Assembly: GCA_045601385.1 (NCBI GenBank)
Contig: JAZRZM010000016.1
Coordinates: 9,962-73,961, forward strand
Direction: 5' to 3'
Source: Clostridia bacterium
GTDB taxonomy: Bacteria > Bacillota > Clostridia > Christensenellales > DTU072
Length of the DNA stretch: 64,000 bases
This document shows, one piece after another, positions 1 to 64,000 of this stretch (its first letter is position 1; every line of letters begins with the position of its first letter). The notes beneath the pieces are model-generated. The model was not told the origin of the DNA, did no database searches, and saw only the letters and a program-made list of their open reading frames with translations. Position numbers and translations under genes: made by a program.

Positions 1-666
1 GTCGCGCGGTTGAACGTTATGTTGATGGTGGGACAGCCCAAATTGACGAGCGAATACATTCAGGCATCCAGCCGTGTCGGAAGATCGTTCCCGGGAGTAG
101 CATTCGTACAGTATGACGCGACAAAGAGCAGAGATCGTTCTCATTATGAGCGTTTCAGAGCATATCACGATTCGTTTTACAGATTTGTTGAACCGACAGG
201 TGCTACTCCTTTTTCTAAGCCGGCAAGAGAAAGAGCGCTTCATGCAGTTATGACTGCTTTGATTAGGCAAAAAGAAGCTTTGTCAGATGACCGCTCTGCC
301 GTATATTTCGACAAAGATGCCTTTGAGGACACTCTCAATGAGATTAGGAATTTTATTACAGGTAGAATCCGTGAGATCAATGCAAGAGATGCTGCTCAAC
401 TCAAAGACGATATTGCGGATGTGGAAGGCGAAATGTCTGAGTTTATCGAGTATTGGCAAGAAGCCGTTAACAGATCGCAAGAAGAGGGAGATACGCCTTT
501 GTGTTTCGGAAGAAAACATATGGTTGTTCCCCCCGCTTCCGGCGAACACAGGCTCTTAAAAATGTATGGCTCTTCCGGGAAAGATGATGCCAAAAACACT
601 TTGACTTCGATGAGAAATGTTGATTCTTCCGTTACGGGAAGCGTTATTATTTGGGAGGTTGAATGA
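1..666 (+). CDS. drmA: DISARM DrmA-like SF2 helicase, C-terminal part (starts upstream of window)
   Basis: Helicase motif VI-like SEYIQASSRVGR, then RDRSHYERF..YH..FY..VEP..TPFS..ARERALHA and terminal TLTSMRNVD typical of DrmA; overlaps drmB start. Confidence 0.85.
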   Translation, partial: VARLNVMLMVGQPKLTSEYIQASSRVGRSFPGVAFVQYDATKSRDRSHYERFRAYHDSFYRFVEPTGATPFSKPARERALHAVMTALIRQKEALSDDRSAVYFDKDAFEDTLNEIRNFITGRIREINARDAAQLKDDIADVEGEMSEFIEYWQEAVNRSQEEGDTPLCFGRKHMVVPPASGEHRLLKMYGSSGKDDAKNTLTSMRNVDSSVTGSVIIWEVE

Positions 667-2519
667 TGTCTGAGCAGATAAAAGAAAAAGTAGAATTGAA
701 TCATGTTACTCATTCCGTGAGAGCTGCACAGGCGGTTCTTCAATACGGCGTCGGAGCAATGGTGGACTTTCCCGACCAGACATTGGTTACCGCTGCTCCG
801 GAATATTGGAGCGGAATCGCTCGGATTTATGATGATCGTTTCGCTAAAGCTCTTGGCGTTGATTATTTTGCAATGCCGACGGCAATTTCGTATACACGCT
901 TTCCGGAATGGTATTTTTGCCCCAAATGTCGTGATTTTAAGCCATTGAAACAGTGGATATCGGAATATAAAAGAAAAGCAAAACCAAAAACACTCGAGTA
1001 TGACGGTAATATGGTTATGCATTTGCAGTGCCAGCAATGCCATCAGGATTTGGTGGTAGCTCGTATCGTTACAGTATGTGCATGCGGTCATTTAAATGAT
1101 TTTCCATGGGTCAAATGGGTTCATGCGCGAAACGTAAGTGGTTCAAAGCCTATATGCGGAAATCCGACATTGAAATTCAAAACAGGAGCATCCGGCTCCG
1201 AAGGTTTGGAGGGACTATCAATAGAATGCTCTTGCGGAGCAAAAACAACATTGAAGGATGCCTTCAACAAGGACATTTTCGAAGACTTGGATAAAAAAGA
1301 AAATACACCGGGGTTCAAATGCGAGGGCAATCATCCTTTTAAACACACGAAAGCGGGATGCGGATTATATCCAAGAACGGTCCAGCGAGGAGCATCGTCC
1401 GTTTATTTTCCGGTTACACACAGTTCTCTTGTTATTCCTCCATATGCCGATAAACTAAACACGAAAATCGAGCAAAGTAATGAATACGAGACATGCATCG
1501 GAATAATTAGTGACGAGGAAACCCAAGAAGAAAAAAACGTGTTGATTTCAAAGCGCCTCTCAAAATGGGCAGAACGAATCGCATTGGAAATAGGTGCTTT
1601 GAAAGCGGATGTCGAAAAGATATTGGAGGAAAAGTGGTTACAACCGTCCGAAGATATCGTGGATGTTACCAGTGTGAAATATCGATTCGAAGAATATATG
1701 GCGTTAACCGGAGAAATATCGACGCCTAAGGGATCACTGGGTGATTTTTCGAGAGAAGAACCCGATATAAGCGAATACGGTCTCCCACATATCAAAACCA
1801 TTTCTTTAGTCGATAAAGTTCGTGTAGTAAATGCGTTGGTTGGCTTTTCGAGAATTACTCCCGCAATGAATAAAGATGATGCCGGATTTGTCTCTGTAAA
1901 AGATTCCGGAACCAACTGGTATCCTGCATATGAAGTGCGCGGAGAGGGCATTTTCATTGAGTTTGAACAGAAAGACATTGACGATTGGATTCGGAATAAT
2001 CCGGTTGTTCTTGAGAGAGCAGAACGGCTCGCTACAAACTATCGTGAGTCTTTCATCGGGAAAAACCATCCCCGAAAAATTACTCCCAAGTTTATAATGT
2101 TACACACTCTGTCACACCTGTTGATTACCCAACTAAGTTTTGAATGCGGCTATAGCGTCGCTTCATTAAGTGAGCGCCTATACTGTTCCGAAGAATCGGA
2201 CGGAAAGCAGATGGCAGGAATATTGATTTATACTGCCAGCGGAGATTCGGAAGGTACACTTGGAGGTCTTGTGCGTCAAGGGCTCCCTGATGCTTTCCCG
2301 AGAATTTTCAAAAAGGCCATTCTATCAGCAAAAACCTGTTCAAATGATCCGGTATGTATTATGAGTCACGGCCAGGGACGAGACTCTCTTAATTTGGCAG
2401 CCTGCCACGCTTGCGCCTTGCTTCCCGAAACCTGTTGTGAAGAGCGTAATGCATTTCTGGATAGAGGTATGATCACAGGGACATTTGATAAACCGCAAAT
2501 TGGTTTTTGGAATGAATAA
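663..2519 (+). CDS. drmB: DISARM DrmB-like protein (DUF1998 domain)
   Basis: N-term VR.AQ.V..YGVGAMVD, RFPEWYFCPKC, C..GHL.DFPW, GEGIFIEF, HTLSHLLI..L...CGY..ASL.ER.Y, CSNDPVC...LAACHAC.LLPETCCE..N..LDR; RBS GGAGG at ~653. Confidence 0.9.
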   Translation: MMSEQIKEKVELNHVTHSVRAAQAVLQYGVGAMVDFPDQTLVTAAPEYWSGIARIYDDRFAKALGVDYFAMPTAISYTRFPEWYFCPKCRDFKPLKQWISEYKRKAKPKTLEYDGNMVMHLQCQQCHQDLVVARIVTVCACGHLNDFPWVKWVHARNVSGSKPICGNPTLKFKTGASGSEGLEGLSIECSCGAKTTLKDAFNKDIFEDLDKKENTPGFKCEGNHPFKHTKAGCGLYPRTVQRGASSVYFPVTHSSLVIPPYADKLNTKIEQSNEYETCIGIISDEETQEEKNVLISKRLSKWAERIALEIGALKADVEKILEEKWLQPSEDIVDVTSVKYRFEEYMALTGEISTPKGSLGDFSREEPDISEYGLPHIKTISLVDKVRVVNALVGFSRITPAMNKDDAGFVSVKDSGTNWYPAYEVRGEGIFIEFEQKDIDDWIRNNPVVLERAERLATNYRESFIGKNHPRKITPKFIMLHTLSHLLITQLSFECGYSVASLSERLYCSEESDGKQMAGILIYTASGDSEGTLGGLVRQGLPDAFPRIFKKAILSAKTCSNDPVCIMSHGQGRDSLNLAACHACALLPETCCEERNAFLDRGMITGTFDKPQIGFWNE

Positions 2520-2634
2520 AAGCGATGCACTCGTGACACCACCAGTGATGCCACTTGATTGATCAACGAACAGAATTTTTTGCAACAAATAGATAGTTTT
2601 TTCATTTTTCACGAATGAGAGGGAGAAAGCATTT

Positions 2635-3843
2635 ATGGGGCGTAGAACAAAATGTGTTTATTGCGGAAAAATAATCACGACTCGAAGCCGTGAGCATATT
2701 ATTCAAAATGCTTTGGGCGGGTTGTATGAATCTGAAGATATTTGTTGCCCCAAATGTAACAATCTTATCAGCAAATCGATTGATGTTCCTTTCGTCAAAA
2801 CTTTTAACCCGATTATTACTCGTATTGAAAACTTGACAAAAACCAACAATAAAAAATCTCATCCTATTTGCACCGGAAAAGCATTATATCAAGGTTCATT
2901 ATATGATGTTACAATCAAAAATGGAAAAATTGTTGCCTGCCCATTACTGAGTAAAAAATTAAAATGCGACATTTCAAAACTTCCGTTAGAAATAGTTGGA
3001 TATGATTTTCCAATTGACAATACGTCATTTTTTAATGGCATTTGTAAAATTGCATTTAATTATGCTCTTGAAAAAGGAATTGACGTTAACGATTTAAAGA
3101 AAGGATTACTGTTAACCGTAGAAAACAATGAAATCACAAAAATCTCCTTTAAGTATACCATTATTCCTTTTGTTCCTCTAAACCAACTTGACGAACATAT
3201 AGAATTAGGCACGGAAGTGACTCTGTACCATAATTTGATTTTGTTCAGCCAAGGTAAAAATCTTTGGTGTTATGTGGATCTGTTTAATACGTTTCAGTAT
3301 TATGTCCTTTTATCCGACACATGGAAAAATACCGTGGCTATACAAGAGTCTTATCTTCAGCTACTTCAAAAAATTGACCGTACTATTCCAGATTTATATA
3401 TACGGAAGCCCAAGCAGATTCTTACCTACGCAATGTTTTACAATATCGAACCATGTTTAGATCTGTCAGAGTTCAAAAAACGTGTTGAAGAAGCAATAAA
3501 AAGTGAGTCGCAGAAAAAAACTATTTCTGATGTCATTTCACCAAGGATGAATTTTGGTTATTTGAAACCAGAGGTAATTCAGCAAATGAGTAAAGCGGAA
3601 CTTATAAATCTACTTAAGCCATATAATTTTTACTCTGACGAAAAAGATCATTTGAGAGAAGACCGCTTTCGACAGGTTACATTACTCGGATCAGATTTTG
3701 ATTATACTTCGTATCCGTTACTGATTCAAACTTACTTGCAAAAAGGCAAAATAGATGTTCGAAAGTATACATTTGCCAAATTTGAAAAACTCAATATGTT
3801 TTTATCAAAGCTTGATAAGGTAGAGAATTCAGAAGATAAATAA
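2635..3843 (+). CDS. HNH endonuclease with long C-terminal domain of unknown function
   Basis: CVYC...SREHIIQNALGG...CPKCNN (HNH_5-like Zn/HNH motif); AT-rich gene; GGGAG RBS. Confidence 0.8.
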   Translation: MGRRTKCVYCGKIITTRSREHIIQNALGGLYESEDICCPKCNNLISKSIDVPFVKTFNPIITRIENLTKTNNKKSHPICTGKALYQGSLYDVTIKNGKIVACPLLSKKLKCDISKLPLEIVGYDFPIDNTSFFNGICKIAFNYALEKGIDVNDLKKGLLLTVENNEITKISFKYTIIPFVPLNQLDEHIELGTEVTLYHNLILFSQGKNLWCYVDLFNTFQYYVLLSDTWKNTVAIQESYLQLLQKIDRTIPDLYIRKPKQILTYAMFYNIEPCLDLSEFKKRVEEAIKSESQKKTISDVISPRMNFGYLKPEVIQQMSKAELINLLKPYNFYSDEKDHLREDRFRQVTLLGSDFDYTSYPLLIQTYLQKGKIDVRKYTFAKFEKLNMFLSKLDKVENSEDK

Positions 3844-3887
3844 CTTCCTATCATACGCAGGGTAATCTAAAATTATACTCTGTTATC

Positions 3888-3916
3888 TTGACTTCTTGCC
3901 AGCTTTATGCTATACT
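3888..3916 (+). promoter_or_regulatory. sigma-A promoter with extended -10, no downstream CDS
   Basis: TTGACT-17 bp-TATACT with TGn before -10. Confidence 0.7.
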
Positions 3917-3921
3917 GTGCA

Positions 3922-4086
3922 TAGAAAAATAAACAGGACTCGAGGGGCTTTCACCGAGGGGACGCTACCATCAGGTTTATACGATTACAGTGTTATGGAT
4001 CGGAACACACCCCTATATTATTCAAAATCTTCAATATTACCCAAAAAAGCGCACAGAACTCATTTCTGAATTCTGTGCGCTTTTTC
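3922..4086 (+). ncRNA. candidate small non-coding RNA
   Basis: Lies between a near-consensus promoter and a terminator; internal pairings CTCG/CGAG, AGGGG/CCCCT, GTGTT/AACAC; no RBS-led ORF. Confidence 0.4.
4043..4085. terminator. bidirectional intrinsic terminator
   Basis: AAAAAAGCGCACAGAA-loop-TTCTGTGCGCTTTTT. Confidence 0.8.
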
Positions 4087-4299
4087 GGCACTCTCAATCG
4101 GCTCTTTTCATAACATCCTTATGAGAAGTTGCCTTCCGGTTACCTTTTTATTCTTTCACATTCTCCCGCCGAAACAACGGACTGTCGAAAAACTGTTCCA
4201 AACTCATATCGAACCCCTCGCAGACGAACGGTAAAAAAGCCAAAAACGAACAAATTATGCAAAAACGCTTGCTAAATTAAAGATTATATGGTAAAGTAT

Positions 4300-4365
4300 G
4301 CGTTAGCCGCATAGAAAGGGTAAATTCAAGCGCGTTTTGCCACCCCGATAGCGAGTCTTCTGAAG
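4300..4365 (+). promoter_or_regulatory. L21 leader RNA
   Basis: TAGCCGCA...GGGT...ACCC...GCGAGTC directly upstream of the rplU RBS; position and motif fit the L21 leader. Confidence 0.6.
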
Positions 4366-4379
4366 GAGGTTATGTTTTT

Positions 4380-4685
4380 ATGTACGCAATTATCGAAGCC
4401 GGTGGCAAACAGTACAAAGTGGAACAGGATTCCGTTTTGAAAGTAGAATACTTGGCACAAGATGATAACGCGGCCGTTCGTTTCAAGGTCCTCATGATCA
4501 GCGATAACGGAGTCGTCGCAGCCGGCAAAGAAGTGGAAAACGCCTATGCCGAAGCCGTCGTCGTCCGTTCCGGCAAAGGTCCGAAAATCGACATCTTCAA
4601 GTATAAATCGAAGAAAAACGAACGCAAGCGTCAAGGTCATCGTCAACCGTATACCGAAGTAAAAATTACCGCTATCGTTAAGTAA
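4380..4685 (+). CDS. rplU: 50S ribosomal protein L21
   Basis: MYAIIEAGGKQYKV...KRQGHRQPYTEVKI. Confidence 0.98.
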   Translation: MYAIIEAGGKQYKVEQDSVLKVEYLAQDDNAAVRFKVLMISDNGVVAAGKEVENAYAEAVVVRSGKGPKIDIFKYKSKKNERKRQGHRQPYTEVKITAIVK

Positions 4686-4697
4686 TTTTTTTTGGGT

Positions 4698-5018
4698 ATG
4701 ATTCGCATCGTATTGACAAAAGACGGAGACAAAATCCGTTCGGTAGAGATAAAGGGGCACGCGGGATACGCCAAATACGGTAAAGACATCGTATGCAGCG
4801 CCGTCAGCAGTATAGCGTGCACCGCCCTACTCGGATTGATTCGGTTTTCCACCCGAAAGGTCGAGTATATCAAAGAAGACGGCTACCTTCGTTTCTCCGT
4901 ACCCGTTGCGGAAACGGAAGAAGAAAAGATACGGACGGAAGCCATACTGGAAACGATGATACTCGGGTTGCGGGATGTTCAGTCAGGCTATCAAGCCTAT
5001 GTAAAAATGGAGGAATAA
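4698..5018 (+). CDS. prp: ribosomal-processing cysteine protease Prp (YsxB)
   Basis: GHAGY..YGKDIVCSAVS motif, located between rplU and rpmA. Confidence 0.93.
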   Translation: MIRIVLTKDGDKIRSVEIKGHAGYAKYGKDIVCSAVSSIACTALLGLIRFSTRKVEYIKEDGYLRFSVPVAETEEEKIRTEAILETMILGLRDVQSGYQAYVKMEE

Positions 5019-5021
5019 GAC

Positions 5022-5306
5022 ATGTTTTTCAATATTCAGATGTTTGCCCATAAAAAAGGTATGGGTAGCACAAGAAACGGTCGTGACAGCGAGTCCAAAA
5101 GACTCGGACCGAAGAGAAGCGATGGACAAAAATGCCTCGCAGGGAATATACTCGTCCGTCAACGCGGCACGAAGTTCCATGCGGGCGTCAACGTCGGGAT
5201 CGGCAAAGACGATACCCTCTTCGCTTTAATCGACGGCGTCGTTCGTTTTGAAGAAGCAGGAACACGCGATAAGAGATACAAACAAGTCAGCGTTTACGCC
5301 GAATAA
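5022..5306 (+). CDS. rpmA: 50S ribosomal protein L27 with Prp-cleaved N-terminal extension
   Basis: MFFNIQMF|[21 protein letters not shown]. Confidence 0.98.
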
Positions 5307-5510
5307 TAAGGTATCAAAAACGTAATTTCGCAAAATCAAAGGTTTACGGGAACCGAAAAACATATTTTTATGCACATTATTTTGCCTTTTTTGAAAAAAT
5401 ATGTTTTTCCCTATTGCAAAACCGACCGACACATGTTATAATGAACGCAAGTGAAAGACACAAACACTTGCGTTTTATGTAAGAAAGAAAAAAAAAACGG
5501 AGGATATATC

Positions 5511-6074
5511 ATGAAACCGAAAATTGCTTTATTGATTGACTTGGGTAGTTTGAGAATCTCCTGCGACGGATACAAAAAACTCGCGGCAGAAATCGAAAAA
5601 ACCTACGAAATCGCTTTTGTTAAGTTTTATAGCTACGTAGCGAAACGTAACCGCGATTTCAACGAATTTATCGCGGCAAAAGGATACGACGCAGTTACGC
5701 CCGTAGCAAGTCGCAGAAGAAACAAATTGGATAGTCGCCAAATCATCGACGGAACAAAAATCAGCATGAATTCCACCGTCGACGCAGTAGCTTTCGCAGT
5801 AGGTGAAGGCGACATCCTGCCGATCGTCACCGAACTGAAAAAGGGCGGAAAAGACGTCATCGAAATCGGCGTGCGCGAGGGTGCGTATTCGGAAGCTTTC
5901 TCCGGCTTCATCGCGGTCGATCCCGCTTGCCTCAGAGAAGGTTATGCCGCTCCCACCACGAAGAAAATGCCCAAAGCGCCCAAGAAACCCCGTCAAGAAA
6001 GCGAATATATCGCTGACGCGCGTAAAGTTCTTGCCGGCAACGCACAATCCATTCTCGAAAAATACAGACACTGA
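5511..6074 (+). CDS. NYN (PIN-like) domain protein
   Basis: KIALLID...D..AFAVGEGDILPIVTELKKGGKDVIEIG resembles the NYN/LabA fold; GGAGG RBS; terminator at ~6090-6123. Confidence 0.65.
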   Translation: MKPKIALLIDLGSLRISCDGYKKLAAEIEKTYEIAFVKFYSYVAKRNRDFNEFIAAKGYDAVTPVASRRRNKLDSRQIIDGTKISMNSTVDAVAFAVGEGDILPIVTELKKGGKDVIEIGVREGAYSEAFSGFIAVDPACLREGYAAPTTKKMPKAPKKPRQESEYIADARKVLAGNAQSILEKYRH

Positions 6075-6121
6075 GTTTTCGAAGCAAATAAAAAGGGGGC
6101 TGTTTTTTAACAGCCCTTTTT

Positions 6122-7585
6122 TTATTCTTCGGTCAGGATCGTTTCGGCAAATGTCGTCGCCGTCGTCCCCTCTCCCATCCAACCGGAAATCAGACCTCCG
6201 ACGTCCGTTTTCAGGCATTTGTTACACACATTGACAAAGTCGGACATGGTCGCCGTCTTATGCGCATATTCTTTGGCAAAAGTCGCAAGACATTGATTCG
6301 TCTTTTCTTTTCCGTACAGTTCGTACAGGCTATCGAACATCATGCAGGACTTATAATACATCAACATGGTATACTGGTAAGATGTATAATCGTACAACGA
6401 ACCGTCCAAGTTGAGTTTTAAGCCCGTTTGACGGCGTTTTTGCAAGGTTTCATACCGCGTATAAGTCTTTTTGATCGCGGTCATTTTTGTTTCAAACGTC
6501 TCCGTATCGCCGATTAAGTCGTAATAATAAGCGGTGCAAAAAGAAGCGAGTCCCTCGTCGAGCGCGCTTTGCCGAACGCTGTCGTTGCCGACCAGGTTAT
6601 ACCACCATTGATGAGCCGTTTCGTGCAAAAGAACGTCGGTCGTTTCACTGCCCGCCGACTGCGAAACGAGAACAAGACCGCTGTATTCCATCCCACTGTA
6701 ATCAAAAGGGATGCACACCACCGAATAGGAATCGAGTTCCGCCGAGCCGAACGCGCCGTCGAATGCCTCGAACGCCGCTTTCACCGTCGAAAAATTCTGT
6801 TCCGCCTGCACGTCGTCCAAGTAAAAATAGGAGATTTCCGTATCGCAAACGGTGTCGGTCAAAACCTGAAAATCACCGCAGGCGACAAAGGCAAAGTCGC
6901 GGATATAATTGCCGTCGCAGGTATAAACGGACGTTTCTTCGCCGATTTCGCGGTTGCTTATTTTTGCCGAAGAAGCCACGACGAGGTTACTCGGACAGGT
7001 CAGTTCCACATGATAGCAAGCCGCCGACGAATACATCGGATCGCCGACCGTCGTAAACGCGTCTTTCAAAAATCCGTCTTCGGAGTACACCGCAAGTTGA
7101 GGATAGAACGACGTCAAAGCATACACGCCGTTATAACAGCCGAAACGCAGGCGCGATTCGGGAATGGTCACCGTGTATTCAAAACCGATCGTAACCGAGT
7201 CGCCTTTTGCCACGTTCGACAGTGGTACGGTCAGATACTCTTTGTTTTCATCCGACGAAAAAGTCGTTTCTGCGCCGCCGACCGTTACTTTTTGTACTTC
7301 GATACCGCCGTAAGAATCGAGAAAACCGTTATACGCTTTATCGCAAGCGTCTTCGGCATAGCAATTCGGATACAGATGAAACACCGCTTCGTTCAGCCCG
7401 TCCCGATACACGTTGACAAACCGCACCGTCTGGCTTGCTTCAAGCAAGTTGTCTTCCCGCAAGTCAAGCCGCATATCGTATTCTATCTTTTCTGCGGGCG
7501 TTTCGTCCTTTTTTGTGCATGCGACAAGCGCGATCACGCCGCACAAAATCAAAACCGACAGCATAATCGGAATTATTTTTTTCAT
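6122..7585 (-). CDS. M1-family zinc aminopeptidase, lipoprotein
   Basis: Lipobox LVAC; SGMEY, HETAHQWW...DEGLA. Confidence 0.9.
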   Translation of the reverse strand: MKKIIPIMLSVLILCGVIALVACTKKDETPAEKIEYDMRLDLREDNLLEASQTVRFVNVYRDGLNEAVFHLYPNCYAEDACDKAYNGFLDSYGGIEVQKVTVGGAETTFSSDENKEYLTVPLSNVAKGDSVTIGFEYTVTIPESRLRFGCYNGVYALTSFYPQLAVYSEDGFLKDAFTTVGDPMYSSAACYHVELTCPSNLVVASSAKISNREIGEETSVYTCDGNYIRDFAFVACGDFQVLTDTVCDTEISYFYLDDVQAEQNFSTVKAAFEAFDGAFGSAELDSYSVVCIPFDYSGMEYSGLVLVSQSAGSETTDVLLHETAHQWWYNLVGNDSVRQSALDEGLASFCTAYYYDLIGDTETFETKMTAIKKTYTRYETLQKRRQTGLKLNLDGSLYDYTSYQYTMLMYYKSCMMFDSLYELYGKEKTNQCLATFAKEYAHKTATMSDFVNVCNKCLKTDVGGLISGWMGEGTTATTFAETILTEE

Positions 7586-7649
7586 AGCAATACCTCTCAA
7601 TTTTTTGCTATTACTCTATGACGGATATTGACAAAAAATAACAAAAATA

Positions 7650-8477
7650 CTAAAAAAAGATTTCTTTCTCCCGATGAACGACGCTGTTGATCGCCTTGGA
7701 AATAACATACGCGTAGTCCTCGATCAAAAAGTCCGTATCGCGTGCGGATACGACCATATCGGAATATCCGACGGCTTTTTTATTCGGCTTTTCGCAGCAT
7801 TCGGCGAGGATCTTTCCGACGTATATGACAAGCGGAACGCCGATTGCGAGAATCGGAACGTGCAAAGTCTTTTCCGACAAAACGCGTTTTGCATTGCCCA
7901 CGCCGCCGCCCGGTTCGATACCGCCGTCCGACAGTTGCACGCAGCAACCGAGGCGTGACAAAGAAGAGCAGGCAAGCGTGTCCACGACGATAACGAAATC
8001 CGGTCTGACCGTCTTGACCGCACCCGAAATAAGGTCGAAACTCTCTATGCCCGTCACGCCGCCGACATTCGCTTTCAGGTAGCACAGATTTCCGTACGCT
8101 CCGCCCGAAAAATCGCCGTCGCAAACATGGGACGTGACGAACAGTTTTTCACAAGCGGCACTCCCCAGCCTATCGACGGTCACTTTCTCGTTGCCCAAGC
8201 CGACCACAAGCACTTTTGAACGGGTACCGACAGAATACTTCCGAAAATACTTATGAAGCACCTTGCCGATTTCCGCCGACAGACGGTTTTTTGCGTCGTC
8301 GTTCCCGAACAGATTTTCACCCGTGCGCAAAGTAAAATAGGTATTGCCGTTATTTTTGCCGTCCGAACGCGAAATAACGATTTTGCCAAAGTATTTTTTT
8401 TCTTCGACCGAATCGTATTCCGTCGCGTCTTGACACAAAGCCGTTTCGTCCGCCATCTCTCTGAAAACTCTCGACAT
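7650..8477 (-). CDS. gpr: spore germination protease GPR-like
   Basis: VLVVGLGN..VT.D.LG, G.TGIES, IVVDTLA...RL...VQLSD.GI.PG.GVGN; divergent from rpsT as in other Firmicutes. Confidence 0.85.
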   Translation of the reverse strand: MSRVFREMADETALCQDATEYDSVEEKKYFGKIVISRSDGKNNGNTYFTLRTGENLFGNDDAKNRLSAEIGKVLHKYFRKYSVGTRSKVLVVGLGNEKVTVDRLGSAACEKLFVTSHVCDGDFSGGAYGNLCYLKANVGGVTGIESFDLISGAVKTVRPDFVIVVDTLACSSLSRLGCCVQLSDGGIEPGGGVGNAKRVLSEKTLHVPILAIGVPLVIYVGKILAECCEKPNKKAVGYSDMVVSARDTDFLIEDYAYVISKAINSVVHREKEIFF

Positions 8478-8629
8478 ACTTCCTTTTATTGCCTTTACGG
8501 CAAAAAATAGTCTCCCCGAAAACGAAAAAATCGGGAATATATATTTTTAAGCATAATTTTGTTGCATTTTTCCCGTCCTTATGCTAAAATATTTCAGCAT
8601 TGAAAAATAAGTCTCACAAGGAGTAAAAT

Positions 8630-8911
8630 ATGCCCATTATCAAATCGCAAAAAAAACGCGTACTTATCACGAAAGAAGAGAATGCCCGTAACAACAGCAT
8701 CCGCAGCGAAGTGAAAAACGCCGTTAAAAAGTATGAACTTTCCATCGCGGAAAACCGTCTTGACGACGCAGCCGAATTGCTGAAAAACGCTATCTCGGTC
8801 ATCGACGAAGCAAAAAGCAAAGGCGTCTATCACATCAATACCGTTTCCCGTAAAAAAGCCAGACTGACCAAAATGTACGATCAGGCTGTGAAAGCCTCGA
8901 AAGAAGCGTAA
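8630..8911 (+). CDS. rpsT: 30S ribosomal protein S20
   Basis: MPIIKSQKKR...KGVYHINTVSRKKARL. Confidence 0.97.
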   Translation: MPIIKSQKKRVLITKEENARNNSIRSEVKNAVKKYELSIAENRLDDAAELLKNAISVIDEAKSKGVYHINTVSRKKARLTKMYDQAVKASKEA

Positions 8912-9127
8912 GTCTTTCCTTTTTTTACACATTATTTCCGAATACGTACCCGACCGAAATCCGGTCGGGTTGTTGTGTTTGTCGCATTTTTTGCGGCATT
9001 TTTTTTATTTGCTTTTTTTTATGCGATAATAACCGACGAATTAAAAAAAAGCCCTTGTGGAATATGTGCCTTTATGTTATACTAAAATAGTCCTTGTAGA
9101 AGGAATATTAAAAAGGAGACTCAAAAA

Positions 9128-11182
9128 ATGGCAGTATTCAGCAAAGAAAAAATCAGAAACATTGCCCTCATCGGTCATGGTGGCGAAGGCAAAACTTCTC
9201 TCGCGGAAGCCATTTTGTATTCGGTTAAGGCCATTGACAGGCTTGGGAAAGTAGACGACGGGAATACCGTATGCGACTACGATTCCGAAGAAATCGCACG
9301 CAAAATGAGTATTTCGCTCAGTGTTTGTAACTTTACATACAAAGACTATAAAATCAATATTATAGATACACCCGGATTTTTTGACTTTGAAGGCGAAATG
9401 GTCGCGGCTCTTACCGCAGCCGACGGCGCCGTTATCGTCACCCAAGCGTCCGGAAACCTTTCCGTCGGAGCAGAAAAAGCAATCGGATATTGCCTCGAAA
9501 ACAAAATCCCCGCTATTCTTTTCGTCAACGGTATCAATAAAGAAAACAGTAACTATCAAAAGACGATCGAAGCTATCAAGGCAAAATACGCCAAGGTAAG
9601 CGCGATCGAATTACCGATCGTAAACGGCACCGATATGACGGGCTTTGTCAACGTCCTCGGCGGTTGCGCATTCGACAACGGCGGAAAAGAAATCGCTATC
9701 CCCGATTCTCTTGCCGGAGAAGCCGCCGCATTGTCCAACGCTTTGACCGAAGTCGCGGCGGAAGGCGACGAAGAACTGATGATGAAGTTCTTCGACGAAG
9801 GCACTCTTTCCAAAGAAGACAAACTAAACGGCATTAAAAAGATGGTCGCCCAAGGCGACTGCATTCCTGCCGTCGCGGGCGTAGCGGTCGGAAAACCCGT
9901 CCTTTGCGACCTGCTCGACAACATCATTAACCTCATCCCCTACGCCGGAGAAACGGGCGCGGCTGTCGCCAAAGACGGAGACAACGCGGTCGAACTCGAT
10001 TTTGACGAGAACAAACCTTGCGTTATCCGCGTATTCAAAACCATTATCGACCCGTTCGTGGGTAAACTGAACCTGTTCAAGGTATACAGCGGTTCGGTCA
10101 AAAGCGGCGATCAACTGTACAATGCACGCCGTGAAGAAACCGAAAAAGTCAGCGCGCTCTACACCCTGCGCGGCAAGAACCAGGACGGCGCCGAAAAACT
10201 GCTTGCGGGCGACATCGGCGCTTTTGCCAAGATGACGTTTACCGCGACCGGAGACACCCTCACCGCCCCCGGATTCAACGCGACGTTCGATCCGATCGAT
10301 TTTCCGAAGCCCGTTTTGTCCCTCGCGCTTGTCGCGGATGAAAAAGGCGGCTCCGACAAAGTCATCGACGGTCTTCGCAAACTGATGGACGAAGATCCGA
10401 CTTTCAAAGTCGAAAAGAATTCCGAGACTTCGGAAACCATTCTTTCCGGTATGGGCGAAACGCAAATCGACGTTTTGTGCAAGAAAGTCAAGAACAAATA
10501 TAAAGTCGAAGCGCAACTTGCCGAGCCGAAAGTCGCTTACCGCGAAACGATCAAGAAAAAAGTCGAACAGCAAGGTAAATGCAAAAAGCAAAACGGCGGT
10601 AGCGGTCTGTACGGCGACGTATATATCCGTTTTGAACCGGCTCCCGAGGTCGATTTTGAATTCGCCGAAGAAATCGTCGGCGGCTCCGTCCCGAAGCAGT
10701 ACTTCCCCGCGGTCGAAAAAGGTCTGCGCGAAATCAAAGAAACGGGCGTGCTTGCCGGCTGCAAAATGGTCGGTTTCCGCGCGGTGCTTTACTTCGGTTC
10801 TTATCACCCGGTTGACAGCAAGGAAGCGGCGTTTATCGAAGCGGCAAAGATCGCTTTCAAAGACGGTATTCCGAAAGCAAACCCCGTCCTGCTCGAACCG
10901 ATCATGAACATCAGAGTCGTCGTTCCGTCCGACTTTATGGGCGCGGTCATGGGCGACATCACCAAGAGAAGAGGCAAACTCTTCGGCACCGAAAACGTCA
11001 AAGACAAAGTCGTCGTAACGGGCGAAGTGCCGCAGTGCGAAATGTCCAAATATGCTATCGACCTCCGCAGTATGACGCAGGGAAGAGGTTCTTTCTCGAC
11101 CGAATTTGCGCGTTATGACGAAGTACCTTCCAACATGGTTGACAAAATCATCGAAGAAGAGAAGAAAAAGAGAGCCAAATAA
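9128..11182 (+). CDS. fusA2: elongation factor G paralogue (EF-G-like), outside the str operon
   Basis: GHGGEGKTS, DTPG, RKMSI in place of RGITI, domain IV/V motifs GSYHPVDS and LRSMTQGRG. Confidence 0.9.
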   Translation: MAVFSKEKIRNIALIGHGGEGKTSLAEAILYSVKAIDRLGKVDDGNTVCDYDSEEIARKMSISLSVCNFTYKDYKINIIDTPGFFDFEGEMVAALTAADGAVIVTQASGNLSVGAEKAIGYCLENKIPAILFVNGINKENSNYQKTIEAIKAKYAKVSAIELPIVNGTDMTGFVNVLGGCAFDNGGKEIAIPDSLAGEAAALSNALTEVAAEGDEELMMKFFDEGTLSKEDKLNGIKKMVAQGDCIPAVAGVAVGKPVLCDLLDNIINLIPYAGETGAAVAKDGDNAVELDFDENKPCVIRVFKTIIDPFVGKLNLFKVYSGSVKSGDQLYNARREETEKVSALYTLRGKNQDGAEKLLAGDIGAFAKMTFTATGDTLTAPGFNATFDPIDFPKPVLSLALVADEKGGSDKVIDGLRKLMDEDPTFKVEKNSETSETILSGMGETQIDVLCKKVKNKYKVEAQLAEPKVAYRETIKKKVEQQGKCKKQNGGSGLYGDVYIRFEPAPEVDFEFAEEIVGGSVPKQYFPAVEKGLREIKETGVLAGCKMVGFRAVLYFGSYHPVDSKEAAFIEAAKIAFKDGIPKANPVLLEPIMNIRVVVPSDFMGAVMGDITKRRGKLFGTENVKDKVVVTGEVPQCEMSKYAIDLRSMTQGRGSFSTEFARYDEVPSNMVDKIIEEEKKKRAK

Positions 11183-11199
11183 GGCACAAATAGCCAAAC

Positions 11200-11240
11200 A
11201 AAAAAGGCGGAAGGATTTTTCTTTCCGCCTTTATTTTTTG
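11200..11240. terminator. bidirectional terminator
   Basis: AAAAAGGCGGAAGG...CTTTCCGCCTTT between convergent genes. Confidence 0.7.
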
Positions 11241-11247
11241 AAAAAAA

Positions 11248-13194
11248 CTATTCCGTTACAAACAGCGTAACCGAACGCGCTTCCAACACGGTATCGATCG
11301 TTCCGTCCGTTATAAGCCGACTTTCTTTCGGAAAAACGCGCACGATCGGCTCGCCCTCGGCGGTCAGGTCGTTACGGCAAAAATCGTCTGCACACGACAT
11401 ACAAACGCGTCGCACAAAACTGCGCCCCTTTTGCGTTTCCAACAAAAACGCGCGCGGCTCCCTGTTCATATTGACCGATTTTATATAGAGCGTACCACCC
11501 TTTTCGGTGACGGTAACAAAGACGCCATGCGGCGTTTTGTCCACGGGAATAAAGGTATCGCCGACGTTTGCCGAGAACATTTCCTGCACAAAATAGTTTG
11601 CCGTCGGAAGAACGTGAAGGCTGCTAAAATTGATCATATTGTGTTTCCATTGTTCAAAACCGACGCGCGAAAAAAGAGGTGCGTAGGACGACATGCACAC
11701 AATGTCGGCGTTTCTCTCCAAACCCGTCATAAAGGCGGCTTCGGACAAAGCGGAAAGGTAGGTATTGACGATTTTCTTCCCGCCCGTACTGCCGTTTGCG
11801 GCGTATTCTCCGAGAAAAACACGGGATCGCGTACGCGGATAGTCGTCATATAAATCCACATGATTTTTTACCCATTCGGGCGAACGGTAAAAGTGGTCGT
11901 CGCAAATGCAATCGGGAAAACGGCGGTCGAAAAACGCCCGATTGGCTTCATAATCTCTTTCGCCGCTTCCGTAGCAATGAAATCCTGCGGAATAAACGAT
12001 ATCGATATCGGGGTACTCCTTTTTGACGGCGCTTGCGAGAAATGAAAAATTGTTTTCGTACGTTTTCCCGAAGTTTTCATTGCCGATTCCGATTACGGTC
12101 AGCCCGAACGGCTCCGGGTGTCCCGAACGGATACGAAGACGCGTCCAAACATTATTTTCGTCCGTTCCGTTCGCATACGCTATCAAATCGAGAATATCCA
12201 AGCGCAGTTTTTCCAAACTGCCGGCGTCCAGCGTTTCGCGGCTTCTTGCTTGGCAGGCAAGTCCTGCGTAAACGATCGGAAGAGGCTTTGCGCCCAATTC
12301 TTCACACAGCAAAAAATACTCGTAAAAACCGATTTCGTACGACTGCATATAGACGCCGTCTTTTTGTTCCTCTCCCCAAACGTTCGGCTTCGGTTTTCTT
12401 TCCGAAATGATGCCGACCGTGTCTTTCCAACAGTAAGCGTTTTTTACCGAATATCCCTCGGTAAGGCAACCGCCCGGGAAGCGCACAAAACGCGGACAAA
12501 GTCTTTTCAAAGCCTCGACAAGGTCTTTCCGCATCCTGCCGCCATACCGATTCTTTCCGTGAAAATCAATACAATCGGTATCCCCAAAATAAAATTCGGA
12601 TACCATAACCGTTCCTTTTCCGATTACACTGAAAACAAACCGTGCGTTGCTGTCCGCCGTACCGTCAAGGTAAAGAGCGTATTCCGCCTTATCGCGCGAG
12701 AAAACCGTCCCTGCCGACTCGGTCACCTTTTCGCCCGTTTTATCGACGCAACACACGATGATTTTTCCGACGAAGTCTTCGCTTTTTAAGCGGAATTTTA
12801 CCTCGTAGCGATGTCCTTTTTTGACGCCGATTCCGTATTTTTCGCCTTTTTTGTTTTTGCTTTTTTCGGGAACGAAACCGTCGTTTATGAGAGAGACTTT
12901 ATCGCGTGAAGACAGTTTGACCGCGCCGAAAGTCGCCGTGTAATCGCCGTCGCAACGCCAGCCGTACAGGGGCAACTCTTTTTCGGATAAAGTCACGTCT
13001 TTCCGACTGCCGCCGAAAAACCGCCACTTGTAATAAGCGAAATTTTTTTCGGGCAAAAAGGAAACGGTCTTAAAAAACGGATTACATAATTGATTGTTAT
13101 TCAACCCGCCGTCCACCGAAAAATTGATGTCTTCCAAAAATATGCCGTACAAATCCCGACTGATATCTTTTTTCTTATTGTAAAGCAGTTTCAT
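11248..13194 (-). CDS. alpha-L-arabinofuranosidase (GH51)
   Basis: LYGIFLEDIN..VDGGL, RFPGGC, IGIGNEN, VFLGEYA, ERNADIV.MSSYAPL. Confidence 0.9.
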   Translation of the reverse strand: MKLLYNKKKDISRDLYGIFLEDINFSVDGGLNNNQLCNPFFKTVSFLPEKNFAYYKWRFFGGSRKDVTLSEKELPLYGWRCDGDYTATFGAVKLSSRDKVSLINDGFVPEKSKNKKGEKYGIGVKKGHRYEVKFRLKSEDFVGKIIVCCVDKTGEKVTESAGTVFSRDKAEYALYLDGTADSNARFVFSVIGKGTVMVSEFYFGDTDCIDFHGKNRYGGRMRKDLVEALKRLCPRFVRFPGGCLTEGYSVKNAYCWKDTVGIISERKPKPNVWGEEQKDGVYMQSYEIGFYEYFLLCEELGAKPLPIVYAGLACQARSRETLDAGSLEKLRLDILDLIAYANGTDENNVWTRLRIRSGHPEPFGLTVIGIGNENFGKTYENNFSFLASAVKKEYPDIDIVYSAGFHCYGSGERDYEANRAFFDRRFPDCICDDHFYRSPEWVKNHVDLYDDYPRTRSRVFLGEYAANGSTGGKKIVNTYLSALSEAAFMTGLERNADIVCMSSYAPLFSRVGFEQWKHNMINFSSLHVLPTANYFVQEMFSANVGDTFIPVDKTPHGVFVTVTEKGGTLYIKSVNMNREPRAFLLETQKGRSFVRRVCMSCADDFCRNDLTAEGEPIVRVFPKESRLITDGTIDTVLEARSVTLFVTE

Positions 13195-13319
13195 ATCCTC
13201 TCCTTTTTGAAAAAGTATATCATCGCGGCGATTCAAAAGTCAACGGCAAAACTCCTTTCCTTTTATTGCAAAACTTTACCGTATATGGTATAGTATATAA
13301 GGATAAAATGGAGGAAACC

Positions 13320-14711
13320 ATGAAAAAATTTATGTCCGATTCTTTCCTGTTGGAAAGCGAAACAGCCGAAAAAATTTATAACGGCGTCAAGGATTTACCC
13401 ATCTTTGACTACCACTGTCATTTGAGCCCCGAAGAGATTCTGGAAGATAAAAAGTTTTTTAATCTGACCGAACTGTGGCTTTTGGGCGATCACTACAAGT
13501 GGCGCGTCATGCGCAACTGCGGTTGCGATGAAAGTCTCGTAACGGGTTCCGCGCCGGCGTATGAAAAGTTTTTGGCATTTGCGACCTGTCTGCCCTCTTT
13601 TCCGAACAATCCGGTCTATCATTGGGCGCATCTCGAACTGAAAAAATATTTCGGTATCACCACTCCCCTTTCGGCAAAAACCGCCAAGGAAATTTGGTTT
13701 AAGACGTCGGCGATGATGTCGGACGGCTCGTATTCGGCACGCAATCTGATCAAAAAAAGCAACGTCGATACCGTCGTAACGACCGACGATCCGACGAGCG
13801 ATCTTGCCTGTCACGAACAACTGAAAAACGAGAGACTGCCCTTCTCGGTCCTGCCCTCTTTCCGCCCCGATAACGCCATAAATATCGAAAAAGACGGTTT
13901 TGCCACCTATATAGCCGCTTTGGCGCAGGCAAGCGGATGCATTATACTTACTTTTGACGACGTGGTAAACGCTCTGAAAAACCGCCTCGTTTACTTTATC
14001 GACCACGGCTGTGTGGCGACCGACTGTTCGTTTGTCAATTTCCCGAAAGCGACGGGCAACAAAGAGATGGCGGAGACGGCTTTACGCAAGAGTCTGCGCA
14101 GCGAAAAACCGACCGAAGAAGAACAGAACGAATACAAGTATCTGCTGCTTGTCGAACTCGGAAAGATGTTCTCCCGTTTTCACATGGTCATGCAAATACA
14201 TACCGGCGTACTCCGTAATCAGAATACGGCGCGTTTTGCCGCCGTCGGTCCCGACTGCGGCATTGACAGCGTCGGAAACGCGCTCGATATTGAAGCGGGA
14301 GGCAAACTTTTTGACGAAATCGAAAAGTCGTGCGGCCTGCCGAAAGTCATCGTTTACACGCTGAACCCCAATTCTTACTATCCTCTCGCCACGATGATAG
14401 GCGACTTTGCCGGTTCGGCTCCGGGGAAAATGCAACTGGGCGCGGCGTGGTGGTTTATGGATCATCGGGACGGGATAAAAGAACAACTGCATATCTTTTC
14501 CGACACGTCCGGACTCGGACTTTTCAACGGTATGCTGACCGATTCGAGAAGTTTCGTCAGTTATGCCCGTCACGATTATTTCCGCCGCATACTTTGTTCG
14601 GTTCTGGCAAAATGGGCGGACGACGGAGAGTACCCGTCAGACCTTGACGACTTGATTCAAATAGCAGGCAATATTGCCTATTATAATGCGAAAAACTATT
14701 TTGTGAGGTAA
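13320..14711 (+). CDS. uxaC: glucuronate isomerase
   Basis: [42 protein letters not shown]. Confidence 0.97.
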
Positions 14712-14718
14712 ATTATTT

Positions 14719-15765
14719 ATGAAAATGACCTTCCGTTGGTACGGGGAGAACGACTCGATCGGTTTGGAAAGAATCCGTCAGATCCCCAACATGTACAGTG
14801 TGGTCACCGCCGTCTACGACGTACCCGTCGGCGAAGTCTGGCCCGAAGAAAACATCGCCCGTCTGAAAAAACTTTGCGAAGAAAAAGGTTTGAAGATGGA
14901 AGTTATCGAAAGCGTACCGGTACACGAAGATATCAAACTCGGTTTGCCGACGCGCGACAAGTACATCGAAGCGTACAAAGAAAACATCCGCCGACTCGGA
15001 AAAGCGGGCGTCAAGTGCATTTGCTATAACTTCATGCCCGTGTTCGACTGGACGCGGACGCAACTGGACAAAGTCGGCTTCGACGGCAGCAATTCGCTCG
15101 TCTATTATGCCGATCAGATCAAACAAATGAACCCCCTCGACGGCAGTTTGTCTTTGCCCGGTTGGGATTCGAGTTATAAAAAAGAGGACTTGAAAAAACT
15201 CTTTGAACAGTATGCGAAAGTTGACGAAGAAAAACTTTTCGATAATCTGAAATACTTCTTGGAAGCGATTATTCCCGTCGCGGAGGAATACGGCGTCAAC
15301 ATGGCGATACATCCGGACGATCCGCCGTGGCCGATTTTCGGACTGCCGCGCATCATCACGAACGAAAAGAACATCGACCGCTTCTTAAAACTCGTGGACA
15401 GTCCCAATAACGGACTCACTTTCTGCGTCGGCTCTCTCGGCGCGGATAAAAACAACGATCTCGTCCACATGGTGGAAAAGTACGTCAAAATGGGACGTAT
15501 ACACTTTATGCATATACGGAACATCCGCTTGGTCGAAAACGGCTTTGAAGAAACCGCGCACGATCAGACGTACGGCTCAATGGACATCATCGGTATCATC
15601 AAAGTACTCGCCGAAAACGACTTCGACGGATACTGCCGTCCCGACCATGGCAGAATGATCTGGGGCGAAACGGGAAAACCCGGCTACGGACTTTATGACC
15701 GCGCGCTCGGCGCCTGCTTTATCAACGGCGTATGGGAGACGGCAAACAGATTTCTGAACAAATAA
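14719..15765 (+). CDS. uxuA: mannonate dehydratase
   Basis: [45 protein letters not shown]. Confidence 0.97.
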
Positions 15766-15779
15766 GGAGTGTTTTTATT

Positions 15780-16619
15780 ATGGCTAAATTTGAACTCGAT
15801 TTGAAAAACAAAGTCGTCGTCGTGACGGGCGCAGGTGGCGTCATTTGCGGCGGACTGGCAACCGAACTGGCTACTTCGGGAGCCAAATTCGCTTTACTTG
15901 ATCTGAATCTCGACGCGGCGAAAGCGATCGAAGACGCCATCAAAGCAAAGGGCGGCACGGCAAAAGCCTATAAAGCGAACGTCCTCGAACGTCCCTCTCT
16001 CGAAGAAGTAAACGAACAAATCAAAAAAGACTTCGGCACCTGCGATATTCTCATCAACGGCGCGGGCGGAAATAATCCGAGAGCGACGACCGACAACGAG
16101 ACGTGCGAACCGGGAAAAACCTACGATAAAGACTTCTTCTCTCTCGAAGACAGCGGCGTTCGGTTCGTGTTCGATCTGAACTTCCTCGGCGCGTTCTTAC
16201 CGACGCAGGTTTTTGCCAAAGAAATGATCGGAAAAGACGGATGCAGCATCCTTAATATATCCTCAATGAACGCCTTTACGCCGCTGACGAAAATCCCGGC
16301 ATACAGCGCGGCAAAAGCGGCTATCAGCAATTTTACCGAATGGCTTGCCGTACACTTTGCGCCGTGCGGAATCCGCGTAAACGCCATCGCGCCCGGCTTC
16401 TTTGTCGGCAAGCAGAACAGAGGACTGCTCTTTAACGAGGACGGCACGCCTACCGCGCGCACGGGAAAAATCCTCGCGGCGACGCCGATGGGACGTTTCG
16501 GAGAAATCGACGAACTGTTCGGCGCGGTCAAACTGCTTCTCAGTCAAGAAAACGCCGGATTTATCACGGGCGTCGTACTGCCGGTAGACGGCGGCTTCCA
16601 TGCTTATTGCGGAGTGTAA
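15780..16619 (+). CDS. uxuB: SDR-family D-mannonate oxidoreductase (Bacillus UxuB-like)
   Basis: TGAGG.I, INGAGGN.P, PLTKIPAYSAAK; uxa operon context. Confidence 0.85.
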   Translation: MAKFELDLKNKVVVVTGAGGVICGGLATELATSGAKFALLDLNLDAAKAIEDAIKAKGGTAKAYKANVLERPSLEEVNEQIKKDFGTCDILINGAGGNNPRATTDNETCEPGKTYDKDFFSLEDSGVRFVFDLNFLGAFLPTQVFAKEMIGKDGCSILNISSMNAFTPLTKIPAYSAAKAAISNFTEWLAVHFAPCGIRVNAIAPGFFVGKQNRGLLFNEDGTPTARTGKILAATPMGRFGEIDELFGAVKLLLSQENAGFITGVVLPVDGGFHAYCGV

Positions 16620-16625
16620 ATAAAT

Positions 16626-17237
16626 ATGGACTATTCTTTTTTAGACAGTCACAAAATCGTACCCGTCGTGGTCCTGAACAAACTCGAAGACACCCTGCCC
16701 ACCCTACGCGCCATGAAAAACGGCGGTATCGACGTGGCGGAGATTACTTTCCGCACCGCGTGCGCGGCGGAAGCAATTAAACTTGCCTGCGCCGAATGCA
16801 AAGATATGCTGATCGGTGCCGGCACCGTGATCAACGCCGACCAATGCAACGCGGCGATCGGGGCGGGAGCGAAGTTCATCGTCTCGCCCGGTTTTGATCA
16901 AGGCGTATTTGACGTTTGCGAAAAATACGGCGTACCCTATCTTGCCGGCGTCGTAACGCCGACCGAAATCATGAACGCGATCGCGCACGGACTGACCGTC
17001 CTGAAATTCTTCCCTGCCGGCGTATTCGGCGGAATCAAGGCGATGAAAGCGATGTCGTCGGCTTTCCCCGGCATACGCTTTTTACCGACGGGCGGGGTAG
17101 ACGCAAGCAATATGAAAGACTTTTTATCCCAAAAGTTTATCGCGGCGGTCGGCGGCAGTTGGATGGTTAAAGGAACACCGGAAGAAATCGAAAAACTGTG
17201 CCGCGAAGCAACGAATCTATTAAAGGAAGGAGACTGA
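16626..17237 (+). CDS. eda: KDPG/KHG aldolase
   Basis: EITFRT, GAGTV, FIVSPG, LKFFPA, PTGGV. Confidence 0.95.
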   Translation: MDYSFLDSHKIVPVVVLNKLEDTLPTLRAMKNGGIDVAEITFRTACAAEAIKLACAECKDMLIGAGTVINADQCNAAIGAGAKFIVSPGFDQGVFDVCEKYGVPYLAGVVTPTEIMNAIAHGLTVLKFFPAGVFGGIKAMKAMSSAFPGIRFLPTGGVDASNMKDFLSQKFIAAVGGSWMVKGTPEEIEKLCREATNLLKEGD

Positions 17238-17241
17238 AACA

Positions 17242-18249
17242 ATGGCTAAATTTATCATTTCGGGTTTCTATGACGAAGTAACCGGGAACCTGAACGAACA
17301 AATCAAACTCGCAAAGTCCTTGGGCGAAAAGTACATTTGCCCCCGTACCGTAAACGGAAAAAACATCGCCGACTACACGGCGGAAGAATTCAGGGAAAAG
17401 ATTTTACCCGTACTTGAAAAAGAAGACATTCACTTTTCATCGATCGGTTCGCCTATTGGAAAAGTCGGCATCGACGACGAGGACGGCTTCCAAAAGCAAA
17501 AAAAGAAACTCGCCGAACTGGTCAAGATCTGCCAAATGACGGGCACGAAGTATATCCGCATTTTTTCGTTCTTCTACGGCAAAAAAGATCCCGAATCGAT
17601 TTTCGATAAAGTCGTCGAACGCATGAAAGAGTTTGTGGAAATCGTCAAAGGTAGCGGCGTAAAACTGCTCCACGAAAACGAAAAGGCGATCTACGGCGAC
17701 GTGGCGGACAGAGTGCTCAAACTCTACAAAGCCATCGACGATCCCGAAAACTTTGTCCTCTGCTACGACGCGAGCAACTATATCCAGTGCGACTGCGATC
17801 CTACCGTGGCTTTCGATATGCTGAAAGACTACGTCGTCTACTACCACATCAAGGACTGCTCTGAATACAAAGTCGAAGTCCCCGTCGGCACGGGCAAGGG
17901 CAATTATCCTTATATTCTGTCCGAACTCGTCAAGCGCGGCTACGAAGGATTTATGACGCTCGAACCGCACACCCTCAAATACTCTCTCATGAAAGCGCCC
18001 GTGTACTTTATACCGTTCGCTCCCCTGTTTATGAGCAAGTACTTTAAGGCGTTCCGCCTCATCGATAAAGCGAAAAATATTCCTTACTATAAGACGGTTT
18101 CGACCAAACAGGTCTTCTTGTGGCAATACAACGGACTGGTTTCTCTTTTGAAAGAAGCCGGCGCCGATATCGAAGAAAAGCAGGTCGCGGAACAGGACGT
18201 CGCCGTCTCGAACGACGCCGATAACGCAAAAAGCACCTATAAGTTCTAA
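17242..18249 (+). CDS. sugar phosphate isomerase/epimerase (xylose-isomerase-like TIM barrel)
   Basis: SGF.DE, IGSPIGK, IRIFSF, LLHENE, HIKD, TLEPH. Confidence 0.85.
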   Translation: MAKFIISGFYDEVTGNLNEQIKLAKSLGEKYICPRTVNGKNIADYTAEEFREKILPVLEKEDIHFSSIGSPIGKVGIDDEDGFQKQKKKLAELVKICQMTGTKYIRIFSFFYGKKDPESIFDKVVERMKEFVEIVKGSGVKLLHENEKAIYGDVADRVLKLYKAIDDPENFVLCYDASNYIQCDCDPTVAFDMLKDYVVYYHIKDCSEYKVEVPVGTGKGNYPYILSELVKRGYEGFMTLEPHTLKYSLMKAPVYFIPFAPLFMSKYFKAFRLIDKAKNIPYYKTVSTKQVFLWQYNGLVSLLKEAGADIEEKQVAEQDVAVSNDADNAKSTYKF

Positions 18250-18319
18250 AAAAACTTACATAAAAAAGGGACTTCGCTCGGAAGTCCCTTTTTTTTTTGT
18301 ACTTCTTATCAAAATCCGC

Positions 18320-19465
18320 TTACAGAAGCAAAGTTTTGTCTTCGCCCATGCCGAGCATGCCGTCCAAAACGATCTTGTTACCGTCTTCGTCGCGGAGATA
18401 TCCTTCGAGTTCGCCGAAGGTGATATAGTAGTCGATATTGACGACGACCGCGTGCATAATCATCGGGTTGAGGCCGTAGACTTTGAATTTAAGATTCACC
18501 ATGTCGTGTTCGTCTTTGACGATCCATTCGGCGTAGTCCTTGAAGTCCTTGGTTTCGGGCGTACGGGTAAAGGTAACGGGCGGAAGCAGGCTGGTTCTTC
18601 CTTCGAACCAAATCAGGTTTTCGTTATATTGATCCTGGTCGATCGACTGGTTGCGGGTGAGGTTGAACGCGAGCCATTCTTTCTTGCCGTTGATTTCGCA
18701 TTTGCCCATCGTGGTAACCCAGTCGTAGTGGGCTCTGCGCGGATAGTACCCTCTGTGATCGTCGACGACGGCGACGGTTTCTTCGTCGGAGAGCATTTCT
18801 TCACCGTTGAGTACGAGTCTTCCTTCGGCTTTGAAGAAGTCTTTTTGGCTGTACAAAGGACGGTTGTATTTTGTCGAGAAAGGAATGCTGACGACGCAGG
18901 GCTTGCTGAGTCTGGTCAGTTCAAAGTGGTATTCGATGGTCGCTTCGCCGTAGTTTTCTTTGATCGCGGCGACAGCCGTCTTATCGCTTCTTCCTTTGGT
19001 GATCAGGCACTTGCCTTCGTGCTTACCGCTGAGGTCGCATTTTCCGTCTTGAAAATTATTGATATACTTGACAAAACTGACGTCGGTATACGCTTCGGCA
19101 ACGGCACCGTTGATAAGGTTCGGCGCAATGATCGTCTTCTTGCTGTCGAGGTTGGTGTCCCAGCAGAACACTTCTTTCGTTCTTTTATCGTAAAAGACGT
19201 TCATCGTCTTTCCGAAAATACCCATATCGCAAACGACGGCAAGCAGAACGCCGTTTTTCAGATGTACTTCGGTCGCTTCCCAAAGCGTCAGTTTGAGACG
19301 GTTAAAACAATTCGGAACGGCGGTCGGTTTTTTGATTTTCAAAAGTTCCATCGTTTCAAATTCTTTATCAAACGTCCCGAAAACGGCTTTTCCGTCCTTT
19401 ACCATATCTTTCGGCGTCGGAACGGCACGTCTTGTGTCGGAAATATATTTGCTATATTCTCCCAT
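18320..19465 (-). CDS. DUF2804-like protein
   Basis: DDHRGYYP....YDW, FNLT.NQ....NEN.IW, FG...GY.....G..I.LDG..GMGE. Confidence 0.7.
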   Translation of the reverse strand: MGEYSKYISDTRRAVPTPKDMVKDGKAVFGTFDKEFETMELLKIKKPTAVPNCFNRLKLTLWEATEVHLKNGVLLAVVCDMGIFGKTMNVFYDKRTKEVFCWDTNLDSKKTIIAPNLINGAVAEAYTDVSFVKYINNFQDGKCDLSGKHEGKCLITKGRSDKTAVAAIKENYGEATIEYHFELTRLSKPCVVSIPFSTKYNRPLYSQKDFFKAEGRLVLNGEEMLSDEETVAVVDDHRGYYPRRAHYDWVTTMGKCEINGKKEWLAFNLTRNQSIDQDQYNENLIWFEGRTSLLPPVTFTRTPETKDFKDYAEWIVKDEHDMVNLKFKVYGLNPMIMHAVVVNIDYYITFGELEGYLRDEDGNKIVLDGMLGMGEDKTLLL

Positions 19466-19649
19466 TTTTTCTTTCCTCCAAAAAAATATTTTGATATTAT
19501 TATCATACAATATTTCAAAACAAGTTTCAAGACTATTTTCGCAAAAAAACTTTATTCGACGAAAAAAAAGTTTTTCTGCCGCAAACGTTTGCAAGCAAAA
19601 GACATTTGTGCTATTATTTTTTTATATTCTATATAAAAAGGATAAAAAA

Positions 19650-20489
19650 ATGTATAAAATTATTGCAAAAAGAACACTTGCGCCGAACGTAAACGAATAC
19701 ACGATCGACGCACCGCAAGTCGCAAAAAACGCACACCCCGGACAGTTTATTATCCTGCGCGTCGACGAAGACGGCGAACGGGTGCCTTTTACCATTTGCG
19801 ACATCGATAAAAGCGCCGGTACGGTTACCATTCTTGTACAGACGGTCGGATCCACGACCTATCTTTTATCTCTGAAAAACGCGGGCGATTCCATAACCGA
19901 CTTTGTCGGTCCTCTCGGTAATCCGACCGACCTTTCCGCCTATGAAAACGTCGTATTGATTGCCGGCGGCATCGGAAACGCGGTCATTTATCCGCAAGCA
20001 AAATACCTCGCCTCGATCGGCAAAAAAGCCACCGTCATCGTCGGAGCAAGAACGAAAGACCTGCTGATGTACACCGACGAGTTATCTTCGTACGCCGGAC
20101 GGCTTTTCGTCATGACCGACGACGGCTCTTACGGAGAAAAAGGATTCGGCACGCAAAAACTGAAAGAACTGCTCGATTCCGAAAAAATCGACGCCGTTAT
20201 GGCGGTCGGTCCGATGATGATGATGCGCGCCGTCTGCAACGTGACAAAAGAATACGGCGTCCATACGATCGTCTCGATGAACAGCGTCATGGTAGACGGG
20301 ACGGGCATGTGCGGTTGCTGTCGCGTTACCGTCGGCGGCGAAACAAAGTACGCCTGCGTGGACGGTCCGGAATTCGACGGACACCTCGTCGATTTTGACG
20401 AAGCCCTTGCGCGCGGCGCGTTCTACAAAGAACAGGAACAAGCCCACTATTGCAACTTACGCGGAAAGATCGAAGGAGGAAACAAATAA
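19650..20489 (+). CDS. nfnA: NfnA/SudB-type FAD/NAD-binding subunit of electron-bifurcating transhydrogenase
   Basis: PGQFII.R....ER.P.TI, GPLG.P, MVDGTGMCGCCRV..GG...ACVDGPEFD. Confidence 0.9.
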   Translation: MYKIIAKRTLAPNVNEYTIDAPQVAKNAHPGQFIILRVDEDGERVPFTICDIDKSAGTVTILVQTVGSTTYLLSLKNAGDSITDFVGPLGNPTDLSAYENVVLIAGGIGNAVIYPQAKYLASIGKKATVIVGARTKDLLMYTDELSSYAGRLFVMTDDGSYGEKGFGTQKLKELLDSEKIDAVMAVGPMMMMRAVCNVTKEYGVHTIVSMNSVMVDGTGMCGCCRVTVGGETKYACVDGPEFDGHLVDFDEALARGAFYKEQEQAHYCNLRGKIEGGNK

Positions 20490-21859
20490 TGGATAAAGAC
20501 GCAAAACGTACCCTGCCTATCGAACAGGATCCGCAAGTAAGAAGTCATAATTTTGACGAGGTAAACCAAGGTTATACCGCCGAAATGGCGATAGCCGAAG
20601 CAAGCCGTTGTCTGAACTGCAAAAACCCGAAATGCGTCGAAGGTTGCCCCGTCAACGTGCATATTCCCGATTTTATCGCAAAATGCGCCAAAGGCGAATT
20701 TGCCGAAGCGGCGAAAATCATCAAGGGTACCAACAACCTGCCGTCTATCTGCGGTCGCGTTTGTCCGCAAGAAGAACAATGCGAAAAAAACTGCGTCCGC
20801 CAAAAACTCGGCGGTCCCGTCGCTATCGGCGCGCTCGAACGTTTTTGCGCCGATTATGCCCTGCAAAACGGTCTGAAACCGCAAAAACCCGAAAAAACGA
20901 ACGGCCTTCGCGTCGCCATTGTCGGAAGCGGTCCCGCGGGACTGTCCTGCGCGGCGGAACTTGCCAAAGCGGGATTTGAAGTCCACGTCTTCGAGGCGTT
21001 CCATAAAGCGGGCGGCGTGCTCGTCTACGGCATACCCGAATTCCGTCTGCCGAAAACCCTCGTGCAAGCGGAAATAGACACCCTGAAAGAACTCGGCGTA
21101 CAATTCCATCTGAACGTCGTCGTCGGCAGAACCTATACGCTGGAAGAACTGACCGAAACGTACGACGCGCTGTTCCTCGGCACGGGTGCCGGTCTCCCCT
21201 CTTTTATGAAAATCAAAGGCGAAAATCTCGCCGGCGTATATGCCGCGAACGAGTATCTCACGCGCGTAAACCTGATGAAAGCCTACGAAAAAGACTCCTC
21301 CACCCCCATTGTTACCGGCAAGAACGTCATCGTCGTCGGCGGCGGCAACGTCGCTATGGACGCCGCGCGTACGGCTCTCCGTATGGGTGCGGAATCGGTC
21401 AAAATCGTCTATCGCCGCTCGATGGAAGAATTGCCCGCGCGTAAAGAAGAAGTCCACCACGCACAGGAAGAAGGCATCGAATTCGTCCTGCTAAACAACC
21501 CCGTGGAAATCCTCGGCGACAAAAAAGTAAGCGGTATGCGCGTGATTAAAATGGTACTCGGCGAACCCGACGAACGGGGCAGAAAGTCGCCCGTACCCGT
21601 ACCGGGCAGCGAATACGATATCGAATGCGACCAGGTTATCATCGCCATCGGCACCAGCCCGAATCCCCTGCTCCGAAAGTCCTGCGACAAACTCGAAGTA
21701 TCCAAACGCGGCACGATCGTCATCAGCGAAGAAGCCGAAACAAGTATCCCTGCCGTCTATGCCGGCGGCGACGCCGTCTCGGGTGCCGCTACCGTTATTC
21801 TCGCCATGGGTGCCGGCAAAAAAGCCGCCGCGTCCATTATCGAAAGATTCAAAAAATAA
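20489..21859 (+). CDS. nfnB: NfnB/SudA-type subunit (GltD-like NADPH oxidoreductase)
   Basis: EASRCLNCK.P.C..GCPV, CGRVCPQE.QCE, GSGPAG, GGGNVAMD; coupled to nfnA. Confidence 0.9.
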   Translation: MDKDAKRTLPIEQDPQVRSHNFDEVNQGYTAEMAIAEASRCLNCKNPKCVEGCPVNVHIPDFIAKCAKGEFAEAAKIIKGTNNLPSICGRVCPQEEQCEKNCVRQKLGGPVAIGALERFCADYALQNGLKPQKPEKTNGLRVAIVGSGPAGLSCAAELAKAGFEVHVFEAFHKAGGVLVYGIPEFRLPKTLVQAEIDTLKELGVQFHLNVVVGRTYTLEELTETYDALFLGTGAGLPSFMKIKGENLAGVYAANEYLTRVNLMKAYEKDSSTPIVTGKNVIVVGGGNVAMDAARTALRMGAESVKIVYRRSMEELPARKEEVHHAQEEGIEFVLLNNPVEILGDKKVSGMRVIKMVLGEPDERGRKSPVPVPGSEYDIECDQVIIAIGTSPNPLLRKSCDKLEVSKRGTIVISEEAETSIPAVYAGGDAVSGAATVILAMGAGKKAAASIIERFKK

Positions 21860-21877
21860 TTTTTCGTATCGTCAATA

Positions 21878-22007
21878 TAAAAAAAGGTTCGGATTATTTC
21901 CGAACCTTTTTTATTATCGGGAAAGCCCACCTCTTTGAAATCGATCTTTCAAAATAGCCATGAAATAAAAAAGCCGAACCCTTTTTACAGTTTGATTCGG
22001 CTTTTTT
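21878..22007. terminator. two adjacent terminator hairpins
   Basis: AAAAAAGGTTCGGA..TCCGAACCTTTTT and AAAAAAGCCGAA...TTCGGCTTTTTT. Confidence 0.7.
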
Positions 22008-22060
22008 ATAAAATAAATTTTTAAGAAAACACTAATTAGTATTCATTTATATTAGTCGGA

Positions 22061-22831
22061 TTATAAGTCCTCCTTTGCAATTAACAAATTTACATTTTTT
22101 ATATCTTTTTTTGTTATAAAAGACATGGTAATAGCAATTATCGATGCCGCTATTGCCAAATAACACCAACCGGTTATACCGCTTATATTTGCCATATACC
22201 CTATAGCACCGTTTCCGGATATATCGGCTAACAATTTTCCTATAAATTTAGCATAAACACAATGTATAATTACAAAAGAGACAAACGCAGCCACAGATTG
22301 ATTTTTAAAAGTGTTTGAACGTTCTTTCTTTGAACCGTTTTTCTTGATCTCTGTATACAATGTTATTGCATAATTTTCAAAAGAACGGCAGTTTCCTATT
22401 CCGTTAAAAAGTTTTTTTCCACTTAATGCAATAAGAATAATCGTATAAATAATTTCAGCAAACGAGAATATTGAAGATACTCCAAAATCAGATGTGTCCA
22501 TTATATCTTTAATATCGCTCAATGACATTTTCCATTCATCAAACAGCGAAAATTTCCCTGTTTGCGACTCAATAGTATATCCGCGTTCTAAATCTTCTTC
22601 TGTTAATGTCAACGAATATACAGTATACAATAAATAATCATTATCGAAATCCTCAAGAGTTCTTATCGGCACTTTTACATTTCCATCGAATTTAAAAATC
22701 GGTAAAAAAATTATCAAAATAACAATAGAGATAGACAAGACTGCCGTAACTATCTCTTTTATATTGATTTTCTTAAATTGATTCAGATATTTTTGATACC
22801 CTTTTTGATCGTTTACATTTACTGTATCCAT
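22061..22831 (-). CDS. hypothetical membrane protein (about 4 TM), AT-rich
   Basis: 256-aa ORF, AGGAG RBS, four hydrophobic segments. Confidence 0.75.
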   Translation of the reverse strand: MDTVNVNDQKGYQKYLNQFKKINIKEIVTAVLSISIVILIIFLPIFKFDGNVKVPIRTLEDFDNDYLLYTVYSLTLTEEDLERGYTIESQTGKFSLFDEWKMSLSDIKDIMDTSDFGVSSIFSFAEIIYTIILIALSGKKLFNGIGNCRSFENYAITLYTEIKKNGSKKERSNTFKNQSVAAFVSFVIIHCVYAKFIGKLLADISGNGAIGYMANISGITGWCYLAIAASIIAITMSFITKKDIKNVNLLIAKEDL

Positions 22832-22946
22832 TGTTTTTCTCCTTTTTTCTCCTTTTTCTTCATTGTATCACATATGTGAATCATTGTCAACACATTTGTG
22901 TTTTAATTATTTCATAAATGTGAATTATTGTATAGGTGGTGATAAA

Positions 22947-23258
22947 ATGGATATATTAAATAAAATATATAAATTATTGGCAGAAAAGAATTGGACACAG
23001 TATAAATTAGCAAACGAAGCGGGTTTGTCGCAGTCGGCTCTTTCCAACATGTTCAGCCGAAAAACACTTCCGTCCATAACTACTTTATCAAACATTTGTG
23101 ACGCATTCGGCATTACCCTTTCCGAATTCTTTGAAGAAGAAAATATAAATCGGGAATATACTATTGAAGAAAAACTTTTAATAAGCGACTTTCGGGAATT
23201 ATCGGATAACGAGCGGATCGCGATTCTGAACTTAACCAAACAACTTGCCCGCAAATAA
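22947..23258 (+). CDS. XRE-family HTH transcriptional regulator
   Basis: WTQYKLANEAGLSQSALSN....PSITTL..IC.AFGITLSEFF. Confidence 0.9.
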   Translation: MDILNKIYKLLAEKNWTQYKLANEAGLSQSALSNMFSRKTLPSITTLSNICDAFGITLSEFFEEENINREYTIEEKLLISDFRELSDNERIAILNLTKQLARK

Positions 23259-23295
23259 AAAAGAACCCGATTTATGGTGAATGCCGATAGGGATT
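23255..23295 (+). repeat. left arm of bipartite inverted repeat
   Basis: ATAAAAAAGAACCCG-17 bp-ATAGGGATT; inverted partner at 24339-24380. Confidence 0.7.
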
Positions 23296-23332
23296 ATGAA
23301 AGAAAGGGGCTTTTTTGTCCCTTTCGTAAAAA

Positions 23333-23563
23333 TCAGTTATTATCCGGTATAACCTTTAAATCTTCCTTTCGCACTCCAACATCTTTTTCCGTTGTGCGAT
23401 ACACACCTGCATTGTCTTGATATATTTCTCCATCAAAATAAACGAGAACGTATCCGCCATACCGCTCTTCGCCCATAATAATACCGGTATCTCCGACCTT
23501 AACGCCCGCTTCCTTATATTCGGCTCTGTCCTTTATTAGTTCTACTCTATCCAATACTTTCAT
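23333..23563 (-). CDS. small DUF4926-like protein, putative immunity/antitoxin
   Basis: MKVLDRVEL......GVKVGDTGII.......LVYF; GGAGG RBS inside the 3' end of the upstream toxin-like gene. Confidence 0.65.
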   Translation of the reverse strand: MKVLDRVELIKDRAEYKEAGVKVGDTGIIMGEERYGGYVLVYFDGEIYQDNAGVYRTTEKDVGVRKEDLKVIPDNN

Positions 23564-23564
23564 T

Positions 23565-24140
23565 TCATCCTCCATATGGTGTTGTTAAAACAAGTTCTCC
23601 ATTAGGGTAAGACATCCAACCTGCCACAAAAGACACATCTGCTCCCGTATCTTTCCTTTTCAAGTGTATCACAGTATTTATTCTTTGTCCATATCCATCC
23701 CTTTTTCCCAATTCATATTCTCCGGTCAGATAAGCCAATAATGCCTGTTTTTCTATTTCTTTCTTTAATGCATCTGAATCATGAACAGTATATCCCCATT
23801 GCTCGAACAATTTGTTTTTACCTTTGTCTTTTCCTTTATTGAAAATATAGTTGACATATTTCTCTATTGCACTTTTAGTTCGGATATCCGGTATCCCAAT
23901 ATCTTCGTAATAGCAGTGACAATGTTCGTGTAAAGGATTATCCGGGCTTTTATCCTTGACAAAGTAGCACCCGTTCATATTCAGACAGCTTGCACAGTGT
24001 TTCGGGTTTATGGTACTATTTATTACGTTCATTTTCTTTTCTGTGGCTGTGTTCGCCGGCGCAGAACCTTTGTGTATCCATTTCACCCATTGATTACTTA
24101 ACGTCTTTTTTGCAACGTTACTTGCTTCCGCTAAATTCAT
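23565..24140 (-). CDS. MuF-like Cys/His motif fused to DUF6883-like putative toxin domain
   Basis: HCASCLNMNG.YF.....P..PLHEHCHC, then KY..YIFN....GK..LF...GY...YGQR...V....W.......L.TPY; GGAGG RBS. Confidence 0.65.
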   Translation of the reverse strand: MNLAEASNVAKKTLSNQWVKWIHKGSAPANTATEKKMNVINSTINPKHCASCLNMNGCYFVKDKSPDNPLHEHCHCYYEDIGIPDIRTKSAIEKYVNYIFNKGKDKGKNKLFEQWGYTVHDSDALKKEIEKQALLAYLTGEYELGKRDGYGQRINTVIHLKRKDTGADVSFVAGWMSYPNGELVLTTPYGG

Positions 24141-24338
24141 AGCATTTACCTCCCTTGTGACAATTAGTTCGACAAGAGAAAAGACTATTCCTTATTTGGG
24201 CAAAAAAATTCTAACAAAAAAGTGTAGCCTACTACACCAAAATACTTTTGGTTGCGTAGGCGGCGGGGTTTATCCACAGACAAAAGAATAAGCGTGACAG
24301 ACTATTGCCACGCTTGATCCTTGAATTAGCTTACTGAA

Positions 24339-24380
24339 AATCCCTATGGATACTCCGATTATTCCGGGTTCTTTTTTTAT
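24339..24380 (-). repeat. right arm of bipartite inverted repeat
   Basis: AATCCCTAT-17 bp-CGGGTTCTTTTTTTAT. Confidence 0.7.
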
Positions 24381-24400
24381 AAAAGATTTTTTACGATATC

Positions 24401-25039
24401 TTATTTCGTGCCGAAGAGTCGGTCGCCTGCGTCGCCGAGACCGGGGAGAATGTAGAAGTTTTCATTCAGTTGACGGTCGAGCGTCGAGACATAGATATCG
24501 ACGTCGGGGTATGTTTCCGCGACTTTGGTCACGCCCTCGGGCGCGCCGATAATCGCCATAAACTTGATATTCTTGACGCCGCGGTTCTTCAATGCGGCGA
24601 TCGCGTCGCAAGCCGATCCGCCGGTAGCCAGCATCGGATCGAGCAGAATGGTGTACATATTTTCGATACCGTCGGGCAGTTTGCAATAGTATTCGTGCGG
24701 AAGAGCCGTTTCTTCGTCACGGTACATACCGATATGACCGACTTTTGCACCGGGGAAAATCGTGTGGACGCCGTTGACCATACCGAGTCCGGCGCGAAGA
24801 ATCGGGACGATCGCGATACTGTTGTCGGCGATCATTTTTTGTTCGCACAGTTCAAGGGGAGTTTGTACTTTGACGGTGGTCGTCGGGACGTCCTTGAACG
24901 CTTCGTACGACATAACCATCGTGATTTCTTCGATCAGTTCACGAAATTCTTTCATCGCCGTCTTCTCGTTGCGCAGAATCGCTACTTTATGATTGATCAG
25001 CGGATGATTAAAAATCGTAACGTTGGAATAATTTTTCAT
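24401..25039 (-). CDS. upp: uracil phosphoribosyltransferase
   Basis: VPILRAGLGM, LLDPMLATGGS, YILPGLGDAGDRLFGTK. Confidence 0.98.
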   Translation of the reverse strand: MKNYSNVTIFNHPLINHKVAILRNEKTAMKEFRELIEEITMVMSYEAFKDVPTTTVKVQTPLELCEQKMIADNSIAIVPILRAGLGMVNGVHTIFPGAKVGHIGMYRDEETALPHEYYCKLPDGIENMYTILLDPMLATGGSACDAIAALKNRGVKNIKFMAIIGAPEGVTKVAETYPDVDIYVSTLDRQLNENFYILPGLGDAGDRLFGTK

Positions 25040-25111
25040 TTTTATTCTCCTTAAAAATAATATTTGTCCGTTTCCCGTGCGGAAAACGGACAAATGCTTG
25101 GTTTATATCGA

Positions 25112-26611
25112 TTATTGATTATCGGCGTCGTCGAGCGTTTCCGCTTCGGAGGTTTCCGTTTCCGCGGCGGCTTCCGCCGTTTCTTTGCCGAGTTTGCTCT
25201 TTTCGATCGCGTTCAGGACGACGTTCGTGATGATACCGAGGATGAGCGCGGTAGCGATAGGCGTGATGGTGATGACCTTTTCGATGCCCTGAGCCGAAGC
25301 GGCATAAGGAATATTGATAGCAAGACCGCCGATACCGGCTACAAGGATCGCGGACACAACGAACAGGTTGTGGTTGTCGTCGAGGTTAATGTCCTTGAAC
25401 ATTCTCAAACCGCTGACAGCGATAAAGCCGTACAGGGTAAGGCATACGCCGCCCATTACGCAGGAAGGAATGGTTTGGAGCAGGCACATAACGGGGCTGA
25501 GGAAAGAAAGAACGATACACATAGAAGCCGCCATGATGATGGAGACGATGGACGCGTTCTTCGTGATAGCGACGCAACCGACCGATTCGCCGTAGGTGGT
25601 GTTCGGGCAGATACCGAAGATCGTACCGGCGATAGAGCCGACGCCGTCGCCGAGAAGGGTGCGGGTAAGTCCGGGTTCGCCGCCGACAAGGTCACGGTTG
25701 ATAACGGAACCGAGGTTCTTGTGATCGGCGATGTGTTCGGCGAAGACGACGAACGCAACGGGCAGGAAAGCGATCGCTACGGTCGCGACGCCCGCGCCGT
25801 CAAGGTTGAACGTGCCGTTCTGGATTTCTTTGATGCCTTCGATCAAAGCAAAGCGCGGATAGGTAAGGAAAGATTCGACGGTAACGTTGGTGAAGTTATC
25901 GACGAGCGGTTGCCAGTTGACGATCATAAGATAATCGCATTTTGCCGCATAACCGATAGCCGTAAAGATGGAAGCGACGACGTAGCCGGCTCCGATACCG
26001 ATCACAAAGGGGATCAGTTTCATCATCTTGAATCTCTTTTGGGAAGAGCAAATAACGACGGTAAAGAAGGTCACGAGTCCGCAGAAAAGACCGACGAGGT
26101 TGTAGCCCATAAAGGGGTTGGTCGCGGCGCCGTTTGCATACGCGAGAGAGCCGGAAGCCTTGACGATATCGCCCATCGCGCTACCTGCCAAAGAAAGACC
26201 GATCAAAGCGACCGTAGGTCCGATAACGACGGGGGGCATCAATTTGGCGATCCAAGCCGTACCGGCGAATTTGATTACGAGCGCGATAACGACGTACACG
26301 AGGCCTGCGAAGACGGAACCGACAATAATACCGCAGTATCCGTACGAAAGCGCAACAAACAGGGAGTTCAGGAATGCGAACGAACTTCCGAGAAAGACGG
26401 GGCTCTTGAACTTGGTGAAAAGCAAATAAACGAACGTACCGATACCGGCACCGAGAATCGCCGCGGGGATTTGAGCGGGCAAGCCGATGATCGTCGGGAC
26501 GGCAATCGTCGCGGCAATGATAGCCAGCAACTGTTGGAAGCCGAAAATAAATATTTTCGACAGTGACGGACGGTCTTCGACGTCGTACACAAGGTTAGGG
26601 TTTTTAGACAT
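25112..26611 (-). CDS. uraA: uracil permease (NCS2 family)
   Basis: FLGSSFAF, PPVVIGP, EHIADH, RTLLGDG, PNTTYGE..G; upstream of upp. Confidence 0.92.
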   Translation of the reverse strand: MSKNPNLVYDVEDRPSLSKIFIFGFQQLLAIIAATIAVPTIIGLPAQIPAAILGAGIGTFVYLLFTKFKSPVFLGSSFAFLNSLFVALSYGYCGIIVGSVFAGLVYVVIALVIKFAGTAWIAKLMPPVVIGPTVALIGLSLAGSAMGDIVKASGSLAYANGAATNPFMGYNLVGLFCGLVTFFTVVICSSQKRFKMMKLIPFVIGIGAGYVVASIFTAIGYAAKCDYLMIVNWQPLVDNFTNVTVESFLTYPRFALIEGIKEIQNGTFNLDGAGVATVAIAFLPVAFVVFAEHIADHKNLGSVINRDLVGGEPGLTRTLLGDGVGSIAGTIFGICPNTTYGESVGCVAITKNASIVSIIMAASMCIVLSFLSPVMCLLQTIPSCVMGGVCLTLYGFIAVSGLRMFKDINLDDNHNLFVVSAILVAGIGGLAINIPYAASAQGIEKVITITPIATALILGIITNVVLNAIEKSKLGKETAEAAAETETSEAETLDDADNQ

Positions 26612-26644
26612 TTTTTCCTCCTGTTTTGCCTTTCGGCGTTTTTT

Positions 26645-26683
26645 TTATAAAAAAAAATGCTTTCCCGAAAAAGAAAGCATTTA
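26645..26683 (-). terminator. attenuator terminator in the uraA-upp leader
   Basis: Minus strand AAATGCTTTC-loop-GAAAGCATTTTTTTTT between promoter and uraA RBS. Confidence 0.8.
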
Positions 26684-26776
26684 TTTTTTTGAAAAGAAAA
26701 ATCCGGAAAAGAGAAACACCGAGCCGCCCTCGCTTTGAACAGTGATTTTGGAACTTGTCGGAACTTTCTGTTTCAT
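26681..26776 (-). CDS. putative 31-aa leader peptide MKQKVPTSSKITVQSEGGSVFLFSGFFFSKK
   Basis: AAAGGTGG RBS right after the predicted TSS; U-rich 3' third; stop codon overlaps the 5' arm of the terminator. Confidence 0.55.
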   Translation of the reverse strand: MKQKVPTSSKITVQSEGGSVFLFSGFFFSKK

Positions 26777-26794
26777 CTTAATCCACCTTTTTGT

Positions 26795-26823
26795 ATTATA
26801 CTTTTGTAAAAAAACATTGTCAA
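26795..26823 (-). promoter_or_regulatory. consensus sigma-A promoter of uraA-upp
   Basis: TTGACA-17 bp-TATAAT. Confidence 0.85.
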
Positions 26824-26842
26824 GCAAAAAAATACAAAATAG

Positions 26843-27217
26843 TCATTTTTTTTCACCCGTCAATATATACGTCATAATGACGTTGACTATATAGTCTGTT
26901 TCCTCTTCCGAAAGTGCCCTGCCCTGCGGTATTTTATGCCACTTATACAGGCAAGAGCGACAGCAAGTCGCGGTCGCGTGTTGTGCGACAAACACCGGGT
27001 GTCCGCGCATAGGCGTTTGCTTTCCGTCGTTTTTCGGGAAAGCCGGCGCAAGGCGCGCGCGGATAAAGTCGTACGCGTGATTACGGATCGTCTCCTCCCC
27101 TTTTTGCTCGACATACTGCCTGTCTTTTTCTTTCAAAACAAACTTTCTGCGAAAATCCGATTTTTGCAAAGCGGCGAGCACGGATTCGATTTTTTCTTGC
27201 TCCATTTTTTCTTCCAA
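26843..27217 (-). CDS. DUF4186 protein
   Basis: NDGKQTPMRGHPVFVAQHATATCCRSCL.KWH.I..GR.L. Confidence 0.9.
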   Translation of the reverse strand: MEEKMEQEKIESVLAALQKSDFRRKFVLKEKDRQYVEQKGEETIRNHAYDFIRARLAPAFPKNDGKQTPMRGHPVFVAQHATATCCRSCLYKWHKIPQGRALSEEETDYIVNVIMTYILTGEKK

Positions 27218-27241
27218 AACAGGGACTATATTATTGATACC

Positions 27242-27856
27242 TTATTTATAGTGCTTATTTTTCTTGACGGGCTTTCTGTCGAAAAAAAACCGCACTGCAT
27301 TCAGAATCGCCGTGCCGATAAACAGGCATACGCACCATTCCACAATACCGTTAACTCCTACGAGCGCCCAAACAATGGTAAAAAAGTCGTTTCCGTACGC
27401 GGCGAACGCGTCCGCTTTGCCGAAAAAGAAATAAAACAAAACGACAAACAACGCGGTGTGAATGATCGCGCCCAAAAGCATCGTCAGGCCGTCGCAGACC
27501 GCCACGGGCATTTTTTTAATGAGACGAAAACCTTTATACAGAAATCCGGCAATCAAACCGAACAAAACGCGGGGGACGATACACAAAATCGCCGTAAAAT
27601 ACGGCTGCAAGGAAAAAAGCAACGTACCGAACGCGCTGATCCCGAAACACTGCGCAAAACTCGTCACACCGAACACAAGTCCCAGCCCGGCGCCCACAAG
27701 CGGACCGCATGCCGCCGCACCGATAATGACGGGTATCATCATAAAGGTGATTTCCACCACGCCCACACGCAAATAGCCGATCGGTGTAAACGCCATCAGC
27801 ACCAAAATCGCCGTCAGAATGGCAAATAATACCAAGTCTTTCGTCTTCTTTTTCAT
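27242..27856 (-). CDS. ECF transporter S component (PanT-like)
   Basis: FTPIGY....EIT..MIPVIIGA...GP..G..LG..FG.TSF, VPR. Confidence 0.85.
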   Translation of the reverse strand: MKKKTKDLVLFAILTAILVLMAFTPIGYLRVGVVEITFMMIPVIIGAAACGPLVGAGLGLVFGVTSFAQCFGISAFGTLLFSLQPYFTAILCIVPRVLFGLIAGFLYKGFRLIKKMPVAVCDGLTMLLGAIIHTALFVVLFYFFFGKADAFAAYGNDFFTIVWALVGVNGIVEWCVCLFIGTAILNAVRFFFDRKPVKKNKHYK

Positions 27857-27871
27857 TTTTTACAAATAACC

Positions 27872-29527
27872 TTACTCTTTTTTGAATCGGAGAGAACCGT
27901 CGAACAACCGATTCAAAGTCAACTGATCCGCCTCCGAAATAAAAACCTCTTTTTTCTTGGCACGGCATACGAAAACAAGTTTGTCGTCGTCCAATTCCTT
28001 TCGTAGCAGCGATTGAACGGTCTTTTTATTGTTGCTTCTTTCAAAAACTTCCAATACGGCGTTATCCGCCGTCTCGACGATATAGTCGTCGCCCATTCTC
28101 GAAATATCCTGCACCTTAATGTCTTTTGCCGCAAAACAAAGCATCGTTTCTTTCATCTCTTCGAGCAAACCGATTATCCGAAACCACGCGTTTTTGTCCT
28201 CGTCTCCCGCCGACTGCGCCGCGTTTTCGTCAAAGGGCATCTCTCCGTCAACGGGTTTCGCCACTTCTTCCAGCCTGCTCGTTATATCTTCTTTCGGCTT
28301 CGGCTCTTCTTTCTGCGGCGTAGCCGCGTCCTCTTTCGGGGGCGGGGGGGCGGGCGAAACGGCGGCGACGGTTATTCCCCTTTCCGTCAGGTCTTTCAGT
28401 TTGTTTTCCATTTCGTTCATCCGTACAAAAACCGCTTCCGCGCCGATGTCCGTGGACATCTCGCAGGCGCGCACAACCGCCGCTTCCAATACGATACGCG
28501 GTTGGGAAGAATATCTTATTTTCGTTTCCGACTCCGTCAGAATATCCATCGCGCGCGAAATGCGATAGTTCTCGACGTCGCACCGCTTTTTCAGCATACA
28601 AAATTCCGTTTCCGACAGAGACGACGGCTTGTAGTCGGGGACGTTTTTTACCGCAAGCAAATCGGAAAAATACTTCGCCAGGTCTTTATAGACGGTCGTT
28701 CTGCCGTTTTTTATCAGCCGTCCCAAAACGTCCAACGCCGTCCGACAGTCTCCGTTCAGAATGGCTCCGCCCAATTCGTCCAAATCGGAAAAATCGGTCG
28801 CGCACAATATCTCCAAAACTTCTTTTTTCGTTATTTTTCCGTCGCAATACGACATACACATATCGGCTACGCTGAGCGTATCGCGCACGCTTCCTTCGCC
28901 GCTTACCGCTATGCGGTACAGTGCCGTTTCTTCATAGCCTACGCCGAGTTCGTCAAAAATGTTTTTCAGCAAACCGACCAAGCGTTCTTCGTCCACAAGA
29001 CGAAAATCGAAGCGAAGACAGCGGGACAAAATGGTCTGCGGTATCTTGTGGACTTCGGTCGTCGCCAAAATAAACACGACGTGTTCGGGCGGCTCTTCGA
29101 GCGTTTTCAAAAGGGCGTTGAACGCCGAAGTCGACAGCATGTGCACTTCGTCGATAATATATACTTTGTATCTGCCGACGGTCGGACGGTAATAGACGTT
29201 TTCTTTCAGCGTGCGTATCTCTTCCACGCCGTTATTGGACGCGGCGTCTATTTCCAGTACGTCGATGCTGTTTTGATTCTTTAACGCGACGCATACTTCG
29301 CATTCTCCGCAAGGAGAACCGTTTTTCGGCGAAAGACAGTTGACCGCGCGCGCAAAAATTTTCGCGCAAGTCGTTTTTCCCGTTCCTCTCGTACCGGTAA
29401 ACAAGTATGCGTGTCCGATATTGCCCGACTTGATTTGGTTTATCAAGGTCCGCGTGATATGATTCTGCCCGATTACGCCGTCAAAAGTACTCGGGCGAAA
29501 ACGCCTGTATAAAGAAACGTATGCCAT
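27872..29527 (-). CDS. dnaX: DNA polymerase III subunit gamma/tau
   Basis: LYRRFRP.TF..VIGQ, GTRGTGKT, EIDAASN, IIDEVHML, KTLEEPP, SRC. Confidence 0.97.
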   Translation of the reverse strand: MAYVSLYRRFRPSTFDGVIGQNHITRTLINQIKSGNIGHAYLFTGTRGTGKTTCAKIFARAVNCLSPKNGSPCGECEVCVALKNQNSIDVLEIDAASNNGVEEIRTLKENVYYRPTVGRYKVYIIDEVHMLSTSAFNALLKTLEEPPEHVVFILATTEVHKIPQTILSRCLRFDFRLVDEERLVGLLKNIFDELGVGYEETALYRIAVSGEGSVRDTLSVADMCMSYCDGKITKKEVLEILCATDFSDLDELGGAILNGDCRTALDVLGRLIKNGRTTVYKDLAKYFSDLLAVKNVPDYKPSSLSETEFCMLKKRCDVENYRISRAMDILTESETKIRYSSQPRIVLEAAVVRACEMSTDIGAEAVFVRMNEMENKLKDLTERGITVAAVSPAPPPPKEDAATPQKEEPKPKEDITSRLEEVAKPVDGEMPFDENAAQSAGDEDKNAWFRIIGLLEEMKETMLCFAAKDIKVQDISRMGDDYIVETADNAVLEVFERSNNKKTVQSLLRKELDDDKLVFVCRAKKKEVFISEADQLTLNRLFDGSLRFKKE

Positions 29528-29530
29528 GTC

Positions 29531-32500
29531 TTATTTGCTCTTATATACGGGTATAATCGAGAAATGCAGGCTGTACTGCTTGGGCGGATACATGTATTGT
29601 CCGAGAGGATAGCCTTGATTACTCGTGCCGATACCGCTGACAAAAGCGTCTATGTCGAGATATACGCCGCTCTGCTTTTTATCGCAACGCTCGCGCACGC
29701 ACGTCTCGATTTCTTTATCGGACAAGGGACTGACGCGCAAGCAGAACGGATCCTGCTTTGCCGCGCAGACGATTCCGTCCCCTTCTCCGTCCAGAGCGAT
29801 GACGTAATGGACGCCCTGTCTGTTGCCGCATTCCTGCTTCAACGTAACGGAATCGAACACTTTATCCACGTTGAGTCCGAATTGACCGATACGGGTGTGA
29901 TTATTCATATCGACGTAGTTGTCGATGTCTCCGTACCCGTAGTAGGTGACGTTGCCGAAAGAATTATGCAAACGGAGACGCTTCCCGAAGCAGTCGAGCA
30001 TAGGCAGATTACGCCGCATCGGATTGATGACGCTGAAAACTTCGATTTCGCCGTTTGCGGCAATCAGATATTTATCCTGCACGACATAACTTTCTTTATT
30101 CTGCCAATAAATGGTATTTTCGATCAGGACGCTGATTTTGTCATCCTCTTTTTCCCACGAAAAGTCGCGGATTTCCGTCGTGAACGGATCGCCGCCGCGC
30201 AAAATATTGCGCATAAACGGACGATATATTTCGGTACGGAAAGCGTTAAATCCTTTCGCAAGGCTGTCCGCTTTCAGTATTTCTTTACCCATGACGACGT
30301 ATCTTGTCAGACTGCCGATACGCTTATCGAACCGCATCGTGCCGCCGTCGAACGCGATATCGAGGTAGTCGGGCATATCGTTGGTACGAATAAACGCCCC
30401 TCTCGGTTCGGTCTGGTTGATCGTCTGTAACTGCTCCGAAAGACGGATTTGTTCGACGTACAGTATCCGCTTTGTCTTTCTGTCGCAGACTTCCGCGTTG
30501 ATAAACATATCGCCCGACGGATGATCGACGAAAATGTCGAAATCGCGGTCGCTCATCGGCGGAATAACCGTCGTCAGTTCGGTGCGGGACAAAATCTTCC
30601 CGTTCCGTTGCAACGCGATAAAGATCGCATAATCGGACGTATTGATATAACTGTGTTTATTGGTGATGCGGAGCCGTTTGCTTTCGACAAGGTCGGCGCG
30701 GATGGGGCGATAGCAATACATGACGCTTTCGGCTCCGGCACAGGCGGTACGCGCCTTGGAGAACAAACCGTTGTCGTTTATCAGCATGTCGTTTGTCGCT
30801 TCGTCGACAAACTGTTCGATACATCCGCCCATACAGCACGCGCTCTCGGCAATAAGGCTGTCATACTGCGGAATATCCGTGTTGCCGACGCCCGCCTGCG
30901 TGCCGAACTCCGTCATGAAGACGGGCTTTTTGTTCATATTTTCGTTAATTGCGTCCAAAAGGTCCTTTATGCTCGGTTTGCGAAGCAGTACGACGTCTTG
31001 ATTATCGCCGAAAGACGCAACGTAAGATACCGTCTTTTGACGGCACTCTTTAACGACTTGCCCGATAAACTCGTTCTTTCCGACGTCGACGACGTACATA
31101 AGAATATTATGAAACGCTTTCGTTCTCTCGACGGTGCCGTCAATAATCGCGCGGACGCGTTCTTGCATGTCCGGATCGGCAAGCAATGCGTTTTCTCCCC
31201 TTTCGTCCGCTTTCCGATAGCAGGAAAAATCGAGCGGAATACGGTAGATGACATATAAGCCTTTTTCCGCGCAGATACGAAGAAATTCGCACGAAGGTTC
31301 AAACGTCGGATAAATCGCGTTAAAGCCGTAGCGTTTGATTAAGTCAACGTCGTTTTTCCGTTCTTCCCGTCCCATCAGACCGCCGTACGCGTTGTAGACG
31401 GGATTATAGACGACGCCGCGGACTTTCACCGGAATATCGTTCAGGCACAAAGCGCCGCTTTCCGTTCTTGTCGAACGGATATCCAATTTCAGATCGGTAC
31501 ATTCGATGACAAAACCGCCGCGATCGAAAACCTTGACAAGCACGTCGTACATGACGGGATTTTCGGTGCTGCTCGCCTCGAATTTTCCCGAAAAGTGGAA
31601 ATCCACGTTCTTCGCGCCTTTTTTCAGATCTTCGTAGTACTTCCGACCGTTTTGTTTCAAAGCGATATGGACGTTTTCCGGGCTTTCTTCAAATTGCAGA
31701 TTCAGATTGACATAGTAGCGGTCTTCGGCTTTGTCCACGGTATAAGAATAGTCGTAGAGGCACTCTTTTCTGCGCTTGATAAAATCGATTTCGCCCAAAA
31801 GCCCCGTCGCGGCAAAGCCTTTGCCCGACAGCAAAGAGGTTTTCGTCCATTTTTGCAGCAGCAAGACGATTTCGTTTTCGCCAACGACGACATAGTCGGT
31901 CAGATCGAATTGTGCCGACGGGCAGGACGAACCGCCCACATAGTTGCCGTTGACATAGACTGTCAAACCGCCCGAAACGCCCTCCAAAGAAAGAACGTAA
32001 CGGTAAGTAAGATCGACCACGTTGACGACCTTGCGATAGACGCCGAACGTATTTTTTGCGTCGGGCGCGAGGCGGAAAGTCTTTTTGTCAAACGCAAACG
32101 GATATTTATCGTGATAAGCGAGCGTTTCGTACCCCTTTTCTTCCCAAGAAGAGGGCAAATCGATCGTATCCCATTCTCTGTCCATAGGCACGAAAGACGA
32201 GGGCAAAGTCTCGCCCAGATAAGCAAACTGCCATTGTCCGGCGAGGCAAGAAACGCGGTCGCTGTGTTTTCTCTGTTCGCTGTACGACGGACTCGATTCG
32301 CTCACCGCTTCGGACGTGCACGGCACAAAGTACGAGCGCGCGGGCATCACGTTTTCTTCCGCGACGTCTTCGCCGAGCGCACGCAAATCGTAAGAATACC
32401 GTCCGCACCGCAAATAACTCGCGTCGTCATTCGGTTTTCTGCCGTACAGAACGGGCAGGTTTTCCACCGTCAGAAGACGTTTTTCTTCATCGCGGTAGAT

Positions 32501-34222
32501 TAGTTGCAACACCATATCGGGCGCGATTTTGTCTATCAGAAGTTCGTATACGCTGCTGTTTCTCGCTCCGATAAAGAAATCGATATGCTTGACAAACTGC
32601 GAAGAAGTCCCGAAGACAAGTTGCGCGTCGACGCTCCCCTTTTGGTCGATAAAATAGTCGTCGTTGAAGATTTCGAGACGGCGGTTATCGCGCAAAGAAG
32701 CATGTACGGCGCAAGCCGATCTGCGGATCGCGATCGCCCATTCCGTCCATACGCCGTCCGCCGATAAGTCTTTTTCAAACGAGCCGAGCGTTCCGCCGAC
32801 GACAAGACGGCTATCGAACTGCCCGAGGGCGTCGATGTCGCCGACCATATCGGTATAATAAGTAAACTGCTCGTCCGGTCTGTCGTCTCCGCCGCGGACA
32901 AGCGTGATATATTCGTCGTATCCGAGCACTCTTTTTCTCGTCCGTGCGCATACGTCGTCGATAGCGTCCGCCGCACGGGAATAATTGACCGCAAGATACC
33001 ACAAAAGGGAACAAACGGGCGACGTCTTATCCACCAGGCAAGCGTACGTCCACTTAAAGTATTTGTTTACGCCGTCAAGCGACACGGTCTCCTGCGCAAA
33101 ACTCTTTTTCGACGCGTCCAGTTTTTGTATGACGAAAAACCCGCCGAAAAGACACTCGTACAGAAAGTCCTTGGTCGGATTGTCCACGACAAGCGTGTTC
33201 AGGCGCAGATATTTCATTTTCGCAAAATCGGCTTTTACGTCTTCGGACGCGGCAAAATCGTATTCCGCCGCGCGCACGGTAAACGGACGCCCCGACAAAA
33301 GAAGTCCTTTCGGATCGAGCGTCAAATCGCAAAAAGCGACGGGGAAACGCACGCATTCGACTTCTTTTCCGTTTATTCTCACGCGCACAAAAAGGTCGTA
33401 AACGTACGGCTTTTCGGGCGTATATTCCTTAAAGGCGTCCCGAATCAGAACGGAAGCGGCTTTGCGCCCGGAAAGTTTTGCCGTGGAAATGACTTCGCCC
33501 CGATCGGACAAAAGCACTTCGATATCGAAATCGCTTTCTTCCGAAAAGACAAGGTCGAGACTGCCTTCGAAAAGCGAACCGCATTTTTTCGACGCGAAAG
33601 AATAGTTTTTCAGATACGCTTTCGGGCGGACGTACAGGCACACGTCGCCGATAATACCGTACCCTGCCGGCATCAATTCGGCCGCCACGAGTCCTTCGGC
33701 AGGCAAAAGAGCGACGACCACTTCGTTCTCGCCCTCCGCAAGATACCGGGTAATATCGAAATCACCCGAACCGAAACAGGAATAACCGCACGAAACGCCG
33801 TTTATCAGCACTTCAAAAATGCCGCCCACTTTGCCAAAATGCAAGAAAAATCTTTTGCTTACGTCCCGCACGATAATCTGCGTGCGATAAACCGCCTGCA
33901 CCAAAGTCAGCACGTCGCCGTTTTTGCGCGTAACCGTCTTGTGCGATAACCCGTACCCCTGTTCGTCCAGATAGCCGGGAACCGTTATTTTTTTCCAATT
34001 CGCTTTTTCGGAAGCGAGCGACAAAAGGCCGCCCTCCACAAAGCAAAAATCCCACTCTCCCTTCATATCGAAGACGCGGTCGGACGAAGCGTATTCACGG
34101 TCGTACGCCACGCCGTCTATAACCGACTTTGCGGAAAACGGAACAAAATCGGGCAACGCAACCAGTCCTTTGCTCCAACCGTTTTCGCCGTTTTGTTTTA
34201 TTTGAGAAAAAGTATATAACAT
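29531..34222 (-). CDS. very large GH2 (beta-galactosidase-like) protein with two tandem, divergent GH2 modules
   Basis: Sugar-binding/Ig/TIM pattern twice (KGEWDF..WKKITVPG / AGQWQF..WDTIDLPSSWE; PEKPYVYD / TENPVMYD); C-term LacZ small-chain motifs (YYGYG..NY.D, KQECGNR). Confidence 0.8.
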   Translation of the reverse strand: MLYTFSQIKQNGENGWSKGLVALPDFVPFSAKSVIDGVAYDREYASSDRVFDMKGEWDFCFVEGGLLSLASEKANWKKITVPGYLDEQGYGLSHKTVTRKNGDVLTLVQAVYRTQIIVRDVSKRFFLHFGKVGGIFEVLINGVSCGYSCFGSGDFDITRYLAEGENEVVVALLPAEGLVAAELMPAGYGIIGDVCLYVRPKAYLKNYSFASKKCGSLFEGSLDLVFSEESDFDIEVLLSDRGEVISTAKLSGRKAASVLIRDAFKEYTPEKPYVYDLFVRVRINGKEVECVRFPVAFCDLTLDPKGLLLSGRPFTVRAAEYDFAASEDVKADFAKMKYLRLNTLVVDNPTKDFLYECLFGGFFVIQKLDASKKSFAQETVSLDGVNKYFKWTYACLVDKTSPVCSLLWYLAVNYSRAADAIDDVCARTRKRVLGYDEYITLVRGGDDRPDEQFTYYTDMVGDIDALGQFDSRLVVGGTLGSFEKDLSADGVWTEWAIAIRRSACAVHASLRDNRRLEIFNDDYFIDQKGSVDAQLVFGTSSQFVKHIDFFIGARNSSVYELLIDKIAPDMVLQLIYRDEEKRLLTVENLPVLYGRKPNDDASYLRCGRYSYDLRALGEDVAEENVMPARSYFVPCTSEAVSESSPSYSEQRKHSDRVSCLAGQWQFAYLGETLPSSFVPMDREWDTIDLPSSWEEKGYETLAYHDKYPFAFDKKTFRLAPDAKNTFGVYRKVVNVVDLTYRYVLSLEGVSGGLTVYVNGNYVGGSSCPSAQFDLTDYVVVGENEIVLLLQKWTKTSLLSGKGFAATGLLGEIDFIKRRKECLYDYSYTVDKAEDRYYVNLNLQFEESPENVHIALKQNGRKYYEDLKKGAKNVDFHFSGKFEASSTENPVMYDVLVKVFDRGGFVIECTDLKLDIRSTRTESGALCLNDIPVKVRGVVYNPVYNAYGGLMGREERKNDVDLIKRYGFNAIYPTFEPSCEFLRICAEKGLYVIYRIPLDFSCYRKADERGENALLADPDMQERVRAIIDGTVERTKAFHNILMYVVDVGKNEFIGQVVKECRQKTVSYVASFGDNQDVVLLRKPSIKDLLDAINENMNKKPVFMTEFGTQAGVGNTDIPQYDSLIAESACCMGGCIEQFVDEATNDMLINDNGLFSKARTACAGAESVMYCYRPIRADLVESKRLRITNKHSYINTSDYAIFIALQRNGKILSRTELTTVIPPMSDRDFDIFVDHPSGDMFINAEVCDRKTKRILYVEQIRLSEQLQTINQTEPRGAFIRTNDMPDYLDIAFDGGTMRFDKRIGSLTRYVVMGKEILKADSLAKGFNAFRTEIYRPFMRNILRGGDPFTTEIRDFSWEKEDDKISVLIENTIYWQNKESYVVQDKYLIAANGEIEVFSVINPMRRNLPMLDCFGKRLRLHNSFGNVTYYGYGDIDNYVDMNNHTRIGQFGLNVDKVFDSVTLKQECGNRQGVHYVIALDGEGDGIVCAAKQDPFCLRVSPLSDKEIETCVRERCDKKQSGVYLDIDAFVSGIGTSNQGYPLGQYMYPPKQYSLHFSIIPVYKSK

Positions 34223-34304
34223 GGAAAAAAATCCCCTTTGGTATATTATTTATAATAGTATATCAAATACCTAAAAATATTGCAATACGGTTCGACAAAA
34301 AAAA

Positions 34305-34931
34305 TCACAATTTCAAAAGTTTTTTCATCGGCACGACAAGCACGGCGCACACAGCCGCGTTGATCGCCCAAAAAAGCGTCTGCCAAGGAATGCGAAACGC
34401 GTAATACAACCCGAAAGACGTGTACTTTTTACTCTTGCCGACGATGTAATAAAAGTACATGATGACAGTGTTCAGATTGGTGCAAACGATCCAGACAAGC
34501 ACGAACGATAATACCGTAACCAACGGGAAAAAAGCGATATAACGCTTCTTTTTGGCAAAAAATTTCTTATAAACGGCAAAAACAACGCCCGGAATCAAGC
34601 CGAGCAAACCGCTCGTGACCGTCAAAAACGGGTTGAACGCGCCGCCCGACGGGTTAATAACCCACCCGAGAAGATCACCCAGCGCCCCGGTCAGAAATCC
34701 GATAAACGGGCCGAAAAAAGCCCCGGCGATGAAGTCCACCGTGTAAGCAAAAGACAGCGCGTTGCTGCCGGCCGCGTTCAGATAGACGGTATACGTGTTT
34801 GCGATAACGCCGAGCGCGACAAGCACCGCACAATAGCATATCGACTTGATCGAAATATGTTTTACTTTCTTTTCGGTAGCCGTAGATACATTATTTGCGC
34901 CATTCTCATTGTTTTGGCGACCTTTTTTCAT
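34305..34931 (-). CDS. folT: folate ECF transporter S component
   Basis: GAFFGPFIG...G.LGDLLG..I.P.GGAFNP.LT; THF riboswitch upstream. Confidence 0.85.
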   Translation of the reverse strand: MKKGRQNNENGANNVSTATEKKVKHISIKSICYCAVLVALGVIANTYTVYLNAAGSNALSFAYTVDFIAGAFFGPFIGFLTGALGDLLGWVINPSGGAFNPFLTVTSGLLGLIPGVVFAVYKKFFAKKKRYIAFFPLVTVLSFVLVWIVCTNLNTVIMYFYYIVGKSKKYTSFGLYYAFRIPWQTLFWAINAAVCAVLVVPMKKLLKL

Positions 34932-34994
34932 AAAAAAACCTCCCTTTTGCAGTCGGAGGTCCAAGCGAATAAAGACGATATTTATTATATTGTT

Positions 34995-35097
34995 CGCAAC
35001 GGACGCGGCAAGGCACCGCAACTGATTCGAAAAACGTTTTCGTTTGCGGACGACATCCCATTCCGCAACACTTAACGCGCCTTACCTACTCTGCTCT
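34995..35097 (-). promoter_or_regulatory. THF riboswitch
   Basis: Minus strand GCAGAGTAGG...GCGTTAAGTG...GGGATGT...ACGAA...GCGG...CCGCGTCCGTTGC upstream of folT; downstream ACCTCC can pair with the GGAGGT RBS. Confidence 0.85.
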
Positions 35098-35150
35098 TTT
35101 AATATAACATTTTTTATCCCCGTCGGTCAAGCAAAATCGTCCGATGATTT

Positions 35151-35179
35151 TCATAAATCGGCTCTTTTCGGCATATAAT
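35151..35179 (+). promoter_or_regulatory. possible sigma-E (mother-cell) promoter
   Basis: TCATAAA-14 bp-CATATAAT before the spoVB-like gene. Confidence 0.4.
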
Positions 35180-35187
35180 CGGACGAT

Positions 35188-36729
35188 ATGACAAAAAAAT
35201 TCAAATCGGGCGGCGCCGTCGCTACCGTGACGCTACTGGGCGGATTCACACGGCTGATCGGGTTTCTTTTCAAAATATATCTTTCGCGCACACTCGGCGC
35301 GGAATCGATCGGCGTTTTTCAGATCGCGCTCTCCGTCTTCTTCCTCTTTAATTCGATCGCCTGTTCGGGCATACCGCTTGCCCTGAATCGCAGAATCGCC
35401 GAAAACGACGCAAAATTCGGCGGAAAAGACAATTTCCGCTATTTTACAACGGCTTTATTTACGTCAACGGCAGTCGCCACCGTCCTTTGCGGTTTGATTA
35501 TGATTTTCGGCGAAAAGTTATCCTTTTTATTCTCCGATCGGGCGGCATGTCCCGTCTTCCTCATTTGCGCGCCCGCCCTTGTTTCTTCGGCGATATACTG
35601 CGTTATTCGCGGATACCTGTGGGGGAAAAAGAAATTCACGCTGTTTTCGCTGACCGAGACAAGCGAGGAGACCTTACGCATTATTTTCAGTTTTTTATTT
35701 ATTCTCGGCGTCTTCGGCACTTTTTCGGGCACAACGTCTCTTGCGCTCGCCTTTGTCATCAGCGACGTCCTTGCGACCGTCGTTATTGCCGCGATCTTCT
35801 TTTCAAAAGAAGGAAAACTGCAAAAGCCTCTTCCCGTCCGCACGATTATCAAGCCGGCTCTTCCGATCACGGCGATGCATTTATGCAGCAGTTTGTTTTC
35901 CACCCTGCTCGCTCTCCTGCTCCCCCTGCGCCTTATCAAGTTCGGTTTGTCAAACGCCGAAGCGACGGCGTACTTCGGGCGTATATGTGGCATGGCAAAC
36001 CCGCTTTTGTTCGCACCCGGCACCATAACAGGCAGTATCGCCGTCGTCATGATGCCCGATATCAGCGCGCTCGCCGTCAAAAAAGACTACCGCGCCCTGA
36101 ACAAACGCCTCTCTTCGGGGCTCAACTTTTCTCTGCTGATAGCAGGGCTCTTTACCGCTCTGTACCTGTCTTGCGGCGTACAACTGACCGAACTTATTTA
36201 CGGCGATACCGAAAGCGGAAAATACCTTGTCGCCGCCGCCGTATCGATTATTCCCATGACTTTATCCCAAATGTCCCAAAGCGTACTGAATTCTATCGGA
36301 AAGGAAAAAAACGCCTTCTTAAACTACCTTATCGGCAATATTATACTTTTATTGTTCGTCCTGCTTTTTACCCCGAAAATAGGCGTTTACAGCGTCGCCG
36401 TCGCCTCGATCTGCGGCAACGCCTTTATCGCGTTTACCAACACTCTCGTTTTGCGAAAAATGACCGGCTTCGGCAACAGCACCGCTCGTTTCTTTACTTT
36501 TTCTCTTACTTTCAGCGCCCTGTGCGGCTTGTCTTCTCATAGTTTTTTACCCTATTTTTCTGCTCTCGGCACTCTTTCGTCCGTTCCCGTCCTTATCATA
36601 ACCGCCGCCCTCTACACCGCCTGCGCCCTCTCTTTGAGCATGGTCGATTTCAGCCTGCTCCTGCCCAAACTCAACCTGCCGAAACGCTTCGCCAAAATGT
36701 CCCACAAAAAGAAAAATTGTTTAACGTGA
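35188..36729 (+). CDS. SpoVB/MurJ-like MOP-family flippase
   Basis: TRLIGFLFKIYLSR.LGAE.IG.FQ, SGIP.A; 12-14 hydrophobic segments. Confidence 0.85.
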   Translation: MTKKFKSGGAVATVTLLGGFTRLIGFLFKIYLSRTLGAESIGVFQIALSVFFLFNSIACSGIPLALNRRIAENDAKFGGKDNFRYFTTALFTSTAVATVLCGLIMIFGEKLSFLFSDRAACPVFLICAPALVSSAIYCVIRGYLWGKKKFTLFSLTETSEETLRIIFSFLFILGVFGTFSGTTSLALAFVISDVLATVVIAAIFFSKEGKLQKPLPVRTIIKPALPITAMHLCSSLFSTLLALLLPLRLIKFGLSNAEATAYFGRICGMANPLLFAPGTITGSIAVVMMPDISALAVKKDYRALNKRLSSGLNFSLLIAGLFTALYLSCGVQLTELIYGDTESGKYLVAAAVSIIPMTLSQMSQSVLNSIGKEKNAFLNYLIGNIILLLFVLLFTPKIGVYSVAVASICGNAFIAFTNTLVLRKMTGFGNSTARFFTFSLTFSALCGLSSHSFLPYFSALGTLSSVPVLIITAALYTACALSLSMVDFSLLLPKLNLPKRFAKMSHKKKNCLT

Positions 36730-36740
36730 AACGCTCTATT

Positions 36741-36990
36741 GTCCCAAAAAATGCGGTGCATTTTTCATTTGCACCCTTTTTCAAAAGGGGGCTTGATTTT
36801 TCGGAGTAAGCGACGAAAAATGGGGGTTTTTAACGAGAAAGAAGTCCGTTTTATGCTACGGATAAATATACCGTTTGTAACGGCTTCGTTCCTTGGAAAA
36901 ACCCTCTCCCTCGCTCCGCTCCGGACACTCTCCCTTTTGACAAAGGGCGCAAATCTATCCCAAAAAATGCACACATTTTTCGGGGACCCC
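36741..36990. mobile_element. MITE/REP-like palindromic element
   Basis: 24-bp inverted repeat 36767-36790 / 36931-36954 (3 mismatches), flanked by two CCCAAAAAATGC..CATTTTT palindromes; no ORF. Confidence 0.55.
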
Positions 36991-37039
36991 GTGTAAGTTG
37001 GTAAGGACGTGCCCGGAGTTCTGCACCTTATTATGTCAT

Positions 37040-37074
37040 AAAAAAAAGACGAAACTGCTGTTCGTCTTTTTTTT
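37040..37074 (-). terminator. tRNA-Thr terminator
   Basis: AAAAAAAAGACGAA-loop-TTCGTCTTTTTTTT. Confidence 0.8.
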
Positions 37075-37075
37075 A

Positions 37076-37151
37076 TGGAGCTGATAGGCAGATTTGAACT
37101 GCCGACCCCGTCCTTACCAAGGACGTGCTCTACCGACTGAGCCATATCAGC
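37076..37151 (-). tRNA. tRNA-Thr(GGT)
   Basis: GCTGATATGGCTCAGTCGGTAGAGC..CGTCC-TTGGTAA-GGACG..GTTCAAATC..TATCAGCTCCA; TTGACA-17-TATAAT promoter at 37209-37181. Confidence 0.97.
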
Positions 37152-37256
37152 AAAGTATACCTTGTCGGAATACATATAGTATTATAGGCATTTATGGGTG
37201 TTTTGTCAATAGATTTTGCACGGTTTATAAAAAGTATTTGCGCCGTACAAAAAAAA

Positions 37257-37331
37257 GTAAATTGCCACAGTAAATTGCCACAGTAAATTCCACCCGTAAA
37301 GTCCACTGTGGAAGTTACTTTGTCAATTTAC
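37257..37331. repeat. 13-bp repeat array (4 direct, 2 inverted copies)
   Basis: GTAAATTGCCACA x2, GTAAATTCCACCC, GTAAAGTCCACT, then inverted GTAACTTCCACAG and GTAAATTGACAAA. Confidence 0.75.
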
Positions 37332-37454
37332 TTATCAGAAGCCAAAACCGCTGAAAAGAAAAATCATTTTTCCTCTTGTTTTTTTTATATACATATATTA
37401 TAATATTTTATATGGGTAATTATGTGTAGCATTATGCCCAAAAGAAGGTAATAT

Positions 37455-38018
37455 ATGGATATAAAACTAATAGCCGAAAGAATCAGGTGTATTCGAGAAG
37501 ACCTCGGGATTACCGTTGAAGAAATGGCTGCTCTTTGCGAAATGTCCGTGGAACGGTATACGGAAATGGAGGAAGGTCAAGTGGATTTTCCGTTCAGTTT
37601 TTTGAACCGTTGCGCCAACCGTTTCGGCGTGGATATTTCCGCTTTGATGACAGGGAGCGTTTTACCGTGCCTGAGGACGTATGCCGTTGAAAGAAAAGGA
37701 AAAGGTTTGACGGTGGACCGTCGCCCGGAATTTAATTATATTCATTTGGCAAGTCGTTTTTATAATCATAAAATCGATCCTTTGTACGTAACTGTACCGT
37801 ATACGGGCAATACCGATTCCGAAAAGATCGATACCAATACGCACGATGGACAGGAATTCGATTACGTGCTTAAAGGTACGTTGAAGTATGTTGTCGGAGA
37901 CAAGACCGAAGTTTTGTCGGAAGGCGACAGTATTATGTTGGACTCATCCATACCGCATGGTATGGCGGCGATGAGCGAGGGCGGAGCGACCTTCCTTGCT
38001 ATCGTAATCAGAAAATAA
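37455..38018 (+). CDS. XRE-HTH + cupin transcriptional regulator
   Basis: N-terminal HTH; HDGQEFDYVLKG...L.EGDSI.LDS..PHG cupin. Confidence 0.9.
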   Translation: MDIKLIAERIRCIREDLGITVEEMAALCEMSVERYTEMEEGQVDFPFSFLNRCANRFGVDISALMTGSVLPCLRTYAVERKGKGLTVDRRPEFNYIHLASRFYNHKIDPLYVTVPYTGNTDSEKIDTNTHDGQEFDYVLKGTLKYVVGDKTEVLSEGDSIMLDSSIPHGMAAMSEGGATFLAIVIRK

Positions 38019-38031
38019 ACGGGGCTGAAGT

Positions 38032-40872
38032 ATGGGTAAATTATTAAGACATTTGAAGCCGATGGCAAAGTATTTTGTCATAGTCGTTTTGCTGCTCGCT
38101 TGCGGAGCCATGGCAGAACTGTACCTACCCGGATTGATGGCGGATATTATTAACGACGGTATTTACCTCGATTATGAACCGGCATACGTACATCTGGAAA
38201 TGGAAAACCCGTTCGGGGATATTGATATCGATTTTGACAGTATGGTCTATAACGAAGGATATATCCCGGTGTTTGAAATGCAGGATGGCTTTACGACAAG
38301 CGATATCAAACGCGCATGGAACGATAAAGTCGCGGTCGGTTCGGTAAACCCGCATACGATTTTCCCGATCCAGTTTAACTTTAAGGAAATCCCCGTCAGC
38401 GACAGTGAACAACTGTTTAACGAAGTGCTGATTCCTTTTATGAACGCACTGGAAAAGGTTTCGTATAAAGAGACGGGACATACCGAGTATTCCGAATATA
38501 CAATGGAAGAAATCGCGAGGACAAAAGCCGCGTTTGAACTGCTCATCGACTACGAAAGCATTGCGCAGGGAACGGAAGGTACGATAGAACATGAATTGAG
38601 TAACACAAAAGAAATATATAACATCAATATCGATACTTTTTTGGAAATGTTCGATGAAGACGAAGAAGAAAGCGAAGACGACGAAGAAGATTCCGTTTGG
38701 GACGATCCGAATGCGAAAGCCTTGCTTACTTCTTGCGTCCTTTGCATGAAACACAGCAGAAACGGTAACTTGTTACCTATTCCCGTCGTAGCCGAACGCG
38801 ACGAAAACGGTTACGCCGTTACGGACGGAGACGGAAATTATAAGAAAAAGACCGATATTTTCGGTCAATATCTCCGCCTGCCGGTCGATACTTTCGGAGA
38901 ACCGGTCAACGTCGATCAAGTCGCGTATATTTACAATAAAGATACCGAAAGAGTCGAGCCTTTCCTTGACTACGAATTGGTTCTTTGTAACGATGTCGGC
39001 GGTTATTCTTATAAATATGTCAACGAAACGAAGTGGTATAAAAACCGCCTCGGGCGTTGCGACGAAGTAATCGAAGACGTCGTTGACAGTTATACGGCAA
39101 AAGAAGATAACAGTTTCTTCGGCAGAATCAAGGCTCGTTTCGTCGAGTTCGGCGACATCATTTCCCTCAGTAAGACGGGTTCGACGACAGCCGATCTCAG
39201 CCTGAAAGTGGAAAAGACGGTGGACGAATGGAAAGTCGCCGACGGTATCACCATTCAGACAAGTAACCTGCCTTTTATTTTGAAAAAAGGTCTTCTGATG
39301 TTTGCGATTACGTTCTTCTCGTCGGCATGCACGATCATCGCCATGCTTATGAGCAGTAAGATCGCGGCTTATTTCAGTAAGGTTCTTCGTAGTTTGGTGT
39401 TTAATAAAGTCGAGCATTATTCCTTGTCCGAATTCGACAAATTCAGCACGGCGAGTCTTGTCACGCGTTCGACCAACGATATCAACCAGATACAAAACGT
39501 CTTCCTTGTTATTTTGCGTACGACTTTGTCGGCACCGATTACGATCATCGGCGGCTTTATTTTCTCGTTCCGTACGAATACATATCTGACGCTCGTACTT
39601 ATTTACGTCCTGCCGATTTTGTTTGCGGCGGCGGCGGTCGCGGCGATTATTTGTCAGCCGTATTTCAAAGTCATTCAGAGAAAAGTCGACCAACTGACGC
39701 TGATCATGCGTGAAGGCATCACGGGTATACGCGTTGTCAGAGCGTTTAACAAACAAGAACACGAAAAAAAGAGGTTCGATATCGTCAACGAGAGCGTGTC
39801 AAAGACGGCTGTCGTTTTGCAACGGTATTGCGCCGCGTTGGTACCTCTTATCAATATCTGCCTGAACTGCTGTTCGGTCGGTATCTATTGGCGCGCGGCA
39901 CAACTTGTCGCGGGCGTGGTTCCCGGAGAATCGCTTGACGACGTCGCGAGTATGCTGGAAGTATCTCAATACATTACGCAGATCGCTATGGCAATGGTCT
40001 TTATTGCCAGTGCCGTCGTTATTTATCCGAGAGCGACGGCGAGTGCCGAACGTATCTTGCAGGTCTTGGAAACCGAGGTCAGAGTCAAAGACGAACCCGG
40101 TTGCGAAAACAAGGGCGATAACTCCGGTACAATCGAATTCCGTCACGTTAATTTCAAATACAGCGACGAAGCGGAAAAGAATATTCTCGAAGATATCAAC
40201 TTCAAGTGCGAAAAAGGAAAAACGACGGCTATTGTCGGCGGTACCGGGAGCGGAAAATCGACGATTATCAGTCTGATACCGCGTTTCTACGATATTACGG
40301 GCGGCAGTCTGCTTGTAGACGGACAAGAGGTGCGCACATATCCGCAAGCCGAACTTCGCAAAAAGATCGGTTTTGTCCCGCAAAGAAGCATTTTGTTCAG
40401 CGGAACCATCGCGGATAACCTGCGCTACGGGAAAGAGGACGCCACCGACGAAGAAATGTGGAAAGCCCTCCGTATCGCTCAGAGTGACACTTTTGTTAAA
40501 GAAAAAGAAGGACAACTCGAATATATGGTCGAGCAGGGAGGACAGAATTTCAGCGGCGGACAAAAACAGCGTTTGTCCATTGCCCGCGCCGTTACACGTC
40601 AGCCCGAGATCTATATATTCGACGATAGTTTCAGCGCGCTCGACTTCAAGACCGATAAGCGTCTGCGCGCCGCGCTTGAAGAGGTCACCAAAGAAAGCAT
40701 CGTTATTATCGTTGCGCAACGTATCGGTACGATTATGGGCGCCGACGAAATCATCGTTATGGATGACGGCAGAATGGTCGGTAAAGGCAAACACGAAGAT
40801 TTGATTCGGAATTGCCAACTGTACCGTGATATCGCCTTGAGCCAAATGAGCAAGGAGGAACTCGGATTATGA
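38032..40872 (+). CDS. heterodimeric ABC exporter subunit with large insertion after TM1
   Basis: LYLP.LMADII..GI; ASLVTRSTND; GGTGSGKS; NFSGGQKQR; FDDSFSALD/VAQR (degenerate site). Confidence 0.92.
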   Translation: MGKLLRHLKPMAKYFVIVVLLLACGAMAELYLPGLMADIINDGIYLDYEPAYVHLEMENPFGDIDIDFDSMVYNEGYIPVFEMQDGFTTSDIKRAWNDKVAVGSVNPHTIFPIQFNFKEIPVSDSEQLFNEVLIPFMNALEKVSYKETGHTEYSEYTMEEIARTKAAFELLIDYESIAQGTEGTIEHELSNTKEIYNINIDTFLEMFDEDEEESEDDEEDSVWDDPNAKALLTSCVLCMKHSRNGNLLPIPVVAERDENGYAVTDGDGNYKKKTDIFGQYLRLPVDTFGEPVNVDQVAYIYNKDTERVEPFLDYELVLCNDVGGYSYKYVNETKWYKNRLGRCDEVIEDVVDSYTAKEDNSFFGRIKARFVEFGDIISLSKTGSTTADLSLKVEKTVDEWKVADGITIQTSNLPFILKKGLLMFAITFFSSACTIIAMLMSSKIAAYFSKVLRSLVFNKVEHYSLSEFDKFSTASLVTRSTNDINQIQNVFLVILRTTLSAPITIIGGFIFSFRTNTYLTLVLIYVLPILFAAAAVAAIICQPYFKVIQRKVDQLTLIMREGITGIRVVRAFNKQEHEKKRFDIVNESVSKTAVVLQRYCAALVPLINICLNCCSVGIYWRAAQLVAGVVPGESLDDVASMLEVSQYITQIAMAMVFIASAVVIYPRATASAERILQVLETEVRVKDEPGCENKGDNSGTIEFRHVNFKYSDEAEKNILEDINFKCEKGKTTAIVGGTGSGKSTIISLIPRFYDITGGSLLVDGQEVRTYPQAELRKKIGFVPQRSILFSGTIADNLRYGKEDATDEEMWKALRIAQSDTFVKEKEGQLEYMVEQGGQNFSGGQKQRLSIARAVTRQPEIYIFDDSFSALDFKTDKRLRAALEEVTKESIVIIVAQRIGTIMGADEIIVMDDGRMVGKGKHEDLIRNCQLYRDIALSQMSKEELGL

Positions 40873-42794
40873 ACGAGAACGAAGAACAAATTGTCAAAGT
40901 AGAGACGGAGCGTACTTCCGCCGTTGGCAAAATGGACATGTCCGGCGCTTTCGGCGCGAGTTCCATTAACGTAGAAAAAGTCAAAGGTGCGGAAAATTTC
41001 GGAAAGACGGTATGGCGTTTGATTAAATACATGCGTCCCGAGATGTTTGCCTTGATAGCAATGATCCTTTTGAGCGCACTTGGAGCATGGTTTGCCGTAT
41101 GGGTGCCCGATATACTGAAAAAAGTCACCAATACTATGGTTGACGCAATACAGTATTTTAAGACGGATACCCTTCTTGACGACGGTTATATCGCGCGTGT
41201 ATGCTTGATAGCCGGCGGCTTATATTGCTTGAACGCCGTATTCCAATTCGTCAGCGGACTTGTCGCGGCAAGCATGGCGCAGCACGTCGTTCGCCGTATG
41301 CGTTACGATATAAAAATCAAACTGGATAAAGTGCCGATATCCTACTACGACGGGACGACGACGGGCGAAATTCTTTCCCGTCTTACCAACGACGTAGAAC
41401 TTGTTTCGGTCACTTTGCAAGACACCATTAACCAGGTTATTACCGTTGTTACCACGGTAGCCGGCGTTATATTTATGATGGCGCGTCTTGACTGGCTGAT
41501 GGCGATCGTCACAGTGTGCAGTGTGCCTATCCTGCTTGTCGTATCCAGCCTTGTCATCAAGAAGAGCCAAAAAGAGTTTGCCAAGCAGCAACAGTTGATC
41601 GGTAAACTGAACGGACATATCGAAGAAATGTACGCAGGTCACCGCGTCGTCATGCTGTACAATCATGAAAACGACAGTATTGCCGAATTTGAAAAGACCA
41701 ATGCCGAATTGCTTCGCGCGACAAGAAAAGCGCAGTTCCTTGCCGGTATCATCTTGCCGATTATTAAATTGATAAACAATATAACCTATGTCAGCATCTG
41801 CGTGCTTGGCGGTTACCGTGCCGGTTTGGGGCTTATCAGTATCGGCGATATTCAGGCTTGTATCCAGTATACAAAGCAGTTTGCGCAGCCTGTCGAAAAT
41901 ATCAGTAATATCGCCAGTACCATTCAGTCTTCTATTGCCAGTGCCGAACGTGTTTTCAAAATGTTCGACCTTGCCGAACAGTCGCACGAAACGGTACATA
42001 CCGACGTTTCGTCCTTTACCGGAGAAGTCGATTTCAAACACGTTGCGTTCAGTTATACCGAAGATAAACCGCTTATTACCGACTTGAACCTGCATGTCAA
42101 CGCGTGCGACAGTATCGCTATCGTCGGACCTACCGGTGCCGGTAAAACGACTTTGGTCAACTTGCTTATGCGCTTCTACGAACTGAATAAAGGCGAAATA
42201 CTTGTTGACGGACATAATATTCAGCAATTACACCGTGACGATCTGCGCAGTATGTTCGGTATGGTTTTGCAGGAAACGTGGCTTTTCAAAGGAACCGTCG
42301 CCGAAAATATCGCGTACGGGAATGAGTTTGCAACCCGCGAAGATATTATTGTCGCCGCCAAAAAGGCGCATGCGCACGAATTTATCGAAAGTATGGAACA
42401 CGGTTACGATACCGTGCTGAACGACGACGCAAGCAATATTTCGCAAGGTCAAAAACAACTTTTGACCATTGCCCGTGCGATTTTGTCCGATCCGAAGATC
42501 ATAATTTTGGACGAAGCGACAAGTTCGGTTGATACGCGTACCGAAAAATACGTGCAGAGCGCAATGCTCGCCATGATGGAAGGTAAGACGAGTTTTGTTA
42601 TCGCGCACAGACTTTCGACGATTAAGCACGCCAAAGTTATTCTTGTCATGAATCACGGCGACGTTGTCGAACAGGGCGATCACGAAACCTTGATGGCAAA
42701 AGGCGGTTTTTATCACGACCTTTACCTTTCGCAATTCCAAGGACAGAAAGAGGGAGAGCCGACCGAAGACGGAACGGGCTTTATCCAAACCTGA
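40869..42794 (+). CDS. heterodimeric ABC exporter subunit
   Basis: GEILSRLTND, GPTGAGKT, ISQGQKQLL, LDEATSSVD, IAHRLSTI. Confidence 0.95.
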   Translation: MNENEEQIVKVETERTSAVGKMDMSGAFGASSINVEKVKGAENFGKTVWRLIKYMRPEMFALIAMILLSALGAWFAVWVPDILKKVTNTMVDAIQYFKTDTLLDDGYIARVCLIAGGLYCLNAVFQFVSGLVAASMAQHVVRRMRYDIKIKLDKVPISYYDGTTTGEILSRLTNDVELVSVTLQDTINQVITVVTTVAGVIFMMARLDWLMAIVTVCSVPILLVVSSLVIKKSQKEFAKQQQLIGKLNGHIEEMYAGHRVVMLYNHENDSIAEFEKTNAELLRATRKAQFLAGIILPIIKLINNITYVSICVLGGYRAGLGLISIGDIQACIQYTKQFAQPVENISNIASTIQSSIASAERVFKMFDLAEQSHETVHTDVSSFTGEVDFKHVAFSYTEDKPLITDLNLHVNACDSIAIVGPTGAGKTTLVNLLMRFYELNKGEILVDGHNIQQLHRDDLRSMFGMVLQETWLFKGTVAENIAYGNEFATREDIIVAAKKAHAHEFIESMEHGYDTVLNDDASNISQGQKQLLTIARAILSDPKIIILDEATSSVDTRTEKYVQSAMLAMMEGKTSFVIAHRLSTIKHAKVILVMNHGDVVEQGDHETLMAKGGFYHDLYLSQFQGQKEGEPTEDGTGFIQT

Positions 42795-42936
42795 CGACGG
42801 TTTTTGTCGGATAAATAAAACGGAGCGCACGAAAAAAATCGTGCGCTTTTTTTTGTCGCCGACAAGTTTTTGTTTGAAAAACTTTTTTGATTGTGCTATA
42901 ATCACAGTATCAAAAGAAAAGGGGATAAAGTTTTTT

Positions 42937-44091
42937 ATGACTACGTTTTTTACTGAAGTTTTTGACACTCCCTCTCCGGTCGCTCCGCTTGGTTTGATTG
43001 TTATGGAAGGCGCTCGCAAAATGGGCGAAAAGGTCGATACGTATTTGACCAACTGGTACAATCGCGACCTGTCGAATCATCATCGTGAATTCGTACAACG
43101 TGACACCTTTATTTTGAAGTCGTCTTGTCCCCGTTTTACTTCCGGCGACAGCAAGGGTATCATTTCCGACAGTGTGCGCGGTATGGACCTTTATATCCTG
43201 TGCGACGTCGGCAATTACAGTTTGGAATATGAATTGCCCGGCGGCACCAATCACATGTCCCCCGACGATCATTATGCCGACCTGAAACGTCTTATTTCGG
43301 CGGCAGGCGGAAAAGCCGAACGTATTACCGTGATTATGCCCATTCTTTATGGCGGACGTCAGCATCGTCGTAATTCGCGCGAGTCCCTTGACTGTGCGCA
43401 GATGTTGCAAGAATTATACGCGATGGGCGTCAACGAAATCGTTACGTTCGACGCGCACGATCCGCGCGTTCAGAATGCCGTCCCTCTGATGGGCTTTGAC
43501 AATTTCTTCGCAACGTATCAAATTCTGAAAGCGCTGAAAAATAAATTCCCCGAACAGAAACTCGATAAAGATAACTTTATGATCGTATCTCCGGACGAAG
43601 GGGCGATGAACCGCAATATTTACTACGCGTCTGTTCTCGGCGTCGATCTCGGTATGTTCTATAAACGCAGAGATTATACGACGATCGTCAACGGCAGAAA
43701 TCCGATTGTGAGTCACGACTATATCGGCACAAGCGTCAAAGGAAAGGACGTCTTTGTTGCGGACGATATTATCGCGACGGGCGATTCTATGCTGAAATTA
43801 TGTAATCATCTGAAAGCCGACGGCGCAAATAAAATTTTCCTCAACGCCACGTTCTCGCTTTTTACCGAGGGCGTCGATAAATTCCAAAAAGCATACGACG
43901 ACGGCTTGTTTACCGCTGTTATGAGTACCAACCTTACGTACGTGCGCCCCGACGTTGTCGAAAAAGAGTGGTTTGTACAAGCCGATTTAAGTAAGTATAT
44001 CGCTTACATTGTCGCTTATTGTAATCAAAATAAATCGGTTGCCGATCTTCTGTCTTGTTCGGACAGAATCAACCGCCTGCTTGGAAGATAA
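42937..44091 (+). CDS. prs: ribose-phosphate pyrophosphokinase
   Basis: SVRG.D.YI, MP.LY.GRQH.R..RE, VSPDEG, DDIIATG. Confidence 0.92.
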   Translation: MTTFFTEVFDTPSPVAPLGLIVMEGARKMGEKVDTYLTNWYNRDLSNHHREFVQRDTFILKSSCPRFTSGDSKGIISDSVRGMDLYILCDVGNYSLEYELPGGTNHMSPDDHYADLKRLISAAGGKAERITVIMPILYGGRQHRRNSRESLDCAQMLQELYAMGVNEIVTFDAHDPRVQNAVPLMGFDNFFATYQILKALKNKFPEQKLDKDNFMIVSPDEGAMNRNIYYASVLGVDLGMFYKRRDYTTIVNGRNPIVSHDYIGTSVKGKDVFVADDIIATGDSMLKLCNHLKADGANKIFLNATFSLFTEGVDKFQKAYDDGLFTAVMSTNLTYVRPDVVEKEWFVQADLSKYIAYIVAYCNQNKSVADLLSCSDRINRLLGR

Positions 44092-44107
44092 GCGTCCTTT
44101 TTGTTAT

Positions 44108-44719
44108 ATGTCGCGGAAAAACATCTTCCTTGTTTTTGCGTTTGTTTGTATCGGTTTGCTTCTTGCCGCGTCCGCTCCGGCAGGGATGCGCGCATGGATT
44201 TTATTGCCCGATACAAAAGTATACGGCGAGCCGTCAACGGAAAGCGAAACGCTCATTGTACTGAAACAAAACGAAAGTGTTGCGTTAATCGGCGAAACGA
44301 CGGAAGTTGGCGGAGTTGTTTGGCAAAAAATATGTTATAACGACGCCGTAGAAGGTTTCGTTCCGTATAACCTATTGTATTTTACCGGTTCTTCTTACAC
44401 AAAGAAGGTCCGTTTTGCGCAAATATCGCCTAAAAAAATGGGAGAAGAGGTGCCTTTACGAAAGACCGTCACAGGAGACGACGTGCTTTTCTTACATGAC
44501 GGACAAAGTGTGCTGAAAGTGGAGACCGATATCGATTACGGGGCATATTCCCAAGTAGAATATCAAGGCGAAATCTATTTTGTTCAAACGGAATTTTTGA
44601 CCGAAAAAGCGACGTTGAATCAAAAGGTATCTATTGTTTTTATCGTTATAGCCATTGTGATAGTCATCGCCGCGCCGGTTTTGTTCGTTTTGCGCAGAAA
44701 AAAAGGCTTGAAAAAATAA
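44108..44719 (+). CDS. secreted, C-terminally membrane-anchored SH3b-like protein
   Basis: Signal peptide; VY.EPS..S......WQKI.Y....GFV; C-terminal TM plus RRKK. Confidence 0.6.
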   Translation: MSRKNIFLVFAFVCIGLLLAASAPAGMRAWILLPDTKVYGEPSTESETLIVLKQNESVALIGETTEVGGVVWQKICYNDAVEGFVPYNLLYFTGSSYTKKVRFAQISPKKMGEEVPLRKTVTGDDVLFLHDGQSVLKVETDIDYGAYSQVEYQGEIYFVQTEFLTEKATLNQKVSIVFIVIAIVIVIAAPVLFVLRRKKGLKK

Positions 44720-44760
44720 TCGGCGGTCACATTACGCTCTGTTTGTCCGTATAATGCAAT

Positions 44761-45345
44761 GTGATTATCCGTTGCGTTATTCTTGATAAATTGTATCCGA
44801 TCGATTTTTCATTTTTGAGTGAAGATACCCTTTTTTTAACGGTTACCGAAGAAATAACGCCAAAAAACTTTTTATATTTATATCGTTTCTGTTGTTCATA
44901 TTCCGATAAGAACAAGTGTAAAATATTTGCATACGGTTTTTATGCTTCAAAACCGCATTATCGTACGATTATTTTTGAAAACGGAGAAGTCAGATGCGTT
45001 TCCGGGGATTCCGAGGAAGGGGAGGAACGGAAAAAAGTATATAAAAAGGTCGGCGTCCTTTGCCGTAACGAATGGCTGTGTCCGTATTCGTATAATCTCT
45101 TTGCCGCGGGCGCGGAAATGGTCGCGTGCCAAAGCACCGAGCCTTTTTTGAAAGAGTATTTCGGGACGGTGCATGCTATCAAGAATCGACACTGCGGCAC
45201 TTTTCTCCTTGTTTTTTCCGATATTGTTTTGGTCGTGGATGACTCGGTTCGCATTCTGAGATCGGGAGAAACGTTGTCGATTGATACGGCGGGACGGAAA
45301 GGGTGTGTTCCCGAAGCGTTTTTGACAATAAACGTAATTGAATAA
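44761..45345 (+). CDS. hypothetical protein, possibly degenerate carbon-nitrogen hydrolase fold
   Basis: Fills the intergenic gap; KVGVLC..EW..P......AGAEMV resembles the nitrilase segment. Confidence 0.5.
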   Translation: MIIRCVILDKLYPIDFSFLSEDTLFLTVTEEITPKNFLYLYRFCCSYSDKNKCKIFAYGFYASKPHYRTIIFENGEVRCVSGDSEEGEERKKVYKKVGVLCRNEWLCPYSYNLFAAGAEMVACQSTEPFLKEYFGTVHAIKNRHCGTFLLVFSDIVLVVDDSVRILRSGETLSIDTAGRKGCVPEAFLTINVIE

Positions 45346-45466
45346 TGCGTGCTTATTTTTGCATTTTCCGTTGTTTTTTTTAATAAACGGACATAATATG
45401 TTTGCATATTGTGCGTTTTAGTGCTATAATAAATGCAATAAAAATTTTATCCCGCAGGAGGATTGC

Positions 45467-46786
45467 ATGAACAAACTTACTATTCGCGACGTTGATGTAC
45501 AAGGTAAAAAGTGTTTGGTCAGATGTGACTTTAACGTGCCTATGAAAGACGGCGTTATCACCGATGAAAATCGTATAAACGGTGCCCTTCCCACGATCAA
45601 GTATCTGATGGAAAAAGGCGCAAAAGTTATCCTTTGCTCTCATATGGGCAAACCGCATAATATTTTCACACCCGGTTTCGGCTTGACCAAAAAAGAAAAG
45701 AAAGCCATCGCCGAATTGCCCGAAGATCAGCAGGCACAGGCAAAAGCGGACGCTATCGCTAAGGCGCTCAAATCCGATCCGAAAAAGTTTACCTTAAAGC
45801 CGGTTGCCGATCGTCTTAATGAATTGTTGGGCGGAAAGGTAGCCTTTGCTACCGATATCGTGGGAGATGACGCGCATGCCAAAGTGGCCGCCCTGAAAGA
45901 CGGCGAATGCGTCTTGCTCGAAAACACCCGTTTTGACGCAGGCGAAGAAGGGCGCGACGAAGCGTTCTGCAAAAAACTCGCCGATTTTTGCGATATCTTT
46001 GTAAACGACGCATTCGGGACGGCTCACCGTTCTCACGCGTCCACCGCGGCTATCGTCGAATACGGTTTTGCCAAAACGGCGGTTTGCGGTTTCCTGATCG
46101 AAAAAGAACTTTCCGTTATGGCGGACGCTCTTGATAATCCCGTTCGTCCGTTTGTCGCTATTCTCGGCGGCGCAAAGATCGCCGATAAACTCAACGTTAT
46201 CGATAATCTTCTTAATAAGTGCGATTCCCTCGTCATCGGCGGCGGCATGTCCTATACCTTTATGAAAGCGCAGGGCAAAGAAGTCGGCACTTCCCTTGTT
46301 GACGACGAAAAAATCGGCTATTGCCTCGACATGATCGAAAAAGCGAAGAAACTCGGCAAAAAACTGTATTTGCCGATTGACGCCGTTGTCGTAAAAGAAT
46401 TCCCGAATCCTATCGACGCGCCGATTGACGGCAAGAACGTGGATATCGACGCGATTCCCGCCGATATGATGGCGTGCGATATCGGCGAAAAGACTCAAAA
46501 ACTGTATGCCGACGTCGTGAAAGGCGCGAAGACCGTTATTTGGAACGGACCGATGGGCGTTTTTGAAAATCCCACTCTTGCCAAGGGTACGAACGCGGTT
46601 GCAAAAGCTCTTGCCGATGCCAAGGACGCTACGACGATCATCGGCGGCGGTGACAGCGCGGCTGCCGTTGCACAACTCGGTTATGCCGATAAGATGTCCC
46701 ATATATCTACCGGCGGCGGCGCTTCGCTCGAACTTTTTGAAGGAAAGGTTCTGCCCGGTATCGCTTGCTTGAATGAAAGAAAATAA
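45467..46786 (+). CDS. pgk: phosphoglycerate kinase
   Basis: [49 protein letters not shown]. Confidence 0.98.
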
Positions 46787-46822
46787 ATTTTTAATAACAT
46801 ACTATATAATAAGGAGAAAACT

Positions 46823-47569
46823 ATGAAGAAACCCATTATTGCCGGCAACTGGAAAATGAACAAAACCATGGCCGAAACGAAACAACTGATCGAAGACTTG
46901 AAACCGCTTGTCAAGGACGCTCAATGCGAAGTCGTTTGTTGTGTACCTTTTACCGACATCGTTACCGCACGCAAAGCGGCGCGTGGCAGCAATATCCAAA
47001 TCGGCGCTCAAAACGTGCACTGGGCGGAAAGCGGCGCGTTTACCGGAGAAATCAGCGCGAAAATGCTGAAAGAACTCAAAGTTCAATATGTTATTACCGG
47101 ACATAGCGAAAGAAGACAATACTTTGGAGAAACCGACGAAACCGTCAATCTCCGCACCAAAGCCGCTTTGAACGAAGGCTTGAAAGTCATCGTTTGCGTA
47201 GGAGAACTCCTTTCCGAAAGAGAAACGGGCAAGACGGCGGAAGTCGTTACCCGTCAGACGATCGGCGCTTTGAAAGATATCACCAAGCAAGAACTGAAAC
47301 GTATCGTTATCGCATACGAACCCGTCTGGGCAATCGGAACGGGCAAAACCGCTACGGCTCAGGACGCGAACGATACCATCAAGATTATCCGCAGAGCCGT
47401 TCGCAAACTGTACGGCAGAGCCAGCGCTTCTTCCCTCCGTATCCAATACGGCGGCAGCATGAATCCGCAAAACGCTCACGAATTGATGGCTATGCCTCAA
47501 ATCGACGGCGGCTTGATCGGCGGAGCAAGTCTGACTGCGGAAAAGTTTTCCAAGGTTGTTAATTACTAA
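46823..47569 (+). CDS. tpiA: triosephosphate isomerase
   Basis: AGNWKMN, GHSERR, AYEPVWAIGTG. Confidence 0.98.
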   Translation: MKKPIIAGNWKMNKTMAETKQLIEDLKPLVKDAQCEVVCCVPFTDIVTARKAARGSNIQIGAQNVHWAESGAFTGEISAKMLKELKVQYVITGHSERRQYFGETDETVNLRTKAALNEGLKVIVCVGELLSERETGKTAEVVTRQTIGALKDITKQELKRIVIAYEPVWAIGTGKTATAQDANDTIKIIRRAVRKLYGRASASSLRIQYGGSMNPQNAHELMAMPQIDGGLIGGASLTAEKFSKVVNY

Positions 47570-47636
47570 ACACTGAAACAGTAAGAAAAGGTGTCGAAAG
47601 CATTCGTTTTCGGCACTTTTTTCAATAAGGAGAAGT

Positions 47637-49169
47637 ATGAAAAAGTTTCACGGACTGATTATATTAGACGGCTTCGGCATCGGACAAAGAGACGAGGGCA
47701 ACGCGATTAAAGAAGCGGGTACGCCGTATTTCAACAGTTTAATCGCCAAGTATCCGCATACGCAAATCGGTGCTTCGGGCATGGACGTAGGTCTTCCCGA
47801 CGGTCAAATGGGAAACAGCGAAGTCGGTCACCTGAATATGGGTGCCGGTCGCGTCGTATATCAGGAATTGACCAGAATTACCAAGTCGATTAACGACGGC
47901 GATTTTTTTGAAAACGAAGCGATTTTGCACGCGATGCGTCACGCGCGTGACAACGGTAAAAAGTTCCACACGTGGGGACTTTTGTCGGACGGCGGTGTGC
48001 ATTCTCATCTCGAACACCTTTTTGCCATCGTCCGTATGGCGAAAAAAGAGGGGTTGAAAAACATTTATATACACTGCTTTTTGGACGGACGTGATGTGCC
48101 GCCGTCGAGCGGAGCCGACTATATCGCCAAATTACAGAGTTTTCTGAAAGAAGAAAAATTCGGTAAAATCGCCACCGTTACGGGACGTTTTTATGCAATG
48201 GACCGTGATAATCGTTGGGAAAGAGTGGAAAAGGCGTATAATATGCTGACATGCGGCGAGGGCGAACTTGTTACCGATCCCGTTCAGGCTGTCCGCGACA
48301 GTTATGCAAACGGCGTTACCGACGAATTCGTCACGCCGAAAGTCGTTACCCGTTGCGGCAAACCGGTTGCGCGCGTCGAAAAAGGGGACAGCGTGTTGTT
48401 CTTTAACTTCCGCCCCGATCGCGCAAGAGAAATTTCTCGCGCCTTCATTATGAAAGATTTTGACGGATTTGAAAGAAAAACGGGCTTTCTTGAACCGACA
48501 TACGTCGGTATGACGCAATACGACGCGACGTTTGCGCCTTATCTCGATACGGCTTTCAAACCGCAAAAACTCAATAATACGCTCGGAGAAGTTTTTGCGC
48601 AAAACGGTTTGAAACAACTCCGCATCGCCGAAACGGAAAAATACGCGCACGTTACGTTTTTCTTTAACGGCGGCGTGGAAATGCCGAATGAGAACGAGGA
48701 CCGTATTCTCGTGCCGTCTCCCAAGGTCGCCACGTACGACTTGCAACCCGAGATGAGCGCATACGAAGTGGCTGAAAAAGCCGCCGAACAAATAAAATCG
48801 GGCAAATATGACGCGATGATCCTTAATTTTGCCAACTGCGATATGGTCGGACATACAGGCATCTTTGACGCGGCGGTTAAAGCCGTTAAAGCGGTTGACG
48901 AATGTCTGAAAACCGTCATCGAAGCGATTTTGTCCGTAGGCGGAGACGCTATTGTTACCGCCGACCACGGGAACGCCGATAAAATGTACGAGGACGGCGG
49001 GAAAGAACCGTTTACCGCGCACAGTACCAATCCCGTTCCGCTTGTTGTCGTCAAAGACGGCGATATCACTTTACGGAAAGGCGGAGTTCTTGCCGACGTA
49101 GCGCCCACTTTGTTAAAGATGATGGGCGTCGATCAACCTGTCGAAATGACCGGAAAATCTCTTTATTGA
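47637..49169 (+). CDS. gpmI: 2,3-BPG-independent phosphoglycerate mutase
   Basis: ILDGFG, GQMGNSEVGH, AETEKYAHVT, TADHGN. Confidence 0.98.
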   Translation: MKKFHGLIILDGFGIGQRDEGNAIKEAGTPYFNSLIAKYPHTQIGASGMDVGLPDGQMGNSEVGHLNMGAGRVVYQELTRITKSINDGDFFENEAILHAMRHARDNGKKFHTWGLLSDGGVHSHLEHLFAIVRMAKKEGLKNIYIHCFLDGRDVPPSSGADYIAKLQSFLKEEKFGKIATVTGRFYAMDRDNRWERVEKAYNMLTCGEGELVTDPVQAVRDSYANGVTDEFVTPKVVTRCGKPVARVEKGDSVLFFNFRPDRAREISRAFIMKDFDGFERKTGFLEPTYVGMTQYDATFAPYLDTAFKPQKLNNTLGEVFAQNGLKQLRIAETEKYAHVTFFFNGGVEMPNENEDRILVPSPKVATYDLQPEMSAYEVAEKAAEQIKSGKYDAMILNFANCDMVGHTGIFDAAVKAVKAVDECLKTVIEAILSVGGDAIVTADHGNADKMYEDGGKEPFTAHSTNPVPLVVVKDGDITLRKGGVLADVAPTLLKMMGVDQPVEMTGKSLY

Positions 49170-49255
49170 GATTTTCCGACTAATTTTCAAAAAAATATTG
49201 CTTAATTGTCGGTTACATGTTATACTAATAAAGTAAGTACCGATCGGAGGAAATT

Positions 49256-49510
49256 ATGTGCAAGAAAAAGAAAAAAGTAGCCGCTCCCGTGTTTGAACAA
49301 GAACTTCCCGTAGAAAATATGCCCGAAGACGTTGTTGAAAAAAAGGAAGCGGAAAAACCCGATTATTTTGAAGAATATTATAAAGCATATAAAAACGACT
49401 ACATCGAGCAATACCTGAGAGCATATCATCATTATGCCGAGACAAAAGAAAAAGATGAAGTGTATCGGGAGTTCGAAGCGCTTTGCCCGGATGAAGAAAG
49501 CGAAGAATAA
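49256..49510 (+). CDS. small acidic hypothetical protein
   Basis: GGAGG RBS, 84 aa, terminator-like hairpin at ~49518-49553. Confidence 0.65.
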   Translation: MCKKKKKVAAPVFEQELPVENMPEDVVEKKEAEKPDYFEEYYKAYKNDYIEQYLRAYHHYAETKEKDEVYREFEALCPDEESEE

Positions 49511-49619
49511 TTCGTTAATAAGGTTGTTAATCTTTGTAACAACCTTATTTTTTTAGTCAAAATGAGTAAAAAAGGTTTTTTCGTTTGACATTCGGCCGAA
49601 AAAAGTGTAGGATAAAAAC

Positions 49620-49855
49620 AGTAAAAAACCGCTGATGCAGAATAGTACGTATTTACGGAAGTACAGAGAGATTCGGGACGGTGTGACGGATCCTTTACGA
49701 ATTACGGAATGGGCTTGCGGAGGGCGAAGGGGAAATAGCAGTATCCTTTGACGCGGAATGCGGCGTAAAAGCAGTAAACAAGGTAGATAGCGATATTTAC
49801 GAAATTGGGTGGCATCACGGCAAATTCGTCCCATACGGATTTGCCGTTTTTTATT
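49620..49855 (+). promoter_or_regulatory. T-box riboswitch, probably Trp-specific
   Basis: AGTA, AGAGA and GGTG stem-I motifs, GAA-TGG specifier, AATTGGGTGGCATCACGG T-box, terminator ACGGCAAAT..ATTTGCCGTTTTTT; TTGACA promoter at ~49585. Confidence 0.85.
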
Positions 49856-49868
49856 ATAAGGAGAAAAA

Positions 49869-51242
49869 ATGAGTACAAAAACGATTCCAACAAAAATCTA
49901 TTTGTCCGAACAGGAAATGCCTCGGCAGTGGTATAACGTCCGGGCGGATATGAAAGAAAAACACGCGCCTCTGCTGAATCCGAAGACGCTGAAGCCGGTT
50001 ACTTTTGACGACTTGCGCCCGATATTTTGCGACGAACTGATTAAACAGGAATTGGACGAAACGAATCGGTATATCGATATACCGAAAGATATTCGCGATT
50101 TTTATACGATGTTCCGTCCCTCGCCGCTCGTTAGGGCATATTGGCTCGAAAAAGAACTCGATACGCCTGCCGAAATTTATTATAAATTCGAGGGTAATAA
50201 TACATCCGGCAGTCATAAACTCAATTCCGCCGTGGCACAGGCATACTATGCCAAAGAGCAGGGAATAACGCGTCTGACGACGGAAACGGGCGCCGGACAA
50301 TGGGGAACGGCTCTTTCGATGGCATGCGCTTTTTATCATATTCCGCTGAATGTGTTTATGGTTAAGTCAAGTTCGGAACAAAAGCCTTTCCGAAAAGAGG
50401 TTATGCGCACATACGGCGCGACGGTTACGCCGAGCCCGTCCGACACAACGGCGGTAGGCAGAAGAATTCTCGAACAGTTTCCCGGCACAGGCGGTAGTCT
50501 CGGTTGCGCCGTCAGTGAAGCGGTGGAAGTGGCTACGTCCATACCGAATGCGCGTTACGTGCTCGGAAGCGTGCTTGACCAGGTACTGCTGCATCAGAGT
50601 ATTATCGGAATGGAGTCAAAAATCGCATTGGAAAAATACGACGTCAAGCCCGATATAATCATCGGTTGCGCCGGCGGCGGCAGTAACCTCGGCGGCTTGA
50701 TTTCTCCGTTTATGGGAGAAAAATTGCGCGGCGAAAGAGATTATCGTTTTATTGCCGTCGAACCGGCAAGTTGTCCTTCGCTTACACGCGGCATATATGC
50801 CTATGATTATTGCGATACCGGAAAGATGACGCCGCTTGCAAAAATGTACACGCTTGGTTGTGACTTTATGCCTTCCACCAATCATGCCGGCGGACTTCGT
50901 TACCATGGTATGAATCCTATTCTCAGTAAATTGTATCACGACGGATATATGGAAGCGGTCAGTTACGAACAGACAAAAGTCTTCGATGCGGCGGTTCGGT
51001 TTGCAAAATGCGAAGGCATTTTGCCCGCTCCGGAAAGTTCTCACGCTATACGCTGTGCTATTGACGAAGCCTTGCTGTGTAAGAAGACAGGAGAAAAGAA
51101 AGTGATTTTGTTCGGCTTGACGGGCACCGGATATTTTGATCTCACCGCATATAAAGCGTTTAACGATGGGAATATGCAAGATTATATCCCGACGGATGAA
51201 GAATTGCAGAAATCGTTTGCAAGGCTCCCAAAAGTCGAATAA
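49869..51242 (+). CDS. trpB2: tryptophan synthase beta chain, TrpB2 type
   Basis: GSHKLNSA, TTETGAGQWG, GSLGCAVSEA, GGGSNLGG, HAGGLRYHG. Confidence 0.93.
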   Translation: MSTKTIPTKIYLSEQEMPRQWYNVRADMKEKHAPLLNPKTLKPVTFDDLRPIFCDELIKQELDETNRYIDIPKDIRDFYTMFRPSPLVRAYWLEKELDTPAEIYYKFEGNNTSGSHKLNSAVAQAYYAKEQGITRLTTETGAGQWGTALSMACAFYHIPLNVFMVKSSSEQKPFRKEVMRTYGATVTPSPSDTTAVGRRILEQFPGTGGSLGCAVSEAVEVATSIPNARYVLGSVLDQVLLHQSIIGMESKIALEKYDVKPDIIIGCAGGGSNLGGLISPFMGEKLRGERDYRFIAVEPASCPSLTRGIYAYDYCDTGKMTPLAKMYTLGCDFMPSTNHAGGLRYHGMNPILSKLYHDGYMEAVSYEQTKVFDAAVRFAKCEGILPAPESSHAIRCAIDEALLCKKTGEKKVILFGLTGTGYFDLTAYKAFNDGNMQDYIPTDEELQKSFARLPKVE

Positions 51243-51308
51243 TAATAACCCAAACTAAAAAAAACTGCTCGCACGATGCGGGCAGTTTTTTTATATTATC
51301 AGTAAGTA

Positions 51309-52619
51309 TTAAAAGAAAGCGTGATAAATAGCGTCGATCGCTTTGTCAAGATCCGCGCCGCGTACACCGACGATAATATTCATTTCGCTGCTGCCTTGGT
51401 CGATCATCTTTACGTTGATATTCGCTTTGGCGAGCGCGTCAAAAACGCGTGCGGCCGTACCCGTTTGGTTGCTCATGCCGTGTCCGACGATAGCTATCAA
51501 AGCGATGTTTCTGTATACGAATATTTCGTCGGGGTTGACTTCTCCGCGGATTTTTTCAATAATCTCTTTTTCGATAGCGTCCGTGATTTTTTCGTTGGGA
51601 ACGATCAGGCTCATTGTGTCGATACCTGTCGGCATGTGTTCGAGACTGATGTCGTAGTATTCGAGAATGGACAAAACTTTCCGACAAAAACCGATTTCGT
51701 TATTCATCAGCGATTTACGAATAAAGAAGGTCGTAAAACCGGGACGTCCGGCGATACCCGTGACGACGCGCGTCTGTTTTGTTGAGGTATCGCGCAAAAT
51801 AAACGTTCCTTTTGCGTCGGTGTTAAACGTGTTGCGGATGTTGATGGGGATACTTGTCGATTGCAAAGGGAATGTCGATTCCGGGTGCAGGACGCTTGCG
51901 CCCATATAGGACAGTTCGCGCAGTTCTTCATAACTGAGGTAGTCGATCAGTCGCGGATTTTCCACCACTCTCGGGTCGGCGGTCATAAAGCCGTCTACGT
52001 CCGTCCAGTTTTCGTATACGTCCGCGCCCGTACCTCTTGCGATAATCGCTCCGGTAAAATCGCTTCCGCCGCGTGTAAACGTCTTGATGGTACCGTCGGG
52101 CAGCGAGCCGTAAAAGCCGGGAATAACGGCGCCTTCGCTGTTTGCAAGGCGACGAGCCACAAGATCATAAGAGTACTGCGGATCGAAGTTTCCTTTTTTG
52201 TTAAACTTTATGATTTCGGCTGCGTCGATAAAATCAAAGTGCATTATTTCGGCAAAAATAACAGCCGAGAGATATTCGCCGCGGCTTGCCGCATAATCGG
52301 GCGTGTCATACGTGCCCATTCTGCTTTCGATTTCGTCAAGATATAAATCAATATCGAGCGTCAGGGCAAACTCTTTGACAAGTTCGGTATACCTTTCCCG
52401 TATTTTTCGGAAAGAAATGCTTCTGTCTCCGTTCTTTATTTCACGGTAGGAGGCATACAATAGGTCGGTTATTTTTTCGTCGCCCTTAAAGCGTTTTCCG
52501 GGTGCGCTAACGACGATAAATTTTCTGTCCGGGTCGTTTTCGATAATCGCTTTTACCCGTAATATCGCGTCTTTGTTTGCCATCGACGTTCCGCCGAATT
52601 TTGATACTTTCATGTTCAT
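51309..52619 (-). CDS. lysC: aspartate kinase
   Basis: KFGGTS, VVSAPGKR, TFTRGGSD, WTDVDG..ADPR, ACT domains. Confidence 0.93.
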   Translation of the reverse strand: MNMKVSKFGGTSMANKDAILRVKAIIENDPDRKFIVVSAPGKRFKGDEKITDLLYASYREIKNGDRSISFRKIRERYTELVKEFALTLDIDLYLDEIESRMGTYDTPDYAASRGEYLSAVIFAEIMHFDFIDAAEIIKFNKKGNFDPQYSYDLVARRLANSEGAVIPGFYGSLPDGTIKTFTRGGSDFTGAIIARGTGADVYENWTDVDGFMTADPRVVENPRLIDYLSYEELRELSYMGASVLHPESTFPLQSTSIPINIRNTFNTDAKGTFILRDTSTKQTRVVTGIAGRPGFTTFFIRKSLMNNEIGFCRKVLSILEYYDISLEHMPTGIDTMSLIVPNEKITDAIEKEIIEKIRGEVNPDEIFVYRNIALIAIVGHGMSNQTGTAARVFDALAKANINVKMIDQGSSEMNIIVGVRGADLDKAIDAIYHAFF

Positions 52620-53845
52620 AATACTATCCTCTTTGCTTCAATATAATATTTTTTATCGTCCTCCACTCCGATGGAAAACGCTTTTTGGGGCAGATTTCCG
52701 TTATGAATGACGTAGTTGAATAAGTGCGACTTGTCGAAAGGCGGCATAAGAATGCCGACGGTTTTTTCCTTTTGGGATAAACCGCGAACCTGACTTTCGG
52801 CGTGTTCGTATTCGATTTTTGCGCCCGTTTCTTCGGCGTAAGAAAGAAGAAAGTTTTGCACGATCGCTATCGTTTCTTCCGCCGCTTCGGGACAAGCGAT
52901 TTTTCGTTCACCCTTTGCCGTGAGAAGCGTCAAAGATGATTTTCCGTCCAGTTTTTCGGAAAGTTTTTCAATAAAATCGTTTTCATCGCAACCCGTTACG
53001 ACGCGGTGTATCGGCTCAAAATCCATGGAGTCTTGATACAGATTGACGACTTCCGCGAGGACATATCTTGCCGGATGATTTTCTCTTTCTTTTTCGGTAA
53101 GCGTTTGTTTTATTATATTCCAATGTTCTTTGGCTGTTGCCATACTGTGGTTGCCGTCGCCTACCGCGAACAAAAGTCCGGCGTTTACGCCGTATTTTTC
53201 CTTTTGTACGTCTTCGTCCAACAGTCCGTAAAAACCGTCGATGGGACAGGCGGAAAAAGGTATTTTGTATGCGGCAATCCGTCCGCCGTTCATGTTGAGT
53301 TGAAAATCGTATAGTTTTTCAAAAGGAGTTCGGTTGTCGTAGAGCGGTTCGATTATTTCCTTTTTTGCGTCATCGATCAGTACCAAGATATGCGGCAGTT
53401 CGATCGACGCTTTTTCGCGTATTTTCATACGGACGGGTAAGCGCTCGGTAATCGTTCTTTCCGTCGCTCGGATTGGCGCGGCGATCGGCTTGTATTCGTA
53501 GCTGTCCAGATCGAGACATGTGACGAGACCGATTCTTTTTTTGCCGCCCGACAAAGTGCGTTCGACAAGAACCATGCCGTCAACCGAACGGAAAATGTCG
53601 CTTTTCAGATAACTTTCCATGGTATCGTTGATCGCCTGTATGCGCCGTTCGATATCGTTGTCTTTCAAAAAGATTTCGGGAAAAGTAATCCGCAGTGCGC
53701 TTGGGTTATCGCCGATATTTTCGTCGAGTTTGTCCCAATAGGCCCTGTTGGTCGTATATTGATCGCAGGCTATTACCGCCCACGACGTCATATCACAGTT
53801 TTTCGGAAGCAAGATCGGTTGTCTTCCGATAATATTCTTTTGCAT
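52616..53845 (-). CDS. DUF1015 protein
   Basis: WAVIACDQYT, IRATE.TI.ERLP.R, FAVGDGNHS.ATAK, LP.K.FS.G. Confidence 0.88.
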   Translation of the reverse strand: MQKNIIGRQPILLPKNCDMTSWAVIACDQYTTNRAYWDKLDENIGDNPSALRITFPEIFLKDNDIERRIQAINDTMESYLKSDIFRSVDGMVLVERTLSGGKKRIGLVTCLDLDSYEYKPIAAPIRATERTITERLPVRMKIREKASIELPHILVLIDDAKKEIIEPLYDNRTPFEKLYDFQLNMNGGRIAAYKIPFSACPIDGFYGLLDEDVQKEKYGVNAGLLFAVGDGNHSMATAKEHWNIIKQTLTEKERENHPARYVLAEVVNLYQDSMDFEPIHRVVTGCDENDFIEKLSEKLDGKSSLTLLTAKGERKIACPEAAEETIAIVQNFLLSYAEETGAKIEYEHAESQVRGLSQKEKTVGILMPPFDKSHLFNYVIHNGNLPQKAFSIGVEDDKKYYIEAKRIVL

Positions 53846-53862
53846 TTTTATAAAACCTTCTT

Positions 53863-54660
53863 TCAAAAATGTCTTTTTTTGCTTGTTTTCTTTTGATAGG
53901 GTAGGGCGGAATAGGGTGCATACAGGGTGTCGAAAAGCCTTTCCGGCGTCAGATACCGACGGAGCGTTCCGCTTTGCGCCGTGGAGATTATACCCGATTC
54001 TTCGCTGATGACGATGCTGATAATATCGGGGCTCGATTCGGTCACGCCGAGCGCGGCGCGGTGACGTGTGCCCAGATTTTTGTCTATGGCTGTCGATTGC
54101 GTCAGAGGCAAAAATGAACCGGCGGTGACGATGCGGTTGTTTTTGATGATGACCGCTCCGTCATGCATCGGACATTTTGTATTAAAAATGCTTTCCAAAA
54201 GGGGCGCGGAAATGTTGGCGTCCAAAGAAACGCCCGATTCCACGATATACCGATCGACGTTGTCGTGCACCAATACAATCAAAGCGCCGGTGCGCGATTT
54301 GGCGAGGGCTTGGCATGCGGTAACGATCGCGCCGATTCCCGACCGAATTTCTTCGTCGCTGAGCGTTACCGCTTCCTGTTTTCTGTGTTTACCCGATAGT
54401 TTGAAAAATGTTGTTCTGATGTCGGAGGCGTAAACAATGGAAGCGATAAAAAGCGCGGTCAGTACGCTTATTGTCATGACGGACTGCGCAAGCGTCAGGT
54501 TTTCGACGCCGAACCACTCTATAAAATAAACCACGGCGAGCGCGAGAAACAAAAACGCATAGATGATTAAGGGAATAATCGCCTTTTTTCGCACAAAAAA
54601 GAGGCAAACCAAGGTCATACAAATGGATACCAATACCAAAGACAAAATTTTCCCGATCAT
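53863..54660 (-). CDS. cdaA: membrane diadenylate cyclase (DisA_N domain)
   Basis: 3 TM; GALIV, HDGAVII, GTRHRAALG, SEESG. Confidence 0.92.
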   Translation of the reverse strand: MIGKILSLVLVSICMTLVCLFFVRKKAIIPLIIYAFLFLALAVVYFIEWFGVENLTLAQSVMTISVLTALFIASIVYASDIRTTFFKLSGKHRKQEAVTLSDEEIRSGIGAIVTACQALAKSRTGALIVLVHDNVDRYIVESGVSLDANISAPLLESIFNTKCPMHDGAVIIKNNRIVTAGSFLPLTQSTAIDKNLGTRHRAALGVTESSPDIISIVISEESGIISTAQSGTLRRYLTPERLFDTLYAPYSALPYQKKTSKKRHF

Positions 54661-54672
54661 TTTTATCTCTCC

Positions 54673-55539
54673 TTAAAAACCCAAGTCGTCGTATATATTG
54701 CCTTTTTTCGTTTCGTTTTCCACAACGATAAAGGGTGGTTGGTCGTCGCTATTGTCGATGTCTTCGTTCTTTTTCAGTTTTCTATAATAAAGATAAGCGC
54801 CGACTGTCCACAGGACGGTTACGCCGAATTCGACCCATATCGCGACCGTCTCGCAAACGGTAAGGGTGTTTACCGTGAGTATGGCGAAAGAAATCGCCTG
54901 CCCAAAAGAAAAGATAAGCGAGATGCCAAAATAAAGCCGACCGACGTACGAAAAAGCACGCGCCTGTTTTTTAGCGGATAAAAAACGAATACGGAAATCG
55001 TCGAAGAATACCCATACGAAAAATGTCGTCAGACTGAACGGTACGAAAGACGTCAGGATCGCGTAAACGTCGTTCCCGTACTCTATGTTCGGTTTTTGTC
55101 CGAATAAGATAAAAGTCCCCGTGTATTCTCCGCCCGTTGTTTGCGTAAAGAAATAGCATATACCGATAAGCGCCGTTATAAGATTGGCGTAGATAATGCA
55201 AAGGCGCAGACGGAATTTGAAGTCGGCGCGGTTGGTACGCGCGCTGAACCGCGCGATAAAAATGCCTGCCGCTATGTGGTTGATCAATTCGAAAATTATT
55301 TCCGAAACGACTGCGTCAATAAGGCAAAATACGATGAGCGCAAGGACAGGATTGGCAAGTTGGACGCCCGTTGCGTCCGAAAAGGTTGCCGAAAGTGTTA
55401 AAACACCGTCTTCACCGGAAATGATCGTAGCATAGGCGTTTGCCGCGAAAAAGGATAACGCGGCAATAATGTAGTTTGCAAAGTCGGGCATTTTGCGGAT
55501 TTTTGCCACCCATTCGTCGGAAAGAATTTTTTTGAACAA
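54673..55539 (-). CDS. hypothetical multi-pass membrane protein
   Basis: About 6 TM; TTG start with GGAGG RBS just after holA. Confidence 0.7.
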   Translation of the reverse strand: MFKKILSDEWVAKIRKMPDFANYIIAALSFFAANAYATIISGEDGVLTLSATFSDATGVQLANPVLALIVFCLIDAVVSEIIFELINHIAAGIFIARFSARTNRADFKFRLRLCIIYANLITALIGICYFFTQTTGGEYTGTFILFGQKPNIEYGNDVYAILTSFVPFSLTTFFVWVFFDDFRIRFLSAKKQARAFSYVGRLYFGISLIFSFGQAISFAILTVNTLTVCETVAIWVEFGVTVLWTVGAYLYYRKLKKNEDIDNSDDQPPFIVVENETKKGNIYDDLGF

Positions 55540-55541
55540 GA

Positions 55542-56504
55542 TCAGATTACCTCCTTGGCGAGTAATTTTGACACGGCGGATCTGAACGCCGCTTCGTCCG
55601 TCAGGACGCCACTCTTGAATTTATATTCGTACTCGGTCAGCATCGCGTTCGCCGACCGAAGTTTTGCGCGGGAATAGCCTTTTATCGCGCGCGTTTTTTG
55701 CACGGCATATTCTTTTATGCCCAACATATCCGCCATTTGTTTGTCGTCGCAATCGGTGATGGCACATAGAAGCATGCGACGGAATTGATTGGAAAGGATA
55801 GCCAAAAGCGTCGCCGGTTTTTCTCCCCGTTTGAGCAGTTTTTCCAGTTCTTTTTCGGCTGCTTTCGTTTTTCCTTCGACAATATGGTTGGCAAAATTGA
55901 AGACGGTCGTTTCCGTGCTTTCCGTGACAAGATCGGATACGTCCTGTTCCGTCACTTTTTTTCCGTCGGTATACGCCGTTAATTTTATCGCTTCGCAGGA
56001 TATTTTAGACATATCGTAACCGGTCAATTCGCAAAGAAGCCTTACTGCATTTTGTTCGATGCCGCACGGAAAGAGATTTTCCGCATGCGTGGCGCATTCC
56101 CATTTGTCGGACGGGGCGCAGGATATCACGTTACATTGTTTCAGTTCGGCATTATTCAGAAGGTTGGTGCCGCAAAAAACAAGTATATCCGGCGCAATCG
56201 GAGTGGATAAAAAAGCGGTCAAGTGTTTATGCGCTTTTTCATCGAGAGTCGATTCGCCGTCCCGAACGAGAACCAGCGTTCTGTCGTCGGAAAAACTGAT
56301 TGTTCCGAACGCCGAAAAAATTTCCGTTACGTCGGTCAGTTTTTCGATAATCCGCAAAGAAAGACTGCCTTCGGGTAGGAGGGAGCGGAATATTTTTTCG
56401 GCATGTTTTTGCCAAAAACAATCCGTTCCTTGTAAAGCGTACACGCCGCCCGTAAGGACCGACTTGTCGAGTTTGGAAGCGTGTACGTTCAGTAAAGCGG
56501 ACAT
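55542..56504 (-). CDS. holA: DNA polymerase III subunit delta
   Basis: VYAL.G.D.F; E..KL..Y.....T..DV..LV......VF; LLAIL..QFR; MLGI..YAV.K; EYKFKSG. Confidence 0.85.
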   Translation of the reverse strand: MSALLNVHASKLDKSVLTGGVYALQGTDCFWQKHAEKIFRSLLPEGSLSLRIIEKLTDVTEIFSAFGTISFSDDRTLVLVRDGESTLDEKAHKHLTAFLSTPIAPDILVFCGTNLLNNAELKQCNVISCAPSDKWECATHAENLFPCGIEQNAVRLLCELTGYDMSKISCEAIKLTAYTDGKKVTEQDVSDLVTESTETTVFNFANHIVEGKTKAAEKELEKLLKRGEKPATLLAILSNQFRRMLLCAITDCDDKQMADMLGIKEYAVQKTRAIKGYSRAKLRSANAMLTEYEYKFKSGVLTDEAAFRSAVSKLLAKEVI

Positions 56505-56552
56505 ATAAATTATATTATAACTGAAATATATTTTATGTCAAACTTTTAAGCA

Positions 56553-56771
56553 TTATTTATTGAAAAAGCCGACAAAAGTATCCGCATGCACGGTTTTTAT
56601 GGCGTTTTTTACCTGCTCCGAATAAGCGGAAGAAAAGACGATACCGATTCCGCAACCGACGTTGTATTTTGCCGGTGCGTTGACGGTTATGCATGCGATT
56701 TTTCGGCTTGTAAGGATTCGATACACGGATATTGCCTGGCTCCGCGAGCGAAAAACTGCTATTGTGTTCAT
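56553..56771 (-). CDS. DUF3343-like small protein
   Basis: F.SRSQA....L.......V.AP.....GCGI.I. Confidence 0.7.
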   Translation of the reverse strand: MNTIAVFRSRSQAISVYRILTSRKIACITVNAPAKYNVGCGIGIVFSSAYSEQVKNAIKTVHADTFVGFFNK

Positions 56772-56857
56772 TTTTTTATTTCTCCTTTGGAATAACGGAA
56801 ACAGTTTCCTAATACAATCTATTCGTAAACGGTATTATCCGTTCGCACGGAGGGCAA

Positions 56858-57991
56858 ATGGTCTATCTCGATAACGCCGCTACGTCCAGAAAAAAACCGC
56901 TTTCGGTCTATTTTTGCTATATACGCGAGGTAATAAACAGCGCAAACGCCGGGAGAGGCGGACATAAAGCGAGTATGCGTGCCGCCGAAAAAATCGAAGA
57001 AACGCGTTCCGTTATCCGTCGGTTTTTTTTCGACGGAAACGTCGTTTTTACCAAGAATTGTACCGAAGCGATCAATCTCGGTTTGCGCGTACCTTTACAC
57101 GGGAAGAAGATAATCACGAGTTCTTTGGAACATAATTCCGTTCTTCGTCCGCTGAAAAAAATGGAGACGGAGGGCAAAATCAAACTGGTCGTCGTGTCGC
57201 CGGACGAAAACGGCGATATTGAAAAAGCGATTGAAAAAAAACTTTCTTCCGATACCGGAATGGTAATTTTCGGAGCGGTTTCCAATGTGACGGGAAAAAG
57301 ACAAAACGTCGAACGGATAGCGAGTATGGTCAAGAAAAAAACGAAAGCGCTTGTTTTTTTGGATTGTGCGCAAAGTGCGGGCGTTACGGAAATCGATTAC
57401 GAAAACGTCGATATAATTGCTTGCAGCGGACATAAGGCTTTATGCGGTTTGCAGGGGACGGGGTTTCTTTTGTTTCGGTATCCGTTACGACCGGAGCCAT
57501 TGATTTACGGCGGTACGGGTACTTCAAGTACGACTGTCGGTATCCCAAACGAGATGCCCGAGAGCCTCGAAGCAGGCACGCAAAACGCGCCGGCGATAGC
57601 CGCGCTCGGCAAAGGAATCGAGCGTTCTTTTACCACGATGGACAGGATCAGAAAGAAAGAAGACCGCTTGTCAAAGTTGTTTTGCCGAGTTATAAAAAGG
57701 GGAAACATAAAGATATACGCGTGTTCTAACGGAATTGTCTTATGCAATTTTCAGGGGTTGGATTGCCGCGAGGCGGCGGATATCTTGTCGGGAAAATGGG
57801 GCGTGTACGTTCGCAGCGGATTGCATTGCGCGCCGCTTATTCACGATTTTCTTCACACGAGTCCGAACGGAGCGATACGCGTGAGTTTCGGCAGGAACAA
57901 TACGTATTGTTCGACGTTGTGGGCGGCGTACGCTTTCTTGGCGGTTTCAAAAAAAATGTCAACATGCGCAAACGACGGTCATAAAATGTGA
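56858..57991 (+). CDS. class V aminotransferase / cysteine desulfurase-like
   Basis: YLDNAATS.KKP, FTKNCTEAIN, EHNSV.RP, DCAQSAG, SGHK, GGTG, VRSGLHCAP. Confidence 0.9.
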   Translation: MVYLDNAATSRKKPLSVYFCYIREVINSANAGRGGHKASMRAAEKIEETRSVIRRFFFDGNVVFTKNCTEAINLGLRVPLHGKKIITSSLEHNSVLRPLKKMETEGKIKLVVVSPDENGDIEKAIEKKLSSDTGMVIFGAVSNVTGKRQNVERIASMVKKKTKALVFLDCAQSAGVTEIDYENVDIIACSGHKALCGLQGTGFLLFRYPLRPEPLIYGGTGTSSTTVGIPNEMPESLEAGTQNAPAIAALGKGIERSFTTMDRIRKKEDRLSKLFCRVIKRGNIKIYACSNGIVLCNFQGLDCREAADILSGKWGVYVRSGLHCAPLIHDFLHTSPNGAIRVSFGRNNTYCSTLWAAYAFLAVSKKMSTCANDGHKM

Positions 57992-58008
57992 CGACGGGGA
58001 GGAGCAAT

Positions 58009-58272
58009 ATGGACGTTGCCGAATATATACGAAATAAAGAAAAACAAAAATCGGAAAATTCTTTTTCCGGCGTTATACCCGAGGATAAACTCAAAATGTA
58101 TTCATCCATGTCGGAAGAACAACTCATGCAGGAACTGTTCAAAACGGCGAACGCGTCACGTGTAAGCGGCGCGGAACTCGATTCGTTTTACCGTTCGGTA
58201 AAAGGGTTTTTGACGCCCGAACAGTCGGAAAAAATGAAAAATCTCATTCTTCAAATAAAGGCGAATCAATAA
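58009..58272 (+). CDS. small hypothetical protein
   Basis: GGAGG RBS; co-oriented with and abutting neighbours. Confidence 0.6.
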   Translation: MDVAEYIRNKEKQKSENSFSGVIPEDKLKMYSSMSEEQLMQELFKTANASRVSGAELDSFYRSVKGFLTPEQSEKMKNLILQIKANQ

Positions 58273-58547
58273 TGAATAATAACGCATTGATGTTATTTTT
58301 GCCGTTTTTGCTCGGAAAAAAACCGGACGACAGTAGCGTAAAGACGCTTTTTGAAAATATGTTGGGACAAAAGAAATCGGATCCGATGACAGCCCTTCTT
58401 CTCGGGATGATGTTTTCGGGGCAAAAAGCGACGGAACAAAAGCGTCCCGAAAAACCGGAAGGCGTCGAAGCGGTCACCGATATGGGTAAGGATATAACCA
58501 ATCTTCTGAAACTGCTGATTGACGAAAAGTCCGCTACGTCGTTATGA
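58272..58547 (+). CDS. small hypothetical protein
   Basis: TAATG stop/start coupling with the upstream ORF. Confidence 0.6.
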   Translation: MNNNALMLFLPFLLGKKPDDSSVKTLFENMLGQKKSDPMTALLLGMMFSGQKATEQKRPEKPEGVEAVTDMGKDITNLLKLLIDEKSATSL

Positions 58548-59391
58548 ACGGCGGTACATATTCTTCGGTCGCCGAACTTAATTCCTGAATATTGCAGTCG
58601 TCGATACCGTTTTTCAGTAGGTAGTTTATGACGATTTTGTATTCGACGGGTTTCAGTCGCCTTTTGATTGTCGAACGGTAGGTCGGAAAGAACTGCGCCA
58701 TGACGCTTAACTTTGCTTTCGGGTAAAACTCTTTTTTATAAAGGTCGATTACGCCGAAAGTGTTATTGAGATTGTCCGGAAGCACAAGGTGGCGAATAAT
58801 GACTCCCTGTTGCATCATTCCGTTTTCGTCGTAAACGAGGGGCTTGCTGTTTACCATGACGCGCGTTGATTCCAGACAGTTCGGACAGTAATTATTGACG
58901 CCCGAATACCGAAGCGCCTTTTCGTCCGTCGCATACTTGAAGTCGGTCAGATAGATATCGACGTAGTCGTTCATTTTTTCGATAATCTCCGGTAGTTCGT
59001 AACCGGACGTGTTGTATACGATGGGAATTTTCGGTCTGTATATGTCGAGCGCCTCGCGTATTTTGTCGGAAAAATGCGTCGGGGTGACAAGGTTGATATT
59101 ATGTACCCCATCGTTTTCGAGGCGTTTCATTTCGTCGGCGAGTTGTTTGGGAGAATATGTTTTACCGACGTATTTTTTACTGATTTCATAGTTTTGACAA
59201 AATTCGCAGTTTAACGAACAGCCGCTGAAAAAAACCGTTCCGCTGCCTTTTGTTCCGCTTATTTCCGGTTCTTCGTAAAAATGCGGTGCGATACGGCATA
59301 TTTTCATTTCGCTTCCGGCATGACATCTTCCGGTGTGCGTCTCTCTGTTGACGAGACAGCGCGACGGACATAAATTGCAAGGATTGCTCAC
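58534..59391 (-). CDS. radical SAM protein (PflX-like)
   Basis: CNLCPSRC, HFYEEP.ISG..GSGTVFFSGCSLNCEFCQN, NINLVTPTH, IIRHLVLP. Confidence 0.9.
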   Translation of the reverse strand: MSNPCNLCPSRCLVNRETHTGRCHAGSEMKICRIAPHFYEEPEISGTKGSGTVFFSGCSLNCEFCQNYEISKKYVGKTYSPKQLADEMKRLENDGVHNINLVTPTHFSDKIREALDIYRPKIPIVYNTSGYELPEIIEKMNDYVDIYLTDFKYATDEKALRYSGVNNYCPNCLESTRVMVNSKPLVYDENGMMQQGVIIRHLVLPDNLNNTFGVIDLYKKEFYPKAKLSVMAQFFPTYRSTIKRRLKPVEYKIVINYLLKNGIDDCNIQELSSATEEYVPPFITT

Positions 59392-59735
59392 TTCTTATCG
59401 TCCTCTGGTTTTTCCTCGTTTATGCCGAGTGTTATACCTAAAACATTGTCTACGGGTACCGAAAATACAATTCCTCTGCCTTTTGTCCCGAGTCCTGCTG
59501 ATTTGCAAACGGTAGACATAATTTCTTCTTTTACGTCTTTTTTGGTCAAAATCAAAATCAGTTCCTTGTCGGGATTGACGGTAATGCCGAATAGATTTTT
59601 GACCGATTTTACCGCGGTGCCGCGTGCATTGAGGATTGTTCCGCCGGTTGCTCCGACGGCGCGGACGTTGTCCATTACAAGATCGGAAAAACCTCTGTTT
59701 ATGATAACAACGACAAGTTCATACGGATAGTCCAT
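59388..59735 (-). CDS. P-II-like protein
   Basis: GATGGTILNARGT...PDKE.I.I...GRGIVFSVPV. Confidence 0.85.
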   Translation of the reverse strand: MDYPYELVVVIINRGFSDLVMDNVRAVGATGGTILNARGTAVKSVKNLFGITVNPDKELILILTKKDVKEEIMSTVCKSAGLGTKGRGIVFSVPVDNVLGITLGINEEKPEDDKK

Positions 59736-60076
59736 TATTCGATCCCTCCTGTTTCGTTCGTGAGTATACGTAGCGTAGCCGGACCGCCTACCGCCGATAT
59801 CGGCACGGTGAAAGCGATTCCCTTTCCGGGTTTTGAAAAATTATATTTTTCCGTCAGCATCGAAAACACGGACGGAATTTTTTCTTCGGTCAGTGTGGAA
59901 AGAATAATTGCTTTTTGCGTATCGCACAGCCCGAGCACGTTCAGAATATCGCTGCGCGCCGTTCCCGTTCCGTACATAATCTCGTTCAGGTTCGCTCCGC
60001 ATTCTTCGAGTGAACGCGCCGCCTTGTCGGCAAGATCCCGTTCGATAATCACAGTAAGCAGTTTCGGTTTTTTCAT
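59735..60076 (-). CDS. P-II-like protein
   Basis: YGTGTA.SDIL..LGL..T.K...PGKGIAFTVPI..VGG. Confidence 0.8.
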   Translation of the reverse strand: MKKPKLLTVIIERDLADKAARSLEECGANLNEIMYGTGTARSDILNVLGLCDTQKAIILSTLTEEKIPSVFSMLTEKYNFSKPGKGIAFTVPISAVGGPATLRILTNETGGIE

Positions 60077-60084
60077 ATTCCTCC

Positions 60085-61608
60085 TTATTGCCAGTCCAAA
60101 GAGATAATCTCGCCTTCGTGGGTAATCAGTTCGTCCATTTCCGATTTAAGCAAGGCTTTTTCCTTGGCGTCAGACTTGATTCGGTACACAAGACCGAGGG
60201 TTTGCAGGGTAATAAGCGGCGTGAGCGCCACGAGCGCGATCATACCGAAAGCGTCCGATATGACGTTTCCGCCGAGTACTTCGCATGCGCCCATTGAGAA
60301 GGGCAGAACAAAAGTCGCCGTCATCGGTCCGCTTGCCACGCCGCCCGAGTCAAACGCGATACCCGTAAAAATTTTCGGTACGAAAAAAGTCAGGATCAAT
60401 GCGACGGCATACCCGGGAACAACGAACCATAACAGGCTGATACCGGTCAGCACGCGTACCATCGACAGTCCCAACGCAATCGCCATAGAAATCATCATTA
60501 CAATGATCATCGTTCTTTTGCGAATGCTTCCGTTCGTTATTTCTTCCACCTGCTCGTTCAGCACGTGAATAGCCGGTTCGGCAAGGACGATAAACGCGCC
60601 CACGATCATCCCGATCGGCAGGAGCAGCCAGGGGTTACATTCGGCAAGCGCGTTTCCTATGTAGGCTCCCGTCGGCATAAATCCGACGTTTGCTCCCGTC
60701 AGAAAAACCGATAGTCCGATATAGGTGTAAACAAGTCCTACACATAAACGAAAAAACCTTTTCCACGGCAAATGCAGGAGAACGAATTGCAATAAAATAA
60801 AGAATCCTGTGATGGGCGCAAGCGCAATCCCGACTTCTTTCAGCGCCTCGGTAAATGCCGTCGCATATTGCATGGCAATTTCGTTCGCTCCCGAATAGAC
60901 AGTCGGATAAGTCGTGCTTGCCGCTGCCGACGGCGAAAAAACAAGAGCCAGAACAAGAACGGCAATGATCGGCCCGACAGAACAAATGCCGACCATTCCG
61001 AAACTGTTTTCTTGCGAATTCGAACCGCCGAGGACGGTGCCGATACCGACGCAAAGCGCCATAATAAACGGCACGGTAATCGGACCCGTCGTGACGCCGC
61101 CCGAATCAAATGCGAGTGAAATCAAGTCTTTATCAACAAACGCAACCAGTAAAAACATGATCGCATACATCGCTATCAAAACATAGTTTAGGGGAACATG
61201 AAGAATGATTCTGAGTACCGAAAACAGCATAAACAGCCCTACGCCGGCGGCTATGACGAGTATCAGAGTCCATGAATCGATCGATACTTGTCCGGCAAGC
61301 ACCGTCAGGTCGGGTTCGGCAATCGTCACGATAAAACCGATAATCATTCCGACAAGAAGAATAAGGGGGATTTTTTTCGTTTCGCTGATTTTTGATCCGA
61401 TATAATTGCCGATCGGTTCAATAGCAATATCGGCACCGAGCGCATACAGGCTCATACCGATGATCAATAATATCGCTCCGATAATAAAAGATATAAAATT
61501 CCGTGTGGGAAGCGGCTGAACCGAAAAATTGAGTATAACGACAATAACCGTGATCGGTAACACGGATAAAAAAGATTCTTTCAGTTTTTTGAGGAACTTT
61601 ATAATCAC
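60085..61608 (-). CDS. tandem DUF1538 membrane protein (start approximate)
   Basis: Two repeats with AEP and AFDSGGV.(T/S)GP.T..F. Confidence 0.88.
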   Translation of the reverse strand: MIIKFLKKLKESFLSVLPITVIVVILNFSVQPLPTRNFISFIIGAILLIIGMSLYALGADIAIEPIGNYIGSKISETKKIPLILLVGMIIGFIVTIAEPDLTVLAGQVSIDSWTLILVIAAGVGLFMLFSVLRIILHVPLNYVLIAMYAIMFLLVAFVDKDLISLAFDSGGVTTGPITVPFIMALCVGIGTVLGGSNSQENSFGMVGICSVGPIIAVLVLALVFSPSAAASTTYPTVYSGANEIAMQYATAFTEALKEVGIALAPITGFFILLQFVLLHLPWKRFFRLCVGLVYTYIGLSVFLTGANVGFMPTGAYIGNALAECNPWLLLPIGMIVGAFIVLAEPAIHVLNEQVEEITNGSIRKRTMIIVMMISMAIALGLSMVRVLTGISLLWFVVPGYAVALILTFFVPKIFTGIAFDSGGVASGPMTATFVLPFSMGACEVLGGNVISDAFGMIALVALTPLITLQTLGLVYRIKSDAKEKALLKSEMDELITHEGEIISLDWQ

Positions 61609-61737
61609 AATATTTATTGTATCATACATATATTCCGTTTGCAACTTTATCGTTCTTTGTTTAAGACTTTTATTCGGAAATGAAGCCATTTTTCTTGACA
61701 ATTCCCATAAAAAAGCAGATAATAGAAAGCAGTTTAC

Positions 61738-61826
61738 GGAAGGATATCGAAGCGGTCATAACGAGGCGGTCTTGAAAACCGTTTGGGCGCAAGCCCGCAA
61801 GGGTTCGAATCCCTTTCCTTCCGCCA
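61738..61826 (+). tRNA. tRNA-Ser(TGA)
   Basis: GGAAGGA acceptor stem, GCGGT-CTTGAAA-ACCGT anticodon arm, long variable arm GGGC-GCAA-GCCC, GGTTCGAATC, GCCA end. Confidence 0.96.
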
Positions 61827-61977
61827 TCAAGAAATAATACGAACCCTCGAAAGGGGGTTGTATTTTTATCGTGTTTTCCCCTTTTTTTGTTGTTAAATTT
61901 AGGAGAATTTTCCCTCATAAACTTGACTTTCCCTTATAATATGCTATAATTTAAGGGAATAATTGAGAGGTAAGGGA

Positions 61978-63024
61978 ATGAGAACTTTTAATTACGGAAA
62001 GATCAAAGATCAAAAGTGGGACTCTGAGATACTCGGACTGATCGCCGCTATCTATAAAGAAGCGGGGAAACAGGAACTCTATTTGAAACAGCGTCCGCAG
62101 GAATTGGATAAGCTTGTTGAGATCGCCAAAGTACAAAGTACCGAGGCGTCTAACGCCATCGAAGGTATCGTGACGACGGATACTCGTATAAAGCAACTCG
62201 TTAAAGAAAAGACGACGCCTCGGAATAGAAATGAACGAGAAATCGCAGGCTATCGGGATGTGCTTGGACTTATACACGAAAGTTTTGACGCTATTCCCAT
62301 TACCCAAAACTATATTCTTCAAATGCATAAGATTTTGTATAGTCACGTAAACAACCCGGTAGCCGGACGGACAAAAACGGTGCAAAACTACATCAGTGCA
62401 ACCTATTCCGACGGACATACGCAGATTCTTTTCACCCCTTTAGCTCCATGCGAAACGCCCGAAGCCTTAGATCGCATTTGTGAAGAATATAATCGCGTGA
62501 TCGGGAATATGGAAGTAGAACCGTTGCTCGCTATCCCTGTTTTTATTCACGATTTTCTTTGCGTCCATCCTTTTAACGACGGGAATGGAAGAATGAGTCG
62601 GCTTTTGACGACGCTTCTTTTGTATAGAAGCGGATTTTATGTCGGCAAATATATTTCTTTGGAAGCAAAAATTGCAAAAAACAAAGATTTGTACTATAAT
62701 GCGCTTTCGCTTTCGCAAGACGGTTGGCTTGAAGGAACGGAAGATCCCGTGCCCTTTATCAAATATTTGCTCGGAACAATACTTGCCGCATACAAAGACT
62801 TTGAAGATCGTTTTTCTATTATAGAAGTAAAACGCCCGGCATTGGAAACGGTACGTCTTGCTACGCAAAACAAGATAGGACGTTTTTCCAAACAGGATAT
62901 CCGCGAACTTTGCCCGTCGCTAAGTATGAGTTCTTTGGAGGGGGCTTTAAGAAAACTGGTAAAATTCGGAGAACTGAAGCGTGAAGGAGAAGGAAAGAGC
63001 ACGCGGTATTATAATTTAAAATAA
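61978..63024 (+). CDS. Fic-family protein with C-terminal winged HTH
   Basis: HPFNDGNGRMSR catalytic motif; SNAIEG inhibitory motif; TTGACT/TATAAT promoter at 61923-61950. Confidence 0.93.
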   Translation: MRTFNYGKIKDQKWDSEILGLIAAIYKEAGKQELYLKQRPQELDKLVEIAKVQSTEASNAIEGIVTTDTRIKQLVKEKTTPRNRNEREIAGYRDVLGLIHESFDAIPITQNYILQMHKILYSHVNNPVAGRTKTVQNYISATYSDGHTQILFTPLAPCETPEALDRICEEYNRVIGNMEVEPLLAIPVFIHDFLCVHPFNDGNGRMSRLLTTLLLYRSGFYVGKYISLEAKIAKNKDLYYNALSLSQDGWLEGTEDPVPFIKYLLGTILAAYKDFEDRFSIIEVKRPALETVRLATQNKIGRFSKQDIRELCPSLSMSSLEGALRKLVKFGELKREGEGKSTRYYNLK

Positions 63025-63267
63025 TCGCTATAAAAAAATTATTTCTATAAAAGAATAAAAAGAAATTAGAACTGCTTTGGGGAAAAGTTGGTAAAGGAGT
63101 GACTAAAATTTCGGTTTACATTACTATCGCTTCGCCATCAAAAAAGATTTGAACAGGAAAAGTGGAGTTTGTAATTCGTTTCGTTTTTTGTAAAGAAGTT
63201 TCTTGCGAAAAGCAAAAGTTGAAATATTATACGATGTATGGTATAATGTAAGAAAAAGGAGGGATTT

Positions 63268-64000
63268 ATGTCCGAATTCAAAAGTTTGAAAGTAGTTGAT
63301 AATTTTTATCAGAACAATTTGTTTTTCCCGATGCCGACCGTTGCCATTTCTACGCTTTGCGAAGACGGAACGACGACAATCGGCAGTTATTCTTTGGTGT
63401 TTCCTTATTATATAGCGGGGAAAGACTACTATGCGATGATACTCGAATGTCGGAATTCTTCGAACACCGCGCAGAACATTCTGAAAAACGGAAAATGCGC
63501 GTTGAACTTTATCAAAGACGACAGGAAGTACTTCAAAGAGGTCGTTCGTCTCGGTTTCCCGGGAAAAACGCCCGCCGAAAAAATGAAAGACTGTAATTTT
63601 GAGTTGATAAAAGGTCAAGCGGAAGGGGATAGACCTCTTATCCTTAAAGACGCGTATCAGGTTATCGAATGTACCTGGGACGACAGCCTGGAAGACGGCT
63701 ATAAGTCCAAAGCGCACGTCGGAGAACTCGAAGGCGTGGAGCCGCCGTATAACAATTTTAACGGTATTACGTCCAAGTTCGGTTGCCATTTTATTTTGAA
63801 AATCGATACCATTTTGATGGAAGATAAGTATGCCGACAATCTGAAAAACGGGTTGAAATGTACTTCTTTCCCGAACGTTCCCGTCGATTACGGTTATCAC
63901 GACAGTAAAAACTTCTGGTATAAAAAATTCAAAGGCTTTTTGCCGACTTCGGAGTCTATCGCCACCAGCAACGCGTGCTCGGTAGAAAGCGTAATGTACT
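63268..64000 (+). CDS. flavin-reductase-like (split-barrel) protein, runs off the window
   Basis: AGGAGG RBS; MSEFKSLKVVDNFYQ..FFPMPTVAISTL..DGTT.IGSYSL...SNTAQNILKNGKCALNF; no stop before window end. Confidence 0.65.
   Translation, partial: MSEFKSLKVVDNFYQNNLFFPMPTVAISTLCEDGTTTIGSYSLVFPYYIAGKDYYAMILECRNSSNTAQNILKNGKCALNFIKDDRKYFKEVVRLGFPGKTPAEKMKDCNFELIKGQAEGDRPLILKDAYQVIECTWDDSLEDGYKSKAHVGELEGVEPPYNNFNGITSKFGCHFILKIDTILMEDKYADNLKNGLKCTSFPNVPVDYGYHDSKNFWYKKFKGFLPTSESIATSNACSVESVMY

Follow-up and report, generated by a model that had tools for sequence, protein, structure and literature searches.

A terminator-splitting toxin-immunity cassette between XRE and upp genes, probably moved in trans by a Cp36-class recombinase in gut Clostridia

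The window, the whole 64,000-nucleotide stretch of DNA analysed here, belongs to an assembly of 2.17 Mb in 62 contigs (G000) and raises the question of what kind of element has placed a small toxin-immunity pair between two convergent genes, an XRE gene and upp. A sequence-only reading had seen bipartite inverted repeats around the pair and had taken it for a non-autonomous mobile or invertible cassette, possibly inserted into a terminator loop and moved by an undescribed system. The outer and inner blocks were found where that reading had placed them (23255-23295 on the left and 24339-24380 on the right) with a spacer of 17 nt on both sides; they enclose only two ORFs, of 191 and 80 aa on the minus strand, and no recombinase or transposase ORF adjoins them. 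The outer blocks have 13 nt in common, the right one with one additional A/T, and the inner blocks 9 nt, and the block pair is the longest inverted repeat within window positions 21000-27000. Genome-wide, 188 bipartite inverted pairs were counted, a number that carries no chance estimate, and the 10 listed are one long repeat on contig C9. The strict bipartite pattern returned just these two sites in G000, but the inner box and the core dinucleotide next to it recur elsewhere. A chance origin is disfavoured because inner block and core recur at both ends of all nine two-ended copies described below.

A search with the toxin protein revealed another copy in G000, on contig C5, as well as copies from 4 of 24 sampled same-genus genomes and two distant matches, and further searches added more. 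Every one of the nine copies with two ends, which come from four genomes and two other records, has TA/TA cores; among elements of any cargo, the two cores of an element match (TA, AA or GA) in 13 of 14. The copies lie at unrelated loci, their flanks being unrelated except for two short matches, and the seven full copies measure 1,087-1,103 bp in a common layout. In two pairs, copies from different loci are 96% identical, and the two G000 copies are 78% identical to each other. Over part of its length the C5 copy has 94% identity with a G016 copy, vs 84% for the adjoining fba DNA, a contrast that, on sequence identities, suggests horizontal transfer. Recurrence at nine unrelated loci, with no mobility gene inside the cassette, bears out the idea of a non-autonomous mobile cassette with recombinase-type ends. 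For these counts, matches in G037 and G352 were excluded as chance (they lie inside ORFs), as were those in G010:C16, G012:C74, G016:C3 and G016:C5, and L150-L152, loci already counted, were not counted twice.

The same copies bear on whether each one could be an immobile, decayed remnant of a larger recombinase element, a CIME, in which case the cassette would not move as a unit. CIMEs, by the definition in the accessible text of PMC5704250, keep attL and attR and lack integration and transfer genes, as the cassette does; truncated copies are common, no helper is resident, and at G069:C4 the same ends enclose an element of 2.6 kb that contains a recombinase fragment. However, the seven full copies repeat one layout at unrelated loci, the 96%-identical pairs occupy different sites, and decay is disfavoured because independent events would not converge on one unit; we therefore regard this explanation as improbable. 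The cassette also differs from CIMEs in keeping an oriT-like site, in being a constant unit at unrelated sites and in having no adjacent element, and its recurrence as such a unit would favour movement in trans over passive accretion. Several homologues lack one or both of the ends, which counts against the proposed model of movement; the toxin pair is cargo and not the mobility unit, because more distant and some close homologues are without the ends. Toxin pairs at L075:3700-4900 and L077:1-800 (65-69%) have none of these ends and lie beside repeats that resemble tRNA 3' ends, suggesting a second carrier system.

The element itself spans 23273-24361 (1,089 bp), with a GC content of 38.7% vs 47.7% for the genome. 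Each end consists of the core dinucleotide TA, 12 nt and then ATAGGGATT, an arrangement fixed across the aligned copies. The left copy of TA, the predicted crossover, is at 23273..23274 and the right copy, placed by the end alignment, at 24360..24361. The left end (23275..23295, plus strand) comprises the 12-nt arm and the box (23287-23295) and is a predicted recombinase half-site by its likeness to the Cp36 attP geometry; the right end (24339..24359, minus strand) comprises the box (24339-24347) and its 12-nt arm and was likewise defined by the end alignment. The 12 nt beside the core differ between the two ends, and the terminal inverted repeats do not abut the duplication. The 17-nt spacer is thus resolved into 3 nt of a host terminator loop, the 2-nt TA core and 12 nt of element end; the spacers are equal on both sides because the insertion hit the middle of the loop, the other 14 nt being set by the element.

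The outer blocks, read earlier as part of a bipartite element end, change in sequence at every locus and are host DNA. At this locus they are the arms of a bidirectional terminator: positions 23255..23272 (plus strand) hold the XRE-side arm, an A-tract with GAACCCG, and 3 nt of loop, overlap the XRE stop codon and belong to the target, not to the element, while 24362..24380 (minus strand) hold 3 nt of loop and the upp-side arm, CGGGTTC with a T-tract, as judged from sequence and refolding. Both the terminator between XRE and upp and the insertion into its loop, as they had been proposed, were upheld by refolding, since the rejoined arms restore a hairpin of -17.6 kcal/mol, more stable than that of any of 24 mismatched pairings. 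Across 13 elements, flanks joined at the core gave an A-tract/T-tract hairpin of -13 kcal/mol or lower in 10 cases and no strong hairpin in the other 3, a test that is partly circular, as the partners in G003 and G069 were chosen through an A-tract filter and the C36/C47 pair was assumed from its matching arms. The clean version, free of flank-guided pairing, used the seven protein-found copies, the window excluded, and gave an exact permutation p of 0.0004 over 5,040 pairings. L072, with a left flank of 11 nt, was omitted from the folding tests; its positions 1115-1130 have a 16-nt terminator arm in common with window positions 24365-24380, at an unrelated site with different neighbouring genes.

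The search for an empty site succeeded at another locus: G001:C290 keeps intact, downstream of the same gene, the terminator that is split in G016:C6. For the window's own site, no joint across the cassette was seen in the reads of four of 20 runs, whose cover is patchy and absent over 23010-23462; one contig of run X1 spans the upp-side junction, and the three nearest upp orthologues (89% identity) all have intact terminators of other sequence and no cassette. Downstream of fba, three relatives have intact hairpins and one has a different 280-bp element. The latter, L207 (G010:C30, after fba), is an ORF-less element of ~280 bp with the same ends, an AA core and an oriT-like site; it splits the fba terminator at the position that a toxin cassette occupies in G000. 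Next to the cassette, the region 21900-23272 with the membrane-protein and XRE genes has 31% GC and is almost uncovered in the four runs, and it is possibly a separate variable insert.

Which recombinase could act on such ends? Once the ends are circularised, the cassette boxes would lie 12 + 2 + 12 apart, which is the geometry of the Cp36 attP. In the accessible part of Durrant et al. (2022; PMC10083194), this attP consists of a 9-bp box, 12 nt, AA, 12 nt and ATAGGGATT, the last being an exact match on one side. In the rows available from the same source, the listed Cp36 attB reads, to our eyes, as a hairpin with an A tract on one side and a T tract on the other, and so does that of cluster11564, whose attP row has the same 9-bp box and 12-nt geometry, whereas the attP rows of Enc9 and Pc01 are without the box. 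Cp36 is placed there in a DUF4368-rich clade that includes TndX, and the accessible portion of a 2026 paper terms the Cp36 core non-conserved. The cassette shares with this clade the attP geometry, a 2-bp core, a target of A-tract and T-tract and many unrelated sites (PMC10083194, as far as accessible), and it differs in that it encodes no recombinase: there are two ORFs only and no DUF4368 recombinase among them. It is a satellite of the Cp36-class family and not an autonomous member. The offset between box and tract does not agree with the ZD shift of 5 bp reported for LI integrase.

A complete element with the same ends is present in the same genus. At G003:C8, a 14.5-kb element with both ends and an AA core splits a terminator and carries Mob_Pre and an intact recombinase of 556 aa (Resolvase-Recombinase-Zn ribbon-DUF4368), the likeness of which to Cp36 was judged by eye. 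DUF4368 is present in 18 of 81 family genomes, and a box with at most one mismatch lies just 3' of 7 of 22 DUF4368 loci, compared with 3 of the 22 when the control strand is read, which is weak when taken alone. G000 has no intact cognate helper: the gene of its sole DUF4368 recombinase is broken into two frames, and the end beside this gene has a GA core and a box that differs at 2 of 9 bases. A search of G016, the genome with most copies, gave no match to DUF4368. Because the G000 gene is broken and G016 is without DUF4368, the helper would be transient or unassembled. The suggestion of an undescribed mobilisation system was not borne out in that the ends match Cp36-class DUF4368 large serine recombinases. 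In the openly accessible literature, no account was found that has this clade targeting terminators or that describes cassettes of this kind, and in PMC10083194 the words terminator, hairpin and palindrom* are absent from the 8 supplement files and terminator from the main text, within the parts available.

The same recombinase family may, alternatively, read only the A and T tracts, with insertions surviving mainly in intergenic terminators. This reading competes with the insertion step of our model alone, and we hold it to be a serious possibility of somewhat less than even weight. The targets conserve the tracts only and not the stems: 25 of 26 ends have A at -13 and 24 have it at -12, and stem positions are not conserved. 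The Cp36 target motif is likewise A-rich/AA/T-rich over more than 2,000 human integration sites (PMC10083194, accessible part), two toxin copies lie between A/T tracts without a hairpin, and of the 54 TA sites in G000 that show the A/T-tract motif, 35 fall within predicted coding sequence, from which insertions would be lost by purging. Against it, hairpins form at 7 of these 54 sites and at 6 of the 19 intergenic ones, compared with 5 of 7 unselected targets (p 0.036), a modest excess, and the fba terminator was struck by two different elements in two species.

We then considered how a cassette without a relaxase might pass between cells. On the minus strand, 24219..24261 is a predicted MOB_V oriT of the pMV158 type with three overlapping inverted repeats and a nick placed by analogy between 24228 and 24227, a feature that the sequence-only reading had missed; 17 of 19 bases are identical to the site upstream of Mob_Pre at G003:C8. 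The site folds with a z of -2.9 and has the layout of the pMV158 oriT. Within 3 mismatches G000 holds four oriT-like sites, three of which belong to cassettes bounded by these ends, vs one for the reversed control, and a further oriT-like site lies near a contig end (G000:C16:90829). Of 81 family genomes, 15 contain the motif (control 0), and in G003 and G006 it lies upstream of Mob_Pre. At 18 of 29 independently found oriT loci an inward-facing box lies within 300 nt, vs 3 with a wrongly oriented one, and the distance from box to oriT is mostly 22-23 or 90-93 nt. Among the toxin cassettes the site deviates at 4-5 of 19 positions in four copies, and two copies are unmatched. Mob_Pre was not found in any of the four cassette-bearing assemblies (84-96% complete, G000 among them). 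The likeness to the pMV158 oriT extends to the three overlapping inverted repeats and, by eye, to 14 of 19 nick-region bases, and the differences are the nick bases, GTAGG/C vs GTGTG/T, and the lack of a mob gene after the site in the cassette (PMC3105389 and PMC5090054, as available). The cassette likely passes between cells through the relaxase of another element acting at this predicted oriT.

Features such as the subterminal repeats, the repeated TA and the structured leader without coding sequence are reminiscent of the IS110/IS1111 or the IS630/MITE families. It is very improbable, and largely refuted, that the ends belong to an IS110/IS1111-type RNA-guided system or to an IS630/MITE-type system with TA duplication, even though a published abstract, in the part available, mentions subterminal repeats of IS1111. 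The repeats are set back from the ends, and the core dinucleotide differs among elements (TA, AA, GA) while its two copies in an element agree. No DEDD_Tnp_IS110 was found in G000, identical ends flank serine-recombinase elements, and the leader, which has no Rfam family match, forms a conserved hairpin with almost no covariation that matches the oriT. Still less credible is the other half of the original proposal, an invertible cassette that acts as a switch by flipping between inverted recombination sites. The boxes are inverted and TA is palindromic, such that antiparallel synapsis is formally possible, but inverted boxes are the expected attL and attR of a symmetric attP, and flipping a cassette with its own leader and terminators would change little. 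There was no sign of inversion, and no strand-switch joint appeared in the four runs, at low and patchy cover. A circle junction gave four unrelated phage matches in viral contigs, none in metagenome contigs and none in the four read runs; the end pattern had two matches in viral contigs, neither within a recognisable element.

Among known mobile elements, the Tn4451/Tn4453 IMEs, with a serine integrase and MobV, resemble the cassette in the identical 2-bp core, the low target specificity and the MobV-type mobilisation (PMC5704250, accessible text), and G003:C8 is itself a Tn4451-type element of this composition; the cassette, in contrast, measures 1.09 kb and is without integrase or relaxase. 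Hitchers of the iOriT kind are integrated and have an oriT with no relaxase or mating pore (bioRxiv 10.64898/2026.01.13.699239, as accessible), and by sequence this is the content of the cassette, in which an oriT-like site is present and relaxase and mating pore are absent. In the available part of that study of six nosocomial species, an integrase lies within 2 kb in 92% of att-delimited islands, serine recombinases make up <1%, and the elements exceed 4 kb with one 2-kb exception, unlike the cassette with its serine-type ends, 1.09 kb and no integrase. It would seem to work like a satellite of Tn4451/Cp36-type elements and to resemble CIMEs and iOriT in content only.

We consider it quite probable that 23273-24361 is a terminator-splitting cassette, with a Cp36-class (DUF4368) recombinase as the likely agent of its excision and insertion in trans and the predicted MOB_V oriT as its likely route of transfer. 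The boundaries, the core repeat, the nine loci, the split hairpin flanks, the presence of the same ends on an element with recombinase and MobV, and the lack of recombinase and relaxase genes were observed. A visiting recombinase would circularise the cassette and bring the two boxes 26 bp apart around the core, and a MobV relaxase together with a helper mating pore would transfer the circle. Insertion would then occur at a matching core with an A-tract ~11-16 bp to the left and a T-tract ~11-16 bp to the right, which bidirectional terminators supply. Hairpins of the cassette would restore termination for both neighbours, and the predicted RNase-immunity pair would favour retention by addiction or serve defence.

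Hairpins lie inside both ends. The one at 23302..23325 (plus strand) faces the XRE gene and closes the operon as a likely replacement terminator; the region 23290-23345 folds on this strand at -17.4 kcal/mol with a z of -3.4, vs -1.7 for the minus strand, and the terminator scan did not call the hairpin. At 24280..24315 (minus strand), the scan found an intrinsic-terminator-like hairpin with a T tail facing the upp transcript (z -5.1), which is kept in seven aligned copies. Rfam gave no family-level match, only sub-threshold terminator-like ones. The two hairpins would replace the broken terminator, and insertion would be near neutral because they would restore termination.

The cargo is a predicted BECR RNase with its immunity protein. 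The 191-aa toxin (23565..24140, minus strand) is assigned to DUF6883/BECR-Tox3 by profile and structure match: the DUF6883 match has an E of 2e-5 and 25.2 bits, below the cut-off of 27, and 34 of 37 aligned family members match at E <= 0.05. The model has a pLDDT of 93.5, and residues 88-191 match the CdiA toxin 6cp9_A (Z 10.6, rmsd 2.4, 99 aligned); Foldseek gave nothing at E <= 0.001, its best rows being CdiA toxins, and neither PADLOC nor PHROG gave a match. The Cys/His-rich N-terminal part may, by its motif, be of MuF origin, for which no Pfam or PHROG match gave support. The 80-aa predicted immunity protein (23333..23575, minus strand), likely 76 aa from a start at Met5, is DUF4926-like by family profile and complex model; it has no Pfam match itself, and 19 of 50 aligned members of its family match DUF4926 weakly (best E 0.0014). 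The toxin domain with the partner gave a complex score of 0.61 vs 0.00 for the best control, with a partner pLDDT of at least 81 and runs agreeing in at least 84% of contacts, against a roughly applicable mark that 116 of 157 solved and 2 of 215 mismatched pairs reach; the model supports a putative binding of the partner to the toxin domain. In the accessible part of bioRxiv 10.64898/2026.08.28.747851, DUF6883 is BECR-Tox3, often fused to MuF and with a DUF4926 immunity gene downstream. The same order of a DUF6883-like domain and a DUF4926-like gene, and a fold nearest to CdiA toxin domains, are found here, and the difference from the forms described in that part is a stand-alone 191-aa toxin on a mobile cassette outside a prophage.

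The intact toxin copies have dN/dS values of 0.11-0.23 over 15 non-independent pairs and are thus under purifying selection. In other copies the toxin is broken and the partner kept, through a 2-bp deletion in contigs of runs X1 and X2 (window position 24071) or an early stop in G016:C7; toxins with internal deletions occur in G016:C6 and G001:C192 (the broken-copy loci listed are L073, L070, L069 and L064), and in G016:C1 it is the partner that is frameshifted. Frequent toxin loss with the partner kept would be expected of an addiction-type pair.

In a wider sense, gut Clostridia may host doubly parasitic mini-elements of ~0.3-1.5 kb, with an att-oriT-cargo-att layout, that borrow a Cp36-class recombinase and a MobV relaxase, treat bidirectional terminators as safe harbours throughout the genome, provide termination anew and carry exchangeable cargoes from species to species, here an RNase toxin-immunity pair, the intrinsic terminator being the natural target of Cp36; we find the case for this generalisation evenly balanced. 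It would assign an orphan cassette to a named and experimentally used recombinase class with the bidirectional terminator as a plausible natural target, which is relevant to the prediction of off-target sites and to safe-harbour integration in bacteria. A further implication is a layer of very small elements without a mobility gene, missed by integrase- or relaxase-based surveys, that would carry toxin-immunity and other cargo genes between gut Clostridia.

Other cargoes were seen between the same ends. In G000, C36 (11063 to the end) and C47 (1-1510) together form a cassette with an AA core and a split terminator, a pairing that spans a contig break, and it carries an ArsP_1 permease, a thioredoxin-like ORF and an oriT-like site at 1 mismatch. 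A BRO-N protein (L183), a maltose acetyltransferase-like protein (L182) and a HipA-like kinase with a recombinase fragment (L187) were found likewise, as were oriT elements of 324 bp (L224) and 1,460 bp (L230). L080 (G012:C74) holds a long CRISPR array with 36-nt repeats. In the window, a second serine-recombinase-type end at 4114-4136, with a GA/TC core and a box different at 2 of 9 bases, closes an island (1-4100) with DrmB (DISARM-like) encoded at 663-2516. The likely partner of this end lies after the split-frame DUF4368 recombinase at G000:C17:273-2040, a pairing that also spans a contig break, and the rejoined flanks fold at -10.3 kcal/mol.
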